This document shows, piece after piece, positions 1 through 64,000 of a stretch of DNA of 64,000 nt. The stretch's first letter is position 1. Each line of letters opens with the position of its first letter. The translations under genes and the position numbers were made by a program. The notes below the pieces were generated by a model. The model ran no database searches, was not told the origin of the DNA, and was given only the letters and a program-made list of their open reading frames with translations. The stretch comes from a virus. Taxonomy: Duplodnaviria; Caudoviricetes. Location: IMG/VR virus record IMGVR_UViG_3300044630_004720, one strand, 5' to 3'.

Positions 1-55
1 AAAAAAACCCCGAACAATGTCCGAGGTTTTTACTTTACCCTTAACCTTATAAACC

Positions 56-289
56 TTACCAACTATCTTCGAACTCCTCAACTTCTTCCGTGTGGTCGAC
101 TAATACTCTTATTAGATTATCATAGTCACCACTCATACATTTCGTGAGGACTTCATTAATCTCATCTTTACTCCAACCTTGTCTTCGACCATTTTGTTGA
201 AAGTGTCCCATTAGGGAGAACGAGTTTCCGTCAAGTCCAACGAGGTTCATCTTGACTTTCTTACCGAGGGTGTTTGTTGTTGTGTACAT
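56..289 (-). CDS. Conserved hypothetical phage protein
   Basis: ORF with LVGLDGNSFSLMG motif. Start moved to ATG 289; divergent from the 674 gene. Confidence 0.7.
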   Translation of the reverse strand: MYTTTNTLGKKVKMNLVGLDGNSFSLMGHFQQNGRRQGWSKDEINEVLTKCMSGDYDNLIRVLVDHTEEVEEFEDSW

Positions 290-419
290 AGTATGTGTGT
301 TTGATTGTGATGTAAAGGTATAAAGAACATACGAGAATTCCAAATTTATTTTGTTATGGAAATGTTAAAAGGTGTTAACAACCCGAAGGTTCAGGTCCCC
401 CCCACAAGTTCAACTGCGA

Positions 420-656
420 CCCCCTCTATACCCTACCTACCCCATATCTACCCCCTCCCCCCTCCCGTATCCCCCCTTATATATAGGGTTTTTACCTTGT
501 CCAATAGGGGGGACAATGCTCCGACTGAAATTTTTCCGGGAAATTTTTCCATAATACTGATTATATGGTCATTTCTAAAATAAAAATTTTCCACTAAAAA
601 CCTATAAATCGAAAATATTTTCCATTATAGGGAAAAAAAATTTTCCAGATTTTTTC
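420..656. repeat. Non-coding C-tract block followed by five A-tract/TTTTCC repeats
   Basis: Seven C runs of 3 nt or more in 420-476. A(n)..TTTTCC copies start at about 528, 541, 582, 612 and 633. Confidence 0.75.
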
Positions 657-661
657 AGGAA

Positions 662-668
662 TATTTAT
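662..668 (+). promoter_or_regulatory. TATTTAT motif, putative phage late promoter (representative copy)
   Basis: Same-strand TATTTAT a short distance upstream of starts. Plus-strand copies: 662, 1474, 2880, 3904, 5159, 5482, 10175, 11829, 13677, 21238, 22642, 29427, 30438, 31438, 31721, 36279, 44077, 52763, 59036, 60137, 63979. Minus-strand copies: 11789, 16288, 18431, 20758, 38166, 43926, 56821. Confidence 0.75.
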
Positions 669-673
669 ACTAT

Positions 674-1252
674 ATGAACTTAGACAATATCACATTCTTC
701 AAAACCGAACAAGGTAGTAAGTACGTTAGATTACCTGACGGCAGATTACGGAGATGGAAATCATATCACTCAAATACCGGTGGAGAAGATATGGGACTTC
801 AGTCGTGGAGCACCCAATCACTCTTTGTGGAACCTACCTACGAGAATGAAGCCAATTCCCTTCAATACCTTATTGGTAAGGGGAATAAAGTTGCTTTATC
901 CAAAGACGCCGAGGGTAAAATGTTCCCAATGATTGCCGATAATAATTCTTGGAGACCTGCTAAGTGGAAAGACGCTTATACTGTGTTCTCTAAACAAAAC
1001 CCTGATATTGCTGATAAGGTATTATTTTGGAGATATGTTAAAGAACCTACTGTTGGGTATCACGTTGTGGACTTTGATTTAAAAGGTGGTGAGAGGGGAA
1101 CTGAAATTGCCAGGTATCATTTTGGGAGCAAGGTGTCCGAGGTTAGTGAGTTCACCGATGAGGATAAGGAGTTATTCTTCCCATCATTACAAGAGAATGT
1201 ACGTAGGATTAAACAGATGATAAATTTTGATTCTCGTACACCGGGATTTTAA
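674..1252 (+). CDS. Hypothetical protein
   Basis: 192-aa ORF directly after TATTTAT. Confidence 0.8.
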   Translation: MNLDNITFFKTEQGSKYVRLPDGRLRRWKSYHSNTGGEDMGLQSWSTQSLFVEPTYENEANSLQYLIGKGNKVALSKDAEGKMFPMIADNNSWRPAKWKDAYTVFSKQNPDIADKVLFWRYVKEPTVGYHVVDFDLKGGERGTEIARYHFGSKVSEVSEFTDEDKELFFPSLQENVRRIKQMINFDSRTPGF

Positions 1253-1282
1253 AAATTTTTTTTGTATATCCATAATAATCAC

Positions 1283-1290
1283 TAATTTTG
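1283..1290 (+). promoter_or_regulatory. Bacteroidota-type -7 promoter element TAnnTTTG
   Basis: TAATTTTG with an upstream TTTG (1261-1264) at -33-like spacing, ahead of ATG 1308. Confidence 0.55.
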
Positions 1291-1307
1291 TAAAAACATT
1301 ATATCCT

Positions 1308-1430
1308 ATGTCAAAAACTGTATCTGTACGTCCTCATAACTTCTCAAGAATTGTGAAGACAAAAAATGGTCCCGTGGTTAAGTCCTGTATTCGAAAAGGT
1401 TCCACACGAACGGTAAAGAAACGAGCTTAA
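1308..1430 (+). CDS. Small very basic protein (40 aa)
   Basis: MSKTVSVRPHNFSRIVKTKNG..., with a promoter before and a terminator after. Confidence 0.6.
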   Translation: MSKTVSVRPHNFSRIVKTKNGPVVKSCIRKGSTRTVKKRA

Positions 1431-1434
1431 TGAG

Positions 1435-1459
1435 AAACCCACAGAAATGTGGGTTTTTT
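1435..1459 (+). terminator. Intrinsic terminator
   Basis: AAACCCAC/GTGGGTTT stem followed by a T-run. Confidence 0.7.
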
Positions 1460-1500
1460 ATTTCATATATCGATATTTATTATTAAACAATATCAAAACA

Positions 1501-2775
1501 ATGTATAAGAATTTTAGATTAACAGACCAAGAGAGAAAAGAAATTCTCGAACAACACCAAAGTAAAGGATATAAACAACCCCTTAAAGAATCTTCATTGG
1601 AAAACTCTGTAGATGAAATGAGTTTAACCCCTGATGAGATGGATGAGAACTTGGGAATGCTTGCAAGAATCGCAGCCCCAATGGCGGCATCTTATGTCGG
1701 TTCCAAAATGGCTGATACCAATGAGGATTTCATTGATTCAGTTAAGAGTGGTTACAACGCAGTTAAAAGTGGTGTAAGCAATGTTGTAGGTGGAGTACAA
1801 AAGGGTATGAATACACTTGCTAGCGGTATGGCTAATACATTAACATCCGATGCAGACCTCAAAAAATTTAATGATAGAATTTTGGCAATCGCCAATGTAA
1901 TAAAATATGCGAAAAAAGGTACCGACCCAAAAACACAACAACCAGCGTGGATGATTATCAACCCACAAAGTAAAGTGAATGGAATGAGATTAGATGAGTA
2001 TTTTAAAACTTATAGAGTATCAGTTGGTGAGGTAGAGGCAGCAAAGCTGGTTAATCAGCAAGGAGGTAAACCATTGAGTGCCACACAAAAATTGAACACC
2101 TCCGGTAACCAATATATGAGAAGTTTCGCAGCTCATCCACCAACATTTGCCAAACTTTTTAATGAACAATCAAGTTTTATAGATTCAGTTAAAAGTGGAT
2201 TAGCGGATGTTGGTCAAGCTGGGATTGATGGTTATAACGCTTATAGAAATGCAGGAAGAAACGTGGTTGCTGCCGCTAAAAGTGGATTAGCTGCAGCTAA
2301 AAGTGGAATAACGGATGTTGGTGGTCATATGTACACTGCCTCTCAAAAAAGACATCAATTGGTTGCGTGTTCAGCTCTTGGTGTAAAATTTCCAGGTCTT
2401 TGTCATAAAGTAACTAAAAAACCTGTGGTTGAATGTGCTAAACTTGGTATTAAGACTGTGGGATATTGTTTTGTTGATACTAAACAACCTATTAATGCTT
2501 CAACACCTAAACAACAACCACTATCAGAATTGGGTGGATATATCGGAGACGCACCTGAGAAGATTGACGGACCGTTTATGAAGGAGATTGACCCAAGTGT
2601 TTATGAGGATATATCATATCTTGACGCAATGAAAGCAGATATTCTATTGATGCGTTTATTCCGTAATGATATCATTTCAAAAGATGCTTTCCTTGAGGTT
2701 AGAAAACCAATCGATGAGGTAATTAAAATTCTCAAAGGAGGATATGAAGAAAAACAAAAAGACGTACCATTTTAA
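1501..2775 (+). CDS. Hypothetical, probable virion-internal protein with repeated FIDSVKSG segments
   Basis: TATTTAT at 1474; N-terminal LTDQERKEILEQH; Gly/Ala-rich internal repeats. Confidence 0.7.
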   Translation: MYKNFRLTDQERKEILEQHQSKGYKQPLKESSLENSVDEMSLTPDEMDENLGMLARIAAPMAASYVGSKMADTNEDFIDSVKSGYNAVKSGVSNVVGGVQKGMNTLASGMANTLTSDADLKKFNDRILAIANVIKYAKKGTDPKTQQPAWMIINPQSKVNGMRLDEYFKTYRVSVGEVEAAKLVNQQGGKPLSATQKLNTSGNQYMRSFAAHPPTFAKLFNEQSSFIDSVKSGLADVGQAGIDGYNAYRNAGRNVVAAAKSGLAAAKSGITDVGGHMYTASQKRHQLVACSALGVKFPGLCHKVTKKPVVECAKLGIKTVGYCFVDTKQPINASTPKQQPLSELGGYIGDAPEKIDGPFMKEIDPSVYEDISYLDAMKADILLMRLFRNDIISKDAFLEVRKPIDEVIKILKGGYEEKQKDVPF

Positions 2776-2891
2776 TTAGGTATTAAAGATAACCTGGGTT
2801 TGAAGACCCAGCTTAGGACCGGGACTAGTTACTATCCCGTTGGGATATGAAGTTCGCTACTCATATCCCTTTTTTATTGTATTTATATCAT

Positions 2892-3554
2892 ATGAAGATT
2901 GTCCTTACAGAATCCCAACTCAAAAATATTATCGATGGTGAAATTGATGAGAAGTCACGTTCATTAGCATTCACCAGAAAAAAACGTCTGTTTCCCGAAC
3001 CGGCAAAGAAATATGCCAAGAACAGATTTAGATTTGCTGATAGGGAACTCGAAGAACAAGGATGGTCCGACCCAGTGAAAGCCGCGTCAGGACCACAGAA
3101 ATGTGGTATCTCAGGTGGTGGCGGAAGCAACTACGATAGGGAATCAAGAGCATTGGAAAGGGACGCAGCAAGACAAGATAAACTTGATGCCAAACAACGT
3201 GAGATGGAGAATAAGAACTTCTTATCCTTATCACACGACAGAGATAGTTTCCCGTTAGACAAACAAACAAGAAAACAATACATCTTACAGTATCAGGAAT
3301 TTATGAATGCAAATCCTGGTGTACTATCTGATGGTGATGGTTATAAGTCAGAACAAAAATACGCAGCCGCGTCTAAAGCTCTCGACTTCATAAAAAATGT
3401 TCCACAAGTATCCTATTCTAAAAACTTAAGAACAGCCTTCGGTTTAAGTCCACAAAGCACCGTTAAGGATGTTGTTGGTGTTGTCGATAAAATGGGCGGG
3501 TGGTCATCATTTATAAATTGGTTTAACTCCGGTGGGCCACAAATTAAAAAGTAA
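2892..3554 (+). CDS. Hypothetical protein with MKIVLTESQL N-terminal motif
   Basis: ORF, TATTTAT at 2880, shared N-terminal peptide. Confidence 0.8.
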   Translation: MKIVLTESQLKNIIDGEIDEKSRSLAFTRKKRLFPEPAKKYAKNRFRFADRELEEQGWSDPVKAASGPQKCGISGGGGSNYDRESRALERDAARQDKLDAKQREMENKNFLSLSHDRDSFPLDKQTRKQYILQYQEFMNANPGVLSDGDGYKSEQKYAAASKALDFIKNVPQVSYSKNLRTAFGLSPQSTVKDVVGVVDKMGGWSSFINWFNSGGPQIKK

Positions 3555-3557
3555 ACA

Positions 3558-3683
3558 ATGGCAAAAAGAAAGAAGAAACTTCCTAAACAAAAGAGTGTAA
3601 AGTCAGTAAAGAAAAACATTGAACGTATTAAGAAGAACAATGAAATCCTTAAAAAGTATATGTCTCAGTATTCTAACGTATAG
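3558..3683 (+). CDS. Small Lys-rich protein (41 aa), absent from the ORF track
   Basis: Manual translation MAKRKKKLPKQKSVKSVKKNIERIKKNNEILKKYMSQYSNV; ATG 3 nt after the previous stop. Confidence 0.6.
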   Translation: MAKRKKKLPKQKSVKSVKKNIERIKKNNEILKKYMSQYSNV

Positions 3684-3888
3684 TGCTGCGGTTGCATTGT
3701 TCGTCTGCGTTTTTCCAGTACTATTACTTAAAACTCTATTAACTTCCTTTTGGAAAGTCTTCGGAGCCGGGATTGTTGGGTTCTTTATCTTGGCGTGTTT
3801 TAATTTTACATTGATGGAATGTTTGGCGGGCGCCGGGACGGTCGGTTTCTTTGTGAACCTTTATTGGACGTATAAAAACGAACAATAA
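3640..3888 (+). CDS. Small multi-TM membrane protein
   Basis: Hydrophobic ORF; overlaps the upstream small ORF by 44 nt. Confidence 0.45.
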   Translation: MKSLKSICLSILTYSAAVALFVCVFPVLLLKTLLTSFWKVFGAGIVGFFILACFNFTLMECLAGAGTVGFFVNLYWTYKNEQ

Positions 3889-3926
3889 GGATTTTTTATT
3901 TGGTATTTATTTGATATATTTTATTA

Positions 3927-4526
3927 ATGACAAAGGAGTTAGTTGTTGCATATTTTAAAGAAGATTTAAATTGGTTAAAGAAGATTAACGATTCTAAAAT
4001 CACCATTTACAATAAGTCAAGTATGGACCTTGACAACACAATTAGTTTACCGAATTTTGGTAGGGAAATGCATACCTATTTTCATCACATCGTTGAGAAC
4101 TATGATAACTTATCTGATTGGGTTTTTTTCACACAAGGGAATCCATTTGACCACGTTAAAGATTATGTTGAGATAGTCAACCAATTTCCTGACTCTTTAC
4201 ACCAGTCCAAATTATCTATCGATGATTGTCATTTTTTTTCATATGGACATCATTACGATATTGCACTAAAGTCCGTATCTAATGGTCTTCCTCATCACGA
4301 TGGGAGTTTAAATATCGATGGTCTTTGGGGTTTATTGTTTTCATCCCCACCACCAAATGAATATGATTTTGTTGCCGGTTGTACTTTTTGTGTGACCAGA
4401 GAACAAATATTAATGAGGGAGAAATCATTCTATGAGAAATGTTTAGATACATCAATACACAGAATAACGGCACCTTGGGAATTTGAAAGACTGATGTATA
4501 GTGTATTTAATAAAAACGTACAATAA
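3927..4526 (+). CDS. DUF3431-family protein
   Basis: LVVAYFKEDLNW and PNFGREMHTYFHHIVENYDNL...FFTQGNPFDH signatures. Confidence 0.7.
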   Translation: MTKELVVAYFKEDLNWLKKINDSKITIYNKSSMDLDNTISLPNFGREMHTYFHHIVENYDNLSDWVFFTQGNPFDHVKDYVEIVNQFPDSLHQSKLSIDDCHFFSYGHHYDIALKSVSNGLPHHDGSLNIDGLWGLLFSSPPPNEYDFVAGCTFCVTREQILMREKSFYEKCLDTSIHRITAPWEFERLMYSVFNKNVQ

Positions 4527-5158
4527 TGAATATAATAGATAAAAACATTTATAATAATTTAGATTTACTACCCGAAGATAAACAAGGGTGGAATGGACAC
4601 TACGGAATCTTCAGGGGTCTAATTGATGAAATCAAACCAAACCTAATTGTTGAGGTTGGTACTTGGAAAGGACAGTCCGCAATTAATATGGGAACACATA
4701 TTAAAAACACCAACATCGACTGTAAAATTATCTGTATAGATACCTGGTTGGGGGCAATTGAATTTTGGTCTTGGGCTTCAAATACTGAAGATAGAAATCT
4801 CCTATTAAAAAACGGTTATCCACAAGTTTACTATCAATTCTTATCCAATGTGGTACATAATGGGTTACAAGATATTATTTTACCATTCCCAAACACATCT
4901 GAAAACGGGTTTAGGTATTTGTCATATAAAAATTTAAAACCTGAAATGATATACATTGACGCATCACACGAAGAGGATGATGTGTATAAAGACATAAAAA
5001 ACTTTTATTCTGTATTAAGTGAAGGTGGGGTAATGTTTGGGGATGATTACACAAAAGATTGGCCAGGGGTCATTAATTCGGTGAACAGATTTAAAGACGA
5101 AATGAATCTAAATTTGGAAGTAATTGATAATAACTTTTGGGTAATTAGAAAAGGTTGA
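4526..5158 (+). CDS. Class I SAM-dependent methyltransferase (Methyltransf_24-like)
   Basis: VEVGTWKGQS motif I; IYIDASH; GGVMFGDDY. Confidence 0.85.
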   Translation: MNIIDKNIYNNLDLLPEDKQGWNGHYGIFRGLIDEIKPNLIVEVGTWKGQSAINMGTHIKNTNIDCKIICIDTWLGAIEFWSWASNTEDRNLLLKNGYPQVYYQFLSNVVHNGLQDIILPFPNTSENGFRYLSYKNLKPEMIYIDASHEEDDVYKDIKNFYSVLSEGGVMFGDDYTKDWPGVINSVNRFKDEMNLNLEVIDNNFWVIRKG

Positions 5159-5169
5159 TATTTATTGAT

Positions 5170-5433
5170 ATGAAAATCGTACTAACAGAGAAACAAATGG
5201 AAAATGTCATCAATGAATTATTTGCTGACGAACCTGAAGAACTATCGGAAAAACACTACGATGAGTTCGTTAGACTATTCCATAGATTACAGGAATTAAG
5301 GGATATTGGGATTATTAAACCTGAAGAGTTTCGTACAATTCAAATGCCGATGTTTGATATTTTAATGAGAATTAAAGAAGACGTACCGAATTTTTACTAT
5401 AAATCGGGAGCTTTCAATAATAATGAAAACTAA
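5170..5433 (+). CDS. Hypothetical protein with MKIVLTEKQM motif
   Basis: TATTTAT at 5159; shared peptide. Confidence 0.75.
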   Translation: MKIVLTEKQMENVINELFADEPEELSEKHYDEFVRLFHRLQELRDIGIIKPEEFRTIQMPMFDILMRIKEDVPNFYYKSGAFNNNEN

Positions 5434-5456
5434 ACCTCCATAATGGAGGTTTTTTT
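5432..5456 (+). terminator. Intrinsic terminator
   Basis: AAACCTCCA/TGGAGGTTT stem followed by a T-run. Confidence 0.7.
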
Positions 5457-5494
5457 ATGTATATTTATTTGTAAAACCAAATATTTATATATTA

Positions 5495-5827
5495 ATGAAA
5501 CTTATTGAGTTATTAACCGAGTCCGAGCAAAAAGACAAGAAATTCTGTGAATTTGCTGAAAAGCGTTTAGGTGGAGCAACTAAAATAGCTGATTCAGCCA
5601 AAGAGAAGGGTGGACCTGCTATGTTAACCTATCATCACTTTGTTGTGAAATTACCATATTACAAAAAAGCAGCCGCTGGTAATTTTGATTTAGAACAAAC
5701 TAAAAAAGAATACAAGGAGTGTTTGGATAAACTTTGTGAGTTAGAAACAAACATAAATCAAGTTGAATTCCAAAGACTCGTTGGTAAAATTGAGGTATTG
5801 GGTGAGTTGATAATTAAAAACAAGTAA
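5495..5827 (+). CDS. Hypothetical protein
   Basis: ORF after TATTTAT; N-terminus MKLIELLTE. Confidence 0.75.
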   Translation: MKLIELLTESEQKDKKFCEFAEKRLGGATKIADSAKEKGGPAMLTYHHFVVKLPYYKKAAAGNFDLEQTKKEYKECLDKLCELETNINQVEFQRLVGKIEVLGELIIKNK

Positions 5828-5830
5828 AAA

Positions 5831-6400
5831 ATGAAACTACTATCCTTATTTGAAAACGCGGAACAGTTTGATGAAGTTCAGTTAGACCAACACTCATACG
5901 AGAGGTCTTTGGAGAGATTTTTAAAAAAGGAAGTGTTTCCTCTAATGTTAAAAACTAAAAATTCGGGACCTAGAGATTACGTGAAAGTTGGGAATTATTT
6001 TTTAAGTGCTGAAGAACGTGCTCAGATTTTAGAAAAAGTAAATGACGTATTCCAATTTCAATTACCTGTAGGAAAAATTTATGGCGTTGAGTTTCATAGG
6101 TTCGATGTGTTGAGTGATAAAAATGTTATGTATCCTAACAAGGACTTGAAACTACAAACATTGAATGAGGTTGTTAGAAGAGATGGTAGATTATATCTTG
6201 CAGACAAATCGGAGGGTGAACCTACTATTGGTGACACCTTATTTGGAATCATTAAAGATAACACCATTAAAACATTCTATCTAAATAGAAGTCACACAAT
6301 GAGTGCACAGAAACACAATGTTGATGATATCATATCGTCGGATATGGTTGCTGTAATATCAGGATTCAAGAAAGAAAAGAATCCGTGGAAATTCAATTAA
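5831..6400 (+). CDS. Hypothetical protein
   Basis: 189-aa ORF; N-terminus MKLLSLFE. Confidence 0.75.
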   Translation: MKLLSLFENAEQFDEVQLDQHSYERSLERFLKKEVFPLMLKTKNSGPRDYVKVGNYFLSAEERAQILEKVNDVFQFQLPVGKIYGVEFHRFDVLSDKNVMYPNKDLKLQTLNEVVRRDGRLYLADKSEGEPTIGDTLFGIIKDNTIKTFYLNRSHTMSAQKHNVDDIISSDMVAVISGFKKEKNPWKFN

Positions 6401-7920
6401 AAAATATTCTTATAAAAAGATAGAATCCTATCAAATATTTTAGGTTTACCAATAGAGTATTTTTCTTTTATATTTTCTTTCAAAATTTCATATAACTCAA
6501 GATGACCATTCTCCGAATAATGGTGGTCATTTATTGATGAATTAGTTTCTGATATAATTGTCTCGAATTGTTTTATGGGAGTCAATAGATTTCTCAATTC
6601 ATCTAAGGTTGGGTTTTCTTGCACATCGTATGGAAAATCCCAAGTCCAAAAAATAATGTGATTATTTGGACATATTCTTTTAATAATTTTTATGTATTCC
6701 AATATCTCATTATAGAAAACATTTTTATGTATTCTATTTATTTTCATTTCCTCTAATGTTGTTTGAGACAATAAACCCTCAACAGGTTCAACATCTTCAG
6801 TTGTTACGATATCCCAAAAATCACCATCAATAGATGCCGTTCTAAATCTTGAAATGGAAGTCCAATTAACTATGATTACATCCTCCTTATCTATTTTCTC
6901 AGACTCATCTATGAATTGTTTTAATATTGATGCATTGGATACACCGGCCTTCGCAAGATTTTTTACTTTGTATCCAAAATGTGTTTGTAATGAATCCACA
7001 TAATTTTTAGGTACATATCCTTTATAGTTAACATAGTCCTCAAAGGATTTGTATTTCATAGATAACGATTCAAATCCTTCACTATATGAATCACCAAAAA
7101 CCCAGAGTGTTTGTGTTAATTTATCTGTAAGTTCTGTTATTAAACAATCGCCAAGTGCTTTATGTCCTAACACACCGGGATGTGTATCCGTTACAATAAA
7201 ATCAGTATCGTCACATACGTTTAATTTTCTTTTAGTTGTAAAAGGACTTACACCATATTCACCTTCTAAAATTAATTGTCTTTTACGATTTAATTTTTTC
7301 CATATTTCTTGGTAGTTTGTTTGAACAATATTCATCTCAAGAATATAATAATATTCAATATTTAAAAATTCTAAAAAGGAAATTAATCCAACAAACTCGT
7401 CACCAATTTTTGATTCAAACACAAAAGGGTCTTGGTATTTTTCATAATGTGTTTTGAGGTATTTTCCTAATTCATTATATTTTCCATTTCTGTACATTCC
7501 ATCTATACCCGACCAACTGTCCGTTGCATCTACACTATCTAAATTACCTGTTTGAAGATTGTATTTTGGATTTACTACAAGGTAATCTTTAATTTCGTTT
7601 GAAAATAATTCAGTTCTATGTGCCGCATTATTAACTTGTAAAATAAACAATGTCCTTTTTGCTTCCTCAATGCCGATTTCTCTTATGAATTCATATGTTC
7701 TTCTTATTAATCTTGGAGAACCGCTACCTGATTTTGCGTCATTGATTACTGGACAATTAAAAAATTTACCGAGATGATATGGGTACGTTAAATCCTTTTC
7801 GTGTTTATATTCAATGTTATGTATTTTTTTATATTTTTCCATAACCTCTTGACCCTCAAGTCCACTACCTGCGGTTAAAGAACATCCATTAACATAAATT
7901 CTTTTAAATCTTTTAATCAT
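6397..7920 (-). CDS. Tandem two-domain SGNH/GDSL-like protein
   Basis: Two block-I motifs (NGCSLT, FGDSYS) and two block-V-like His motifs (DTHPGVLGH, DHHYSENGH). Confidence 0.7.
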   Translation of the reverse strand: MIKRFKRIYVNGCSLTAGSGLEGQEVMEKYKKIHNIEYKHEKDLTYPYHLGKFFNCPVINDAKSGSGSPRLIRRTYEFIREIGIEEAKRTLFILQVNNAAHRTELFSNEIKDYLVVNPKYNLQTGNLDSVDATDSWSGIDGMYRNGKYNELGKYLKTHYEKYQDPFVFESKIGDEFVGLISFLEFLNIEYYYILEMNIVQTNYQEIWKKLNRKRQLILEGEYGVSPFTTKRKLNVCDDTDFIVTDTHPGVLGHKALGDCLITELTDKLTQTLWVFGDSYSEGFESLSMKYKSFEDYVNYKGYVPKNYVDSLQTHFGYKVKNLAKAGVSNASILKQFIDESEKIDKEDVIIVNWTSISRFRTASIDGDFWDIVTTEDVEPVEGLLSQTTLEEMKINRIHKNVFYNEILEYIKIIKRICPNNHIIFWTWDFPYDVQENPTLDELRNLLTPIKQFETIISETNSSINDHHYSENGHLELYEILKENIKEKYSIGKPKIFDRILSFYKNIF

Positions 7921-7922
7921 AA

Positions 7923-8669
7923 TTAAAAAGGTGTTGCAACTCCTCGTTTTGAAACAACAATCGATGCCATTTCATTTGCGAATTTTATTGAATCAGAAAT
8001 ATCTTCTGTTTTATAATATTTTACCATAAAAGATGCTACAAAGGTGTCACCAGCACCACTCACATCTATTGTTTGTTTTGGTGATGGGGATGGATAATTT
8101 ATGTTATTAAACATCGCACCCTTCATACCTAATGTGACAACCATTTTATTTAAATAACTATCACTGAGTACTTTATTTCTATAGTATTCTTCTTCATTTA
8201 ATTTAATAAATGTAAAAGATTCTATCACTTCATTAGACAGTGTTCTTTTACTGTCAATCATAGATAATTTAGATAACTTACCAATTTCACATAAAACATC
8301 ATCAGTTAAAAATCCTTTGTTGTAGTCACTAACAATAGTTATATCACTTCGTTCTATTAGATTTTTAATGTAACCATTTAGTTTTAATTCGGTGACATCT
8401 TTTTCTCCTTCGTCCACTCTTAAAAACAAATAGTTTGTTTTGTCATCAACAAATCTGGTTTTGGTAATCTTGGTGTGTTGTGGGACATAATTGATATCAG
8501 CGTCAGGGACAAGTCCTTTTAAATTTTCCATCACATTTCCACACATACCACTATTTGTGGTTGTGTATTTTGGAATGAATACAGGAACAGGTGCTTCAGG
8601 ACAAAGTCTTCTAGTTTCACCATAAACAAAAATATCGTCACAAATTTCACCTATTACTATTATTCTCAT
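7923..8669 (-). CDS. rfaE1: PfkB-family sugar kinase, HldE/RfaE domain I (heptose-7-phosphate kinase)
   Basis: RLCPEAPVPV, SDYNKG and DVSGAGDTF motifs. Confidence 0.85.
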   Translation of the reverse strand: MRIIVIGEICDDIFVYGETRRLCPEAPVPVFIPKYTTTNSGMCGNVMENLKGLVPDADINYVPQHTKITKTRFVDDKTNYLFLRVDEGEKDVTELKLNGYIKNLIERSDITIVSDYNKGFLTDDVLCEIGKLSKLSMIDSKRTLSNEVIESFTFIKLNEEEYYRNKVLSDSYLNKMVVTLGMKGAMFNNINYPSPSPKQTIDVSGAGDTFVASFMVKYYKTEDISDSIKFANEMASIVVSKRGVATPF

Positions 8670-9048
8670 ATCTTAAAATGTCTGTGGTTGAAAATTTATC
8701 TAACCTATCAAAGATTACAATCTGTTTTGCAAATTCTTGTCCGATAATTTCTTTTCCGAGATAATCAGAACCAATGATAAATTTATCTGGTTTATATCGT
8801 TCAAGGAGTTCTCTCAACATTTCATCAGAATCAAATATAACCACAGTACTTACTCCTTTTATTTGTTTGAGATTAAACGCTCTTTCACTTTCAGAATGAA
8901 ATGGTCTTCCCTCACCTTTTAATTTTTTTACTCTATCATCAGAGTCAATTCCAATAATCACCTCACTACCAAATGAAGCTGCGTATTGTAGTAGTTTAAA
9001 ATGTCCGTGGTGTAAAACATCAAAACAACCGTTTAACCAAACCTTCAT
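8647..9048 (-). CDS. rfaE2: Nucleotidyltransferase, HldE/RfaE domain II
   Basis: NGCFDVLHHGH; IGIDSDDRVKKLKGEGRP; STT motif. Confidence 0.85.
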   Translation of the reverse strand: MKVWLNGCFDVLHHGHFKLLQYAASFGSEVIIGIDSDDRVKKLKGEGRPFHSESERAFNLKQIKGVSTVVIFDSDEMLRELLERYKPDKFIIGSDYLGKEIIGQEFAKQIVIFDRLDKFSTTDILRYENNSNR

Positions 9049-9392
9049 TGTGAATCCCCCTTCCATATTCTATACGAATCATCGTCAAAGTGTTGTGTTG
9101 ACACTTCAAAAATGACACCCTCTTCAATACACTCTAATTGATGTGGTAACCCTGGTGGGATATGAATTATATCCCCAACATCGATAGTCTCTTCAAATGT
9201 ATCCGCGGTGTTTGTGTCAATCCATCTGTAAATGAATTTACCCTTATTCACATACCAAGTTTCATCCTTAATCATATGGTAGTGCATTGAAAATTTTTTT
9301 CCCTCTTCGAAACATAATAACTTACCACAATATTTTTCATTGTTGGTTATCCATATTTCGTAACCCCATCCCTTTATTATTTTTTCAGACAT
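9045..9392 (-). CDS. Cupin-fold protein (sugar isomerase-like)
   Basis: KGWGYEIW; SMHYHMIKDETWYV; PPGLPHQL cupin motifs. Confidence 0.75.
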   Translation of the reverse strand: MSEKIIKGWGYEIWITNNEKYCGKLLCFEEGKKFSMHYHMIKDETWYVNKGKFIYRWIDTNTADTFEETIDVGDIIHIPPGLPHQLECIEEGVIFEVSTQHFDDDSYRIWKGDSQ

Positions 9393-10140
9393 TGTTTTTT
9401 TCTTTAAGATAATCGTACATCTCATTTACCCACCATTTGACAAATTCAATATTTGGGTGTCTTCCATTATCGTCATTGAATAATTCGTGATTGAACATAA
9501 ATGGCATCATATTAGGATATTTTTTATAGATGTGGTCGTCATCTAATAGTTTTGTTTTGAAGCTATTTCTAACTAACGGACCTTCATCAATATCACCATT
9601 ATAAGATGAAACAATTTGATGTTCGGTATCCAATAAATTACCAATACCCTCAAATATAATGAAATCAATGTTTTTAGATAACAAATAAGATTTCGCTAAT
9701 ATAATTGTTTGAATGGTCCTAAGTGCATTTTCATTATCGTCAAACCATATCTCGTGAAAAAATTCCTGATTCTTATTTAAGAATTCTGCGTGAGATTCCT
9801 CAAGTCCTCCCAATTGATAAAATTCGTCACTAATCGCTGCTCCGTTGATAGTTGTATATCTACCTTTATCCTTTAACCAATATTCTCTTCTACTCCTCTC
9901 ACTTAACTGAATACCGACACAACAATCTGTCATATCGTTAGATTCACAATATTTTATAATCTTGTGTAATATAAAATTATTCGATGAACCACCGGAACCT
10001 CTATTCACGTGTTCACAACCGAGAAGTTGGGATAGTTGGTAACCCCAAGCAGCTTCTTCCCCTTGGTAATGACCTTGGGTGAATGAACAACCTGATGTTA
10101 CTAATTTTTTGTATTTCTTGTTTGGGTTAATTAAGCTCAT
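9385..10140 (-). CDS. SGNH/GDSL-like protein
   Basis: LVTSGCSFT; GGSSN; DNGRHP. Confidence 0.65.
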   Translation of the reverse strand: MSLINPNKKYKKLVTSGCSFTQGHYQGEEAAWGYQLSQLLGCEHVNRGSGGSSNNFILHKIIKYCESNDMTDCCVGIQLSERSRREYWLKDKGRYTTINGAAISDEFYQLGGLEESHAEFLNKNQEFFHEIWFDDNENALRTIQTIILAKSYLLSKNIDFIIFEGIGNLLDTEHQIVSSYNGDIDEGPLVRNSFKTKLLDDDHIYKKYPNMMPFMFNHELFNDDNGRHPNIEFVKWWVNEMYDYLKEKNNV

Positions 10141-10185
10141 AATAAAATATACAAAAAATAGTTCAAAATACAAATATTTATTACT

Positions 10186-10356
10186 ATGAAGATAGTATTA
10201 ACTGAAAACCAACTTAAAAGAATTATCGAAGCAGAAACCGAAGATATGGTAATATGTGACGGTTGTGGTTGGAAATGGAAAAAATCCGAAGGTGGTGATG
10301 ATATGTATAAGTGTCATAAATGTGGACACGATAACGAAAAAGAAAAGGGAGTTTAA
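10186..10356 (+). CDS. 56-aa zinc-ribbon protein with MKIVLTENQL motif, absent from the ORF track
   Basis: Manual translation MKIVLTENQLKRIIEAETEDMVICDGCGWKWKKSEGGDDMYKCHKCGHDNEKEKGV; TATTTAT at 10175. Confidence 0.8.
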   Translation: MKIVLTENQLKRIIEAETEDMVICDGCGWKWKKSEGGDDMYKCHKCGHDNEKEKGV

Positions 10357-10369
10357 ACTCCCTTTTTTT
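10343..10369. terminator. Bidirectional terminator
   Basis: AAAAGGGAGT/ACTCCCTTTT stem between convergent genes. Confidence 0.7.
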
Positions 10370-10392
10370 ATGACCTTGTGATTAGTTTATTA

Positions 10393-11184
10393 TTAGAATT
10401 TTGTTCCGCAATGTGGACAGAACTTATGTGTGTCTTTTTTTCTCCTACTACCACACTCAACGCAGTAAGTAACCAAATCTTCCCTAACTAATGGTTTAGT
10501 TGATTGTGGTTTAATTTTCCACCAATCCGACGCGGATGGGTAAGTATTAAACAATGAATTATCATATGTAAATGATTGTTCAGAGTTAGAACCCTTTTCA
10601 ACTCTACCGGTTTCAACGTGTCTTAATGGACTGTTTGTGTCCTTTTTAAGAATCGTGTTGGACGTACTAAACGTTCCACTTGTTAGTGATACATTGTAAA
10701 AGGTATTCGTTGATGTTGTGGTAAACGTATTTCCGTAATATGGTGTACCTGTTGTGGTTGACCACCCGATGTTCGGGTTGTTAATTGTTAACGTACCACT
10801 ATTTATTGGATATTGTGGTGGAACCGTTTCATTATAAAATTTAACAACCACATCCCCGTTGTTGGTTATTGCTTGTTTAACTTCCTCGTTATTCCCATTT
10901 ACAACGTATGTTTCGAACAAAAACTTCTTTGCCTCATCAAGATACCTTTCGAGGAAAACACGTTCACCAGGACGAAGTATGATACCATTACCAATGGAAT
11001 TACCATTCATCTCGATTTTTGCTAAAACTTTATTTTGTGTTGGATTAAAAAGTTCGATTTCGAACTCATCACCGTTGTTGAGATATACGGTGTCAATGTG
11101 CTGTTTTAATCTTTGTTTACCTTTGGTAATAAAAGATTGTGGTACAGCAAAACCAGTTGTGTTAACTGAAATTCTTCTGTTCAT
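10393..11184 (-). CDS. Hypothetical protein with C-terminal double zinc ribbon
   Basis: CVECG...FCPHCG at the C-terminus; Thr-rich linker. Confidence 0.8.
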   Translation of the reverse strand: MNRRISVNTTGFAVPQSFITKGKQRLKQHIDTVYLNNGDEFEIELFNPTQNKVLAKIEMNGNSIGNGIILRPGERVFLERYLDEAKKFLFETYVVNGNNEEVKQAITNNGDVVVKFYNETVPPQYPINSGTLTINNPNIGWSTTTGTPYYGNTFTTTSTNTFYNVSLTSGTFSTSNTILKKDTNSPLRHVETGRVEKGSNSEQSFTYDNSLFNTYPSASDWWKIKPQSTKPLVREDLVTYCVECGSRRKKDTHKFCPHCGTKF

Positions 11185-11319
11185 TTCCTTATATTTTTTG
11201 TATTTGAACCCGAATTCGTTGGTATCAATTCCAACTCAAATGCCTCAAGGACACTTCGACTTCAACCACAAGGTCTATTATAAGTATAATGAAAATTTAT
11301 AAAATGTAAAGTAAAAACC

Positions 11320-11784
11320 TTATAATGTGTAAACGTCAATCTCCATTTCCATTTCAAACCTACCATCAACAAGATAAAATCTTATATCTAATCTATCACC
11401 AATACTGACAAACCCATCGCCCCTATTTGTGTTTTTTTCTAGTTTACTCCAATCTAACGGAATTTTAACTTCTTTAATTGTGGGTTCATCAGAACCATCT
11501 GGATATAAATGTAATTCAACTTCAATTTCGTCAGGACCCTGTATATCAGTTAATGAAATATATTTAATACCCCAACTTCTATGTTCTTGTTCAATTAAGT
11601 AGGTTAATCTCATCTGATTGTAATCCGTTGTGATATCCTCAAGAGTCATATTTTCATAACGAGGACTTCCACCAATACCTACATTTACATCCACAACTCT
11701 TTCATATCTTTCGTTGTTGATGTTTTCATTTAATGATGATTTAATCATATTCAATTGATTTTCGGTGATAAGCATCTTTTTCAT
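11320..11784 (-). CDS. Hypothetical protein with MKKMLITENQL motif
   Basis: Minus-strand TATTTAT at 11789-11795. Confidence 0.75.
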   Translation of the reverse strand: MKKMLITENQLNMIKSSLNENINNERYERVVDVNVGIGGSPRYENMTLEDITTDYNQMRLTYLIEQEHRSWGIKYISLTDIQGPDEIEVELHLYPDGSDEPTIKEVKIPLDWSKLEKNTNRGDGFVSIGDRLDIRFYLVDGRFEMEMEIDVYTL

Positions 11785-11853
11785 AATCATAAATATTATG
11801 GAAACCCAAAGGTAAGTATTTTTTGTGATATTTATAAAAAAAACAAGGAATTA

Positions 11854-13080
11854 ATGAAGCGAATTGTATTTACCGAGAGTCAAATGAAAATGGTCTTAGA
11901 TGACCTTATAAGTGAACAAATCGGGTTTGAAAAGCAAAGTGATATTAACAATATCATTTCAACAAAAGACCCGAGACATACCAAATATTTTGTAGGTAAA
12001 AAGGTAGGTGATATGGCGAGAAGGGCTGGTTTAGTGTGGGATAATAAAACCAACCAAGTCAAGCCAGACGAAAAAGCTGATAGATATTTCAATCAAACTG
12101 TATCAAAAATGAAATCTATGATGGATGAAACATCCGCACAGATTTTCGACAGTATGTTAACTAAAAACCCAAACTTTTATTATTATGTAGTTTCTGCAAT
12201 GAATAATGGTGTTTTTGGAACACAAACAAAAAATAAGAAAATTGTAGTCGACAACCAAACAACAATTAAACAAGAAATGGTTAGTCCGGGTCAGGAAGGT
12301 AAAGAAATCGAACTTCCAAATGTTGAACAGGGGTATGAGATGTTTACACCTCCAGCTGTGGAACAACCAATGCAATTTCAATTTAATGAGGCGGTAATGA
12401 CACCTCAATTTATCCAATATATTAATGAAACAATTTTTGGTGGTATCGATGAGGCAATCAAAAATATGACTGACGAATTACAAAAAGATGGTAGAACAGC
12501 GGTAGATGTTTATGTAAATAAATTACAAATTAATTCATCTTGTTCTACGATACCGAATGGGACAAGTAAAAAAACATTTCCGGGGAAAGTTCCAACATTT
12601 AAAGAACTATCGGATGCAAGAGCAAAAGTGGTGAGTGATTATTTGATGGATGGGTTAACAAAAAGAAAGGCAAAATTCAACCAAAGTGGTATCGTAATTA
12701 ATAGTGATGGTACGAATGCTGGTAAGATGATAACCATTAAGAGTGGAGACAGAATGATTGAAGTTGATGGAACTGGTACAAGTGGGGAAGCTTATGTTGG
12801 TCAGGATAAACAAGATTTAGTTAAAAATCAAAGAGTTGATATGACATTTGCATTTGCAGTTAGAGGTAGTAACCCACCAAAAACTCAAAAAGTGACAATT
12901 GACCCTGTACCACCAGAATTCGCACCTGTAGAGGTAACCGATTTTATGGTTAGATTTACTGCAACGGGTAGAAATATATTTAAGTTCAGACCTAACCTCA
13001 GAATAAGAATCACATTACCGAGGATATCATTCAGAGGTTTATTTGGAAGGGGGACGAGTATGCCGTGTCCTAAATTCTAA
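11854..13080 (+). CDS. Protein with MKRIVFTESQM motif and an OmpA-C-like domain
   Basis: LSDARAKVVSDYL ... NQRVDM resembles the OmpA-like peptidoglycan-binding signature. Confidence 0.55.
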   Translation: MKRIVFTESQMKMVLDDLISEQIGFEKQSDINNIISTKDPRHTKYFVGKKVGDMARRAGLVWDNKTNQVKPDEKADRYFNQTVSKMKSMMDETSAQIFDSMLTKNPNFYYYVVSAMNNGVFGTQTKNKKIVVDNQTTIKQEMVSPGQEGKEIELPNVEQGYEMFTPPAVEQPMQFQFNEAVMTPQFIQYINETIFGGIDEAIKNMTDELQKDGRTAVDVYVNKLQINSSCSTIPNGTSKKTFPGKVPTFKELSDARAKVVSDYLMDGLTKRKAKFNQSGIVINSDGTNAGKMITIKSGDRMIEVDGTGTSGEAYVGQDKQDLVKNQRVDMTFAFAVRGSNPPKTQKVTIDPVPPEFAPVEVTDFMVRFTATGRNIFKFRPNLRIRITLPRISFRGLFGRGTSMPCPKF

Positions 13081-13607
13081 TTTAAAGCAACAAAACAAAA
13101 ATAATAGAAGGTTTCACTTTTTTCATATGAAAGGTGAAACCTTTTTATTTTATTATCAAGAAGTAAATCGTTATGTGAGTTAGAATTTTTCCATAAAAGA
13201 AAACAGTACATTGCAATATCGTAATTTGTGGATTCACCCATTGACATCTTGTTCATTATATTACTAACCTCATCAATGTTTGAAGAATAATATGGTTTTT
13301 TGTTCGATGGTATATTTCTAACCTTTGCAATGTTTTCACCCGCAAAAGTGAATTTTAATGGTAATGATTTTACCTTTTCTTTAAACCTCTCATCTTCAAG
13401 GTGATTGTAATTTACAATTATATCTCTACTACGCTCATCAGTTAATGGTTTTATAGATTCGTCTATTGAGATTTCACCCAAATTCTTGCTTGTTCGATAC
13501 TGATTAACTATATTCTGAAAATGTAATATAATGGATTTATCATTATATTCGGAGGTTGTGAACCCGAAGATTATCGGTAAAAACAACAAGATTAAAAATT
13601 TTTTCAT
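13077..13607 (-). CDS. Secreted CAP/SCP-domain protein
   Basis: Signal peptide; VNQYR; GENIA; WKNSNSHNDLLL. Confidence 0.75.
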   Translation of the reverse strand: MKKFLILLFLPIIFGFTTSEYNDKSIILHFQNIVNQYRTSKNLGEISIDESIKPLTDERSRDIIVNYNHLEDERFKEKVKSLPLKFTFAGENIAKVRNIPSNKKPYYSSNIDEVSNIMNKMSMGESTNYDIAMYCFLLWKNSNSHNDLLLDNKIKRFHLSYEKSETFYYFCFVALN

Positions 13608-13714
13608 AAACCAAATTTTTACAAAAATCTAGAATATTTCTGAATCTACCAAAATTTTTTATATCTATTGTTTAGATATTTATTAATAAATAAACTTATC
13701 AAACACAAACACTT

Positions 13715-14557
13715 ATGTTACTTAAATTAGGTTCTGAAGGAGAAGACGTAAAGAAATTACAGATAAAATTAGGAGTTGACCCAATAGGAAAATTCGGTCC
13801 AAAAACAGACGCAGCTGTAAAAGCTTGGCAATCAGCAAATGGACTTACAGCCGATGGTGTGGTTGGACCTGCAACTTGGTCTAAAATGATGGGAGAAGGT
13901 ACAACATCATCTCCTGTGGTATTAACCGAACCAGCACCTGCACCTAGTGTAGGGGGGTTGAAGTTAGAAAAACTAAGAGGACACATTCCCGATGCGGTAA
14001 TTGCTCAAATTCCTGATACCGCAAGTAAATTCAATATCAATACACCATTAAGACTCGCTCATTTTTTAGCACAATGTGGACACGAAAGTGGAGGATTTAA
14101 GGTTACATCAGAAAATTTAAATTATTCGGCCAAAGGTCTAATGGGTATATTTAAGAAATATTTCCCAACACAAGCGTTGGCTGAGTCTTACCAAAGACAA
14201 CCACAAAAGATAGCGAATAAAGTTTATGCATCTCGTATGGATAATGGTAGTGAAGCTAGTGGTGATGGTTATAAATTCCGTGGCCGCGGGTACATCCAAT
14301 TAACCGGTAGAGCCAATTATACTGCATTTGGTAAAGCAATCAATGAGGATATTGCAAATAATCCTGATGTGGTTTCTGGAAAATACGCATTATTATCTGC
14401 CGCTTGGTTTTGGTCTAAAAATGGTTTGAACACATTAGCTGATGGTGGAGCAACTGACGCAACTGTAACTTCAATCACAAAAAGAGTAAATGGAGGTACT
14501 ATCGGATTACCTGATAGAATTAAACATTTCAAAGAGTATTATCACTTATTAGCATAA
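13715..14557 (+). CDS. Endolysin: peptidoglycan-binding domain plus GH19 lysozyme/chitinase domain
   Basis: DGVVGPATW PG-binding motif; AHFLAQCGHESG; FRGRGYIQLTG; TKRVNGG. Confidence 0.92.
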   Translation: MLLKLGSEGEDVKKLQIKLGVDPIGKFGPKTDAAVKAWQSANGLTADGVVGPATWSKMMGEGTTSSPVVLTEPAPAPSVGGLKLEKLRGHIPDAVIAQIPDTASKFNINTPLRLAHFLAQCGHESGGFKVTSENLNYSAKGLMGIFKKYFPTQALAESYQRQPQKIANKVYASRMDNGSEASGDGYKFRGRGYIQLTGRANYTAFGKAINEDIANNPDVVSGKYALLSAAWFWSKNGLNTLADGGATDATVTSITKRVNGGTIGLPDRIKHFKEYYHLLA

Positions 14558-14583
14558 AAAAAGGGGGTTTAACCCCCTTTTTT
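14556..14583. terminator. Bidirectional terminator
   Basis: A-run, GGGGGTT/AACCCCC stem, T-run, between convergent genes. Confidence 0.75.
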
Positions 14584-14587
14584 ATTT

Positions 14588-16282
14588 TTATAACTTGATA
14601 CTTTTCCTCACAAGTTCATTACCTTGTTCAGCATCTAGATATCTACCTTTTAAATTTTCTCTATCTTTTGCTAACAAATTTTCTTTAGGTAATTGGAGAT
14701 AAAAATAGTCATCCCCCGCACTATTCACATAAGTTCTTAAAACAAATGGTTGTTTTGTTTCAGGATTAACATATAAACTTGACCTACCTTTAATATACTC
14801 CAAAGATTTTACCCAAGACAGATTAGACAAATCTAATACACCAAATACACCTTTTCTTAATTTATCTTGGAATAACATAATGTTTGGATTATCAATGTCG
14901 ACAAATGAATTGTCATATTGTATCCTCAAGATTGCAGCTTTAACGGCAAAAATACCATCAGGTATTCTAATTTCTTTCATTCTTTGATGTAATGTCTTAG
15001 CATCATTTTTTGAAAGTACGTCTAACATTGCAAATGGTTTTTGAGAATTGTTAGATTTAAATCTGTTTTTATAATCTTCCAAAGATACTCTTCTAACATA
15101 TTCTGTTTGATGTTCTTTTCTTAATAATAAAAACGCTTCGGGGTCGTTAATTAATCTATTACTATCAATCCACTCAAATTGTAATTGTGGTGTTTGATAT
15201 CCGAAATAATTTCTTTGGTCGTTTTTGTTAAAGTTGATATGACTTAATGACTTATCAACCTTTTCTTTATTTGTTTCCCCAAAGAAAACAATCAAATTCT
15301 CTTTTCCTCTTAATCCTGGATAAATTGATACCACATCTTCCCAACTCTTACCTGTTTGGTCACCATTTGGTCTTGGAGTTATTACGTAGGGACCTTCGTA
15401 TGAATAACTCGACGCATTTTTATCAACAGGTTGTAATACCGATATGAAATACCTGTCATCTTGACTTTTATTCTTGTCCATTACAAAATAGTATGACCTT
15501 CTATTTCTATAGTTGTTGTACATACTATCTTCACCTAATCGACAGGCACACCACGGTTGACCACCATACTGACCTACAAGAATATTTTGTAAAAGACCTA
15601 AAACTCTCGCCTCATCTTTGGATTGTGCTCTAAAAACAATTAAACCACCTTCATCAATAATTTTGTTTTGGGATTTATTCCATTTAGATATTGCGGATTG
15701 CATTCTAATATCAGGAGTATCCCCTTCGATTGAAAAATCAAAGTTTTCTCTAGCCTCAGCTTCACTAAATCTGTCAATTAAAAATTCAATAACCTCCCAA
15801 GTATAGTGTTTAATATCTCTTAACTTATTAACGTCTTTAAATGTGTCTACAATTTTTTTACCTGATAAATTACCATAAAAGTCAGGGTATTGGGAATGTT
15901 CAAATCTAAGACTAGCAGCCAGTATTTCAGGTTGATTTCTTCTTTGTTGGTCGGTTGATATTGGTTGTAAACCGGTTTTAACTCGGTTAAAAAATTCAAC
16001 TCCGGCTTCCAACGTACCTTCCTCAATTCCTGGAACTTCCTGTCTCCAAAGATTTTTTTGTAACTCAAACGGAGTTAACTTCTTTTCTTTTTTTGGTTTG
16101 TTTTCAGGTGTTTGACCTTGAGTAGGTTGTGTGTTGTCTTGTTCAGGTTCCGCATCGTCTTGTTCAGGCTCATCGTCCTGTTGTGGATTATCACCTTGAA
16201 GATTATCGTCTTGGGGGTTTTCATCCGCCACGGGGTCGGGTTGTTCCAATAGATACTCTAAAATTATGTCCTTGAATTTCAT
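14588..16282 (-). CDS. Large hypothetical protein with acidic Q/D-rich N-terminal linker
   Basis: 564-aa ORF; TATTTAT upstream; PWC motif. Confidence 0.8.
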   Translation of the reverse strand: MKFKDIILEYLLEQPDPVADENPQDDNLQGDNPQQDDEPEQDDAEPEQDNTQPTQGQTPENKPKKEKKLTPFELQKNLWRQEVPGIEEGTLEAGVEFFNRVKTGLQPISTDQQRRNQPEILAASLRFEHSQYPDFYGNLSGKKIVDTFKDVNKLRDIKHYTWEVIEFLIDRFSEAEARENFDFSIEGDTPDIRMQSAISKWNKSQNKIIDEGGLIVFRAQSKDEARVLGLLQNILVGQYGGQPWCACRLGEDSMYNNYRNRRSYYFVMDKNKSQDDRYFISVLQPVDKNASSYSYEGPYVITPRPNGDQTGKSWEDVVSIYPGLRGKENLIVFFGETNKEKVDKSLSHINFNKNDQRNYFGYQTPQLQFEWIDSNRLINDPEAFLLLRKEHQTEYVRRVSLEDYKNRFKSNNSQKPFAMLDVLSKNDAKTLHQRMKEIRIPDGIFAVKAAILRIQYDNSFVDIDNPNIMLFQDKLRKGVFGVLDLSNLSWVKSLEYIKGRSSLYVNPETKQPFVLRTYVNSAGDDYFYLQLPKENLLAKDRENLKGRYLDAEQGNELVRKSIKL

Positions 16283-16335
16283 AAAATATAAATATCTAAT
16301 AAATATCTTTTTAGGGATATAAAAAAACGGGATTT

Positions 16336-16683
16336 TTATAATCCCGTTTCTATTAGTTCTTCCGTTCTGACGTATTGTTGTTTTAATTGGGATAGTTCCT
16401 CGTTTATATTTGAAACCATCTTTTCAATCAACATAATCCTCATTAGTTGATTTACCTCCTCTTCGGTTAGTTTTCCATTGAATTTACTCAAAAGAGCCAT
16501 CTTCATTAAGTTATCATTTTCAACCTTAGCGGTCTTTACTTTTTTCTTTTCGAAATACTTCTTTGAGTTGATTTTGGTACAATCGACACAATAGATACTA
16601 TGACCATCCTTTGTTAATTTGTTTTTGTAAAACTTGTCTGACGGCAAATCCTGCTTACACTTAGTACATTTCTTTAATTCCAT
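16336..16683 (-). CDS. Zinc-finger protein (CxxC..CxxC)
   Basis: MELKKCTKCK...YCVDC; TATCTTTG promoter at 16701-16708. Confidence 0.75.
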   Translation of the reverse strand: MELKKCTKCKQDLPSDKFYKNKLTKDGHSIYCVDCTKINSKKYFEKKKVKTAKVENDNLMKMALLSKFNGKLTEEEVNQLMRIMLIEKMVSNINEELSQLKQQYVRTEELIETGL

Positions 16684-16758
16684 ATTATTTAAAGTTTCGT
16701 CAAAGATAGTTATTATTATTTGGATATACAAATAAAATACAAATAAAAAAGTATAATA

Positions 16759-17550
16759 GTGATAGATAAAAAAACATTGGTTTGTATTGGGGACAGTTGG
16801 ACTTGGGGTTCAGAAATTGTGGACCCGAAGTATGAGATATATAGAAATACTGATTTTTTACATACTCAATTAGGGGAGTGTCCGTATAGATTGTCAAATA
16901 CTTACCCGGGTATGGTTAGTAAAAATTTAGGGTTCGATAATTTCTATAATCTTGGTGCTGTGGGGGAGAGTAATGACTACATTTTTGATAGGACATACAG
17001 ATGGGTTTATGAGAATTATATTTTAAAAAGTATATCTACATCTAATTTATTTTTTATTGTTGGATTAACGTCACCCGAAAGAGTTGGGTTTGAATATGAG
17101 TGCAATGGAAAAATTAAAAGAATGATGTTAAATCCAAATTGGGACGTATCAAATTTTAAAAATGAAGATTGTTATGAATCGATAAAAGATTTTTATGTTA
17201 CATACATTACACATTTTTCACATAAACTAGAATATGGAAATAGATTTGTTAGGCAACTAATTTACTTAGAGAATTTTTTTAAGGCCAATAAAATCAACTA
17301 TTTATTTTTTAATGCGTTCTATGATGTTTCTTTTTTAATAAATAATACAACCGAACCTGAATTGAAAACTTTATGGAATTCATTAAACCCCAAATTTTTT
17401 TATGGGAAAGATACGTTTGAAACATTTAGTACACATATAAAAAAAATTGATAGTAAAAATTGTATGACCAATGACCATCCATCCGAAATCGGTCATAGAA
17501 TATGGTCTGAGGAATTAACTAGATATATTAAAGAAAACTATACCATATAA
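16759..17550 (+). CDS. SGNH/GDSL-like protein
   Basis: CIGDSWTWG; GESND; NDHPSEIGH. Confidence 0.7.
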   Translation: MIDKKTLVCIGDSWTWGSEIVDPKYEIYRNTDFLHTQLGECPYRLSNTYPGMVSKNLGFDNFYNLGAVGESNDYIFDRTYRWVYENYILKSISTSNLFFIVGLTSPERVGFEYECNGKIKRMMLNPNWDVSNFKNEDCYESIKDFYVTYITHFSHKLEYGNRFVRQLIYLENFFKANKINYLFFNAFYDVSFLINNTTEPELKTLWNSLNPKFFYGKDTFETFSTHIKKIDSKNCMTNDHPSEIGHRIWSEELTRYIKENYTI

Positions 17551-18116
17551 TGGAAAAAGAAATTGGTAAAATTGGTTACTATACCATATATGAGGTTAAA
17601 CTTGGTATGAAGGTAAAATATAAAGTGGATAGTGGTAAGCTTCTATATGTTGCTAAATTTAAAAAATACATTGCGAACCCATATAGAGATGTAAAGGAAT
17701 TTACGACCATTGACAAAGCAAAAAAATACGCTCAAACTAAATTAAAAAAAGGATTAGCGACCAAACAAAAAAAGATTGATTCACTACCGAAATCTCTTTA
17801 TTTGATTTTAATGAAAGAAGAGAGTAGTGGTGTGTTATTTGTTAAGGTTGGTATCACCTCTAAGAAGTTTATAATGAGAAGATTCAGTAAAGCTCACGGA
17901 TATGAGGGATACACTATTGATACAATATTGAGACGTATTGACACCCCATATGCAGAAAAATTAGAGGAGGAGATAAAAGAAAAGATTAAAAAGAAAAGGT
18001 CTATAAAAAAATATAGACCTCTTTTAGAATCCTTTTCAGGTTATTCTGAATGTTTTGATTATTTGTATTTAAATGAAATTATAAAAATATTTGACGATTC
18101 CGTTAAAAAATATTAA
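17550..18116 (+). CDS. Protein with GIY-YIG-superfamily-like C-terminal domain
   Basis: LYLILM...FVKVGIT...RRF pattern; SGYSECF. Confidence 0.5.
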   Translation: MEKEIGKIGYYTIYEVKLGMKVKYKVDSGKLLYVAKFKKYIANPYRDVKEFTTIDKAKKYAQTKLKKGLATKQKKIDSLPKSLYLILMKEESSGVLFVKVGITSKKFIMRRFSKAHGYEGYTIDTILRRIDTPYAEKLEEEIKEKIKKKRSIKKYRPLLESFSGYSECFDYLYLNEIIKIFDDSVKKY

Positions 18117-18424
18117 GATAGTTTTCTTACTCTCGTATTGGCTTTCTTGTGAAGGTCATCATTTTCCTTTGTTAAAAACTCAACTTTAACGGATAATGCA
18201 GCAACTTCTTTGGTTAACGCTAACACCATCTGACGTAAATCGTCTTTTTCTTTCGATGAGGATTCCAATAACGCTTCTAATTTAGAGATACGGTCTTTAC
18301 AGTCGTGTCTGATGAAGTCATCATCTCTTTCTTTATGCATCGCTCTTTTTTCGTAAAACCTAAAAGCGGCTGCAGAGCCTAAAACTGAAACTACTGCGAT
18401 TAATACTGAGTATACGTTTTCCAT
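18113..18424 (-). CDS. N-terminal TM plus coiled-coil protein (holin-like)
   Basis: Single hydrophobic helix followed by heptads; TATTTAT upstream. Confidence 0.55.
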   Translation of the reverse strand: MENVYSVLIAVVSVLGSAAAFRFYEKRAMHKERDDDFIRHDCKDRISKLEALLESSSKEKDDLRQMVLALTKEVAALSVKVEFLTKENDDLHKKANTRVRKLS

Positions 18425-18647
18425 TACATAATAAATACTACGTAATACAAATAAAATTTTGAACTTTTTTTAACGTGGAATATCGAATAACGTAATTATT
18501 TTTAACACTGACAAATAGTCACCTAATAATGATGTTTTTTTGGTTTTTGAATCTTATTTATTTGTGTTGTCGGGGGACAAAATAAATCAAAAAAAAACAA
18601 TTATATGGGAGATTTCACAAACTCCCTTTTTTTATGTATATTATGGT

Positions 18648-19202
18648 ATGGACAGTAAGATAATTAACCTGTTTGGTGGACCTGGGATAGGAAAATCAAC
18701 TCAAGCATCCGGTTTGTTTACCGAGATGAAAAAACATCATATGAGTGTGGAATATACTTACGAATTTCCAAAAGAAGTTGCGTGGGAGGGTAACGTATCC
18801 CAATTGAAGGACCAGTTTTTTATTACTGCAAACCAACATAGAAATATTAGTAGATTATATGGTAAGGTCGAATATATTATTGTAGACTCACCAATCATAT
18901 TAGGTTGTTTTTATGAACAAAGATATGGGGGTGGGTATCCCGCATCTATTTATGGAACGTCCGGGTTAAGTAAGTTCTTGTGGAACTTATTTAAACAGTA
19001 TGAAAACATAAACATATTATTAACGAGAAATAATGAAACTTACGACCCAAATGGGAGATTACAAGATTTACAAGAGGCTATCGAAATCGATAATGATATT
19101 AGAGAAACATTATTGGTTAACTCTATACCTTTCGCTGAATTTAATGTTGGTATTAATACTACTGTGGACATATTTAACTATATAACACAGAAAACAATAT
19201 GA
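18648..19202 (+). CDS. P-loop NTPase/kinase (AAA_28/NadR-like)
   Basis: INLFGGPGIGKST Walker A; IIVDSP. Confidence 0.75.
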   Translation: MDSKIINLFGGPGIGKSTQASGLFTEMKKHHMSVEYTYEFPKEVAWEGNVSQLKDQFFITANQHRNISRLYGKVEYIIVDSPIILGCFYEQRYGGGYPASIYGTSGLSKFLWNLFKQYENINILLTRNNETYDPNGRLQDLQEAIEIDNDIRETLLVNSIPFAEFNVGINTTVDIFNYITQKTI

Positions 19203-19804
19203 AAAAAATTTTAGTACTATTAGCGGGATTATTTATCACGGCAACCTCTTTTTCACAAGACACTATAAGAGTTAAAAATAACGTATTTGAGGTTCTTTAT
19301 TCCCAAGATTTAGAACAACCCTTGTGGTTGAAGTATCGGTCAATTAACCGACCAACAAACGTCAATAGAGGAACAATGGACTTCTACACGGAGAAAGGAA
19401 TAAAAACATCTGACGCATCCGACTATAAGGCTAACATTTATGACAAAGGTCACGGAGCACCGGCCGCAACGTTTTCCGATAATATGGAAAACTTAAAACA
19501 AACATTTTCTTATCTAAATTGTATTTTACAAGACCAGTACCTTAATAGAGGGGAATGGAGACTGTTAGAAGAACAAGAAAGGGTTTGGGACGATAAAGAG
19601 AATTTAACTGTACTAATCACTCTACATTTTGATAAACCAGTTAAGAGAATCCCTACTAACACCGCAATACCGTCATATTTAGAAAAACACATTTATTTTG
19701 AAAAAAGTAACAATTGGAGATGTTTTGTATTCTTAAATGAAAAACCAAAATTCAAATGGAGTCAGTTGGAAAAAATCTGTGAGCCGTTTGAACATAAAAA
19801 GTAA
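19199..19804 (+). CDS. Secreted DNA/RNA non-specific endonuclease (NucA/EndA family)
   Basis: Signal peptide; YDKGHGAPAA active site; NRGEWRLLE. Confidence 0.85.
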   Translation: MKKILVLLAGLFITATSFSQDTIRVKNNVFEVLYSQDLEQPLWLKYRSINRPTNVNRGTMDFYTEKGIKTSDASDYKANIYDKGHGAPAATFSDNMENLKQTFSYLNCILQDQYLNRGEWRLLEEQERVWDDKENLTVLITLHFDKPVKRIPTNTAIPSYLEKHIYFEKSNNWRCFVFLNEKPKFKWSQLEKICEPFEHKK

Positions 19805-19805
19805 T

Positions 19806-20003
19806 ATGTCAATATTAAATAAGGAATTAATCAATTATCAGGATAAACTTTATTGGGTTTATAGGAGGATAAAAGCAACATCAATAAAAGAAGGACACAC
19901 TAATGACGTTAAAGAGCATTGGATGTGTGATTTAGTAATAAAGAATAGAAACGACGATAACCTACTCTTTTTAAAGGAAATACCCGAAGTTAGGGTTTCT
20001 TAA
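19806..20003 (+). CDS. Hypothetical protein
   Basis: ORF from ATG 19806. Confidence 0.6.
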   Translation: MSILNKELINYQDKLYWVYRRIKATSIKEGHTNDVKEHWMCDLVIKNRNDDNLLFLKEIPEVRVS

Positions 20004-20394
20004 TTAATAACTTAATTTCCTTCAAACATACTTTAGTATATTTTTCCTCGTTTCTTCTCGCCTCCCTTTCACAGGGGTGGGTTGAGTAATAGTAGTATTT
20101 CTCGTAATCTCTGTATTTTATTCTTGACTGAAGGTAGTGCGTATATTCGTGAATTGTTGTTGATACGATTTCATCTACAGACTTACAATTAGGAAGGTAT
20201 ATGGTAATCGTATTTCTATAAAAACAATAGTTACCAAAAACAATTGAATTTTTTATCTTTCTATTTTTATCACTAAAATTTACCTTTAATTTTGTACGTT
20301 TTCTTGTATTGATACCGAAGTATGACTTGCACCATTTTAGGGTTTCTAAAACATACTTCTTTTTTATGGTGGTATCAATATTACGTCTATCCAT
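19990..20394 (-). CDS. HExxH zincin/SprT-like protein
   Basis: TIHEYTHYLQ. Confidence 0.65.
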   Translation of the reverse strand: MDRRNIDTTIKKKYVLETLKWCKSYFGINTRKRTKLKVNFSDKNRKIKNSIVFGNYCFYRNTITIYLPNCKSVDEIVSTTIHEYTHYLQSRIKYRDYEKYYYYSTHPCEREARRNEEKYTKVCLKEIKLLIKKP

Positions 20395-20743
20395 TATCCT
20401 TTCTCTCTGGTTTTGTTCTTGGTTGTCTTTTAGTTGGTTTGGTTAATTCCTCTACTGAATCAAAATTGTTTAAAATGTCCTTTAAAATTGCTGCTAATTC
20501 GTAATTTTCGGATTCCTCATTTTTCTTCCATAGTACCGCTAAAAAACTTTTCATTTCCAAATCCGTGAGTTTTGTCTTAAGTCCCACTGAATTCTTCATA
20601 AGTTTGTAGACCATATACTGAACCCCTAATTTCTTATCTGAACTAATCCCAAAATAGTTGTCAAGTTTAATGTGACTTACTATGTTTGAGGTGATGTTGT
20701 CTAAGAAAGAAATAAAGTTAGGATGATTAACGTTTACCTTCAT
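20387..20743 (-). CDS. Hypothetical protein with UVR-like helix
   Basis: ENYELAAILKD; TATTTAT upstream. Confidence 0.65.
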   Translation of the reverse strand: MKVNVNHPNFISFLDNITSNIVSHIKLDNYFGISSDKKLGVQYMVYKLMKNSVGLKTKLTDLEMKSFLAVLWKKNEESENYELAAILKDILNNFDSVEELTKPTKRQPRTKPERKDNG

Positions 20744-20838
20744 AATTCGTTTTTTTAATAAATAGTTTTGGGTAACCTTTTAAAATGAAAAAGGGGGTAA
20801 AAATACCCCCAATTACCGCCAATTTTTTTTTAGTTGTA

Positions 20839-21186
20839 TTATTTTGCCCACTTACCTCTAATCACTATTTGGGCGATAATGTTATATACAGATAAATCTT
20901 GATATGTATCTTGTACACTTTCTCCTACCGTATCCTCCTTACCCAATAGGACTAATTGTTTAAGTCTTTGGATTTTATCGTTCATTCTGAACCATAATCC
21001 TGTTTGGGATAATTTAATCTCTTCAGGGGTTTCTAATCTTGTTCCAACAGAGATATTATCAGGGCCGTAGTTTAATTGCTTCCTACAGAAAATTTCGTAT
21101 TGTTCTTTAAGGATTTTTTTAAATTCTGCGGTAGTTTCGGGATATTTTTCCTCACAAAGTTTGATTGGGTTTACTTGTTCTGACAT
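20839..21186 (-). CDS. DUF1599/Nmad1-like nucleotide-modification-associated protein
   Basis: KQLNYGPDNI...RMNDKIQRL...DTYQDLSVY. Confidence 0.7.
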   Translation of the reverse strand: MSEQVNPIKLCEEKYPETTAEFKKILKEQYEIFCRKQLNYGPDNISVGTRLETPEEIKLSQTGLWFRMNDKIQRLKQLVLLGKEDTVGESVQDTYQDLSVYNIIAQIVIRGKWAK

Positions 21187-21262
21187 AGTTTTTTCTTTTA
21201 TATTTAAAATATAGGAAATTTAAACCATAAAACCAAATATTTATTAATAAATCCGTTATTAT

Positions 21263-21511
21263 ATGGCATCCGACGCATACAAACAAATGAAATCGTCCGG
21301 TATTGATTCCGACGACTCGAAACCAAAACACAAGAAGTTAATACAAATGTTATCTTTTAGGGTTGTTCCTGCATATTATGAAGAAATCGAAAAGGTTGCT
21401 AATAATCAAAAGACAACCGTATCTAAATTAATACGTAATTATATCAAAGAAGGAATGAAAAGAGACGGCGAACTTAGTGACCGTGAAGAAAAAGAATTTG
21501 GATTAGATTAA
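21263..21511 (+). CDS. Ribbon-helix-helix-like DNA-binding protein
   Basis: SFRV...EIEKVA...TVSKLIRNYI. Confidence 0.55.
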   Translation: MASDAYKQMKSSGIDSDDSKPKHKKLIQMLSFRVVPAYYEEIEKVANNQKTTVSKLIRNYIKEGMKRDGELSDREEKEFGLD

Positions 21512-22576
21512 TCACTTATCAAATCTCCTAAAGGAACTCTGACTTATAAGATTAAATTTCACTCCACCAATAAAATGGTGGAGTTCTTTTTTATCGGTAT
21601 AACTCATTGCAGATTTAAGGTAATCCTCAAAATTCTTTACCCATCCATCTAATGTGTATTCTACCTTGTGTTTACGAACAACTCCTTCTGACGTTGTTAA
21701 TTCCTCCTTACCCCAAGATTTTTGTACGTCTTTTGTACTCATACCCCTAAATGTCTTATATAGATTGAGTTCCCCGTGGAACATTGTTTTAGCGTCTTCG
21801 TGGTATTGATTTATTTTTGTCCCCTCATCATTAATCGTATCACCCGCACTTTCCAAACATTTATTTAAAATCGAACCCAACATAACATAATCCGCACCTA
21901 ATGCTAAACCCTTAATGATGTCAGAGTATTTTTTGAATCCTCCATCGGCAATTATTTCAGTTTTATATGGTGACTGAATACCCATAAAATTTCTTTTTCG
22001 TTGGATGTCACAACATTCCTTGATTAATGACGCCATTGGGTATCCCACACCTGTTTGGACAGTTGTTAAACAACCATTACCATTACCGATACCGATTCTC
22101 ACCATATCAACATTAATGTTACAGTATTTTTGAAAAGTTTCGGGGGTCGCAACATTACCAACCATTAAACACATAGAATACCCATACCTTTTTTTAGCTT
22201 CTTTTGCCATTTCGTATAGAACTTCCATATGTCCATTTGCCACGTCAATTAAAGATAAAATCCGACTACCGTTCGACACATTTACCTTATTTTGTAGGAA
22301 AATCTTTTCGAAATCCTGTAAACTATAGGATAAGAAAATGTTAGTGTCCACCCAATCACTATTGGGGTTTTGTATTCTTGGTAAAACGGGTAAAATACCC
22401 TTCTTTTTAAATAAATGAAAATTGTTTTCTCCCACTACGGTATCCATCGGAGCAGTCATAAGTGGAAGCTCACCATATATGTTTCTCGAATTAATTTCAC
22501 TTCTCGACTTAATTTTAGAAATAGTTGCTGGTTCGATTAGTAAATCATCAAAATCATAAAGTGTTCTATTTTCCAT
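21512..22576 (-). CDS. IMP dehydrogenase / GMP reductase family protein without CBS domains
   Basis: APMDTV; GNVAT; GIGNGNGCLT catalytic loop; IIADGG; GADYVMLGS; FRGMS. Confidence 0.88.
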   Translation of the reverse strand: MENRTLYDFDDLLIEPATISKIKSRSEINSRNIYGELPLMTAPMDTVVGENNFHLFKKKGILPVLPRIQNPNSDWVDTNIFLSYSLQDFEKIFLQNKVNVSNGSRILSLIDVANGHMEVLYEMAKEAKKRYGYSMCLMVGNVATPETFQKYCNINVDMVRIGIGNGNGCLTTVQTGVGYPMASLIKECCDIQRKRNFMGIQSPYKTEIIADGGFKKYSDIIKGLALGADYVMLGSILNKCLESAGDTINDEGTKINQYHEDAKTMFHGELNLYKTFRGMSTKDVQKSWGKEELTTSEGVVRKHKVEYTLDGWVKNFEDYLKSAMSYTDKKELHHFIGGVKFNLISQSSFRRFDK

Positions 22577-22654
22577 AGTATTGTTGTTTCTGATTGAAAT
22601 ATAAGAAAAAAGGACGAGATAAAAAAATCAATTTGACTGAGTATTTATATTAAT

Positions 22655-22984
22655 ATGGAAAAGTTAATCATCACAGAGGCACAGGTAAAGGATGTGTTGA
22701 GTCGTATTTTAAATGAAGAATCTTCAAAAGTTAGAAGAGAGGAAATTAATAGGGTACAATTCAAAATAGATGAATTACAAAACTCACTAAATGACACACT
22801 TAAGGAATTAAGAAAACTTGATGATTGTGTACCATCTGGGTTAAAGAGCGTTTGTAACAGTAGGGTTAATGGGATATCATCCAATTTAAATTCTGCACAG
22901 AAAATATTAACTCAATTAAAAGAGAAAATCAAAAGCCATAAGAAATCTTTATATTCCCAAAGTATAGAAGAAAAGAAGAAATAA
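22655..22984 (+). CDS. Coiled-coil protein with MEKLIITEAQV motif
   Basis: TATTTAT at 22642; shared peptide. Confidence 0.75.
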   Translation: MEKLIITEAQVKDVLSRILNEESSKVRREEINRVQFKIDELQNSLNDTLKELRKLDDCVPSGLKSVCNSRVNGISSNLNSAQKILTQLKEKIKSHKKSLYSQSIEEKKK

Positions 22985-23347
22985 CTATTCGTTATTGTTT
23001 ATATATTTTTTCCCTTTTTTAGTTAAGAAGAACATTTCTTCGGTAGTATTGTCCTCATAAGAATCGATGTAACCCATCTTCTTCAAATCGTAGAGAACAC
23101 TTCCCGCGGCAATCTCTCTTAACATTTTTTCAAATTCAGGCTCATCGAACAATGGGGGAGAATCTTCACCAATGTCTAATTGACCTTTAATAAACTTTTC
23201 AGTGAATAGTTCATTTAGATAACTTTTTGCGTATGTTAAATCCTCAATTTCGTAGTCTTTAAAGAATTCAGCCTCTTCTAAACCTTTAATTAGGTTTTCA
23301 GTATGTTCTAACACTACTGGTTGATATGTTGGTTTTTTAGAATCCAT
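22985..23347 (-). CDS. Hypothetical protein
   Basis: 120-aa ORF. Confidence 0.7.
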   Translation of the reverse strand: MDSKKPTYQPVVLEHTENLIKGLEEAEFFKDYEIEDLTYAKSYLNELFTEKFIKGQLDIGEDSPPLFDEPEFEKMLREIAAGSVLYDLKKMGYIDSYEDNTTEEMFFLTKKGKKYINNNE

Positions 23348-23453
23348 ATGGTCGTTTTTTTAAAATATAAACAAAAAAAATTAAAATAAAAAATGACCAA
23401 TTAACATTTGATAATCTTGGTTAAAATTGTTATATTTTTAAAAAAAGTAAGAA

Positions 23454-24707
23454 ATGAATTCAGATAAAATTTTTGTACAAATTGCCTCTTATAGAGACCC
23501 GCAACTAATCCCAACCATTGAGGATATGATTCATAAAGCCAAAGAACCTTGGAATTTAGTCTTTGGTATTTGTTGGCAATACGATGAAACGGAAGATGTT
23601 GACAGATATGATGGTAGTCCACAATTTAGAGTAAGTAAACATCATTATAGTGAAAGTCAAGGATTAGGTTGGGCTCGTAATATAACAAACACACTTTACG
23701 GAGGTGAAAAATATACGCTTCAAATTGATTCTCACCACAGGTTTGTGGAAAATTGGGATGAACTTGTTTTAAGGGATTACAATCAAGCGTTAATGGTTTC
23801 AGATAAACCAATTATCACAACATATTGTACACCGTTTGACCCAACGAAAGATGAATCAACTTGGAACCCTGTTCCTTGCTTAATGTCACAGTATGAATTT
23901 AGTAGCGATAGATTGTTAATGAGTATGCCTTGGTATATTCAAGATTACCAAAAAAGGAAAAGAGTAATTAAAGCAAGAACTATCAGTGGACATTTTTATT
24001 TTACAAGTGGTGATTTTGTTAAAGAAGTTCCTTATGACCCTGAAATTTATTTTGGTGGGTACACAGAAGAAACTACTTTAAGTCTTAGAGCTTTTACTAA
24101 CGGATATGATTTCTTTAGTCCGTACCAAATGATTATGTGGCACGAATATACAAGAAGTTATCGACCAAAACATTGGGATGACCACGGAAAAGAAAGTGAA
24201 ACCAAAAAGACAAGTGGTGAAAGAGACATTCACGCACGTAACAAAACAAGACAGATGTTTGGAACTCAGGATTATGGAATTGATTTAGGTATCTATGATA
24301 TAGGTTCTGTGAGAACATTACACGACTATGAAGAGTACGGAGGATTCGATTTTAAAAAATGCGTAATCCAAGATTACACATTAAAAGTTAATGAACCACC
24401 AAATCCACTTCCTTGGGAAGAAGGATTCATTAAAAAAACTCATACAGTAACTTGTGAATGGGATATTGACTTCTTCAAAAATTTTGAATTTACAAAACCG
24501 AAGTTTTTAACTTTTGGTGTTATGGATAACAAAGACCAAGAATTATATAGAAAAGATTTTACCATAGAGTCGGAACCACAATATGTTAATTTGGAAAATA
24601 ACAAATACTCTTTTGAGCTAGATTCGATTGAAAAACCTAAAAAAATTGTAATGTTTTTATTTGATGAAGATAAGCTATGGAGTAATAGATATGAAAAAGT
24701 ATTATAA
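23454..24707 (+). CDS. GlcNAc-transferase-like glycosyltransferase (Skp1-HyPro GlcNAcT family)
   Basis: IFVQIASYRDPQL; LQIDSHHRF; LSLRAFTNGYD. Confidence 0.8.
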   Translation: MNSDKIFVQIASYRDPQLIPTIEDMIHKAKEPWNLVFGICWQYDETEDVDRYDGSPQFRVSKHHYSESQGLGWARNITNTLYGGEKYTLQIDSHHRFVENWDELVLRDYNQALMVSDKPIITTYCTPFDPTKDESTWNPVPCLMSQYEFSSDRLLMSMPWYIQDYQKRKRVIKARTISGHFYFTSGDFVKEVPYDPEIYFGGYTEETTLSLRAFTNGYDFFSPYQMIMWHEYTRSYRPKHWDDHGKESETKKTSGERDIHARNKTRQMFGTQDYGIDLGIYDIGSVRTLHDYEEYGGFDFKKCVIQDYTLKVNEPPNPLPWEEGFIKKTHTVTCEWDIDFFKNFEFTKPKFLTFGVMDNKDQELYRKDFTIESEPQYVNLENNKYSFELDSIEKPKKIVMFLFDEDKLWSNRYEKVL

Positions 24708-25906
24708 TGAGAATAGCAGTTATTGTAATTGGTAATAGTAGAAGGAGTAATTACCTTAATGGTCAGACTTTTAGATATGGTAATGCGGGAGGTTCTGGTA
24801 CTGATGGAAGTTCAATTTTAGTTTCTGAATATCTAGCAAAACAGGGACACGAAGTAGTTTTTGTTACCGATAAATTAGAACCACAACTTGAGAGTCAATA
24901 CAAAAGTAGAGGGATTGAATACATTCCAGGTAAAGAATATTATGGTGTAAAATATACGAATATTGAATTTGACGGAATTGAAAATAAAGAATTCGATATT
25001 CTAATCAGTATGTTATGGTTTCACGACTATAAATCCTTACCAATTAAAGTTACGAAGAGTGTAATTTATTGGTCACATATGCAATGGATATATGGTATCG
25101 AAGAATTAACAAATTACGTAAAAGATAATAATTTGTCATTAGGTTTTATACACATTTCAGAATGGGAAAAAGAAATGACAAAGAATATTGTTGAGTCGGT
25201 GAAGACAAGGTTTAATTTTGTTGGATTGGAGCTCCCTAAAAAAATTAAATCAGCATTAATTCCGAACCCTATATTAGATGAAATGGTAACCGAGGTATTG
25301 GAATCAAATCCAATTAGAAAACCTCATAAATTTATATTTCACGCAGCGTGGGCAAGAGGTGGCAATGTTGCAGTAGAGGCGGTTAGACAATTAAATTTTG
25401 AAGATAGTGAGTTCCACGCATTTGACTATCTAATGGCGACTCATAGTCATAAAGATAGTTTTTTCAACTTACATAATGGTGTCGATAAAAAAACTTTATT
25501 TACCAATTTAGCGGAAAGTGAATATTTTATTTATCCACTATACACCCCATATCAAGATGTACATAAAGATACTTTTTCTTGTGTTGTTGCCGAAGCGATA
25601 TCATTAGGTGCTATAGTTGTAACATATCCATTGGGTGCGTTACCTGAAAATTTTGAGGGGTATTGTGTGTGGTTAGATTTTCCCGAGGGAGTGGATGTCC
25701 AAAAAATACAATCAGAGGCGTTAACGAAAGATTTAGATGGTAAATTCACAATAACTCATAATATAGTTGAAAAAATAAAATTTTTAGAAGAAAATCCACA
25801 AATAAAAGAATCCATTCGAGCAAAAGGAAAAGAATATATTTTAGATAAGTTCAACGTGAATAAGATTGGTGAGATGTGGGTTAATTTTATAAATGAATTA
25901 TTATAA
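24707..25906 (+). CDS. GT-B (GT4-like) glycosyltransferase
   Basis: DTFSCVVAEAISLGAIVVTYPLGALPE. Confidence 0.8.
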   Translation: MRIAVIVIGNSRRSNYLNGQTFRYGNAGGSGTDGSSILVSEYLAKQGHEVVFVTDKLEPQLESQYKSRGIEYIPGKEYYGVKYTNIEFDGIENKEFDILISMLWFHDYKSLPIKVTKSVIYWSHMQWIYGIEELTNYVKDNNLSLGFIHISEWEKEMTKNIVESVKTRFNFVGLELPKKIKSALIPNPILDEMVTEVLESNPIRKPHKFIFHAAWARGGNVAVEAVRQLNFEDSEFHAFDYLMATHSHKDSFFNLHNGVDKKTLFTNLAESEYFIYPLYTPYQDVHKDTFSCVVAEAISLGAIVVTYPLGALPENFEGYCVWLDFPEGVDVQKIQSEALTKDLDGKFTITHNIVEKIKFLEENPQIKESIRAKGKEYILDKFNVNKIGEMWVNFINELL

Positions 25907-26541
25907 TGCAAGATACTTTAGTAGTAGTTTCAAAATATAGTGAAGATGTTGAATGGGTTAAAAAAATAAAATATCCGTGTTTGATTTATGATAAATCGAG
26001 TACACCAGTTGAGTCATCTATTCACAGACCAAATATTGGTAGAGAGGCAGAAACACTTTTATATTACATAATCACAAACTATAATTCATTACCGAATAAA
26101 ACAATTTTTTTACAAGGAGACCCAAGGTCAAACCCTGTTACGTACACATACGACGAGGTAATTAATGAAGTTAACAAAGAGCACGACAATAGTCTAAAAA
26201 CAATATTAACTTGGGAAGGTCATACAGACATCAATCAATATTGGTTGAAGACTTGTGGTATATTGAATTCTTTATTATTTGAAGGGGATTCGATGGTAAA
26301 GTATTCAAGTGGGGTTCAGTATGTAATACCAAAAGACGTAATTTTAAATAGACCGATTGATTTGTACATTACTTTACATATGTTAGTTGTTAAATTCGGT
26401 CACAAGGGTCTAATTGCAAATTTAGATAACTTAAATGGTGGTATTGACGCTTGGACGATGGAACTTGTTTGGGGGTCGATATTTAATATAAATAAAAAAT
26501 TAAAAGAAAATTATGCAACACAATTATACTCACTTTTATAA
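25906..26541 (+). CDS. DUF3431-family protein (second copy)
   Basis: VVSKYSEDVEW; PNIGREAETLLYYIITNYNSLP..IFLQG. Confidence 0.7.
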   Translation: MQDTLVVVSKYSEDVEWVKKIKYPCLIYDKSSTPVESSIHRPNIGREAETLLYYIITNYNSLPNKTIFLQGDPRSNPVTYTYDEVINEVNKEHDNSLKTILTWEGHTDINQYWLKTCGILNSLLFEGDSMVKYSSGVQYVIPKDVILNRPIDLYITLHMLVVKFGHKGLIANLDNLNGGIDAWTMELVWGSIFNINKKLKENYATQLYSLL

Positions 26542-27226
26542 AACAATTCACAACGACTACCAAATTCCTCCACACAATGAAAAATATTTAGAAGGAATTA
26601 AAACTGTTCATAATTTCGAACCTACCGTCATTTATGATATTGGAGCTGCGGTTTTGCATTGGGCAAAATTCGGTAAAAAAATATATCCAAATGCAAAAAT
26701 AATTGCATTCGAAGCGGTGAAAGAAGTTCAAGAATTTTATGATGATTACGGAATTGATTACCATTTAGATGTGTTAGGAGATGAGGACAACAAAGAAATT
26801 ACTTTCTATGAACACCCAATTTATTTAGGTGGTAATTCTTATTATAAAGAGAATTCAAAGTATTCAAAAATTGCTGATGACATTTACAATGAAGAACATC
26901 AAGTAACTCGTAAAATGAGAACTATTGATTCAATAGTGAAAGAAAGAAACTTTCCATTACCCGATATGATTAAAATAGATGTGCAGGGTTGTGAGTTAGA
27001 TGTTTTAAAGGGAATGACTGAAACATTAAAAAACGTACAACACATTTTAGTTGAACTTCAAATGGTGGAATATAATATTGGTGCAAAAACAACCAAAGAT
27101 TCAATACCATTTATTGAAAGTTTAGGTTTCGAATTACAACCCGTTGGTTTAATCAATGAAGGGGATAGAAATCTTTACTATTGCGGTAATGGTCCCGATG
27201 CGGACTATCATTTTAAAAGAAAATAA
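26513..27226 (+). CDS. FkbM-family methyltransferase
   Basis: IYDIGA; PDMIKIDVQGCELDVLKG. Confidence 0.88.
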   Translation: MQHNYTHFYKTIHNDYQIPPHNEKYLEGIKTVHNFEPTVIYDIGAAVLHWAKFGKKIYPNAKIIAFEAVKEVQEFYDDYGIDYHLDVLGDEDNKEITFYEHPIYLGGNSYYKENSKYSKIADDIYNEEHQVTRKMRTIDSIVKERNFPLPDMIKIDVQGCELDVLKGMTETLKNVQHILVELQMVEYNIGAKTTKDSIPFIESLGFELQPVGLINEGDRNLYYCGNGPDADYHFKRK

Positions 27227-27227
27227 T

Positions 27228-28316
27228 ATGTATGATTATTTAATTGTCGGTGCAGGAATTTATGGTTCTGTATTTGCTAGAGAATTAACTAATGCCGGTA
27301 AAAAAGTTTTAGTAATTGACAAACGAAACCACATCGGCGGAAATTGTTATACTGAAAACATTGAGGGGATAAATGTCCACAAATATGGTCCCCACATATT
27401 TCACACATCAGATAAACGCGTGTGGGATTATGTTAATAATTTAGTACCATTCAACCATTTTAGTTATAGACCTAAAATAAAATATAAAGACAACATTTAT
27501 TCGTTACCGATTAATATGATGTCTCTTTATCAAGTATATGGTGTTAAAACACCTGAAGAAGCAAAACAAAAATTAGATGAAGTAAAAATACCAAATGAAA
27601 AACCGTCTAATTTAGAAGAATGGATATTGTCTCAGGTCGGACCTGAATTGTATGAAATTTTTATAAAAGGTTATACAACTAAACAATGGGGAAGAGACCC
27701 TAAGTTGTTGCCATCATTTATAATCAAACGTTTACCAATTAGATTAACATTTGACGACAATTATTATTTTGACAATTATCAAGGTATCCCAATAGGGGGA
27801 TACACCAAAATATTTGAAAAGTTATTGGACGGGATTGAAGTTAGATTAGACACGGATTTTTTTGAACAAAAAGAATATTTCGAATCAATATCAACAAAGG
27901 TTTTATACACGGGACCGATTGATAGATTTTACGATTATAGATTTGGTAAATTAGAATATCGTAGTTTACATTTTGAAAATGAAGTATTAAGTGTTTCTGA
28001 CTTTCAAGGAATTGCGGGAATGAATTATGGAGATGTTGATGTTCCATACACCAGAATCATTGAACATAAACATTTTGAATTTGGTGAACAACCAAAAACG
28101 GTAATTACGAAAGAATATCCGAGAAATGAAGGTGAGCCGTATTATCCTGTAAATGATACCACAAACAATGATAGATATAATCAATATAAAGAATTGATGT
28201 CAATGGAAAATAAGTATTTGTTTGGTGGTAGATTGGCGGATTATAAGTATTATGATATGCACCAAGTATTTGCATCTGCATTGAAAAGGTCAAAAGTAGA
28301 AATTGATAGTATTTAA
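27228..28316 (+). CDS. glf: UDP-galactopyranose mutase
   Basis: YDYLIVGAG; HKYGPHIFHT; EPYYPV; GRLADYKYYDMHQ. Confidence 0.95.
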   Translation: MYDYLIVGAGIYGSVFARELTNAGKKVLVIDKRNHIGGNCYTENIEGINVHKYGPHIFHTSDKRVWDYVNNLVPFNHFSYRPKIKYKDNIYSLPINMMSLYQVYGVKTPEEAKQKLDEVKIPNEKPSNLEEWILSQVGPELYEIFIKGYTTKQWGRDPKLLPSFIIKRLPIRLTFDDNYYFDNYQGIPIGGYTKIFEKLLDGIEVRLDTDFFEQKEYFESISTKVLYTGPIDRFYDYRFGKLEYRSLHFENEVLSVSDFQGIAGMNYGDVDVPYTRIIEHKHFEFGEQPKTVITKEYPRNEGEPYYPVNDTTNNDRYNQYKELMSMENKYLFGGRLADYKYYDMHQVFASALKRSKVEIDSI

Positions 28317-28369
28317 TATAAACGGGATTAAATTCCATAATCATATAAACCCCTTATAGATGGACCCTG

Positions 28370-28615
28370 ATGGTGAACAGAATCAAAAAATTAAAAGACA
28401 AAAACAAGAGATTAGTATTTTACAAAGATACATCTCTAATGTTAGCGATGTTCTTTCTACCTCTTGGATACGATGCACTATTCAAGCTGATGATGGAAGT
28501 GACAGGTTCGTATTGGGGAGCAGACGCTATCTTCTACTCAATTTCAGGATGTTTTTGGTTGTCTTATATCTTGCTTACGAGACACTTAAATAAAAAAGAA
28601 AACCTCCTAAGTTAG
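28370..28615 (+). CDS. Small two-TM membrane protein
   Basis: Two hydrophobic segments; terminator at 28599-28626. Confidence 0.6.
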   Translation: MVNRIKKLKDKNKRLVFYKDTSLMLAMFFLPLGYDALFKLMMEVTGSYWGADAIFYSISGCFWLSYILLTRHLNKKENLLS

Positions 28616-28737
28616 GAGGTTTTTTTATTTTGTACTGGCTTCTGTAATCCTTTTTTAAGTTCTTCTTTTTTTTGATTAGCATTTTTTGTTGCCTCTTTGT
28701 GTTTTTCGAGGATTTTCTTTTTTTCCTCTTCTTTCAT
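28612..28737 (-). CDS. 41-aa Lys/Glu-rich protein, absent from the ORF track
   Basis: Manual translation MKEEEKKKILEKHKEATKNANQKKEELKKGLQKPVQNKKTS. Confidence 0.55.
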   Translation of the reverse strand: MKEEEKKKILEKHKEATKNANQKKEELKKGLQKPVQNKKTS

Positions 28738-28758
28738 ATTTAAAACTGACATATTACT

Positions 28759-29076
28759 TTAGTTTAGTTTTGGTGAGATTATTAAATTTATTGCTTCTTC
28801 TTTTTTACTTTTTAATGTAAAACATTTTTCATACTCTTCTCTCTCTACTAATATACCAATTAGAACATCGACAATTTCAATAAAAAGTTCTAAATCGTTG
28901 TTGTATGAGAGTATCGTACATTTATTAAGATAATCGTTTAAAATGTCATTGTCAATGGCAACCATAAAATCATAAATCATTTTTAATTCATCTTCATCGT
29001 AATTACCAACGTGTAATACTCTGGTTGCCTGTAGTAAAAAGTTTAAGGTGGACATATTTGATAAATAGTCATTCAC
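28759..29076 (-). CDS. Hypothetical protein with UVR-like C-terminus
   Basis: EREEYEKCFTLK. Confidence 0.65.
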   Translation of the reverse strand: MNDYLSNMSTLNFLLQATRVLHVGNYDEDELKMIYDFMVAIDNDILNDYLNKCTILSYNNDLELFIEIVDVLIGILVEREEYEKCFTLKSKKEEAINLIISPKLN

Positions 29077-29392
29077 AATCTCTAATACATTTATCTAACA
29101 TTTTAAAACAATGTAAGAATCCTTCTTCCTCACATTCTTCTCTTGATTTTTTTGAATTTTCTCCGGGACCTAAACTAACCCCATTATGTAGACTTATCGT
29201 GTAATTCCAAATATTCTTATTGTATCTTTCGATTAGTAAGTACATACCCTCCTTGTCAAAAAAATAGTATAATTTTTTTGTATCGTAATAATAAAGTGTT
29301 GATAGACTTACGATACCTGTGTTTGGGAACATACTCTTCGCAAATCTTTCGAACGCATCGGGGTACAAATATTTAATTGTATACCAGTCCAT
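29069..29392 (-). CDS. Hypothetical protein
   Basis: 107-aa ORF coupled to the next gene. Confidence 0.7.
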   Translation of the reverse strand: MDWYTIKYLYPDAFERFAKSMFPNTGIVSLSTLYYYDTKKLYYFFDKEGMYLLIERYNKNIWNYTISLHNGVSLGPGENSKKSREECEEEGFLHCFKMLDKCIRDCE

Positions 29393-29439
29393 ACTATTAA
29401 GTATGATAAAAAGTCAATAAATTGTATATTTATATTTGT

Positions 29440-30156
29440 ATGAGACTTAAATTAACCGAAGAACAATTACACAACCTATATAGAGGACTTGATTTAGTCG
29501 AGCAATCTTCAGCATCGGGTACTACAACCGGTCAAACATTAAATCCATCTACGGGAACTAATGTCGATAATGAAAAAATGGAGAAGGATTCACCAAACCT
29601 TTCAAAATTTTTAAAGTTATTGGCTAACCCACTCGCAACAGTTGCAGGTGCACTGGGAGCGGATGGGTCAAAAGGTAGTGGTTATGCAGGTGGGGGAGAC
29701 GCCCAATTTGCTGCTAACATACCGACAGGTACAGATTTAATGCACCCGCTAGGTCCAACATATAAAGTAACAAGTGGATTCGGTATGAGAAATTTAGGTG
29801 GGAGTGCGTCTCAAAATCATAAAGGAGTAGATATTGGGGCACCTGTGGGTACACCCATTTATGCACCCGCAGACGGAAAAGTAATAAGGGCCGGTGATAC
29901 CACGCCAAATGGTTGTGGTGGATTTATTAAATTAGACCATAGAGGGGCTGGACTACAAACAAAATATTGTCATTGTTCAAAATGGGTTGTAAAAGGTGGT
30001 GAAGATGTTAAAAAAGGACAACTTATTGGATATACTGGAGGAGCAAAAGGTGCACAATTTGCAGGTAATTCAATGGGACCACACTTACACTATGAAGTAC
30101 TGGATTCTGGAGGGATTGCATTTAATCCGAAAAAGGTCCACTCAAATATGGCGTAA
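29440..30156 (+). CDS. M23-family peptidoglycan peptidase with MRLKLTEEQL N-terminus
   Basis: HKGVDIG..GTPIYAPADG; YCH; GNSMGPHLHYEV. Confidence 0.9.
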   Translation: MRLKLTEEQLHNLYRGLDLVEQSSASGTTTGQTLNPSTGTNVDNEKMEKDSPNLSKFLKLLANPLATVAGALGADGSKGSGYAGGGDAQFAANIPTGTDLMHPLGPTYKVTSGFGMRNLGGSASQNHKGVDIGAPVGTPIYAPADGKVIRAGDTTPNGCGGFIKLDHRGAGLQTKYCHCSKWVVKGGEDVKKGQLIGYTGGAKGAQFAGNSMGPHLHYEVLDSGGIAFNPKKVHSNMA

Positions 30157-30197
30157 CTTTTCAATTTTTACACAATACTTATCATTGTTTACCAACA

Positions 30198-30437
30198 ATG
30201 ACAATACACGAATTTTATTACAACGAACATAGTAGGAGACTGTACGTTGAATTTTCAACAAAGGAGGATAGTGACAAGTTTTATAGAATTTTAGAACTTG
30301 ATTATGACGATATCGAATACTATTCGCCCGAAATAATAGATGAGTCCGATATGGATGATATTGATGAGAATTTTGTTAAAGACTTAGTAAATCAGTACCT
30401 TAAAGAAAACGATTTACCAAGTGAAACAATTTTGTGA
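30198..30437 (+). CDS. Acidic hypothetical protein
   Basis: 79-aa ORF. Confidence 0.7.
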   Translation: MTIHEFYYNEHSRRLYVEFSTKEDSDKFYRILELDYDDIEYYSPEIIDESDMDDIDENFVKDLVNQYLKENDLPSETIL

Positions 30438-30448
30438 TATTTATTATT

Positions 30449-30814
30449 ATGAGTCTTAGTGTAGAAGATAAAGAAAAGATGGCAAATTTTGTGAAGTTCG
30501 TATCCAAAGAGCTAGAATTGGACGAGACTCCTACAATTGTTATTAAGAACAACAGGGATGGTCTAAAAACTACCGCAAACTACGATTATACCAAAGAGAA
30601 TAAAATCATAAAGGTTTGTAGGAAAAATCGTGCGTTAGTTGATGTCTTAAGGAGTATTGCTCACGAAATGGTTCACCACAAACAATTTGAACAGGGTAGG
30701 TTAGAAGTTAAACCACCCGATATTGGTGGTGAAATTGAAGATGAGGCTAACGCAAAAGCGGGTCAATACATCAAAATGTTCTCTAAAATTGACCCCTCAA
30801 TATACGACCTTTAA
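30449..30814 (+). CDS. HExxH metallopeptidase-like protein
   Basis: LRSIAHEMVHHKQ...EDEANA. Confidence 0.65.
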   Translation: MSLSVEDKEKMANFVKFVSKELELDETPTIVIKNNRDGLKTTANYDYTKENKIIKVCRKNRALVDVLRSIAHEMVHHKQFEQGRLEVKPPDIGGEIEDEANAKAGQYIKMFSKIDPSIYDL

Positions 30815-31380
30815 AATCTATGTAAGGTAATCTCTAAATGAGATTCAATTGCCTTTTCATATTGATTTCCATTTACCATAATGTTTGTATAAAAAACTTG
30901 ACTCGTTAGTGTCAACACATTTGACGGCATAGCGTGTTTCGTATCAATATCAAAGGTGTAACGTGTTTTTTGACCTTTATAATCCGTTTCGATTATTTTT
31001 TGCTCTTTACAATACGTACAAGGAAACCAAACATCCATTCGTTCGTCTGACCCCACGTCTTTTATTCTAAGTTTATTATAATCAAATTCCCATTGGGTTG
31101 TTTTAATATCAAATCTACGATTGATATTGGTACCAAAATAGTCTTGGGTTAACATTAATTGATTGTTTAAATTAATACCCGTTACTAAAAAATTGTTTAC
31201 CGCCGCTCTATCCTCATTTACAACGAACACCTCACTACCATAATTTACTTTATCGATAACAACATCAATATCTACCACATCCCATCTACCATTTAAATTT
31301 AATTGTGGATTACTCGGTAATTCATATTTCTCACACCCCGTAAGAAATACAACTATTATTAAACATATAATACGTCTCAT
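30811..31380 (-). CDS. Lipoprotein (lipocalin-like N-terminus)
   Basis: Lipobox FLTGC; LNGRWDV. Confidence 0.7.
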   Translation of the reverse strand: MRRIICLIIVVFLTGCEKYELPSNPQLNLNGRWDVVDIDVVIDKVNYGSEVFVVNEDRAAVNNFLVTGINLNNQLMLTQDYFGTNINRRFDIKTTQWEFDYNKLRIKDVGSDERMDVWFPCTYCKEQKIIETDYKGQKTRYTFDIDTKHAMPSNVLTLTSQVFYTNIMVNGNQYEKAIESHLEITLHRF

Positions 31381-31450
31381 ATCTTTATATTTTCAACAAA
31401 ATTAGGTATTTTTTTGAATATACAAAATTTTTTTTACTATTTATTAGTAT

Positions 31451-31705
31451 ATGAAAATAGTTCTATCCGAAAAACAATTAGAAAAACTAATAAAATCGTC
31501 TGTAAATCAGGAGGTTACCGAGCAAGATGATGCCGCGGCGGCACAACCTTCAGCAGGTACTTCTGCTACCCAAAGTGGTGGTGAAGGATACCCTGAGGTA
31601 AGTGTTTGGGAAAGTGGGGCATCAAGAGGTCCTGCAAATCCTATAGGTAACGGAGCAATGGAAGATAGAATTAAGGAAAGAGGTAAAGCCAATAAGTTGA
31701 ACTAA
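31451..31705 (+). CDS. Small protein with MKIVLSEKQL motif
   Basis: TATTTAT at 31438; C-terminal RGPANP/RGKANKL repeat. Confidence 0.75.
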   Translation: MKIVLSEKQLEKLIKSSVNQEVTEQDDAAAAQPSAGTSATQSGGEGYPEVSVWESGASRGPANPIGNGAMEDRIKERGKANKLN

Positions 31706-31745
31706 TTAATATATACCTGATATTTATAGTAATATCGATAAAAAT

Positions 31746-33005
31746 ATGGATGAATTTGTTGTATCAAGAGACTTAAGATTTCTACAAATGGGAAATCGTA
31801 TAGTGGATATCACTACAGGTATTCATACTGACGTTGAGTCTCCTAACCCCATTTTTGTTTGTGAGATGTTTAAAACGCAATTTTTATTTTCACATAGACA
31901 GAATTTATTCGAATCAACCGACCTATTCAAAAAAATGAAAGAACTAATTTACCCAATGATGGGTAAAAATAGTAATCATATAATGGAGTTTGAGGTTAGG
32001 TATGGTCAAAATTTAATTTTTGAATCTGAAGACAGATTAAGAACCGAACAATTAATTTCAGAATCTTGGGAATTTGTAAAAAATAAAATTTACGAATCTA
32101 ATCCAATAATAATTCAAGAAGAAGGTTTATGGGATGACTTTAAATCAGGAGCGGGAAAACTTTGGGATAAAACAAAAGAAGTTGCGGGTAAGGCTTGGGA
32201 TAAAACAAAAGAAGTTGCGGGTAAGGCGTTTCAAGGATTGAAAGATGCTGGTAGTTGGATTTTAAATAAAGGACTACCTTGGTTTTTTGATAAGTTAGAA
32301 GCGGTTCTTTTACATCCTGTGGGTATTGCAGTTGACGCCGCTTTAACCGCCATTGGTGTGGGTAAAGTAGCCGGTGCTGTTTTATGGGGAGCGTTACTTA
32401 TTTGGAAAGTGTATAAATTAATAAGTGGTAAGTCCGACTCCAAAAGTATTTGGACTTATGTTGATTTACTCGTTTGTGTTATTGGTATAGCATTTTCAGG
32501 AGCGGCTAAAGCAACACAAATGGCATTTAAAGCAGCTGGAGGTGCAATCGCTAAGATACCTGTATCAATTATGAAAACAGTAACTAATGTTCTTGGTAAG
32601 GGAGCAAGAGGAATTTTTAATTTAATGATAAAACCAATAGAATGGTTAGGGAGTATTTTTGGTGCTGGAGCATCAAAAATGATTCAAGCATTCAAAAGTA
32701 GATTCAACGGAATTTTCGACGATATTACCCGTATGTTCACGAAACCATCAACCGCAACAGCAGCAACTGTAAAAAAACCTGGATTAATTAAACAAGTTCA
32801 AGCAGGAATTAAATCGGATATAACAAAACCTTGGCAGGCGGCCACAAAAGCACAAAAAATGGCGGCGGCTCGTAAGGGTGCAGTTACAGGTGGTGTTGTT
32901 TATGGTTTAACAAAAGGTATTCAGGGGCTCACGGGCTCTAATAATTCAGAACCTGAAAAACTTGATTTGTCGGGTGCAAAATTTGATTTTGAAAATAGTT
33001 TATAA
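31746..33005 (+). CDS. Gly/Ala-rich protein with central hydrophobic helices (candidate virion/ejection protein)
   Basis: Hydrophobic hairpins; 11-residue WDKTKEVAGKA repeat. Confidence 0.6.
   Translation: MDEFVVSRDLRFLQMGNRIVDITTGIHTDVESPNPIFVCEMFKTQFLFSHRQNLFESTDLFKKMKELIYPMMGKNSNHIMEFEVRYGQNLIFESEDRLRTEQLISESWEFVKNKIYESNPIIIQEEGLWDDFKSGAGKLWDKTKEVAGKAWDKTKEVAGKAFQGLKDAGSWILNKGLPWFFDKLEAVLLHPVGIAVDAALTAIGVGKVAGAVLWGALLIWKVYKLISGKSDSKSIWTYVDLLVCVIGIAFSGAAKATQMAFKAAGGAIAKIPVSIMKTVTNVLGKGARGIFNLMIKPIEWLGSIFGAGASKMIQAFKSRFNGIFDDITRMFTKPSTATAATVKKPGLIKQVQAGIKSDITKPWQAATKAQKMAAARKGAVTGGVVYGLTKGIQGLTGSNNSEPEKLDLSGAKFDFENSL
32162..32227 (+). repeat. 33-bp in-frame tandem duplication
   Basis: TTGGGATAAAACAAAAGAAGTTGCGGGTAAGGC, two exact copies. 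Confidence 0.9.
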
Positions 33006-33024
33006 ATAAAAAGAAAAATTAATT

Positions 33025-34713
33025 ATGAAAAAGATAACATTAAACGAACAAATAAACAGAGCAAGGCTTCTTATGGGTTATGACTCTGAAAAAACACTTT
33101 TTGAAAATGAAGATATCATTTTTGAGGGTGAGGAAGTGATTGCCGAACAACTTAAAAATTTATTAAGAACATTTAGTGATGACGCTATTAAACTTTTAGG
33201 TGGTGAAGTGAAAGGGATGGCTATGTTTGGTGATGATGCCGTTAAAGCAACAGAATTTTTAAAGAGAGCAAGAGCAGGAAAGGCAGCGGCTGGAGAACTT
33301 GGTACTTTCACTAAAGGAATTTTAAAAGATACAAAAATGGTCAAATCTAATCCTGGCCTTTTTGATGATGCAGTTGCAAACTACACGAAAGAATTAATGG
33401 GTTCAAAAAGTAGTTTAGCAACACAATTCCAAGGAGCATCGAGAGCTGACCGTGCAATGTTATTAAAGAACGCGGGTTATCCTGAAGCAACTATTAATAG
33501 AATATTAAAACAAACTGACAATTTAGGTGCTACAGCAGCTAAATCTGCTGATGATGTTGCAGCAGGTGCCTCTAAAGTACCGGGAAAAACTCCACCTACA
33601 CCGGGAAAAACTCCACCTACACCGGGAAAAACTCCACCTACACCGGGAAAAGTTCAGGCACCTGGTCCTGGCGGACAAAAACTTATAGATAGATGGAACA
33701 AAGCGAAAGAAACAGTTAAAAATTATAAAGATGATGTATTGAAAAAGATTCAAGGATTAAAAGGTAGACTTAGTCCAAAACAATTAGCTTTATATGGATT
33801 GGCCGGATATGGTGCTTACGAATTATTATTTGGTGATAAAGGAGATGAGAAAGGTCAAGACCAAGTACTTGGTGATTGTGTGGCTAATTTACCTGGTGTA
33901 ACATTTGGAATAGGAACCGGTGATGTTGCAATTGCACAAATACCTGATGGAGTTGATGAGAAATCAAAAGGTAAAGGTGGTTTAACTTTCTGGCCGAATG
34001 GTAGAGTAATTTCAGGTGACCTTTCAGTTAGAGGTAACTACTATTGTAAAGGTGGGGCAATTAAATCGGCAGTGGCTGAGAATCAAATTAATGAAGTAGA
34101 TTATAATGGTGTACACATTGATTGGGACGGAGATAAAAAAACTGACCCAGTCCCTAATCCTAAACCTAAACCTAAATATACACCTTGTACAAGTTTCCCA
34201 ATGAAATTTGGTTGTAAGAGTGATAAGATTAGAGAGGTACAGTCTTGTTTAGAAATGCCTCAAGAAAAACAAACAGGTAATTTTGGACCATTGACACAAA
34301 AGGCATTGACAGAAAAAGGATATAGTGGTACTGAACTTTCGGAACCTGATTATTTAAAAATATTAGAGAATTGCGGAAAAACAACGGAACCAGTTAAAAG
34401 AATTAATGCGGAACCTATTAAACTTGCTCCGAGAGATATTAAACCAGCACAAATTAATCTTAGTAATTTAAAATTACCAGATATTAAAGCACCTGAAGTA
34501 AGTGACGATGTATTCTACAACGCACTAAGAAGTAATGGTAATATTATTGGTGAAGATGGTAATAACAGAATAAAATATAAAGGTCCTGATTTGGACGAAT
34601 TACAAATAGGAAAATTAGATAACGTACTAAAAGGTATGAAATATACAAGAATCAAAACACTTGAGGATATTAAAAGATATGGTTCTAAATATGTATGGTT
34701 AAAAACTAAATAA
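33025..34713 (+). CDS. Large candidate virion protein with TM segment and PG-binding-like module
   Basis: MKKITLNEQI start; KFGCKSDKIREVQSCL...GNFGPLTQKAL resembles a PG-binding domain. Confidence 0.55.
   Translation: MKKITLNEQINRARLLMGYDSEKTLFENEDIIFEGEEVIAEQLKNLLRTFSDDAIKLLGGEVKGMAMFGDDAVKATEFLKRARAGKAAAGELGTFTKGILKDTKMVKSNPGLFDDAVANYTKELMGSKSSLATQFQGASRADRAMLLKNAGYPEATINRILKQTDNLGATAAKSADDVAAGASKVPGKTPPTPGKTPPTPGKTPPTPGKVQAPGPGGQKLIDRWNKAKETVKNYKDDVLKKIQGLKGRLSPKQLALYGLAGYGAYELLFGDKGDEKGQDQVLGDCVANLPGVTFGIGTGDVAIAQIPDGVDEKSKGKGGLTFWPNGRVISGDLSVRGNYYCKGGAIKSAVAENQINEVDYNGVHIDWDGDKKTDPVPNPKPKPKYTPCTSFPMKFGCKSDKIREVQSCLEMPQEKQTGNFGPLTQKALTEKGYSGTELSEPDYLKILENCGKTTEPVKRINAEPIKLAPRDIKPAQINLSNLKLPDIKAPEVSDDVFYNALRSNGNIIGEDGNNRIKYKGPDLDELQIGKLDNVLKGMKYTRIKTLEDIKRYGSKYVWLKTK
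33579..33651 (+). repeat. 21-bp tandem repeat (about 3.5 copies) encoding PGKTPPT
   Basis: ACCGGGAAAAACTCCACCTAC at 33579, 33600 and 33621, partial at 33642. Confidence 0.92.
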
Positions 34714-34716
34714 GTA

Positions 34717-35352
34717 ATGAATAACGATATCAATAAATTAATTAGAGAAGAATTAATCAAAAAGAGAAAAAATAATCTTGTTGAATCATTAAGTCCACTT
34801 AATGATATTGATGATAGGGATTTCTTTTTTCATAGTTATATTCAAAAATCCGCCAATCTTCTTGATGAAGGATATTCTATCGAGGAAATCGAGCAAATCG
34901 CCGAAAATATGTTTACCGATAAAATATTACAAGGAGGTGGAGGAGTAGCTAAAGATATTTGGGGAAGTACAAATATTTTAGATGCTCTTTTTGGTGGTGG
35001 TTTAGGTATGATTAAAGAACAAGTAATTAGATGGGTTCTTGTTAATTTAGGTGTTGGTAAAGGTGCTGCGAACTTTTTAGCTGCGTTTTTAGAACAAACT
35101 GACCCAAGAGAACTTTTAAGACTTTTCAAAAGTCCGGAAAGTTGTACATCAGGAATGCCTAAAATATCAGATGGTTTAATGGCCGGTATCGTTAGATATC
35201 TTCAATTTGGTGAAAAGGATGTTAAATTGTTTGACCAAAATAGTGACGTTTTAGGTTTGGGATTAGGTAACGTTTTAGATGAAGTAATAACACAATCCAA
35301 CATCGGAGAAAAAGTCGGTGAAAAACTTTGTGCGGCAATATGGAAAAGATAA
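34717..35352 (+). CDS. Hypothetical protein, Gly-rich with hydrophobic helix
   Basis: 211-aa ORF in the same operon. Confidence 0.75.
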   Translation: MNNDINKLIREELIKKRKNNLVESLSPLNDIDDRDFFFHSYIQKSANLLDEGYSIEEIEQIAENMFTDKILQGGGGVAKDIWGSTNILDALFGGGLGMIKEQVIRWVLVNLGVGKGAANFLAAFLEQTDPRELLRLFKSPESCTSGMPKISDGLMAGIVRYLQFGEKDVKLFDQNSDVLGLGLGNVLDEVITQSNIGEKVGEKLCAAIWKR

Positions 35353-36272
35353 AAGATAAAAATTATGTAAAATCTGAGATGTTTGAAATTGAACCTCAGG
35401 ATATTAATGAAGGATTTTGGGAAAATGCTTTATTGGTTGCGGGTTTTATACCTGTAATTGGTGAAGTTGCTGACACAATTTTAATTATAAAATATTGGAG
35501 AGAGGGTAGAAAAATCGAGGCCGGATTAATGTTATTAGCATTAATACCAACGGTAGGTGATATTATAGTAAAACCATTCTTAAGATTAGGTAAAGCAGCA
35601 GGAGCATTTAAAACCGCAACTACATTTACTAAATTCATAACCGAAAATCCACAAGCAAGGGCGGCATATGCTAAGATTGGTAAACAAATGGATAATCCTG
35701 CTATTAATAAATTAGTTGCTCAAGTAGGTAAGAAGACACCACAAGGTGCGGAAGCTCTTACAGGTGCTATTGCATATCAAAAAAGTTTATTTTCAAAAGT
35801 AGGAAGTACTGTAAGTGACGCAAGTGCGAAAGTAGGTTCAACATTGGAAAGAGGTCTTGGGAAGACTATGAAACAAACATTTCAAGACAAAGCATTACAA
35901 AAATATTTAATTAAAACCGGTGGAGTTGCTCCAAGTAATTTCTTATCAAGATGGTGGAACGTTGTTTATAAAGGTAGATTAGATAGAAAAAATGCAGTTA
36001 GAAAATTAATTTTTGGAAGTAACTTATTAGGTGCTTTAGGGTTTCCTAATATTGAATCGTTAGAGAGAGCAATGGCCGACCCAAAACAAGCTGACGAGTT
36101 AATGAAAAACCCACAATTTGCACAATTTTATAATCAAGCAACAACACCCGAAGAACAACAATCAATGGCACAACCAGAACCGGAAAAAGAATCTGGTATT
36201 GGTAATTTATTAGGTGGTGCAGGTTCATTCGTTGGATTAAATGTATTAAAAAGTTTAGCTCGTTTTGTTTAA
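35340..36272 (+). CDS. Protein with pre-toxin TG (PT-TG)-like N-terminal hairpin
   Basis: LLVAGFIPVIGEVAD...G...AGLMLLALIPTVGD. Confidence 0.6.
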   Translation: MEKIKDKNYVKSEMFEIEPQDINEGFWENALLVAGFIPVIGEVADTILIIKYWREGRKIEAGLMLLALIPTVGDIIVKPFLRLGKAAGAFKTATTFTKFITENPQARAAYAKIGKQMDNPAINKLVAQVGKKTPQGAEALTGAIAYQKSLFSKVGSTVSDASAKVGSTLERGLGKTMKQTFQDKALQKYLIKTGGVAPSNFLSRWWNVVYKGRLDRKNAVRKLIFGSNLLGALGFPNIESLERAMADPKQADELMKNPQFAQFYNQATTPEEQQSMAQPEPEKESGIGNLLGGAGSFVGLNVLKSLARFV

Positions 36273-36290
36273 TTATGATATTTATTATTA

Positions 36291-36390
36291 GAGTTTAATG
36301 GTTTGGTCACCATCAAACGATAATAATTGAAAAAACGAAAGGAGGTATTCAATCTCGGCAAAGGGGTCCTAAAGACCTCTTTGTTCGTTT
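36291..36390 (+). ncRNA. Candidate ~100-nt sRNA carrying an extended Shine-Dalgarno-like tract (sRNA-A)
   Basis: TATTTAT at 36279; hairpin 36301-36318; GAAAGGAGGTATTC at 36337-36350; 10-bp hairpin 36359-36383 with a G-U pair on this strand; no ATG/GTG/TTG after the SD. Confidence 0.5.
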
Positions 36391-36413
36391 ATACCTATTT
36401 ACTATAAACGGTA

Positions 36414-37358
36414 ATGTTAAATAAGATAAAACTTCACGTATTTGGTGATTCATTCACTCAAACATTTAAATCCCACCAATCAGGAGGCTCTGCTTGGGGT
36501 AAAAAATATATGGAATATATTGGAGAGGTTCCTGATAGTTATACCGAAATAATTGCAAATCATTTTGATTTTGATTTAAAAAATCACGCAATTGGTGGGT
36601 GTTCGAATTATACAATATTTGACACATTTTTAGAAAAAAGAAAAGAAATATCCCAAGGGGACGTTGTGATTTTTGGATGGACCGCAATTAATAGATTTAG
36701 AATTGCAAATCATCAAAATAGATATGTTGATATTTTACCAAATACACCTCATCCAAAACAAAATGATGATGTTGATTTAATTACCACACAAGAAATTGCA
36801 ATTAATAGAGATTCGTATAATGTATATTGGAAAGAATTAGAAAATTTCATTATTGTGATAAATGAATTATTAAAAAGTAATCAAGTATATCATTGGTCTT
36901 GGGTACAACCGTCAACTAATGTTGTGGATGCAATATGGTCAGAAGAAAATCAAAAAGATAAAAATGTTATGATGTCTAAATCTTGGAAAAATTTAGACAT
37001 CGATGTAAAAAATGCAATTGGTAGGAGTTGTGATGTATTGTTAGATATGTCAAAACCATTTGATATTGAGGAAATAAAATCGTTGGTTAGTGATGGTAAG
37101 AGAGTTTTTGGTGTGAACGTAGAATTATGTCCATTAAGTAATTTAGGACCGTTTTATAACACTTTTAATTGTGTTGAATATAACACCACAAATCATAAAA
37201 AAGAGTGTTTCAAATTGTTTATTCCATACTATAGTTATGAAACAATTAAACAGGAGACAAATGGAAATATACCTGATATCCATTATAGTAGGAATGGACA
37301 TAAAGAATTAGCAAATACGTTTATAGATTTAATAGAAACAAAAAAACCCATCAATTGA
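36414..37358 (+). CDS. SGNH/GDSL-like protein with insertion
   Basis: VFGDSFT; GGCSN; DIHYSRNGH. Confidence 0.7.
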   Translation: MLNKIKLHVFGDSFTQTFKSHQSGGSAWGKKYMEYIGEVPDSYTEIIANHFDFDLKNHAIGGCSNYTIFDTFLEKRKEISQGDVVIFGWTAINRFRIANHQNRYVDILPNTPHPKQNDDVDLITTQEIAINRDSYNVYWKELENFIIVINELLKSNQVYHWSWVQPSTNVVDAIWSEENQKDKNVMMSKSWKNLDIDVKNAIGRSCDVLLDMSKPFDIEEIKSLVSDGKRVFGVNVELCPLSNLGPFYNTFNCVEYNTTNHKKECFKLFIPYYSYETIKQETNGNIPDIHYSRNGHKELANTFIDLIETKKPIN

Positions 37359-37371
37359 TGGGTTTAATTTT

Positions 37372-37769
37372 TGGTGGAGGTGACGGGAGTCGAACCCGTG
37401 TCTTGCTCGTCATACCATAAACGGACTACACGTTTATTCAATTGGTTCTCAACTGACAAATAGAAGGTTAATTTCAGAAAACCTACAACACTGTTCCTAA
37501 CCGGATTTTCAAGAGCCGTCAGGTTTGCTCCAACACTCTAAGGTGGTGTTACACCGTAAGTACTTCTGTTCCTAGGTTATATGTACGTCGACCCGAGGTA
37601 GTACCTAACTTGGTTAGGCTGCTACTTTAGAAGTTGCAAGTAAACCTGCTACTTCCATTTGGTTGTAAACGTTGCCGTTTAAATTGTTTCACCATAGATT
37701 TAAGTCATAGATGAATTCTGACTACGTGCCCATTTACCATATCAACGCCAATCAATACCAAACACCCCC
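37372..37769 (-). ncRNA. ssrA: tmRNA
   Basis: 5' GGGGGTG pairs with 3' CACCTCC-A-CCA, including G3-U70; T-arm GGGTTCGACTCCC; tag ORF 37676-37614 (A)GNVYNQMEVAGLLATSKVAA*; promoter TACATTTG at 37784-37791. Confidence 0.93.
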
Positions 37770-37850
37770 AAATAAACTTAATACAAATGTAGACAAAAAA
37801 GGGTTAAAAAACAAATTTTAACCCATTTTATGTAAATATAAATGTATTAT

Positions 37851-38147
37851 TTATTTTTTTGGTTTTCTACCTCTTCTTGGTTCTGTGGATTTTGTTGCGG
37901 TAACTACTTGTTTTGCTTGTTTACCAACTTCCTTAACGGCTTTAACAACATCACCAGCCTCTTCTTTTACTCTTTTGGCTTTTACCTTAACTTCTTCAAC
38001 AACTTCTTTTACTTCTTCAATTTTGTTGTCAATGACATCAGGAATGTTATTACCGTCTTTGTCCTCAATTTTACCTTGTTTCATAAGAACAAACGTTATA
38101 AGACCGGCTCCGGCTAATACTGCTAAAATTAAAATTAATGTACCCAT
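37851..38147 (-). CDS. Membrane-anchored small protein with DKDGNNIPD motif and basic tail
   Basis: N-terminal TM; TATTTAT at 38166-38172. Confidence 0.7.
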   Translation of the reverse strand: MGTLILILAVLAGAGLITFVLMKQGKIEDKDGNNIPDVIDNKIEEVKEVVEEVKVKAKRVKEEAGDVVKAVKEVGKQAKQVVTATKSTEPRRGRKPKK

Positions 38148-38172
38148 AATAGATTGTTTATTTATATAAATA

Positions 38173-39720
38173 TTACCTAAGTTGGTAAAGGTTATTTAAA
38201 ACCTGACTAACCTTATTTGGTTCTAAGTCAGGAATTTCTGTTGGTCCGAATTTATGTTTTTTCTTAAAATGTTCAAACCCGATTCTGTAGTTTTTTTGCC
38301 AAGTTTCGGAACGAGCAATTGTTGAATTTTCGATACTATCGGGAATATCATCAATATATTCCCAAGATTTATTTATGTCAGCAAACCACCAATATGGGGT
38401 AGTAAATCCATTTTTAAACGCTTGTAAAGTATGGTCAACGTGTTCCCAAGCGTTTTTATACGTTGAGTCAAATAAACCTATTTTTTCAATTACCTCACGA
38501 TTATAGTAAGAAAAGGAACCGACTGAATTTGGATATAATGCCACCTCAACACCATCAGGATATGTTACAACCTGTCTTGGGTTTGGTTCAGTTAATCCGT
38601 TTTGTTTTGCTCTATCTTCTAATGTTTGGAAACCTTCAGCTCCTTTCTTATTTGCGGGTCCTTGTAAAGCGTAGTTAAGATGTTTAATACCCGTCAACAC
38701 CGATGTTTTTATGTACTTATCAAATACTTCATCAGATTTAATTAACACATCGTCTTCCATAATAAAAATGTGGTCACATCCCTGTTCCATCAAATATTGA
38801 ATTGCGGTATTTTTTGCTTGTCCAACGGATTTATTTGTTTCGTGCTGAATTATATGTGCACTCTTTGGATATGATTCTTCATTGTAAGGAGTACCGTCAT
38901 TTACAATTACAAAATGTTTAACCCAAGAAGGAACGGTCGGTGCTGATTGTACGATTCTATGTTCGGCGTTATATGTCACAATACCAAGACCAATTTTATC
39001 CTTATCGTAATTTAATTTTTCATCAAAAGTTTTATTATTAGTCATTCTAATTGGTAAAACATCTTTGAATTTTTCTTCAAATTGGATTTTGTTATCTTCC
39101 CATTGTTGGTTTGTTTGTCCAATCGATTTGTGTACAATATCAAATTTTGTGGTTACGCCAATTTTAACTCCTTGGAGATGATTATTTAAACAAAATGGAA
39201 CTTCGTAGAAATGGAATCCTTTAAATTCCTCATCAAAATTTGTTTTGATTCTATCTTTATGAACGGCAAAAAATAACCCATCGACACAAACAACTTCTTT
39301 TGGTTTTTCATTTAATGAGTCGTTCGAATATTTTGATAGCCACCTATTTCCATCTTGTTCGTGGTAAACTCTTCCTACCATAGATTTTTTTAATTCCCAC
39401 CATCTACCATTGATTAGGTCGGTTGTACCGGCAATACCAATTACACCAAATTCAGGATTTTTATCAAAAATTCTACGAATCTTCTCACCAACGGATTTTG
39501 TTTCAATAATTAAATCATCGTGCATAAACACAACGATATCATATTGTGAATCTTTTAATCCATCATTATAAATTTCTGCTAATGATGAAACTCCATCATT
39601 TTCATAAATTAATATTTGTGTTTTCGGATGTGAAAACATTTTCTCAACGTGTTTTAAATAATCATCGTTGATTTTTCTTGTTGAAATTACAACACTTACA
39701 GGTAAATTACTCTTCGACAT
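38173..39720 (-). CDS. Two-domain GT-A glycosyltransferase (GT2-like x2)
   Basis: VFMHDD...DGLFFAV...GFHFYE in domain 1; FIMEDD...WEHVD in domain 2. Confidence 0.82.
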   Translation of the reverse strand: MSKSNLPVSVVISTRKINDDYLKHVEKMFSHPKTQILIYENDGVSSLAEIYNDGLKDSQYDIVVFMHDDLIIETKSVGEKIRRIFDKNPEFGVIGIAGTTDLINGRWWELKKSMVGRVYHEQDGNRWLSKYSNDSLNEKPKEVVCVDGLFFAVHKDRIKTNFDEEFKGFHFYEVPFCLNNHLQGVKIGVTTKFDIVHKSIGQTNQQWEDNKIQFEEKFKDVLPIRMTNNKTFDEKLNYDKDKIGLGIVTYNAEHRIVQSAPTVPSWVKHFVIVNDGTPYNEESYPKSAHIIQHETNKSVGQAKNTAIQYLMEQGCDHIFIMEDDVLIKSDEVFDKYIKTSVLTGIKHLNYALQGPANKKGAEGFQTLEDRAKQNGLTEPNPRQVVTYPDGVEVALYPNSVGSFSYYNREVIEKIGLFDSTYKNAWEHVDHTLQAFKNGFTTPYWWFADINKSWEYIDDIPDSIENSTIARSETWQKNYRIGFEHFKKKHKFGPTEIPDLEPNKVSQVLNNLYQLR

Positions 39721-40462
39721 ATAATGCTTCAATATTTCCGTCATATTCTTTTAAATCTATGACGATTGGTTTATTTGATGGTGTGTATTGTTCGGTACAA
39801 ATGGCTGCGTTTACGTATAGAGTGTCTTTTATGTATACACCGCCATATCCACTATGGATGTGTCCGAATACGTGTAGTAAAGGTTTAACCTCTTCGACAC
39901 GAGCTCTCAATAATTCACAACCTACACTCACACTACCTTGCCTCCAATTACTAACAAAATCTCTCGCTTCGTGAGGTGGACTATGAGTTACGAGTACATC
40001 GGTGTCGTCGGGAATCATATCCCAATATCTTTTTAAATCATCACCAAGCCTTGGTAGATTAAATGCCCAATTATAAAACTCGGGTTGCCAAGGACTACCC
40101 CAAAATTTTACAGGTCTTTTAAATTCAGGAGACTCAATTGTAAATCCACTATCTTCAAGATAGACAACATCAGATTGTGATAGATTCTCTTCATTCATTA
40201 AATGATGAAACCAATCGTAATCACCTTTATGATGTGGGTATCTGTGATTTTCAAAAGCCCAATCGTGATTACCCGCAACAAAGATTTTTGTATTGAATTG
40301 TTTTAAGTTCATATACCAATGAACAAATTCTTCAACATCACGTTGCGTTCCCATATTTGTACAATCGCCGGCGTGAATTAGCACATCACCTTCAGGTAAT
40401 GGTCCATATTTCTCCATTTTTGCGTGGAGACTATGTGTGTCGGAAATACAAACAATTCTCAT
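39707..40462 (-). CDS. Calcineurin-like metallophosphoesterase
   Basis: ISDTH; HAGD; AGNHD; VTHSPP; FGHIH. Confidence 0.9.
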   Translation of the reverse strand: MRIVCISDTHSLHAKMEKYGPLPEGDVLIHAGDCTNMGTQRDVEEFVHWYMNLKQFNTKIFVAGNHDWAFENHRYPHHKGDYDWFHHLMNEENLSQSDVVYLEDSGFTIESPEFKRPVKFWGSPWQPEFYNWAFNLPRLGDDLKRYWDMIPDDTDVLVTHSPPHEARDFVSNWRQGSVSVGCELLRARVEEVKPLLHVFGHIHSGYGGVYIKDTLYVNAAICTEQYTPSNKPIVIDLKEYDGNIEALYVEE

Positions 40463-40494
40463 AATTAAAATATACAAAATATTTTCATAAAAGC

Positions 40495-40522
40495 AAAAAA
40501 AAAGTCAGAATTTCTTCTGACT
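40495..40522 (-). terminator. Intrinsic terminator of the large ncRNA
   Basis: AGTCAGAA-GAAA-TTCTGACT followed by a T-run on the minus strand. Confidence 0.8.
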
Positions 40523-40530
40523 GAATTTGG

Positions 40531-41399
40531 GGCCGCACGGTCAATGTTTTTGTGAGGTCTCTTCCACCATTCAGTTTTACTAAACTGAAAAAAATAAAAA
40601 CTCTGAGATTACAAGTTTTAATAGTTGACTTTAGAAAGATTATTGTTTCCTTCCATATCCACGACCTTTTGAGTCGTACCAACCAGTGACGGTCAATTAG
40701 ATTAACCAATCCTTGAGTCATTAGATACTCTCACCATACTCATTACTCTTCGAGGTTGCCACCCCAACTCATCCTTGCGGGACTAGAGAACTTTCTCGTA
40801 ATTCACATCGGGTTTGGGACCCTTTGTGGCCGTGAACCCCTCACGACTATGTAGTCACCTGTCTCCAATGACTGACGGACACTTTTCCTTGTTTCTGTTA
40901 AGTTTGTTAAACCTTAATTAACAAAGTTTTTAGTTACCGATTTGGAAGGTAGCGGTCCGTCAACCAGCTTCTTCACCTTTTGAGCGAAGAAATACTAAAC
41001 TACCCTCTGAGACATCCCTGCCTCCACACTTTTGGACCCCTTCGAGATAAGAACCTTGGTAGATTCAAATCAAGGATTGTAACAGCACCACCTGTACACA
41101 ACCATACCTTTCGGTTTTAAGATTCCCATTGTATTGAATTCCGCAATAATATGATTGGAGGTCATATTTCTCACAACAATTCTACGAGTTATTCTTATTG
41201 GTGTTCCCACCTCAACCAAACGACCGGTATCGCTTGGTCATCAAATCACTTTCCCTACAGTGTTACCCTCAGTACTTAAGATTCAACGATATCCCGCTTG
41301 CCTACTCGAGTTCCCTTTCGGAAACCGCAAACCTAAACAACTAATTTAGATTCACTTTATACCGCTTTCACGGTTTATTTTAATCGACCATAGGCGGCC
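40531..41399 (-). ncRNA. Large (~870 nt) structured ncRNA, GOLLD-like in size and tRNA-adjacent context
   Basis: Termini pair (GGCCGC/GCGGCC and TGGTCGAT/ATTGACCG); several GNRA hairpins; no credible ORF; promoter TACATTTG at 41441-41448; terminator. Confidence 0.75.
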
Positions 41400-41410
41400 A
41401 ATATTTTTAT

Positions 41411-41419
41411 TCAAAGAAC
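41411..41419 (-). promoter_or_regulatory. boxA-like GTTCTTTGA element (also at 43060-43068 and 43181-43189)
   Basis: Three exact copies noticed, all in stable-RNA transcription units. Confidence 0.55.
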
Positions 41420-41473
41420 TTTTCGTTTCCGATTGTTTTACAAATGTACAATCAAAAATTTAAAAAAACAAAA

Positions 41474-41713
41474 TTATTTTGAAAAATTTTTAGATTTTTT
41501 TTTCTTGTCCACTTTTACCTCATAAGAACCCCCCATATCGTGAGCAACTTTAGGTGTTTCTACTTGTTTACCCTTGGATAGTTTCCATTCGGATTTTGGA
41601 ACGAATTTCCAATATCCTGTGTCCACTTTTTGTTGAGCTTCTTTATCCTCAAGTCGTTTAATTTCACCGACTTGTGTGTTTTTTGTTTCTCTAATTGATT
41701 GAATACACTTCAT
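41474..41713 (-). CDS. Small basic hypothetical protein
   Basis: 79-aa ORF. Confidence 0.65.
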   Translation of the reverse strand: MKCIQSIRETKNTQVGEIKRLEDKEAQQKVDTGYWKFVPKSEWKLSKGKQVETPKVAHDMGGSYEVKVDKKKKSKNFSK

Positions 41714-41763
41714 ACTTAAAACGTTATAATAAAGTATAACACATTAAACTGATAAAATCAAAT

Positions 41764-42069
41764 TTATTTTTTAATTTTTCTTTTATTTAAAAACTCGTAA
41801 AACTTATTTTCATAGTTTACGAAATGTGTCATTGCCCACCACTTACCAAAAACACTACCCGCAATGTAAACAATAATAACCACCCAATCACTTGCGAATA
41901 ATCTTTCTAACGAAAAATAAACTGAACCCAAGGCTACTAAATTAATCCATATAGAATTAATAACAAGTTGTTTTACTTTATTTTCATACGTGTATTTTAT
42001 TTCCATTGTTTTAAAAACATTAAACAACACTTGGAATAAAAACACTAAAACATATAACCACATAAACAT
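41764..42069 (-). CDS. Small multi-TM membrane protein
   Basis: Three hydrophobic helices. Confidence 0.7.
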   Translation of the reverse strand: MFMWLYVLVFLFQVLFNVFKTMEIKYTYENKVKQLVINSIWINLVALGSVYFSLERLFASDWVVIIVYIAGSVFGKWWAMTHFVNYENKFYEFLNKRKIKK

Positions 42070-42082
42070 ATTTTTTTACTTG

Positions 42083-42156
42083 TGGACCAGCCTGGATTCG
42101 AACCAGGGACCTACTGATTATGAGTCAGGTGCTCTAACCTACTGAGCTACAAGTCC
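42083..42156 (-). tRNA. tRNA(CAT), probably Ile2 (lysidine type); elongator Met not excluded
   Basis: Cloverleaf GGACTTG.../CTGGTCC-A; anticodon loop CTCATAA. Confidence 0.85.
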
Positions 42157-42179
42157 ATATCGTGCGATTACACGATGTG

Positions 42180-42668
42180 TTATTTCCAAAATACTGAAAC
42201 TAAAAGAATCACTAATGCCAATGTTAATTGAACTAAAGTTTTCATCGTGAACGGTTGTCCAAAATGATATGGATATAACATTGCAGCGACGAAAATTCCT
42301 GTAACAAAAAACAGGAATCGGTTACTCCACATTTCACCATTAAATGCTTTAACTCCATAATGTGAACCAACAATCCATAAAAAAGTAATTGCAGGTGCAA
42401 TCAAATATGGCCAAGGAGTCTTAACCCAATTCGGCATTTTAAATTGCCAATACATAATATACCAATGACCAAATGAACCTAAAAAGAAAAGTCCAAATGA
42501 GTATATTAAATAAATTATTTGTTGTTTTCCCATAAATTTTTTTTGTTGTTGTAGTCTAACTCCTTTGTACTCGATATTTGAATTTGAGTTAAACTCATCT
42601 AAAGATTGTATATATGTTTTACCATCTTCAGTTGGGAATGTTTTTATTAAATGTTCTTCTCTATTCAT
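42180..42668 (-). CDS. Four-TM membrane protein
   Basis: Four hydrophobic segments; lies between tRNA genes. Confidence 0.7.
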   Translation of the reverse strand: MNREEHLIKTFPTEDGKTYIQSLDEFNSNSNIEYKGVRLQQQKKFMGKQQIIYLIYSFGLFFLGSFGHWYIMYWQFKMPNWVKTPWPYLIAPAITFLWIVGSHYGVKAFNGEMWSNRFLFFVTGIFVAAMLYPYHFGQPFTMKTLVQLTLALVILLVSVFWK

Positions 42669-42678
42669 AACATTTCCG

Positions 42679-42752
42679 TGATTCCGATTGGATTCGAACC
42701 AATGACCTACTCTTTAGAAGAGAGTTGCTCTATCCAACTGAGCTACGAAACC
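42679..42752 (-). tRNA. tRNA-Arg(TCT)
   Basis: Anticodon stem ACTCT/AGAGT, loop CTTCTAA. Confidence 0.92.
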
Positions 42753-42790
42753 AAATAACACTACCGTCTTTGAAAGTTTTTATTTAATTG

Positions 42791-43039
42791 TTATGCCTTA
42801 CGGCTAGTTATTAATTTACTTTCAAGTTTATCTAAACGTGAATCTAATGCCCTATAAACATCATTAATTGCATTTTCACGTTCTCTGTTTTGAATTTCAA
42901 TTTCTCTTCCGAGACATTGTTGCACTTCTTCAATTTCTTTGTTATGTTTTTTCACCTTAACAAAGGCCATTACAGCAACTACCGCAACTGCGATAACCAC
43001 CACAACGGACATTCCTAAAATAAATGATAATATATCCAT
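42791..43039 (-). CDS. TM plus coiled-coil protein
   Basis: ATG 43039; N-terminal hydrophobic helix. Confidence 0.7.
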   Translation of the reverse strand: MDILSFILGMSVVVVIAVAVVAVMAFVKVKKHNKEIEEVQQCLGREIEIQNRERENAINDVYRALDSRLDKLESKLITSRKA

Positions 43040-43079
43040 ATTATGTTTCTCCTTTATTTTCAAAGAACGATAGTGTTTG

Positions 43080-43165
43080 TACCTGGGGCGGGAATCGAAC
43101 CCGCACGGACCTTACGGTCCAACAGATTTTAAGTCTGTCTTGTCTACCTATTCCAACACCCAGGC
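43080..43165 (-). tRNA. tRNA-Leu(TAA)
   Basis: ACAGA/TCTGT stem, loop CTTAAAA, long variable arm. Confidence 0.93.
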
Positions 43166-43255
43166 AGTTTATTTAAAACGTCAAAGAACCCTAATTAAAG
43201 TATAAGGAAAATTTTTAATAAAAAAAAACCCGAACAAAAAATTTTCGGGAGTCAG

Positions 43256-43327
43256 TACTCGGTACGGGATTCGAACCCGTGCTACGTCCGTGAAAGGGAC
43301 GCGACCTAACCACTAGTCGAACCGAGC
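43256..43327 (-). tRNA. tRNA-Glu(TTC)
   Basis: CGTCC/GGACG stem, loop CTTTCAC. Confidence 0.93.
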
Positions 43328-43422
43328 AAATAAGAACTAACATTGCTATCAGGGTTTAAATGGTTCACAGATAAATCCGAATCACCACCTACCGATTTTA
43401 CGGTATCTTAGTTAATTCTTTG

Positions 43423-43509
43423 CGGAGGCTCAGGGATTCGAACCCCAGATACCGTTTCCAGTATGACGGTTTTCAAGACCGTTCCATTCAACCACTCTGG
43501 CAAGCCTCC
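43423..43509 (-). tRNA. tRNA-Ser(TGA)
   Basis: ACGGT/ACCGT stem, loop CTTGAAA, long variable arm. Confidence 0.93.
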
Positions 43510-43513
43510 AATC

Positions 43514-43675
43514 GTTGTTTCAACTTGCAAGTTTACTCTTAACATCTCTTTCTCTACAACGACTGAACTTAATCACATTTGTAGTCCGAATGTGGCGTTG
43601 GGTAATTACTCCGTGCCTCTATGTAACTCTATGTACCTTGCTTTGTTACTAAGCGTGTTAAGTGTATGAAACAAC
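43514..43675 (-). ncRNA. Candidate 162-nt structured RNA between tRNA-Asp and tRNA-Ser
   Basis: 9-bp terminal stem GTTGTTTCA/TGAAACAAC continued by a 10/11-bp stem; internal hairpins. Confidence 0.6.
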
Positions 43676-43678
43676 TTG

Positions 43679-43750
43679 CGGTCCCACCGGGAATCGAACC
43701 CGGCACTTTGCCGTGACAGGGCAATATTATAGCCGATTAACTATAGGACC
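43679..43750 (-). tRNA. tRNA-Asp(GTC)
   Basis: TTGCC/GGCAA stem, loop CTGTCAC. Confidence 0.93.
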
Positions 43751-43833
43751 GTTTTGATTCTAACTCATCTTAAGTTGCACCACCCAAGTCATAGCTCTGG
43801 TTGACAAAGTCCTCGTTGAGTTAGTCTCAATTG

Positions 43834-43905
43834 TTGCGAGAGGGGGAATCGAACCCCCGACCTCAAGGTTATGAGCCTTGCGAGCTACCGCTGCTCTATC
43901 TCACG
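43834..43905 (-). tRNA. Initiator tRNA-fMet(CAT)
   Basis: C1xA72 mismatch, A11-U24, loop CTCATAA; promoter TATCTTTG at 43918-43925. Confidence 0.88.
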
Positions 43906-44087
43906 ATGTTCATTTTACAAAGATAATAAATATATACGAATATACAAAATTATTTTTGTTCATTTTTTTTATCTGTTCACGGTCCGTAAACATTAGATAA
44001 TTGTGAACATTGAAAAATTGGCAGTTTTTGCCAAGTTAAATTATAAAAAATAATATACCAATAGTGACTTCTGTCATATTTATTGGT

Positions 44088-44621
44088 ATGACAAATAGAC
44101 TAAACGTATCGTTCTTACCGATACTGTATGTCCTTTTTATAGGCTTACTGGTAAGGATTTTCCAACCAATTGAGGACCCAAAATCCGTCTACGTAGATAA
44201 AGTAGAGAACAAAGTTGTTATTGGTAAACTTGCTAATAATAGAAATTTAGCATTTGGTGCCAAAAACATATTCCAAGAAATTTTACAGGATAAAGATTAT
44301 GTTATAGTCGAAGATATAACTAAAGCTGATTTGGTTTTTAGTGCTGAAATCTTATTTTTTGACGTTAATAAAACCAAGACTAATATCTCAGTATTTCATT
44401 CAGATAAAGAAGAGACTTTAGTGGTAATGAGAGGTAAGTTAACAACTAAAGAAGGTAAGAAAATCAAAGAGGCAGTTGCTGAAGAATCAAGTTCAGAAAT
44501 TTCAACATCAACATTAATAACCGATGAAGGTAGTGATAAAATAAATCAACAAGCTCTTTCATCTGCGATTAAAAAGACGTGTGAATCTTTAATAAATAAA
44601 GTGTTTTCAATTAAAAAGTAA
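44088..44621 (+). CDS. Membrane-anchored CsgG/LptE-like alpha/beta protein
   Basis: N-terminal hydrophobic anchor; pattern resembles the 51987 ORF; TATTTAT at 44077. Confidence 0.45.
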   Translation: MTNRLNVSFLPILYVLFIGLLVRIFQPIEDPKSVYVDKVENKVVIGKLANNRNLAFGAKNIFQEILQDKDYVIVEDITKADLVFSAEILFFDVNKTKTNISVFHSDKEETLVVMRGKLTTKEGKKIKEAVAEESSSEISTSTLITDEGSDKINQQALSSAIKKTCESLINKVFSIKK

Positions 44622-44623
44622 AA

Positions 44624-46273
44624 ATGAAAAAACTATTAATTATCGGTGTGTTTTTATTATCCACCATTTCAACATTTGCTCAACTAACAGTCAATCAAAC
44701 TATAACCCCAACAACGGGATTAAAGGTTGGTGACACATTAACGGTTAAGTACACCGTAACTAGAGGGACAACGACACCAAGATATTTTTGGTTAAGATAT
44801 TCTTTTAACAATAAAGCGTTATCTATGGTACCGAACAGTACTGTGTTCTCACAAGGTAGTTCAACTCAAACGTTTTTCACCGGTTGGGATAACTATAAGT
44901 TTACACCGGCACCGAATGTTGCTGATACACAATTATATACACAATACACCACAACTCCTTGGGGATATGCTGCAAATAACGATTGGAATGTTGGTCAAAT
45001 CACAGTTCAGAGAACTGATGCTGCAATCAACGGGGATATTGCAACTCAAAAATTTGTATTGAAGGACCAAAACACATATAATGATATTCATAAATTAGAT
45101 TTATCATATGCAATTAATGACGCATCTGCTAATATATCGCCAATTACAAGAAGCTCAACAAATATTTCATTAAGTGGTGTTGTTGGTAATACTTCACAAT
45201 TTAAAGTGAAAGTTTTATTCCCACAAGGATATACAATTACTGACCATAATGTTCAATTAATGAAATTAAAAACAGATGGTAGTGGTACTATTGATTGGTC
45301 ACAACAACCAATTGCTCAATTACCTTTAGATGCAACGGGTGAGGCATTATTTACAACACAAGTTAAAGTTGGTGATAGTTTAGGTGTGTTTGTTAGTCCT
45401 GCATCACAAAAGGCTTGGATGAATAACGTTATTACAGTTTCAGACGCATACAAAGCGTTTTTAGGACATTCACAAACAGATATATCAGGAACTGCGAACT
45501 TCTTTACTTATCCAAATTTAGAGAAGAAGATTGGTAACATCACTAAAAATGATAGTGTATTTAATGAATCAGATTCATATTACTCATTTGCTTATGTTAT
45601 GGGTCAAGACGTTTCAACAAATGCGTTCATTCCAACACAAGCGGCAACTTCTTGGAGATGGCATAGTGGTTTATTAAATCAAGATTGGTTAAATGGTAAT
45701 ATTAAAAATAAAGTTACAATTGATACTCCTGTTAAAGAAGTGTATGCAGTGTACGCGTGGGGTGGTGACTTAAACTGGTCACATTCATCAGACCCAGCAG
45801 TAATTGCTAGTAGAATAAGTGCCGGACAATACACAAACTCAGTAAATTCAATTAATACTAAGACATCGATGTCAACACAATCAATGTCATATAAAGCTGA
45901 AGCGGTAGAAACTGCTAAGTTGAGTGTAACATCAACATTGGAAAACGGTAAAGTTGTATTAACAACAAATTTAACAAAAGAAGGATTGGCAGGATTGGAA
46001 GTTATTATGAACTATGACGAATCAAAATTAACATTGGATAATGTGATATTTGACGCGGGTTCAACAATAACAAACTTTTCAACACATAAAGACGGTAGAT
46101 TAACTTTCGGTTCTATTGACCAATTGAAAACTGCAAGAATTAAGACAGGAACTCCGTATAAGTTGATATTCACACCAAAAACAACTTTAACAAATACCGC
46201 CGGTTTATTCTACTTTGTTTTATCTGATGCTGTTGATGCGAAAGGAAATAAAGTTGATTTAATCGTCGAGTAA
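44624..46273 (+). CDS. Secreted beta-rich protein with dockerin-like segment and C-terminal cohesin-like domain
   Basis: Signal peptide; ITVSDAYKAF...NDSVFNESDSY; LAGLEVIMNYDESKLTLDNV. Confidence 0.6.
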   Translation: MKKLLIIGVFLLSTISTFAQLTVNQTITPTTGLKVGDTLTVKYTVTRGTTTPRYFWLRYSFNNKALSMVPNSTVFSQGSSTQTFFTGWDNYKFTPAPNVADTQLYTQYTTTPWGYAANNDWNVGQITVQRTDAAINGDIATQKFVLKDQNTYNDIHKLDLSYAINDASANISPITRSSTNISLSGVVGNTSQFKVKVLFPQGYTITDHNVQLMKLKTDGSGTIDWSQQPIAQLPLDATGEALFTTQVKVGDSLGVFVSPASQKAWMNNVITVSDAYKAFLGHSQTDISGTANFFTYPNLEKKIGNITKNDSVFNESDSYYSFAYVMGQDVSTNAFIPTQAATSWRWHSGLLNQDWLNGNIKNKVTIDTPVKEVYAVYAWGGDLNWSHSSDPAVIASRISAGQYTNSVNSINTKTSMSTQSMSYKAEAVETAKLSVTSTLENGKVVLTTNLTKEGLAGLEVIMNYDESKLTLDNVIFDAGSTITNFSTHKDGRLTFGSIDQLKTARIKTGTPYKLIFTPKTTLTNTAGLFYFVLSDAVDAKGNKVDLIVE

Positions 46274-46274
46274 T

Positions 46275-48566
46275 ATGAAGAAACTATTAGTAATATGTTT
46301 TTTACTAATTTCATTTTTAGGGTTCGGACAGAGTGTATCTGCTCCGGACTCTAAATCATTTTTACCATCTACTAATGGACAAGATGCTAGTGGATTTGTC
46401 TTAAACGGATTTAGTTCCACTGCAACATTATTAGCATCAATCAGTTTAGTTAATCCACCATCAGGAACGACATTTGTATTAAACACAACAACAGGTTTAA
46501 CCGCTGCAAGTGGATTCACTTTAGCGGGTAATAAGACTCGTTTAGTGGTAACAGGTACAATGGCTAATATCAATACCGCATTATCATCTCTTAAAGTAAA
46601 CACAGGTTCAGTAAGAGGTAATGTTGTATTATCAGTGGCAGCAACCGTAAATCCAACCGGATATTTCTATAACGGAACAAATGGACACTTTTATAGACCT
46701 ATAACAACCGGAACAACTTATACAAATGCTAGAACACTTGCATCACAACAAACATTCAAAGGACAGCAAGGATATTTGGTAACAATAACTTCAGCAGATG
46801 AAGATGCTTTCATTTTTAATAATGTTCCACAAAATCAAATATGGTTTGCATTAACCGATGAAGTGGTGGAAGGACAATGGAGAATTGACGCTGGGCCTGA
46901 ATCTGGTACTTTAATCAAAACATCAAATGGACAAACTGCAGGAAATATACAAGGACAATATAATAACTGGGCGGGTGGTGAACCAAATAATAGTGGTAAC
47001 GAAGATTATGCGGTAACAAAATGGAATGGTTCTCAATGGAATGATTTACCAAATGGGTTTAATAATCCGTATGTGATTGAATTTGGAACTTGGACTAATC
47101 CTGATGATGCAACATTTACAGAGTTTTATACTAATTCAGTAACACATTCAAACGGAGAAGTCTTAACCGCAAGATTTAATTTTGATTTTGGTGGTAATGT
47201 TGATGAAACAAAATTTACCGCAAAATCAAATACGTTTGTAAACAATGTGTGGGGAACAACAACTAACACATCAAGAACAATAAGTGGATTAGGTAAAGTT
47301 GATTTAACAAATGATTTGGATACCACAAAAATAAATGGTGGTGGTGTTAGAGCAACAACATCAGGTGGACAAGTAGAATGGTGTGTAGTATATGATTACG
47401 AACCACAAAATCAAAGATACCAAATTTTAATTGATAAAAGAGAATTCCCACAAGGTACTTCAGCAAGTAGTGTTACTACTTTACAATTATTTGATTTATG
47501 GAATGGACCTGTAACTTATCAATGGGATGATGGAACTTGGGCAGCATATTGGATTTATACACCAACAGAATTTAATTTCTCTGGTTCATCATTTACATCT
47601 AATATAAGACGAGCGGGATTTTTTTGGGGGTTAAGTGCGGAATTTACATTCACACCAAATATGGTATTTAAACAACACGGGATTGATTTATCATATACCA
47701 ACCAAACCGAATTAAACACTTTATATAATAGTGTTGTAACCGTATCAGACGTTTTTATTGCCTTTAAAGAATTGTCAAATGGTGGAATATTTGGGAATGA
47801 AAGTGGAAACGAATTCACATCAGGTATTCAATTTATGAATGCAGATGTTGATGGTAATGGTATTTTTAATGAATCGGACACTTACAAATTATTACAACAT
47901 TTAACAGGGGTTGTACCACTAACACAATATTCTACTTTAACTTATTTGATGAAATTATATAGTAAAACCGAATATGATGCAATAACCAAATCAAATTGGA
48001 GCTCACAATTTAATTCAACAAGAAGTTTATATCCATTTAATTTGAATAGTGGTACGTTGAATAATACCTACAATGTTAATGTAACTTGGGTGGGTGATGT
48101 GAACTTGTCTCATTCGGCACTACAAACCACAAGTGGTGTTGTAAGTAATTCAATTAGAACTATGAGTTCATCAACTATGAGTTCATCAGTTCCTAATCAA
48201 ATCAATGCAACTCTTATGGGTGAAAACATCGGTGGTAAAGTTGTAATAACAATTTCGGTAGACCCTCTACAACAAGAATTAGTAGGAACTCAATTCCAAG
48301 TAAATTATGATAATACCTCATTAGAATTTCAAAAGGTAGATTTTACAACAAAGGGTAATCCTACAAATTTTGGAACAGACAGAGGTACGTATGTCACATT
48401 AGGTTCGTTAATTACAGATGGTTCAAATACATTGGATAAAATGACGGAGTATAAGATAACATTTATACCAAAAGTCGGCATTCAAGGAATATTGGGGTTA
48501 ACATCAATATCCGCCACGGATGCGGTTAATAAGAATGGAACATCTTTAAAAATAAAAATAAATTAA
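46275..48566 (+). CDS. Secreted adhesin: C-type lectin domain, dockerin-like and cohesin-like modules
   Basis: Signal peptide; YLVTITS...W..LTD...EGQW...NWAGGEPNN...WNDLP; NADVDGNGIFNESD; LVGTQFQVNYD. Confidence 0.75.
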   Translation: MKKLLVICFLLISFLGFGQSVSAPDSKSFLPSTNGQDASGFVLNGFSSTATLLASISLVNPPSGTTFVLNTTTGLTAASGFTLAGNKTRLVVTGTMANINTALSSLKVNTGSVRGNVVLSVAATVNPTGYFYNGTNGHFYRPITTGTTYTNARTLASQQTFKGQQGYLVTITSADEDAFIFNNVPQNQIWFALTDEVVEGQWRIDAGPESGTLIKTSNGQTAGNIQGQYNNWAGGEPNNSGNEDYAVTKWNGSQWNDLPNGFNNPYVIEFGTWTNPDDATFTEFYTNSVTHSNGEVLTARFNFDFGGNVDETKFTAKSNTFVNNVWGTTTNTSRTISGLGKVDLTNDLDTTKINGGGVRATTSGGQVEWCVVYDYEPQNQRYQILIDKREFPQGTSASSVTTLQLFDLWNGPVTYQWDDGTWAAYWIYTPTEFNFSGSSFTSNIRRAGFFWGLSAEFTFTPNMVFKQHGIDLSYTNQTELNTLYNSVVTVSDVFIAFKELSNGGIFGNESGNEFTSGIQFMNADVDGNGIFNESDTYKLLQHLTGVVPLTQYSTLTYLMKLYSKTEYDAITKSNWSSQFNSTRSLYPFNLNSGTLNNTYNVNVTWVGDVNLSHSALQTTSGVVSNSIRTMSSSTMSSSVPNQINATLMGENIGGKVVITISVDPLQQELVGTQFQVNYDNTSLEFQKVDFTTKGNPTNFGTDRGTYVTLGSLITDGSNTLDKMTEYKITFIPKVGIQGILGLTSISATDAVNKNGTSLKIKIN

Positions 48567-56855: not shown

Positions 56856-58874
56856 TTACAAAATTTTTTTTGACAAAATTAAAGTTTCGTCCTTAAATTT
56901 TATCGATGTAGTTGAATTTTCTTTAATATTACCTTTTAATATCTCCTCACTTAAAAAATCTTCACATAAATTTTGTATGATTCTCTTGATAGGTCTAGCA
57001 CCATATTCTTCTTCCGAATTCAATTCAAATATTCTATTGACAACTGTCTTGTCAAAGGAAATTTTGTAATTTTTCTCCGATAACCTATTGACTAGTTTGT
57101 TCAATTCAATGTCAATAATAACTTTTATCGTATCAGAATCCAATGGATTGAACATAATGATGTCATCAATCCTATTTAGGAACTCAGGGTTAAATTGTTG
57201 CTTTAATGATTTTTGAATTATCGATTTTTTTACTTCTGATTTTTGATTTTCCTTGCTTGAGGTTGAGAATCCCATACCATCACCAAACTCAGACACTTTT
57301 TTTGCACCGACGTTTGATGTCATAATGATTAGTGTGTTTGTGAAATTAACCTTTCTACCAAATGAGTCGGTTAAATGACCTTCATCAAGAATTTGAAGTA
57401 GGATATTGAACACATCTTTGTGTGCTTTCTCAATCTCATCAAATAATATAACGGAAAATGGATTATTTTTTACTTTCTCTGTTAATTGACCACCTTCATC
57501 GTAACCTACGTACCCTGGAGGCGAACCAATTAATCTCGATACGTTGTGCTTTTCCATAAATTCACTCATATCGACACGAATTATTTTATTTGGGTCTCCG
57601 AATATCGTTTCTGCAAGAGATTTTGCTAAATAAGTTTTACCTACACCTGTTGAGCCGAGGAAAATAAAAGAACCAATCGGTTTATTATTGTCTTTAATAC
57701 CAACTCTGTTTCTTCTAATTGATTTTGATATCGTTTTAATTGCATCATCTTGTCCAATCACTTTTGACGATAGGATATTCTCTAATGTCAATAATTTTTC
57801 GGTTTCTTTCGAGTCTAATTTACTAATAGGGACACCTGTCATATCAGAAACCATATTATACACATCTTCAACACTTACAGGTGTTTTATTTTCTTTTTGA
57901 CTGACAGCCCATTTGTCTTTTTCATCCTCCAATTTTTTGAAAATTTTTCTTTCTTCATCTCTAAGCTTAGCAGCTTTTTCATAATCTTGATTTTTTACAA
58001 CCAAGATTTTTTTCTCCTTAACCTCATCAATTTTTTTCTTTAAATCCTCAATAATTTCAGGAATTTTCTTGGAAATCTTTTTATTCGAGCCAAGTTCGTC
58101 CATAATATCGATTGCCTTATCAGGAAATTGTCTATCTGTGATAAATCTCGATGATAACATTACAATTGTTTCAATTACATTGTCATCAAACGACACTTTG
58201 TGAAAATCCTCATAAGATGATTTTAAATTTTGTAATATTTCAATTGTTTCTGTTTGAGTCGGTTCTTTTAAGATGATTTTTTGAAATCTTCTCACGAGTG
58301 CACCATCTTTTTCAATGTGTTTTTTAAATTCATCAAAAGTTGTTGCTCCAATACATTGAATTTCACCTCTCGCTAAGGCCGGTTTTAAGATATTAGCTGC
58401 ATCCATAGCTCCACTCGCATTTCCTGCACCAACCATCGTGTGTAATTCATCAATGAACACAATAACATTTGTATTTTCTTGTAATTCATTTAGAATCGCT
58501 TTAATTCTTTCTTCAAATTGACCTCTATACTTCGTACCCGCAACCAAAGATGTTAAATCTAATGAAACCAATCTTTTATCTAAAAGATTGCTCGGACAAT
58601 TGCCTTTATAAATTTGTAGAGCTAATTTTTCAACCAATGCCGATTTACCAACCCCCGCGTCACCGACAATTACCACGTTGTTCTTCTTTTTCCTTGACAA
58701 TATCTGTGAAATTCTTTTAACTTCAACGTCTCTACCCACGACTGGGTCTATTTTACCTTCTTCAGCTAAACGAATCAAGTCTCTTGAAAAATTATCAAGA
58801 ATTGGTGTTGATGAATTTGGTCTTTTACTTTTTTGATTTGGTTTTGCACCGTCTTCGAAGAAATCTACCGCCAT
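56856..58874 (-). CDS. clpC: ClpC/ClpB-family Hsp100 ATPase lacking the N-terminal Clp domain
   Basis: Walker A GDAGVGKS and GSTGVGKT; FIDELH; FDEIEK; UVR coiled coil; MGF loop; promoter TATGTTTG at 58905-58912. Confidence 0.9.
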
Positions 58875-58947
58875 ATGTGTTTAATTTATCTTTTTATCTT
58901 TCAACAAACATAACAATTTTTGATTAAAAAATCAAATTCGGGACAAA

Positions 58948-58995
58948 ATGTCTAAAAAAATGTCTAACGAATGTCTAAATGTCAGTTTTAGACAT
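58948..58995. repeat. ATGTCTAA octamer array
   Basis: Direct copies at 58948, 58960 and 58971; degenerate at 58979; inverted TTAGACAT at 58988. Confidence 0.8.
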
Positions 58996-59100
58996 AATAA
59001 TGTAAAACCCTGAAATTTCGGGGTTTTTTATTTGATATTTATATAGTGATTGATTTATAATCTAAAATTTCGTATATTATAGTAATCAAATTAATATATT

Positions 59101-59346
59101 ATGGCAATACTAAGTGAGAAAATCGAAGGAAAAGAAATTATGGTTGAAATCAACTCAAGTAATCTAAAGAAGGCTTCTTATAACACGGAAAGTAAACTTC
59201 TTACTGTTACATTTAATAATGGCTCTATTTATGAATATTATGAGTTCCCTTGGGACAAGTTCACAAAATTTAGAATGAGTGAATCTCAAGGTAAATTTCT
59301 TAACACAAACATAAACGGAAAATACAATTATAAAAAGGTAGTATGA
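59101..59346 (+). CDS. KTSC-domain protein
   Basis: SSNLKKASYN...L.VTFNNGSIYEY..FP...S.GKFLN. Confidence 0.85.
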   Translation: MAILSEKIEGKEIMVEINSSNLKKASYNTESKLLTVTFNNGSIYEYYEFPWDKFTKFRMSESQGKFLNTNINGKYNYKKVV

Positions 59347-60110
59347 TGAATAAATCTTTGGTCGATGAGTTATTAGAAGATAGTGAGTTAGACCAAAAGA
59401 TAGTTAAATCTTTTTATTCAAAAGATACGTTGTCCTCGGATATATTTGAGGATACGGATGGTTCATATAAAATGCATAAAGGTATTAGGGATAAGTTATT
59501 AGAAATCTCTGATGCCTTTATTGATTTTATTGGGGTTGATTTTTTTATTGAGGATGTACATTTAACAGGTTCTCTGTCAAATTATAACTGGTCTGAATAT
59601 TCTGATGTCGATTTACACATATTGACAAATTTTGAAGACTTTGACAATCAAAAAATAATTAAAGAGTTTTTTGACGCCAAGAAAAACAACTGGAATCAAA
59701 ATCACGATATTAAAATTAAAGGTTACGATGTTGAGCTTTATGTTCAAGATAGTAATGAATCTCACCTATCATCAGGAGTTTATTCTTTGTTAAATGATAA
59801 ATGGATAGTTGAACCAAAAATCGGTAAACAACACATTGATGAGGACCTGATTCTTAAAAAGGGTGAGGAGTACGCTAAGATAATCGAGGACTTAGTGAAG
59901 AAATCTGAACAGGGTAAAGATGTGTCAAACGAGGTTGATGATGTTAAATCGAAGATAAAGCAATTTAGACAATCGGGTCTTGAAAGCGGTGGGGAATATT
60001 CGTATGAGAATCTAACATTCAAATTACTTCGCAGAAACGGATACATTCAAAAACTTTTAGATATCAAAAAAGGGATTACAAATAAGAAATTATCCGTGAG
60101 TGAATCGTAA
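59343..60110 (+). CDS. Pol-beta-superfamily nucleotidyltransferase
   Basis: LTGSLSNYNWSEYSDVDLHI (GS...DxD); third acidic residue in VELYVQD. Confidence 0.75.
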   Translation: MMNKSLVDELLEDSELDQKIVKSFYSKDTLSSDIFEDTDGSYKMHKGIRDKLLEISDAFIDFIGVDFFIEDVHLTGSLSNYNWSEYSDVDLHILTNFEDFDNQKIIKEFFDAKKNNWNQNHDIKIKGYDVELYVQDSNESHLSSGVYSLLNDKWIVEPKIGKQHIDEDLILKKGEEYAKIIEDLVKKSEQGKDVSNEVDDVKSKIKQFRQSGLESGGEYSYENLTFKLLRRNGYIQKLLDIKKGITNKKLSVSES

Positions 60111-60178
60111 TCCATATATTTTTTGATATATCTATGTATTTATAGGATAAGAATAACTTCATTTAATAATATTAAAAA

Positions 60179-61534
60179 ATGGGAGATTTAAAACCGCTCG
60201 GTAGTGAGAAATTAAACGGGGATGAAAAATTAAAAAGAATCCTTGAACTCACCTACTACAAAAATGGCTCAAATAATACACAAACAACCAAAGCTGATTA
60301 TATTTCTGAATCAACAACAGGTATCTATGGTATTGTAAAAGAAAAAGACGGATACTACGTTAAGAAAGGACTCAATGAAAGTTCTTTGGATTATATCGGT
60401 GGTATGTTTATGAAAAATAAAAACAGATTTTCTTCATATGCAGAAGCTCTAAAGAGACTTTCTTTATTGAAGGGTCAGGAGGAGATATTGAATGAAGAAA
60501 CAAAATATGTTTTGAAGGTCAACAAACCTGCTTCAAGTAATGAAGCTTCGGTTCCTGCACCGGCTCCTGAAGCCGTTCCTGCACCTGCACCTGAAGCGGC
60601 ACCAGCACCTGAAGCGGCTCCGATGGACGCAATGCCACCGATGGATGCATCAGCACCTGAAATGCCAGCTGACGCGGCTGCGGAAATGCCGTTAGCATTA
60701 CTACCATCTGATGATGCTGAAATGGGTGATGAATCGGGAGATGCTCCTGAATCAGGTGAAGACAAATTAAAGTCTGTTCAAAAGTTAACTGGAAAATTAG
60801 GTCAAAAATTAAGAGATATCCAAGATGATATGGAAAGTGATGATATCAAATATATCATCAATTCAGTATTATCTGCTGTTAATTTAGATAAACTAGATTT
60901 AGAAGACAAAGAAGAAATCTTAGGTAAATTCGAAGATGAAGAAGATTTCGCAGGAGAAGATGGTTTAGATGATGAAATGGGTGGTGAAATGGGTGATGAA
61001 GAAATACCTGCAGAAGAACCACAACCAGACGCTGAATTAGGTGAGGTTGATGGTATCGATGCTTTGGAGAATTTAGTTAATATGGAATTCGAAGAAGATG
61101 ATGATATAATGATGTCTAGTCCCGAAAAAGAAATGGACACTGACTTACCTCCAATGGAATTAGAAAAAGAAAAAACAAGAAAAAACAAATTTCACGTTGA
61201 GCCAGGCGGTGAGGAAGATTTATATTACAGACAAGCGTCTTTTGATTCCGATTTTGGTGACGATGACGATGAAGATTTGTTCGGTGATAGCGGTTATGGG
61301 GACACATTCCACTTTGATTTAAAAGAAGTTGGTGATTTAGAAGATATGTACTCAGATGAAATTGACGATATTAATAGTAAAATAAAAGACCCTGAATTTT
61401 ATATGGATGATGAAGAGTCATCAGTTGAGGGTGAGAAGTCAGGTGATTCAATGGCAAAAGAAATTGATATTAATGAATTAACCGACATTATCAACAATAG
61501 TGTAAAAGAAACATTAAGAAAACACTTTGAATAA
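60179..61534 (+). CDS. Highly acidic Pro/Ala-rich protein (scaffold/core-like)
   Basis: TATTTAT at 60137; PAPEA repeats; many (L/I)xE sites. Confidence 0.6.
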   Translation: MGDLKPLGSEKLNGDEKLKRILELTYYKNGSNNTQTTKADYISESTTGIYGIVKEKDGYYVKKGLNESSLDYIGGMFMKNKNRFSSYAEALKRLSLLKGQEEILNEETKYVLKVNKPASSNEASVPAPAPEAVPAPAPEAAPAPEAAPMDAMPPMDASAPEMPADAAAEMPLALLPSDDAEMGDESGDAPESGEDKLKSVQKLTGKLGQKLRDIQDDMESDDIKYIINSVLSAVNLDKLDLEDKEEILGKFEDEEDFAGEDGLDDEMGGEMGDEEIPAEEPQPDAELGEVDGIDALENLVNMEFEEDDDIMMSSPEKEMDTDLPPMELEKEKTRKNKFHVEPGGEEDLYYRQASFDSDFGDDDDEDLFGDSGYGDTFHFDLKEVGDLEDMYSDEIDDINSKIKDPEFYMDDEESSVEGEKSGDSMAKEIDINELTDIINNSVKETLRKHFE

Positions 61535-61536
61535 GA

Positions 61537-61938
61537 ATGTATCTATTATATATCAATGAACTCGGAAAAGACTATAAAGGTCAGCAACAATACGAATTTA
61601 TATTCGGCGAGAATGTTGATGTATTAATGGATGAATGGTTTATAATTCCATCTTCAGGCAGAGCAATTCCACCTGAATTAGAATTTGTCGATTTAGTAGG
61701 GGTTTTAAAAAACTCAGATTTAAAATTAGATTTAGTTCAAAATTCAGATTATTTCGGAATGATTGATGCTGTAGATGGAATTATTGCTTTAGGGTGGGAA
61801 CCTTTTGATATACACGCAGAAGAAAGACCTATAAGGGTTTCTTTTCATTTCGGTGAAAACATTGAAAGTGTAACAAAAAAATTAAGAGGAAAAGAACTTC
61901 AATTAATAAATGAAGAAATTAAATTAAATTTAGAATGA
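61537..61938 (+). CDS. Hypothetical protein
   Basis: 133-aa ORF in the operon. Confidence 0.75.
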   Translation: MYLLYINELGKDYKGQQQYEFIFGENVDVLMDEWFIIPSSGRAIPPELEFVDLVGVLKNSDLKLDLVQNSDYFGMIDAVDGIIALGWEPFDIHAEERPIRVSFHFGENIESVTKKLRGKELQLINEEIKLNLE

Positions 61939-62696
61939 AACGTAACGAAATTGTTCAAAGATTAATCAAAGAAGGATTTAATCAAAATACCTTGGTTAAT
62001 ATGAGTGATAAACAAATATCAATGCTCTCCGAAAGAGTTTTAGGAGAAGCACCTAAACCTTCTATTACAGTTGGTCCTAAAAATATGGCGGCTGCTGTTG
62101 AATTAGCTAAACAAGGTGTAGATGTTAAAGTATCTGATAAAGAAGTTGTTGAGGGTAGTGGTGTTGGTCCTAAAGTAACTAAAGGACACAATGGTATTCC
62201 TGAGTTTATGGATTCAAAAAAATTAAAGAAAGATAAAGAAGACCCAAAAAAGAAAAAAACTGAAAAAAAATCTTTAAATTTGAAGAAATTAGAAGATTTG
62301 GACAAAAAAGAAATCAAGGAATGGGTTGAAACTTTGATAGAAAATAATTATCATCCATTAACAACAAAAGATGAAATTATGGAATTAGTAAAACAAAAAT
62401 TAAATGAGGGTCCCGGTCCATTAGTGGCAGACCCTGATGTTGATGTAGAACCAGATATTGATGTTGAACCAGATGTTGATTCACCTTCAGTAAATCCTGA
62501 TACGGACCCGTATGTAGACCCTTGGGATAATCCCGGAGTAGGTCCCGACCCAGACCCAAAGTTTCAATCAGATAAGGGAATGCCTGAATTTTTTAAATTC
62601 AAACAAATATTACAATCAATTAACGAAAAAAAAGATTTTAATTCTCTTTCCGAGTCGATTATGAGAAAAATTAAAAAAGTACTTAATAATGGCTAA
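61935..62696 (+). CDS. Hypothetical protein with P/D-rich repeats
   Basis: DVDVEPDIDVEPD tract. Confidence 0.75.
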   Translation: MKRNEIVQRLIKEGFNQNTLVNMSDKQISMLSERVLGEAPKPSITVGPKNMAAAVELAKQGVDVKVSDKEVVEGSGVGPKVTKGHNGIPEFMDSKKLKKDKEDPKKKKTEKKSLNLKKLEDLDKKEIKEWVETLIENNYHPLTTKDEIMELVKQKLNEGPGPLVADPDVDVEPDIDVEPDVDSPSVNPDTDPYVDPWDNPGVGPDPDPKFQSDKGMPEFFKFKQILQSINEKKDFNSLSESIMRKIKKVLNNG

Positions 62697-63945
62697 AAAA
62701 GAATTTAAAGAGGCGATGAATTTCGCCGATAATAGTAGACCCGACCCAAGTGTACAAAATAAACTTTCAGATAGAAAGACCCCATTTAAAAAAGTGGAGT
62801 TTCCTAAATCTGATAATGATGGTGTATATAGTAACTACGAAGAATTATTAGCGAGCGAAGAATATGAAATGGCATTAGGTAGGCTTAATGCATTCACAGG
62901 TGTTAGAGATATCGGAACGGGTATTCAAGGTAGATATTATCAATTATCAATGCAAGCCGCGCGAATTTTAGGTGAAATTAAAAACGCAGAATCTCAAAAA
63001 GAAGCAGAATTGGAACAATTGTGTGAGAGATTGGTTAGAGAACATTTTAAAATTCCTGAAAATAAATTACAATTTGATTTAAAATTAGAATCAGAAAAAA
63101 TTCAAGTTAATCAGGACCCTGAACCTACTCAAGTACAACAACAAGAAGAAGAATTGGTGGATGAATTACTTGATATGGAGAGAGCGAAAAGAAGATTGCT
63201 CAATGCGATGACTCAAGGAGCTGCAGTTGATTCTACTTGGATTTTTAGAAAAGTAATACCTGAAATACAAGCAATAACGGGTGTTAGAGATTTGGCGGAC
63301 AAATATTCTGTGTTCATTTCAACTATGATGTTAGGGTATTGGCAATTTCCTGAAGAATTATTGGAAATGTCAGTAAAAGGAAATGGACAATTAAATGAAG
63401 CGGCGGGTGCCGGTAAAACTTATATTGATACAACAACAAAACCACCAACGGTATTTGCAAGAGCCGTTATATTTCCTTTTTTAATTCACGAAGCAATTAA
63501 GGGTGTTATGGAATTTCTTTCAAAACAAAGAAACCCTGAAAATCCTGAATTAGTACAAAAAGCAATGGATTTAGAAGATAAAGTATTATATGAAATTTGG
63601 GACATTAGATTAGGTCCTGCGATTTGGAGAAGACTTTATGATTTATATCCTGAAGCGATTAAAAACGAAGAGGACAAAAGAAAATTACAAGCGTACATTT
63701 ATTCAAATGTTGCAAATTTACCAGTGAGAGATTTTTTAGTTTTAATGAAAGAGGTTATTGGTAAATCTGAAAATGGTAAAACGTTAATCGGAGCAATGTA
63801 CTATGATTTAACAAGAAAAGTAGATAGTGAAGAAGTAACAAAATCCACATCAGAATTTAAAAGAGTAATGGACGAAATATCACCCCAAGTAAGTAATGAT
63901 GAAATACGAGACTTATTGGCAGGATTGAATATCTCACTACAATAA
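62689..63945 (+). CDS. Hypothetical protein with HExxxG motif
   Basis: 418-aa ORF; LIHEAIKGVME. Confidence 0.75.
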   Translation: MAKKEFKEAMNFADNSRPDPSVQNKLSDRKTPFKKVEFPKSDNDGVYSNYEELLASEEYEMALGRLNAFTGVRDIGTGIQGRYYQLSMQAARILGEIKNAESQKEAELEQLCERLVREHFKIPENKLQFDLKLESEKIQVNQDPEPTQVQQQEEELVDELLDMERAKRRLLNAMTQGAAVDSTWIFRKVIPEIQAITGVRDLADKYSVFISTMMLGYWQFPEELLEMSVKGNGQLNEAAGAGKTYIDTTTKPPTVFARAVIFPFLIHEAIKGVMEFLSKQRNPENPELVQKAMDLEDKVLYEIWDIRLGPAIWRRLYDLYPEAIKNEEDKRKLQAYIYSNVANLPVRDFLVLMKEVIGKSENGKTLIGAMYYDLTRKVDSEEVTKSTSEFKRVMDEISPQVSNDEIRDLLAGLNISLQ

Positions 63946-63949
63946 AGTT

Positions 63950-63977
63950 AAAGTGGTCAAGTTTGACCACTTTTTTT
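63950..63977 (+). terminator. Intrinsic terminator
   Basis: AAAGTGGTCAA/TTGACCACTTT followed by a T-run. Confidence 0.75.
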
Positions 63978-63989
63978 GTATTTATATAT

Positions 63990-64000
63990 ATGAGTGCTAA
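63990..64000 (+). CDS. Start of a gene truncated by the window edge
   Basis: TATTTAT at 63979 followed by ATG AGT GCT. Confidence 0.4.

Follow-up and report, generated by a model that had tools for sequence, protein, structure and literature searches.

The window, that is, the whole stretch of 64,000 nucleotides of phage DNA (Caudoviricetes) that was analyzed, contains two genes on the same strand separated by an intergenic spacer in which a predicted non-coding RNA is located (Table 1). The 141-nt spacer was found to fold better than 200 of 200 shuffled versions of itself (z = -4.2). The original prediction, which had been made from the letters alone, described a TATTTAT motif at 36279, a 5' hairpin, a Shine-Dalgarno (SD)-like tract and a terminator-like hairpin at 36359-36383, and this observation was confirmed, with all of the features lying at the positions first given. 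The TATTTAT motif occupies 36279-36285, inside the octamer ATATTTAT, the SD-like tract reads GAAAGGAGGTATTC, and the hairpins were located as listed in Table 1. A second RNA gene, termed here the partner RNA, lies on the other strand of the same window.

Table 1. Position of the predicted RNA, its parts and its partner in the window (position 1 is the first nucleotide of the window).
Feature	Position	Strand	Remarks
Intergenic spacer holding the element	between ORFs 35328-36272 (+) and 36414-37358 (+)		141 nt
Promoter-like octamer ATATTTAT	36278-36285	+	identical in 66/67 aligned copies; putative promoter
Predicted ~100-nt non-coding RNA	36290-36391	+	putative 5' end at AGAG, putative 3' end after the U-rich tail
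5' hairpin	36293-36318	+	invariant apex GGUUUGGUC(A/G)CC at 36300-36311; 9 pairs, 6 of them with compensatory changes
Conserved GAUAA after the 5' hairpin, facing the conserved 5' AGAG	36319-36323	+	ATAA invariant in 67 sequences
Variable A-rich linker with AAACG at its end	36324-36336	+	drifts in sequence and length between copies
Extended Shine-Dalgarno tract GAAAGGAGGUAUUC	36337-36350	+	complementary to the Bacteroidia 16S tail
Invariant AUCUC(G)	36352-36357	+	AUC where host rpsU has AUG
3' hairpin, terminator-like	36357-36385	+	at least 9 pairs, covarying
Conserved tail UUCGUUUA	36385-36391	+	from the alignment of copies
Partner RNA gene	56714-56828	-	own ATATTTAT, two hairpins, strong terminator

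A family of structured RNAs in freshwater phages

The single deviating copy of the promoter-like octamer reads GTATTTAT, so that seven of the eight positions are invariant and the variant differs in the first base. The octamer is not confined to the element. At least nine genes of the window have it 4-6 nt ahead of their ATG, where it looks like a promoter for leaderless mRNAs, and it is also present before the tRNA array and the partner RNA, and 20 nt before the bS21 gene of a related phage (G001). The element would be an independently promoted RNA of ~100 nt with transcription from ATATTTAT. At the other end, 63 of 71 copies have a 3' hairpin that satisfies a lenient hairpin-plus-T rule; by a stricter terminator scan, which did not list it, the hairpin is weak, and a second, canonical terminator was present within 60 nt in 23 of the 71 copies. 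Contigs from four freshwater RNA-library runs cover parts of the stretch (35900-36352, 36174-36344, 36295-36452 and 36059-36260). These metatranscriptome contigs, which cross both borders of the element at a depth of ~5, mark out no small RNA and do not speak against one, and may derive from carried-over DNA.

The two hairpins were examined for compensatory changes in the aligned copies. Six of the nine pairs of the 5' hairpin carry such changes, and 95.9% of its alignment cells are paired, compared with 40-71% when the partners were slid. The 3' hairpin, with at least nine pairs, has 98% of its cells paired and three pairs with compensatory changes, and its apex has been swapped outright in subfamilies. 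For both helices together, 97% of cells are paired as against at most 71% with slid partners, and double changes were observed in 9 of 18 pairs (73 cells versus 24 in shuffles, the observed value being reached by 0 of 500 shuffles). G-U pairs are frequent, and these are compatible with the + strand only. The element is therefore a structured RNA, in which compensatory changes keep the helices on one strand only.

Other pairings are not claimed. The long-range helix AAACGA/UCGUUU and the small GAGGU/AUCUC helix, both of which would mask the SD in the minimum-energy fold, fit all variants and showed one-sided changes only. In the outer part of the 5' hairpin, the stem changes register between copies and partially overlaps the promoter. 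In the minimum-energy fold the conserved tail UUCGUUUA can pair with AAACGA at 36333-36338, and short helices mask part of the SD tract; in the consensus fold the tract is single-stranded. The invariance of AUCUC and of the hairpin apex is accounted for only in part.

The element had been described as non-coding, with no ATG, GTG or TTG downstream of the tract. This held at SD spacing, where none of the 71 copies has any of these codons 3-13 nt past the SD core, and failed further on, where a TTG lies ~35 nt past the SD, within the 3' arm of the hairpin. The triplet AUC is present in all 71 copies, 6-9 nt past the core in 70 of them and 12 nt past it in the remaining one. The frames that open with it stop after 6 to >25 codons and encode no conserved peptide, and an ORF from the invariant AUC was rejected on that ground. 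Given that canonical starts are missing at SD spacing and that the AUC frames are unconserved, a translated small ORF is not supported and the non-coding description stands. A mini-ORF in the 5' hairpin (NTG GTT TGG TCR CC) was likewise rejected: 20 of 71 copies are without a start codon there, the length of the frame runs from 0 to >40 codons, and GTT is constant at its third base, whereas covariation is seen at the stem positions.

About 100 distinct copies were identified in freshwater phage contigs, one per contig, comprising 71 unique copies in IMG/VR and ~30 more in metagenomes; the search pattern that returned the first 33 copies and the window did not impose the hairpin apex. Throughout the 71 unique copies, conservation begins and ends sharply at the borders of the RNA. 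A covariance model of the element (R1) gave the copy in the window a score of 117 bits (E = 1e-27) and found a single strong match in each of 21 phage contigs. It detected no second copy in the window, where the next best match reached 19 bits (E = 0.03). The flanking genes vary, such that one relative (L001) has only the downstream gene in common and another (L003) only the upstream gene, and the element is 81-85% identical compared with 68-72% for the DNA of the flanking genes. The copies thus constitute a family of units that are retained when their neighbours change.

A blastn search with the 2.1-kb locus against 50,697 GenBank phage records returned no match, and hence gave neither a cultured relative nor a known host. 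A search of Rfam 15 at the locus gave no match at gathering thresholds, with the best sub-threshold hits at E = 2.7 and 6.9, and the element is described in no paper or Rfam family found. The second of these hits is the cow-rumen-4 motif (RF02948), which resembles the element in having a hairpin and then an AAGGAGG tract; membership was rejected, as the score of 15.1 bits (E = 6.9) lies below the gathering score, which is 48.5.

The encoding of bS21, noted originally for some large Bacteroidota phages, was also found here, as bS21 is encoded by 18 of the 21 long contigs with the element, including all three that are at least 90% complete. In those 18 contigs the element and the bS21 gene are 21-40 kb apart and always on opposite strands, and the bS21 gene of relative G001 has no SD. 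Freshwater Bacteroidetes phages encoding bS21 have been described by Chen et al. 2022 (PMC9723584). The present contigs resemble those phages, as outlined in that work, in size (up to ~335 kb), freshwater origin and the placing of bS21 opposite the structural-gene strand; the abstract and section headings of the paper refer to the bS21 protein and do not mention an RNA.

The SD tract and its match to 16S rRNA tails

The sequence GAAAGGAGG occurs once only in the 64-kb window. The original prediction had relied on a Bacteroidia 16S tail, GGAACACCUCCUUUCU, with which the tract was said to agree at 13 of 14 positions. This tail is correct, being the complement of oligo T1 (PMC13000453), and the tract is complementary to this ACA tail at 13 of 14 positions, with a pairing energy of -19.7 kcal/mol. 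Alignment to other Bacteroidia tails raised the match to 14 of 14 with the AUA variant GGAAUACCUCCUUUCU (14 bp, -24.0 kcal/mol). Among all 23-nt stretches on both strands of the window, none is predicted to pair more strongly with the 16S tail of Flavobacterium johnsoniae than that of the spacer (-19.7 kcal/mol). A comparable SD had not been noticed before any coding sequence, and indeed upstream sites at or below -10 kcal/mol were found for 0 of the 78 predicted genes of the window, with upstream regions pairing less strongly with the tail than gene interiors (mean -2.7 versus -4.4). The genes of the window avoid SDs.

The expectation that the tract would be conserved while its flanks drift was also upheld. 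The tract is kept in ~100 homologues, in which the preceding linker and the following spacer vary in sequence and length, and the GG(A/G)GG core is kept in every family copy that was found by a pattern not requiring the SD. Family copies form 9-14 contiguous pairs with the ACA tail, and with the best of four natural tails their pairing energy is on average -22.4 kcal/mol, varying from -16 to -27.6. Two alleles occur in the family, GGAGGUAUUC and GGAGGUGUUC, and these are the exact complements of the two commonest Bacteroidia tails found, GGAAUACCUCC and GGAACACCUCC. The tails of 39 Bacteroidia genomes read GGAACACC.. in 24, GGAAUACC.. in 10, GGACCACC.. in 3 and GGAUUACC.. in 2. The matching alleles GGAGGUG and GGAGGUA are each present on both hairpin backbones. 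Note that the match between allele and tail holds at the population level only. Among the ~100 copies there were no SD variants for an alternative anti-SD (UCUCA) or for other tails; three copies (GGAGGGG..) fit a CCA tail slightly better and are unconvincing as tail-specific variants.

Such a tract is known from the initiation region of rpsU, the gene for bS21, which in Flavobacteriales and other Bacteroidia has an extended SD that is read by bS21-free ribosomes (PMC7797042; PMC9976891; PMC13000453). According to the Fredrick laboratory, Bacteroidia keep one SD-dependent circuit, and this is rpsU autoregulation by bS21-free ribosomes. The range that marks rpsU is -14 to -21 kcal/mol (PMC9976891). 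The window copy has the extended SD of the rpsU type (9-13+ consecutive pairs at approximately -14 to -21 kcal/mol), and its pairing energy lies inside or beyond the published range. The rpsU tally covered 101 genomes, of which one (G092) is unpublished, and no claim depends on G092. Host rpsU leaders follow their own tail, with GGAGGUG in 5 of 5 ACA hosts and GGAGGUA in 2 of 2 AUA hosts.

In the host leaders the sequence is AACGA(A/G)AGGAGGU(A/G)U...AAUC AUG; in the element it is AACGAAA(A)GGAGGU(A/G)UUC..AAUC UCG. The element is like a host rpsU leader in the common flank letters AACGA(A/G)AGGAGGU(A/G)U...AAUC and, at the population level, the ACA/AUA covariation, and also in pairing with the 16S tail over 9-14 consecutive positions (-16 to -28 kcal/mol) and in being a rare strong SD where the genome otherwise avoids SDs. 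Unlike a host leader, however, the element has no start codon and no bS21 ORF. The AUG that stands 8-12 nt past the core in rpsU is replaced by UCG or AUC, and the phage bS21 is encoded elsewhere, by a gene 21-40 kb away that is itself without an SD. The element further differs in being phage-encoded, in carrying the phage promoter motif, in lying between two conserved hairpins and in having a second phage RNA beside it.

A partner RNA at 56.8 kb

The partner RNA was found at 73-90% identity in 17 of the 21 related contigs, on the bS21 strand. Three colinear antiparallel blocks of it, at 56807-56797, 56793-56779 and 56749-56738, show complementarity to the element, the first facing 36353-36366 and the second 36329-36343, and these match both flanks of the SD and skip the SD core. 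The apex of the 5' hairpin of the element is complementary to GACC..AAACC of the partner, which can also pair at the invariant AUCUC(G). The partner is not a homologue of the element, scoring 12.8 bits with model R1, and is its complement only.

The linker of the element covaries with the partner RNA from the same genome. At the variable G/A-C/U pair of the block, G-C was observed 8 times, A-U 6 times, G-U 4 times and A-C never; the count of A in CGAAA(A)GG of the element tracks the count of U in CCUUU(U)CG of the partner; and one genome (G108) carries the compensatory change ATTTTAAACG / CGTTTAAAAT. Pairing between cognate RNAs had a mean of -16.2 kcal/mol compared with -12.6 for non-cognate RNAs (p ~5e-5 in a permutation test that ignores relatedness), and the duplex energy of the whole RNAs was -52.9 compared with -35.6 +/- 5.1 for shuffles. 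The extended complementarity and covariation of a trans-encoded antisense pair are thus both present, with relatedness ignored. In addition, a partner segment, ..GAUUACCU-UUUCGUUUU.., resembles a 16S tail from which two core bases are missing, and is without an intact CCUCC. The partner RNA probably pairs with the flanks of the SD and so masks or times it. Since the partner co-evolves with the element, another ligand shapes the flanks, and the main function of the element may be something other than ribosome binding.

Proposed role of the element and alternatives to it

The original interpretation, a late and non-coding SD decoy that binds 30S subunits and could bias or inhibit translation, is partly supported by these data; we infer the binding to 30S, the late timing and the effect on translation. 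In the reading preferred here, to which about even credence is given, the element mimics the rpsU leader without an ORF and would bind the 16S tail that is freed in subunits devoid of bS21. The suggested 30S binding and effect on host bS21 build on the family and its structure, the absence of an ORF, the complementarity and allele match, the likeness to rpsU, the linkage to bS21 and the partner RNA.

In the proposed mechanism, a ~100-nt RNA that is present in single copy in bS21-encoding freshwater Bacteroidota phages would have as its single-stranded centre a copy of the rpsU initiation region without the ORF, with an extended SD of 10-14 nt tuned to the 3' tail of the host 16S rRNA. The host tail is buried by bS21, bS18 and bS6, and such an SD can therefore be read by bS21-free 30S subunits only; these normally employ the extended SD to produce more host bS21. 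The element RNA would most likely anneal to the freed tail and thereby occupy bS21-free subunits in competition with the host rpsU mRNA. It might also keep the tail out of its pocket during the installation of phage bS21. By either route, the feedback on host bS21 would be blunted while the phage makes its own SD-less bS21. Each RNA offers one binding site, and abundance would therefore be required for ribosomes to be titrated.

Non-coding RNAs that imitate the nucleic-acid ligand of a central machine are established, with 6S RNA being an open-promoter mimic for RNA polymerase and CsrB/RsmZ being GGA-motif sponges for CsrA. The element is like these RNAs, at the level of sequence mimicry only, in that it would titrate the machine concerned, and is unlike them in that it is proposed to act on a ribosome sub-population through the 16S 3' tail and offers one site per RNA instead of many. 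No described example of a natural decoy RNA aimed at the anti-SD was found in the literature.

Tentatively, the rpsU-leader mimic and the partner may be parts of a two-RNA device directed against the host's only SD-dependent circuit, although this fuller scheme is held with less than even confidence. A decoy matched at each base to the tail allele of the host would capture the bS21-free 30S subunits that otherwise would make new host bS21, the tail-like RNA would gate the decoy by pairing with it, and potentially also pair with the host rpsU leader, and phage bS21 would take over the ribosomes.

It could be that the two RNAs are an antisense pair, in which the 56.8-kb RNA is the effector that masks the host rpsU leader and the element is its sponge, antidote or target. 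The SD likeness would then result only from descent from, or copying of, an rpsU leader. All of the signs of co-evolution speak for this, namely the three colinear complementary blocks, the A-C combination that never occurs at the variable pair, the tracking of A and U counts, the compensation in G108, the stronger pairing of cognate than of non-cognate RNAs and a duplex stronger than that of shuffles, although the permutation test ignores relatedness. However, the SD core and its 3' extension (A)GGU(A/G)UUC, together the most conserved single-stranded stretch, are left out of the pairing, and the A/G alleles match natural 16S tails, which would be needless for a mere sponge. The same promoter motif on both RNAs would also be odd for antagonists, and overall this reading is considered rather unlikely. 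Note, however, that an antisense pair and an rpsU mimic are compatible and not exclusive, and both can hold.

A different ligand would be a protein. Alone or with its partner, the element may form an SD-anti-SD-like helix that binds host or phage bS21, as a sponge or a loading platform. [quoted passage not shown] Between the element and its partner GAAAGG/CCUUUC can form, which corresponds to the distal portion of an extended SD-anti-SD helix, and the linkage to phage bS21, as well as an invariant hairpin apex and an AGAG/GAUAA loop as expected of a protein site, also fit. In this case, however, the GGAGG core is bulged in the predicted duplex and the mimic is therefore incomplete. The partner is without an intact CCUCC, and judging by the A/G allele match the ligand would be the real 16S tail. 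In OLE, moreover, a single cellular RNA of ~600 nt from Bacillota carries the two strands of the mimic, whereas here the SD strand only is on a ~100-nt phage RNA, the candidate second strand is on a separate RNA with an incomplete core, and any binding to bS21 is putative. A bS21-binding RNA is accordingly regarded as improbable.

Use of the tract as a true initiation region, with a start at the invariant AUC that yields a tiny peptide or opens the 3' hairpin as a ribosome-dependent attenuator, is judged highly improbable. The spacing of the AUC is ideal in 70 of 71 copies (6-9 nt past the core), the hairpin follows directly, and one metatranscriptome contig continues from the element into the next gene. 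Against this, the frames run for 6 codons in many copies and for >20 in others, and the only residues conserved are those dictated by the stem. In the bacteria tested so far, AUC works very poorly as a start codon. The downstream genes differ between genomes, and the second canonical terminator in 23 of 71 copies also argues against an attenuator. Finally, a functionless spacer, in which a late promoter and a terminator enclose a decaying captured rpsU leader, would suit a site between two same-strand genes with promoter-like and terminator-like ends, and is scarcely credible for an element that is more conserved than the neighbouring coding DNA, is retained despite neighbour change, has covarying helices and a preserved SD core, carries alleles that track 16S tails and co-evolves with a second RNA.

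At issue are the reasons why so many aquatic phages carry bS21 and the way in which a phage copy could take the place of the host protein. McNutt et al. foresaw rpsU autoregulation as a host counter-measure against phage bS21 (PMC9976891), and the element is a concrete phage-encoded candidate for a counter-move to that autoregulation. It is small and testable with existing F. johnsoniae reagents, namely bS21-depleted ribosomes, rpsU toeprinting and rpsU'-gfp reporters, and its A/G allele could mark the host range of uncultured phages. In the least novel interpretation, the genomes of huge phages still contain two well-supported non-coding RNA families that are absent from Rfam. If the element does bind the freed 16S tail, it would represent a new class of ribosome-directed RNA mimic and a natural tool to select a ribosome sub-population. 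If the two-RNA device is true, a natural RNA decoy for the anti-Shine-Dalgarno tail and an RNA that partners a ribosomal protein encoded by a phage would each be described for the first time.

Setting of the element and its Shine–Dalgarno tract

The window (G+C 33%) is an AT-rich part of a large phage and encodes a GOLLD RNA, a tmRNA and seven tRNAs. The element, a predicted non-coding RNA of ~100 nt at 36290–36391 (+), occupies a 141-nt spacer flanked by two + strand ORFs of unknown family. The parts originally predicted for the unit at 36279–36390 (a TATTTAT motif, two hairpins and a Shine–Dalgarno (SD) tract) were all found in place, and the fold of the spacer beat 200 of 200 shuffles (z = −4.2). 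Elsewhere, the GOLLD RNA adjoins the phage tmRNA, whose 20-residue tag is unusual and ends with AA. ORF 33025–34713, next to a tape-measure-like gene, contains 3.5 tandem copies of a perfectly repeated 21-nt sequence (33579–33651), which codes for a repeated 7-residue unit.

Positions of the element, its candidate partner and other features of the window
Feature	Position	Strand	Basis
Spacer of the element	36273–36413		
Promoter-like octamer ATATTTAT	36278–36285	+	sequence
5′ hairpin	36293–36318	+	predicted fold
SD tract GAAAGGAGGUAUUC, unpaired	36337–36350	+	sequence, fold
Strong 3′ hairpin, then UUCGUUUA	36357–36385	+	predicted fold
Partner RNA: own ATATTTAT, two hairpins, strong terminator	56714–56828	−	sequence
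ATATTTAT before gene ATGs (examples)	661, 5158, 5481, 29426, 30437, 44076	+	
ATATTTAT before gene ATGs (examples)	11796, 16295	−	
Phage tmRNA	37372–37769	−	
GOLLD RNA, full-length (320 bits)	40600–41007	−	
Seven-tRNA array	42082–43905	−	
Bidirectional terminator hairpins, stems AGGAGG/CCUCCU	28603–28620, 52734–52755		

The octamer ATATTTAT lies 4–6 nt upstream of the ATG in at least nine genes of the window, and it is found in front of the tRNA array and of the partner RNA as well. Its placement suggests a phage promoter yielding leaderless mRNAs, which would fit a host that ignores SDs. By analogy with those leaderless mRNAs, the 5′ end of the RNA would fall at a conserved AGAG, at ~36290. 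A lenient terminator rule was satisfied by the 3′ hairpin in 63 of 71 copies of the element, although a stricter scan did not list it; a second, canonical terminator follows in 23 copies. Four metatranscriptome runs gave contigs over parts of the locus, at a depth of ~5, that cross both borders of the element.

The sequence GAAAGGAGG occurs once in the 64 kb, and other AGGAGG hexamers lie mostly within ORFs or in terminator stems, two bidirectional hairpins explaining most of those between genes. When all 23-nt stretches on both strands were scanned against the Flavobacterium johnsoniae 16S rRNA 3′ end (the tail), the element was the top site (−19.7 kcal/mol). The suggestion that no window gene has a comparable SD was borne out, as none of the 78 predicted genes was preceded by a site that pairs with this tail at −10 kcal/mol or more strongly. 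Mean pairing was weaker upstream of genes than within them (−2.7 versus −4.4 kcal/mol), the SD avoidance pattern reported for Flavobacteriales (PMC9976891). The second-best site (−19.6 kcal/mol) is the complement of GAACACCUCC, a 10-nt copy of the tail in the + strand mRNA of ORF 1447–2775 (2093–2115); it may be due to chance, ~0.1 such sites being expected per 128 kb.

A conserved RNA and its match to 16S tails

Of three phage contigs identified through homologues of the two flanking proteins, two carry the element; they have different neighbours in common with the window, the upstream gene alone in one case and the downstream gene alone in the other. IMG/VR was then scanned with three patterns, fixing the SD and AUCUCGGCAAAGG, the apex of the 5′ hairpin and the SD, or the apex and the AUCUC motif 3′ of a freely varying SD. 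Together these gave 71 distinct copies, and the SD-free pattern gave ~30 more from metagenomes, GC-rich or otherwise unrelated chance matches not being counted. A covariance model found exactly one strong match in each of 21 long contigs. The conserved block runs from ATATTTAT to GUU(C)GUUU, outside which sequences are not alignable. Invariant within it are the octamer (except the first base of one copy), the apex GGUUUGGUC(A/G)CC, (G)AUAA, AA.GAAA.GG.GG and AUCUC. The element has no Rfam model, and a literature search turned up no account of an RNA of this kind.

The RNAalifold consensus consists of two hairpins, with the SD single-stranded between them. Standard pairs fill 97% of cells, against 40–71% with slid partners, and compensatory changes occur at 9 of 18 pairs. 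Double-change cells number 73 compared with 24 in shuffles, none of 500 shuffles reaching 73. Because G–U pairs are frequent (65 of 66 at one pair) and would become A–C mismatches on the opposite strand, the element is, on this comparative sequence evidence, an RNA encoded by the + strand.

Conservation of the SD tract in related phages was confirmed, since even the SD-free pattern recovered two main alleles, GGAGGUAUUC and GGAGGUGUUC. The 16S tail given in the original prediction proved correct, as oligo T1 (PMC13000453) complements ...GGAACACCUCCUUUCU plus trailer, and allele GGAGGUGUUC is the perfect complement of the tail foreseen there. Among 201 class Bacteroidia genomes the tail was recovered in 39, reading GGAACACCUCCUUUCU in 24, GGAAUACCUCCUUUCU in 10, GGACCACC.. 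in three and GGAUUACC.. in two; it is thus polymorphic (ACA, AUA, UUA, CCA) immediately 5′ of the anti-SD (genomes G003–G223). The predicted 13 of 14 match holds for that tail, but given these natural variants the tract of the window is a 14 of 14 complement of another tail that really occurs (−24.0 kcal/mol). Across the family the best-fitting tail is AUA for 45 copies and ACA for 23, and pairing of each copy with its best tail has a mean of −22.4 kcal/mol. Both alleles occur on both 3′-hairpin backbones, so the allele has switched more than once or been moved by recombination.

Likeness to the host rpsU leader

Upstream regions of rpsU, the gene for ribosomal protein bS21, were taken from Bacteroidia genomes. 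Extended-SD leaders such as ..AAACGAGAGGAGGUAUUUUUAAUC AUG and ..GAACGAGAGGAGGUGUUAUAAAUU AUG have a counterpart in AAACGAAA(A)GGAGGU(A/G)UUC(UA)AAUC UCG of the element; AAUC is followed by AUG in the host leader, whereas the phage element has UCG. In hosts with both tail and leader recovered, the leader follows its own tail, with GGAGGUG in 5/5 ACA and GGAGGUA in 2/2 AUA hosts. The portions of the literature covered make no mention of this level of SD–anti-SD covariation, which held in 7 of 7 cases at the polymorphic tail position. In Flavobacteriales rpsU is typically the sole gene with such an extended SD, and ribosomes lacking bS21 preferentially read it, giving autoregulation (PMC7797042, PMC9976891, PMC13000453). 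The simplest account, to which we would give an even chance, is that the element is an ORF-less mimic of the rpsU leader that would bind the freed 16S tail of bS21-free subunits.

The partner RNA, other readings and phage bS21

The partner RNA is found in 17 of 21 related contigs (73–90% identity), on the bS21 strand. As a homologue of the element it was rejected by the covariance model; it is instead a complement, in three colinear antiparallel blocks. These would pair the apex with GACC..AAACC, the linker and CGAAA(A)GG with CCUUU(U)CGUUUU.., and (A)AUC..G(A/G)CAAAG with CUUUG(U/C)CGAU. The element's variable linker co-varies with the partner: CGAAA(A)GG has as many A's as CCUUU(U)CG has U's, AGACU is common to both RNAs in genomes of one type (G112), and in the relative G108 ATTTTAAACG of the element lies opposite CGTTTAAAAT. 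One variable pair is G–C eight times, A–U six, G–U four and A–C never. Predicted pairing energy averages −16.2 kcal/mol for cognate pairs and is weaker, at −12.6, for non-cognate ones (permutation p ~5e-5, a statistic that ignores relatedness). Antisense pairing could therefore be the element's primary function. Note, however, that it omits (A)GGU(A/G)UUC, so that the conserved core and its alleles need another ligand, the obvious candidate being the 16S tail, and we consider this reading rather unlikely. Separately, ..GAUUACCU-UUUCGUUUU.. of the partner resembles the Bacteroidia tail (natural variant GGAUUACCUCCUUUCU) minus two core bases, and it could also pair with host rpsU leaders.

It is less probable still that the element is itself a mimic that binds bS21, like OLE P6. 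A mini-ORF or attenuator is improbable, given that, as predicted, no canonical start (ATG, GTG or TTG) lies 3–13 nt from the SD core in any of 71 copies. AUC is present in all of them (6–9 nt downstream of the core in 70, 12 nt in one), but its frame stops after six codons in many and exceeds 20 in others, with no conserved peptide in the 71 beyond residues imposed by the stem, which speaks against a translated small ORF; a mini-ORF in the first hairpin likewise showed no conserved frame. A passive spacer is most improbable, the element being better conserved between genomes (81–85% identity) than flanking coding DNA (68–72%).

The idea that some large Bacteroidota phages encode bS21 applies here, a Pfam S21 protein being encoded in 18 of 21 element-bearing contigs, including all three of at least 90% completeness; the three lacking it are fragments (27–54% complete). 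In the 18, element and bS21 gene lie 21–40 kb apart, always on opposite strands, and in the relative G001 the gene lacks an SD, with ATATTTAT lying 20 nt before it. To judge from the abstract and headings of Chen et al. (PMC9723584), which mention no RNA, these contigs fit the bS21 phages of freshwater Bacteroidetes. If it imitates the rpsU leader, the element would bind bS21-less 30S subunits by their freed tail, with the partner RNA acting as a gate. With such a mimic the phage, whose own bS21 requires no SD, would be able to blunt the bS21 feedback of its host, which McNutt et al. proposed would counter phage bS21 (PMC9976891).

Follow-up and report, generated by a model that had tools for sequence, protein, structure and literature searches.

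What is made from the stretch of some 870 nt that lies on the minus strand between a tRNA array and a metallophosphoesterase gene in this 64,000-nt piece of viral DNA (hereafter the window, meaning the whole stretch that was analysed)? The initial annotation had read it as an end-paired, highly structured non-coding RNA with its own promoter, boxA and terminator, and had left undecided whether this RNA is a GOLLD or the member of a new class. The stretch lies beside a phage tRNA array: within 4 kb the same strand carries seven tRNAs (42082-43905) and a tmRNA (37372-37769). The neighbouring genes encode a glycosyltransferase (38173-39744), a metallophosphoesterase (39707-40477) and small ORFs that match no family, and comparison of 20 ORFs with PHROGs and Pfam names few of them (glycosyltransferases, the metallophosphoesterase, a ClpB-like ATPase and a weak tape-measure match); the assignment to a phage comes from the relatives in IMG/VR. 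A place near phage tRNA islands is a published trait of GOLLD, as are its variable 5' domain and conserved 3' domain (PMC12286853, PMC12990946).

An Rfam scan of the whole window returns a GOLLD match (RF02032) on the minus strand, from 41007 to 40600, with 320.4 bits and an E-value of 5.8e-91, where the curated gathering threshold of the family is 150 bits. The match spans model positions 1-416 of 416 and is not truncated, and in a permissive scan of 40400-41520 GOLLD is the sole family at E <= 1, with no ROOL, RNase P or intron. The check that the initial annotation had proposed therefore gives a strong full-length match, which confirms the RNA, vindicates GOLLD as the named candidate and removes the option of a new class; there is no opposing evidence on membership of RF02032. 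The Rfam model is limited to the conserved 3' domain (the 3' 408 nt here), and the 5' ~390 nt and the 3' tail lie outside any Rfam family model. Taking the match together with the start and end of the published GOLLD construct, we place the canonical RNA at 41400-40600, about 800 nt; the length of ~870 nt given earlier is thus too great, the extra ~100 nt being a 3' tail limited to one clade. The minus-strand MFE fold has a z-score of -6.1 against shuffles, which together with the Rfam match and the covariation described below bears out a large structured non-coding RNA gene, and two further observations of the initial annotation hold as well: GC content is 0.41-0.43 in the RNA stretch against 0.27-0.36 in the flanks, and the longest ORF in the stretch has 78 aa. 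We conclude that the locus is almost certainly a GOLLD RNA gene of the lake-phage type, in the stable-RNA island of a large freshwater phage. With a full-length RF02032 match its novelty as an RNA class is gone, and the class assignment is of small consequence, GOLLD being a family known since 2009, with a cage structure since 2025, and the type being common in lake phages. The features are collected in Table 1.

Table 1. Features of the GOLLD locus in window coordinates, with the evidence for each.
Feature	Position	Strand	Evidence
Canonical GOLLD RNA, ~800 nt	40600..41400	-	RF02032 match, collinearity with env-38, covariation, RNA-library contigs
Conserved 3' domain (Rfam GOLLD model positions 1-416)	40600..41007	-	RF02032, 320.4 bits
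5' domain (cage cap in env-38)	41008..41400	-	66-94% identity with most fetched IMG/VR GOLLD loci
5'-terminal hairpin, 41400-41397 with 41388-41385	41385..41400	-	Pair counts in alignments A1 and A2
GUAGGC, 3' partner of the 5' pseudoknot helix	41300..41305	-	Pairs with hairpin loop 41395-41390
Helix UGACGGAC/GUCCGUCA closing the variable linker (40881-40954)	40873..40962	-	A1 columns 511-517 with 613-619
Clade-specific 3' tail: U-rich run, T1, UGGUGGA, spacer, ACCGUGCGGCCCCA, terminator	40495..40599	-	19 distinct relatives
Hairpin T1	40589-40570	-	Covaries; 21 cells with double changes, 7.6 in shuffles
UGGUGGA	40569-40563	-	Invariant in 20 of 20 tails
3' strand AUUGACCGUGCGGCC of the end helix	40531..40545	-	Partner 41399-41383
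Intrinsic-terminator-like hairpin AGUCAGAA-GAAA-UUCUGACU, then U run	40494..40522	-	Hairpin 40522-40503
Candidate -33 element TTTG, 20 nt upstream of the -7 box	41469..41472	-	Read from sequence
Candidate -7 box TACATTTG, TAnnTTTG type	41441..41448	-	Conserved in related leaders
BoxA-like element GTTCTTTGA, preceded by small hairpin TCG-GAAA-CGA	41411..41419	-	Leader conservation

Relatives of this RNA are numerous in viral metagenomes. More than 120 IMG/VR contigs carry the GOLLD 3' core motif, and most of these match both halves of the window RNA at 66-94% identity by blastn (more than 40 contain both halves), on viral contigs as long as 333 kb. Among the phages of INPHARED, only two uncultured ones of 634-642 kb match. 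The viral contigs of the relatives, together with the promoter type considered below, fit a large freshwater Bacteroidota phage, and the host probably belongs to the Flavobacteriales/Bacteroidota. A scan of genome contigs with the 3'-core motif gave 34 matches, and among the 18 that were Rfam-scanned one is a real GOLLD, a Mycobacterium locus; the same scan shows that the matches in Chryseobacterium and Flavobacterium arose by chance.

How much of the proposed folding do these relatives share? In alignment A1, which holds 46 sequences, the RNAalifold consensus has 199 pairs, 135 of them with compensatory changes, and most of the pairs in columns 480-903 (the 3' domain) change on both sides, as at 827/839, which occurs as UA, CG, AU and GC. 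Covariation backs the hairpins ACCGU-GAAA-GCGGU, GGUG-GGAA-CACC and CC-GCAA-GG and two hairpins with UCAAAAG loops, while the ACC-GAAA-GGU hairpin of the 5' domain is invariant; all the GNRA hairpins of the initial annotation, and its two hairpins sharing a loop sequence, are present, and most covary in the 46 homologues. Its 8-bp helix, TGACGGAC (40962-40955) with GTCCGTCA (40880-40873), is likewise there and covaries, with variants GGUGAAC/GUUCACC and GACGAGC/GCUCGUC, and it encloses a 74-nt linker whose sequence and length differ among homologues; in the solved GOLLD env-38 the linker is a disordered loop within the cage (PMC12286853). The long-range pairs 39/810 and 40/809 of the consensus are spurious, since the covarying partner of column 810 is 794, in a local hairpin that takes the forms GGUU.../...GACC and GAUU.../...AAUC. 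At the 5' end a terminal hairpin and a pseudoknot through its loop comprise 14 pairs, which are 99.8% paired in the 39 distinct sequences of alignment A2; with the partners slid, the share is 42% at most. In the hairpin the closing pair occurs as GC, UA, UG and CG, and the loop helix as GCCUA/UAGGC, GUGUA/UACAC, GUAUA/UAUAC and GUCUA/UAGAC. Both GOLLD domains thus have a secondary structure supported by covariation, and for lake-phage GOLLD the well-supported hairpin and pseudoknot at the 5' end add a detail of modest value.

The closest point of reference is env-38 itself, a D7 homo-14-mer RNA-only nanocage of two domains with the linker inside (PDB 9MEE; Kretsch et al. 2025, PMC12286853). 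Its printed sequence starts ATGGCCGCTATGGTCG and the solved construct ends GTATTCTCAGCCT, which corresponds to window position 40600 (PMC12286853 supplement), so that the two RNAs share their start, AUGGCCGC.UAUGGUCG, and their end, GUAAUCUCAG. By eye, blocks of the 5' domain follow one another in shared order (GGCCGC.TATGGTCG, AAATAAA, CGAAAG, GATAAAGTG, CTGCGGTTTC, GAGTAGGCAAG), and the further blocks GAGGGTAACAC, CAATAAGAATAAC and GGTGGTGC keep that order as well. The two belong to the same covariance-model family with collinear 5' and 3' domains (833 nt in env-38, ~800 nt here), both have a variable linker enclosed by a helix, a GAAA hairpin in the 5' domain and CGCAA and GGCA loops in the 3' domain, and both lie beside tRNA genes on phage-like open-water DNA. 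They differ in sequence and in the linker, and the window has an extra 3' tail of ~100 nt that the solved construct lacks. The loop with the GC core and the GGCA loop of the window would be the inter-shell kissing loops L21a and L21b of env-38, in a mapping (L21a, L21b, L11a) made on position and sequence. The GOLLD of Streptococcus agalactiae, of the same family and with the same conserved 3' domain, forms a dodecamer (PDB 9L0R) and is without P9, P11a-c and P21b (PMC12990946), whereas the window keeps the counterparts of these env-38 regions, namely the ACC-GAAA-GGT hairpin block and adjacent CGCAA and GGCA loops, and so should resemble the 14-mer type. Of the GOLLD RNAs, only env-38 and that of S. 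agalactiae are known to form a homo-oligomeric RNA cage. ROOL is also a large ornate RNA of phages and prophages, found near tRNA islands and forming RNA-only cages; its sequence and fold are unrelated to those of the window RNA, and its Rfam model gave no match at E <= 1.

Could the locus nevertheless be something other than a GOLLD gene? Since the Rfam model reaches only the 3' 408 nt and leaves the 5' 390 nt and the tail uncovered, one might suppose that this large ornate RNA only resembles GOLLD and stands for a class of its own. Yet this uncovered 5' half follows the 5' domain of env-38 collinearly and is joined to a GOLLD 3' domain in most of the fetched homologues, and by definition a GOLLD joins a conserved 3' domain to a 5' domain that varies more (PMC12286853, PMC12990946); the RF02032 match, the homologues with both halves and the collinearity with env-38 refute a new class, to which we give almost no weight. 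The proximity of the metallophosphoesterase gene, which begins 18 nt past the T run and keeps its place in the closest relatives, raises in turn the possibility that the stretch is coding or forms a long 5' UTR of that gene (39707-40477). This is just as improbable: the ORFs, of 78 aa at most, overlap covarying helices, no conserved reading frame is visible across the homologues, a terminator stands between the RNA and the gene, and in most homologues other genes, tRNAs or terminators come after the RNA.

With the identity as GOLLD in place, we consider how this GOLLD would be transcribed. Bacteroidota have a promoter type of the form TTTG / TAnnTTTG, and the spacing of the -33 and -7 elements here fits it. 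The window holds no excess of the TAnnTTTG motif as such (91 found against 102 expected), but 55 of 68 distinct GOLLD leaders have one, at a fixed distance of 34-36 or 29-30 nt upstream of the boxA-like motif, and the same box precedes the tmRNA by 15 nt (box at 37784-37791) and the first tRNA by 13 nt (box at 43918-43925). The promoter box TACATTTG that the initial annotation placed at 41448-41441 is therefore present and kept in related leaders. Its boxA-like element, GTTCTTTGA at 41419-41411, fares as well: it starts 29 nt after the start of TACATTTG and is the most conserved 9-mer of the 68 leaders (63 of them, or 65 when the variants GTTCTTTA, GCTCTTTA and GCTCTTTG are counted), at 19 to 122 nt from the GOLLD start. 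Compared with the gamma-proteobacterial boxA consensus GYTCTTTAANA (PMC5725501), GTTCTTTGAAT agrees at 10 of 11 positions.

A closer comparison is with the rrn operons of the probable host group, for which we used Flavobacteriaceae genomes that had been reached through chance matches to the 3'-core pattern. In their 16S leaders AGTTCATTGACATATTGA occurs about 50 nt after a TAnnTTTG box, and most of the leaders examined have AGTTC(A/T)T(T/A)(G/A)ACATATTGA at a distance of 114-217 nt upstream of the 16S gene. The sequence GTTCTTTGACATATTGA of some GOLLD leaders resembles these rrn leaders. The window shares with the rrn operon leader (boxB-boxA-boxC, Nus/SuhB) the order of promoter, small hairpin, GTTCTTTGA(A) and long untranslated structured RNA; it differs in that its leader is only about 34 nt long and is without the boxC-like GATTATCCRTTCAG block of longer GOLLD leaders. 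Exact copies of GTTCTTTGA number three in the window, all on the minus strand within the RNA-gene island, and the other two flank tRNA-Leu; over 1.18 Mb of related loci the boxA-like motif is found 132 times on the GOLLD strand against 24 on the opposite one. One might instead take GTTCTTTG for a promoter-like element, since it resembles the 3' part of the TAnnTTTG box. We give this less credence: GTTC never varies, and in huge phages the motif also comes after tRNAs at places that lack a promoter box. From these likenesses we lean, by a small measure, towards a GOLLD leader that loads a host Nus antitermination/RNA-folding complex, as happens for rRNA. A conserved promoter followed by a boxA-like leader, likewise a detail of modest value for lake-phage GOLLD, would then point to Nus-dependent transcription, and perhaps chaperoned folding, of a cage RNA. 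In a full-text literature search GOLLD did not turn up in any paper alongside boxA, antitermination or NusB, and a search for the GTTCTTTGA string returned unrelated primers only.

At the other end of the RNA, the tail of ~100 nt is lacking in most homologues and present in 19 distinct relatives; among relatives, homology ends a few bases past GUAAUCUCAG, and in most a terminator or a tRNA follows. The terminator of the window was found as the initial annotation described it, a hairpin at 40522-40503 followed by a T run, and the hairpin is kept in the tail clade with a loop that varies. Tail structure was taken from single-sequence folds, RNAalifold having predicted nothing on the gap-rich alignment of 20 tails. 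In these folds all 20 tails form a local hairpin, T2, in which UGG.GG pairs with CC.CCA and whose inner stem occurs as CCUCAC/GUGCGG, GUACG/CGUGC, GAACG/CGUUC, AAACG/CGUUU, CCUU/AAGG and CUCG/CGAG. The gain in one subclade of a structured 3' tail, in which UGGUGGA never varies, is again a detail of modest value.

The tail also contains the 3' strand of the end pairing from which the initial annotation drew its description of the RNA. The complementarity itself is real: the 5' strand GGCCGC-CTA-TGGTCGAT (GGCCGCCTATGGTCGAT; 41399-41383, minus strand) meets, 854 nt downstream, ATTGACCG-T-GCGGCC (the near-complement ATTGACCGTGCGGCC; 40545-40531). As a conserved feature of the RNA the end pairing does not stand, being confined to the nearest relatives, uncompensated and in competition with rival local pairings. 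We conclude that the end helix most likely lies outside the GOLLD architecture, the complementarity of the 5' and 3' ends being apart from the working structure, because it is limited to a clade, is uncompensated, has in both its strands better-supported local partners and is dispensed with by the tail-less env-38.

The contrary reading, which we hold to be unlikely, is that of an end-clamped GOLLD variant in a narrow subclade, whose primary transcript of ~900 nt closes through 41399-41383/40545-40531. The clamp would be a precursor or processing stem or would protect the ends, would be gone, or open, by the time the 5' pseudoknot forms and the cage assembles, and would be set up behind boxA in the manner of the rRNA leader-trailer helix. 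The end duplex of the window does have an energy of -23.8 kcal/mol, matched by 0 of 200 shuffles, and the MFE fold of the whole transcript uses it; in the nearest subclade (L011, L051, L066, L084 and L110) it reaches -17.7 to -18.0 kcal/mol, matched by 0-3.5% of shuffles. In the remaining tail relatives, however, it falls to -13 to -15 kcal/mol, near the shuffle mean of about -12, and the partner is absent from L038 (85% identical), L047 (91%), L228 and L286. ACCG...GGCC is kept in 15 of 19 tails and is able to pair with the UGGU...GGCC of the 5' end, but GGCC is a palindrome, any two copies of which pair. Moreover, the changes to the helix in the tail clade are all one-sided and weaken it (most relatives have G to A, which leaves a C-A mismatch, L073 has an insertion and L074 two uncompensated changes in the 5' strand), and none of the tail-clade relatives has a compensatory change. 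The 5' strand is engaged by the covarying hairpin and pseudoknot in all 46 homologues, the 3' strand has a local hairpin, T2, with an inner stem compensated in six forms, and env-38 assembles without any tail. In E. coli rrn operons boxA is followed after 18-19 nt by the leader strand of the leader-trailer helix (PMC10250234); here the 5' strand begins 11 nt past the boxA-like motif. The window's own leader/trailer pair also beats all 67 cross pairs. Across the family, by contrast, pairing of the whole leader (boxA to start) with 110 nt of trailer in 68 loci gives -26.55 for self against -25.96 for cross, which is no general effect, and a family-wide, rRNA-like leader-trailer helix kept by compensation was not found. 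A separate A-U helix of leader and trailer (the 22 nt before GGCCG with the U-rich 3' end) was rejected, self pairing being no better than cross (-5.58 against -5.63 kcal/mol, permutation p 0.57). The subgroup of loci in which a tRNA follows scores high in leader/trailer complementarity, where the GC-rich tRNA trailers are a confounder. The combined reading, in which the boxA leader loads Nus and the trailer transiently clamps the 5' end as a precursor helix, so that the RNA would be manufactured much as rRNA is, we regard as more doubtful still; if true, the clamp or precursor helix is what would be new.

Returning to the GOLLD gene with an end helix outside its architecture, its expression can be pictured as follows. 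Transcription would start at the RNA's own TTTG/TAnnTTTG promoter and pass through a short leader, where the boxA-like element probably recruits the Nus antitermination machinery of the host by analogy with rRNA operons, and the primary transcript would run on through the clade-specific structured tail to the terminator at 40522-40503. The RNA may then fold and self-assemble like env-38, an outcome we expect because the 5' cap domain, the linker-enclosing helix and the loop motifs are the same; judged by these shared elements, formation of a cage by the window GOLLD is quite probable. Far more tentative, and a guess, is that the cage, made during infection, stores components of the translation apparatus or acts on them; published ideas on the GOLLD cage have it enclosing tRNAs or ribosomes (PMC12286853, PMC12990946).

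GOLLD sequence is present in RNA libraries. In four RNA runs cover is slight or nil over the flanking genes (39700-40455 and 41464-42051) and over most of the tail (40456-40591), and contigs of several RNA runs end at 41383-41393, figures to be read with the nature of contigs in mind, which are blind to transcript ends, strand, level and absence, so that an uncovered leader, tail or flank is no evidence of trimming or silence. About half of the RNA stretch is present in six RNA runs of five freshwater studies, and freshwater or lake DNA runs of some ten studies contain it nearly complete. Contigs from the RNA libraries of four freshwater studies cover 40592-41393, and some of these pieces are identical to the window.

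The distribution of putative promoter boxes over the RNA-gene island bears on how its members are transcribed. Candidate boxes of the Bacteroidota type TAnnTTTG stand before the tmRNA and before the first tRNA-Met (listed in the table below), which suggests that the tmRNA is transcribed from one promoter, the tRNA array from another and GOLLD (RF02032) from a third. The boxA-like 9-mer of the GOLLD leader, GTTCTTTGA, is confined to the island: all three of its exact copies in the 64-kb window are found on the RNA-gene strand and within a 2-kb island (chance expectation for the window, both strands together, 1.15), and two of them flank the tRNA-Leu gene.

Features of the RNA-gene island and one further phage gene
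Feature	Position	Strand	Remarks
TAnnTTTG box TACATTTG	37784-37791	minus	15 nt before tmRNA 5' end
TAnnTTTG box TATCTTTG	43918-43925	minus	13 nt before first tRNA-Met
boxA-like GTTCTTTGA, exact copy	43181-43189	minus	16 nt before tRNA-Leu (43079-43165)
boxA-like GTTCTTTGA, exact copy	43060-43068	minus	11 nt after tRNA-Leu (43079-43165)
Phage-encoded tmRNA	37372-37769	minus	Rfam, 85.7 bits
Phage-encoded ClpB/ClpC-like double AAA+ ATPase	56856-58874	minus	AAA_2 E 5e-69; ClpB_D2-small

Other GOLLD loci show how such a leader can be built. At L010, L052 and L118, GOLLD is preceded by no promoter box of its own; a tRNA 3' end is followed directly by the hairpin GAGTTCTC-AACG-GAGAAC, then by CGTTCTTTGA(A/C)ATATTG and GOLLD itself; the hairpin and the motif make up a boxB-like plus boxA-like unit within a tRNA operon. 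A comparable hairpin together with GTTCTTTGA is found at L002, from a 635-kb uncultured phage (LR745206). Most long GOLLD leaders (e.g. L012, L018 and L045) carry an extra conserved block, GATTATCC(A/G)TTCAG, perhaps boxC-like, 8-12 nt past the boxA-like motif. A hairpin, which is variable, and CTGATAAAGATA come after this block; in the clade to which the window belongs, this part of the leader has been lost. In Flavobacteriaceae rrn leaders (L157, L163-L186) the strongly conserved motif 114-217 nt upstream of the 16S gene is AGTTCATTGACATATTGAATTGACAG, presumably the boxA of this family, and Chryseobacterium has GATCATTGACATACAAT in its place.

Among the homologues, a Mycobacterium sp. D16Q14 contig (L131) holds a genuine GOLLD (197 bits) within a tRNA array of about 12 genes, and the linker of this GOLLD itself contains one tRNA. 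The arrangement agrees with published Mycobacterium tRNA-array GOLLDs. At columns 712-724 of the 46-sequence GOLLD alignment (A1), the loop reads CGCAA in nearly all homologues and UCGAA in L009 and L015. A GC-to-CG switch in a palindromic kissing-loop core has been described for L21a, an inter-shell kissing loop of GOLLD env-38 (Kretsch et al., 2025, PMC12286853), and the change to UCGAA in L009 and L015, in a loop mapped to L21a by position and sequence, is this switch.

The tmRNA lies on the same strand as GOLLD, 2.7 kb downstream, and its predicted tag has 20 residues (GNVYNQMEVAGLLATSKVAA). Its 3' end, UCCACCA (37372-37378), is the exact complement of UGGUGGA (40563-40569), an invariant motif in the clade-specific 3' tail of the window's GOLLD, and tRNA-Ala-type acceptor ends are likewise complementary to it; both complementarities were noticed post hoc, and the motif is also accounted for by local pairing with CCCCA inside T2, a hairpin predicted within the tail.
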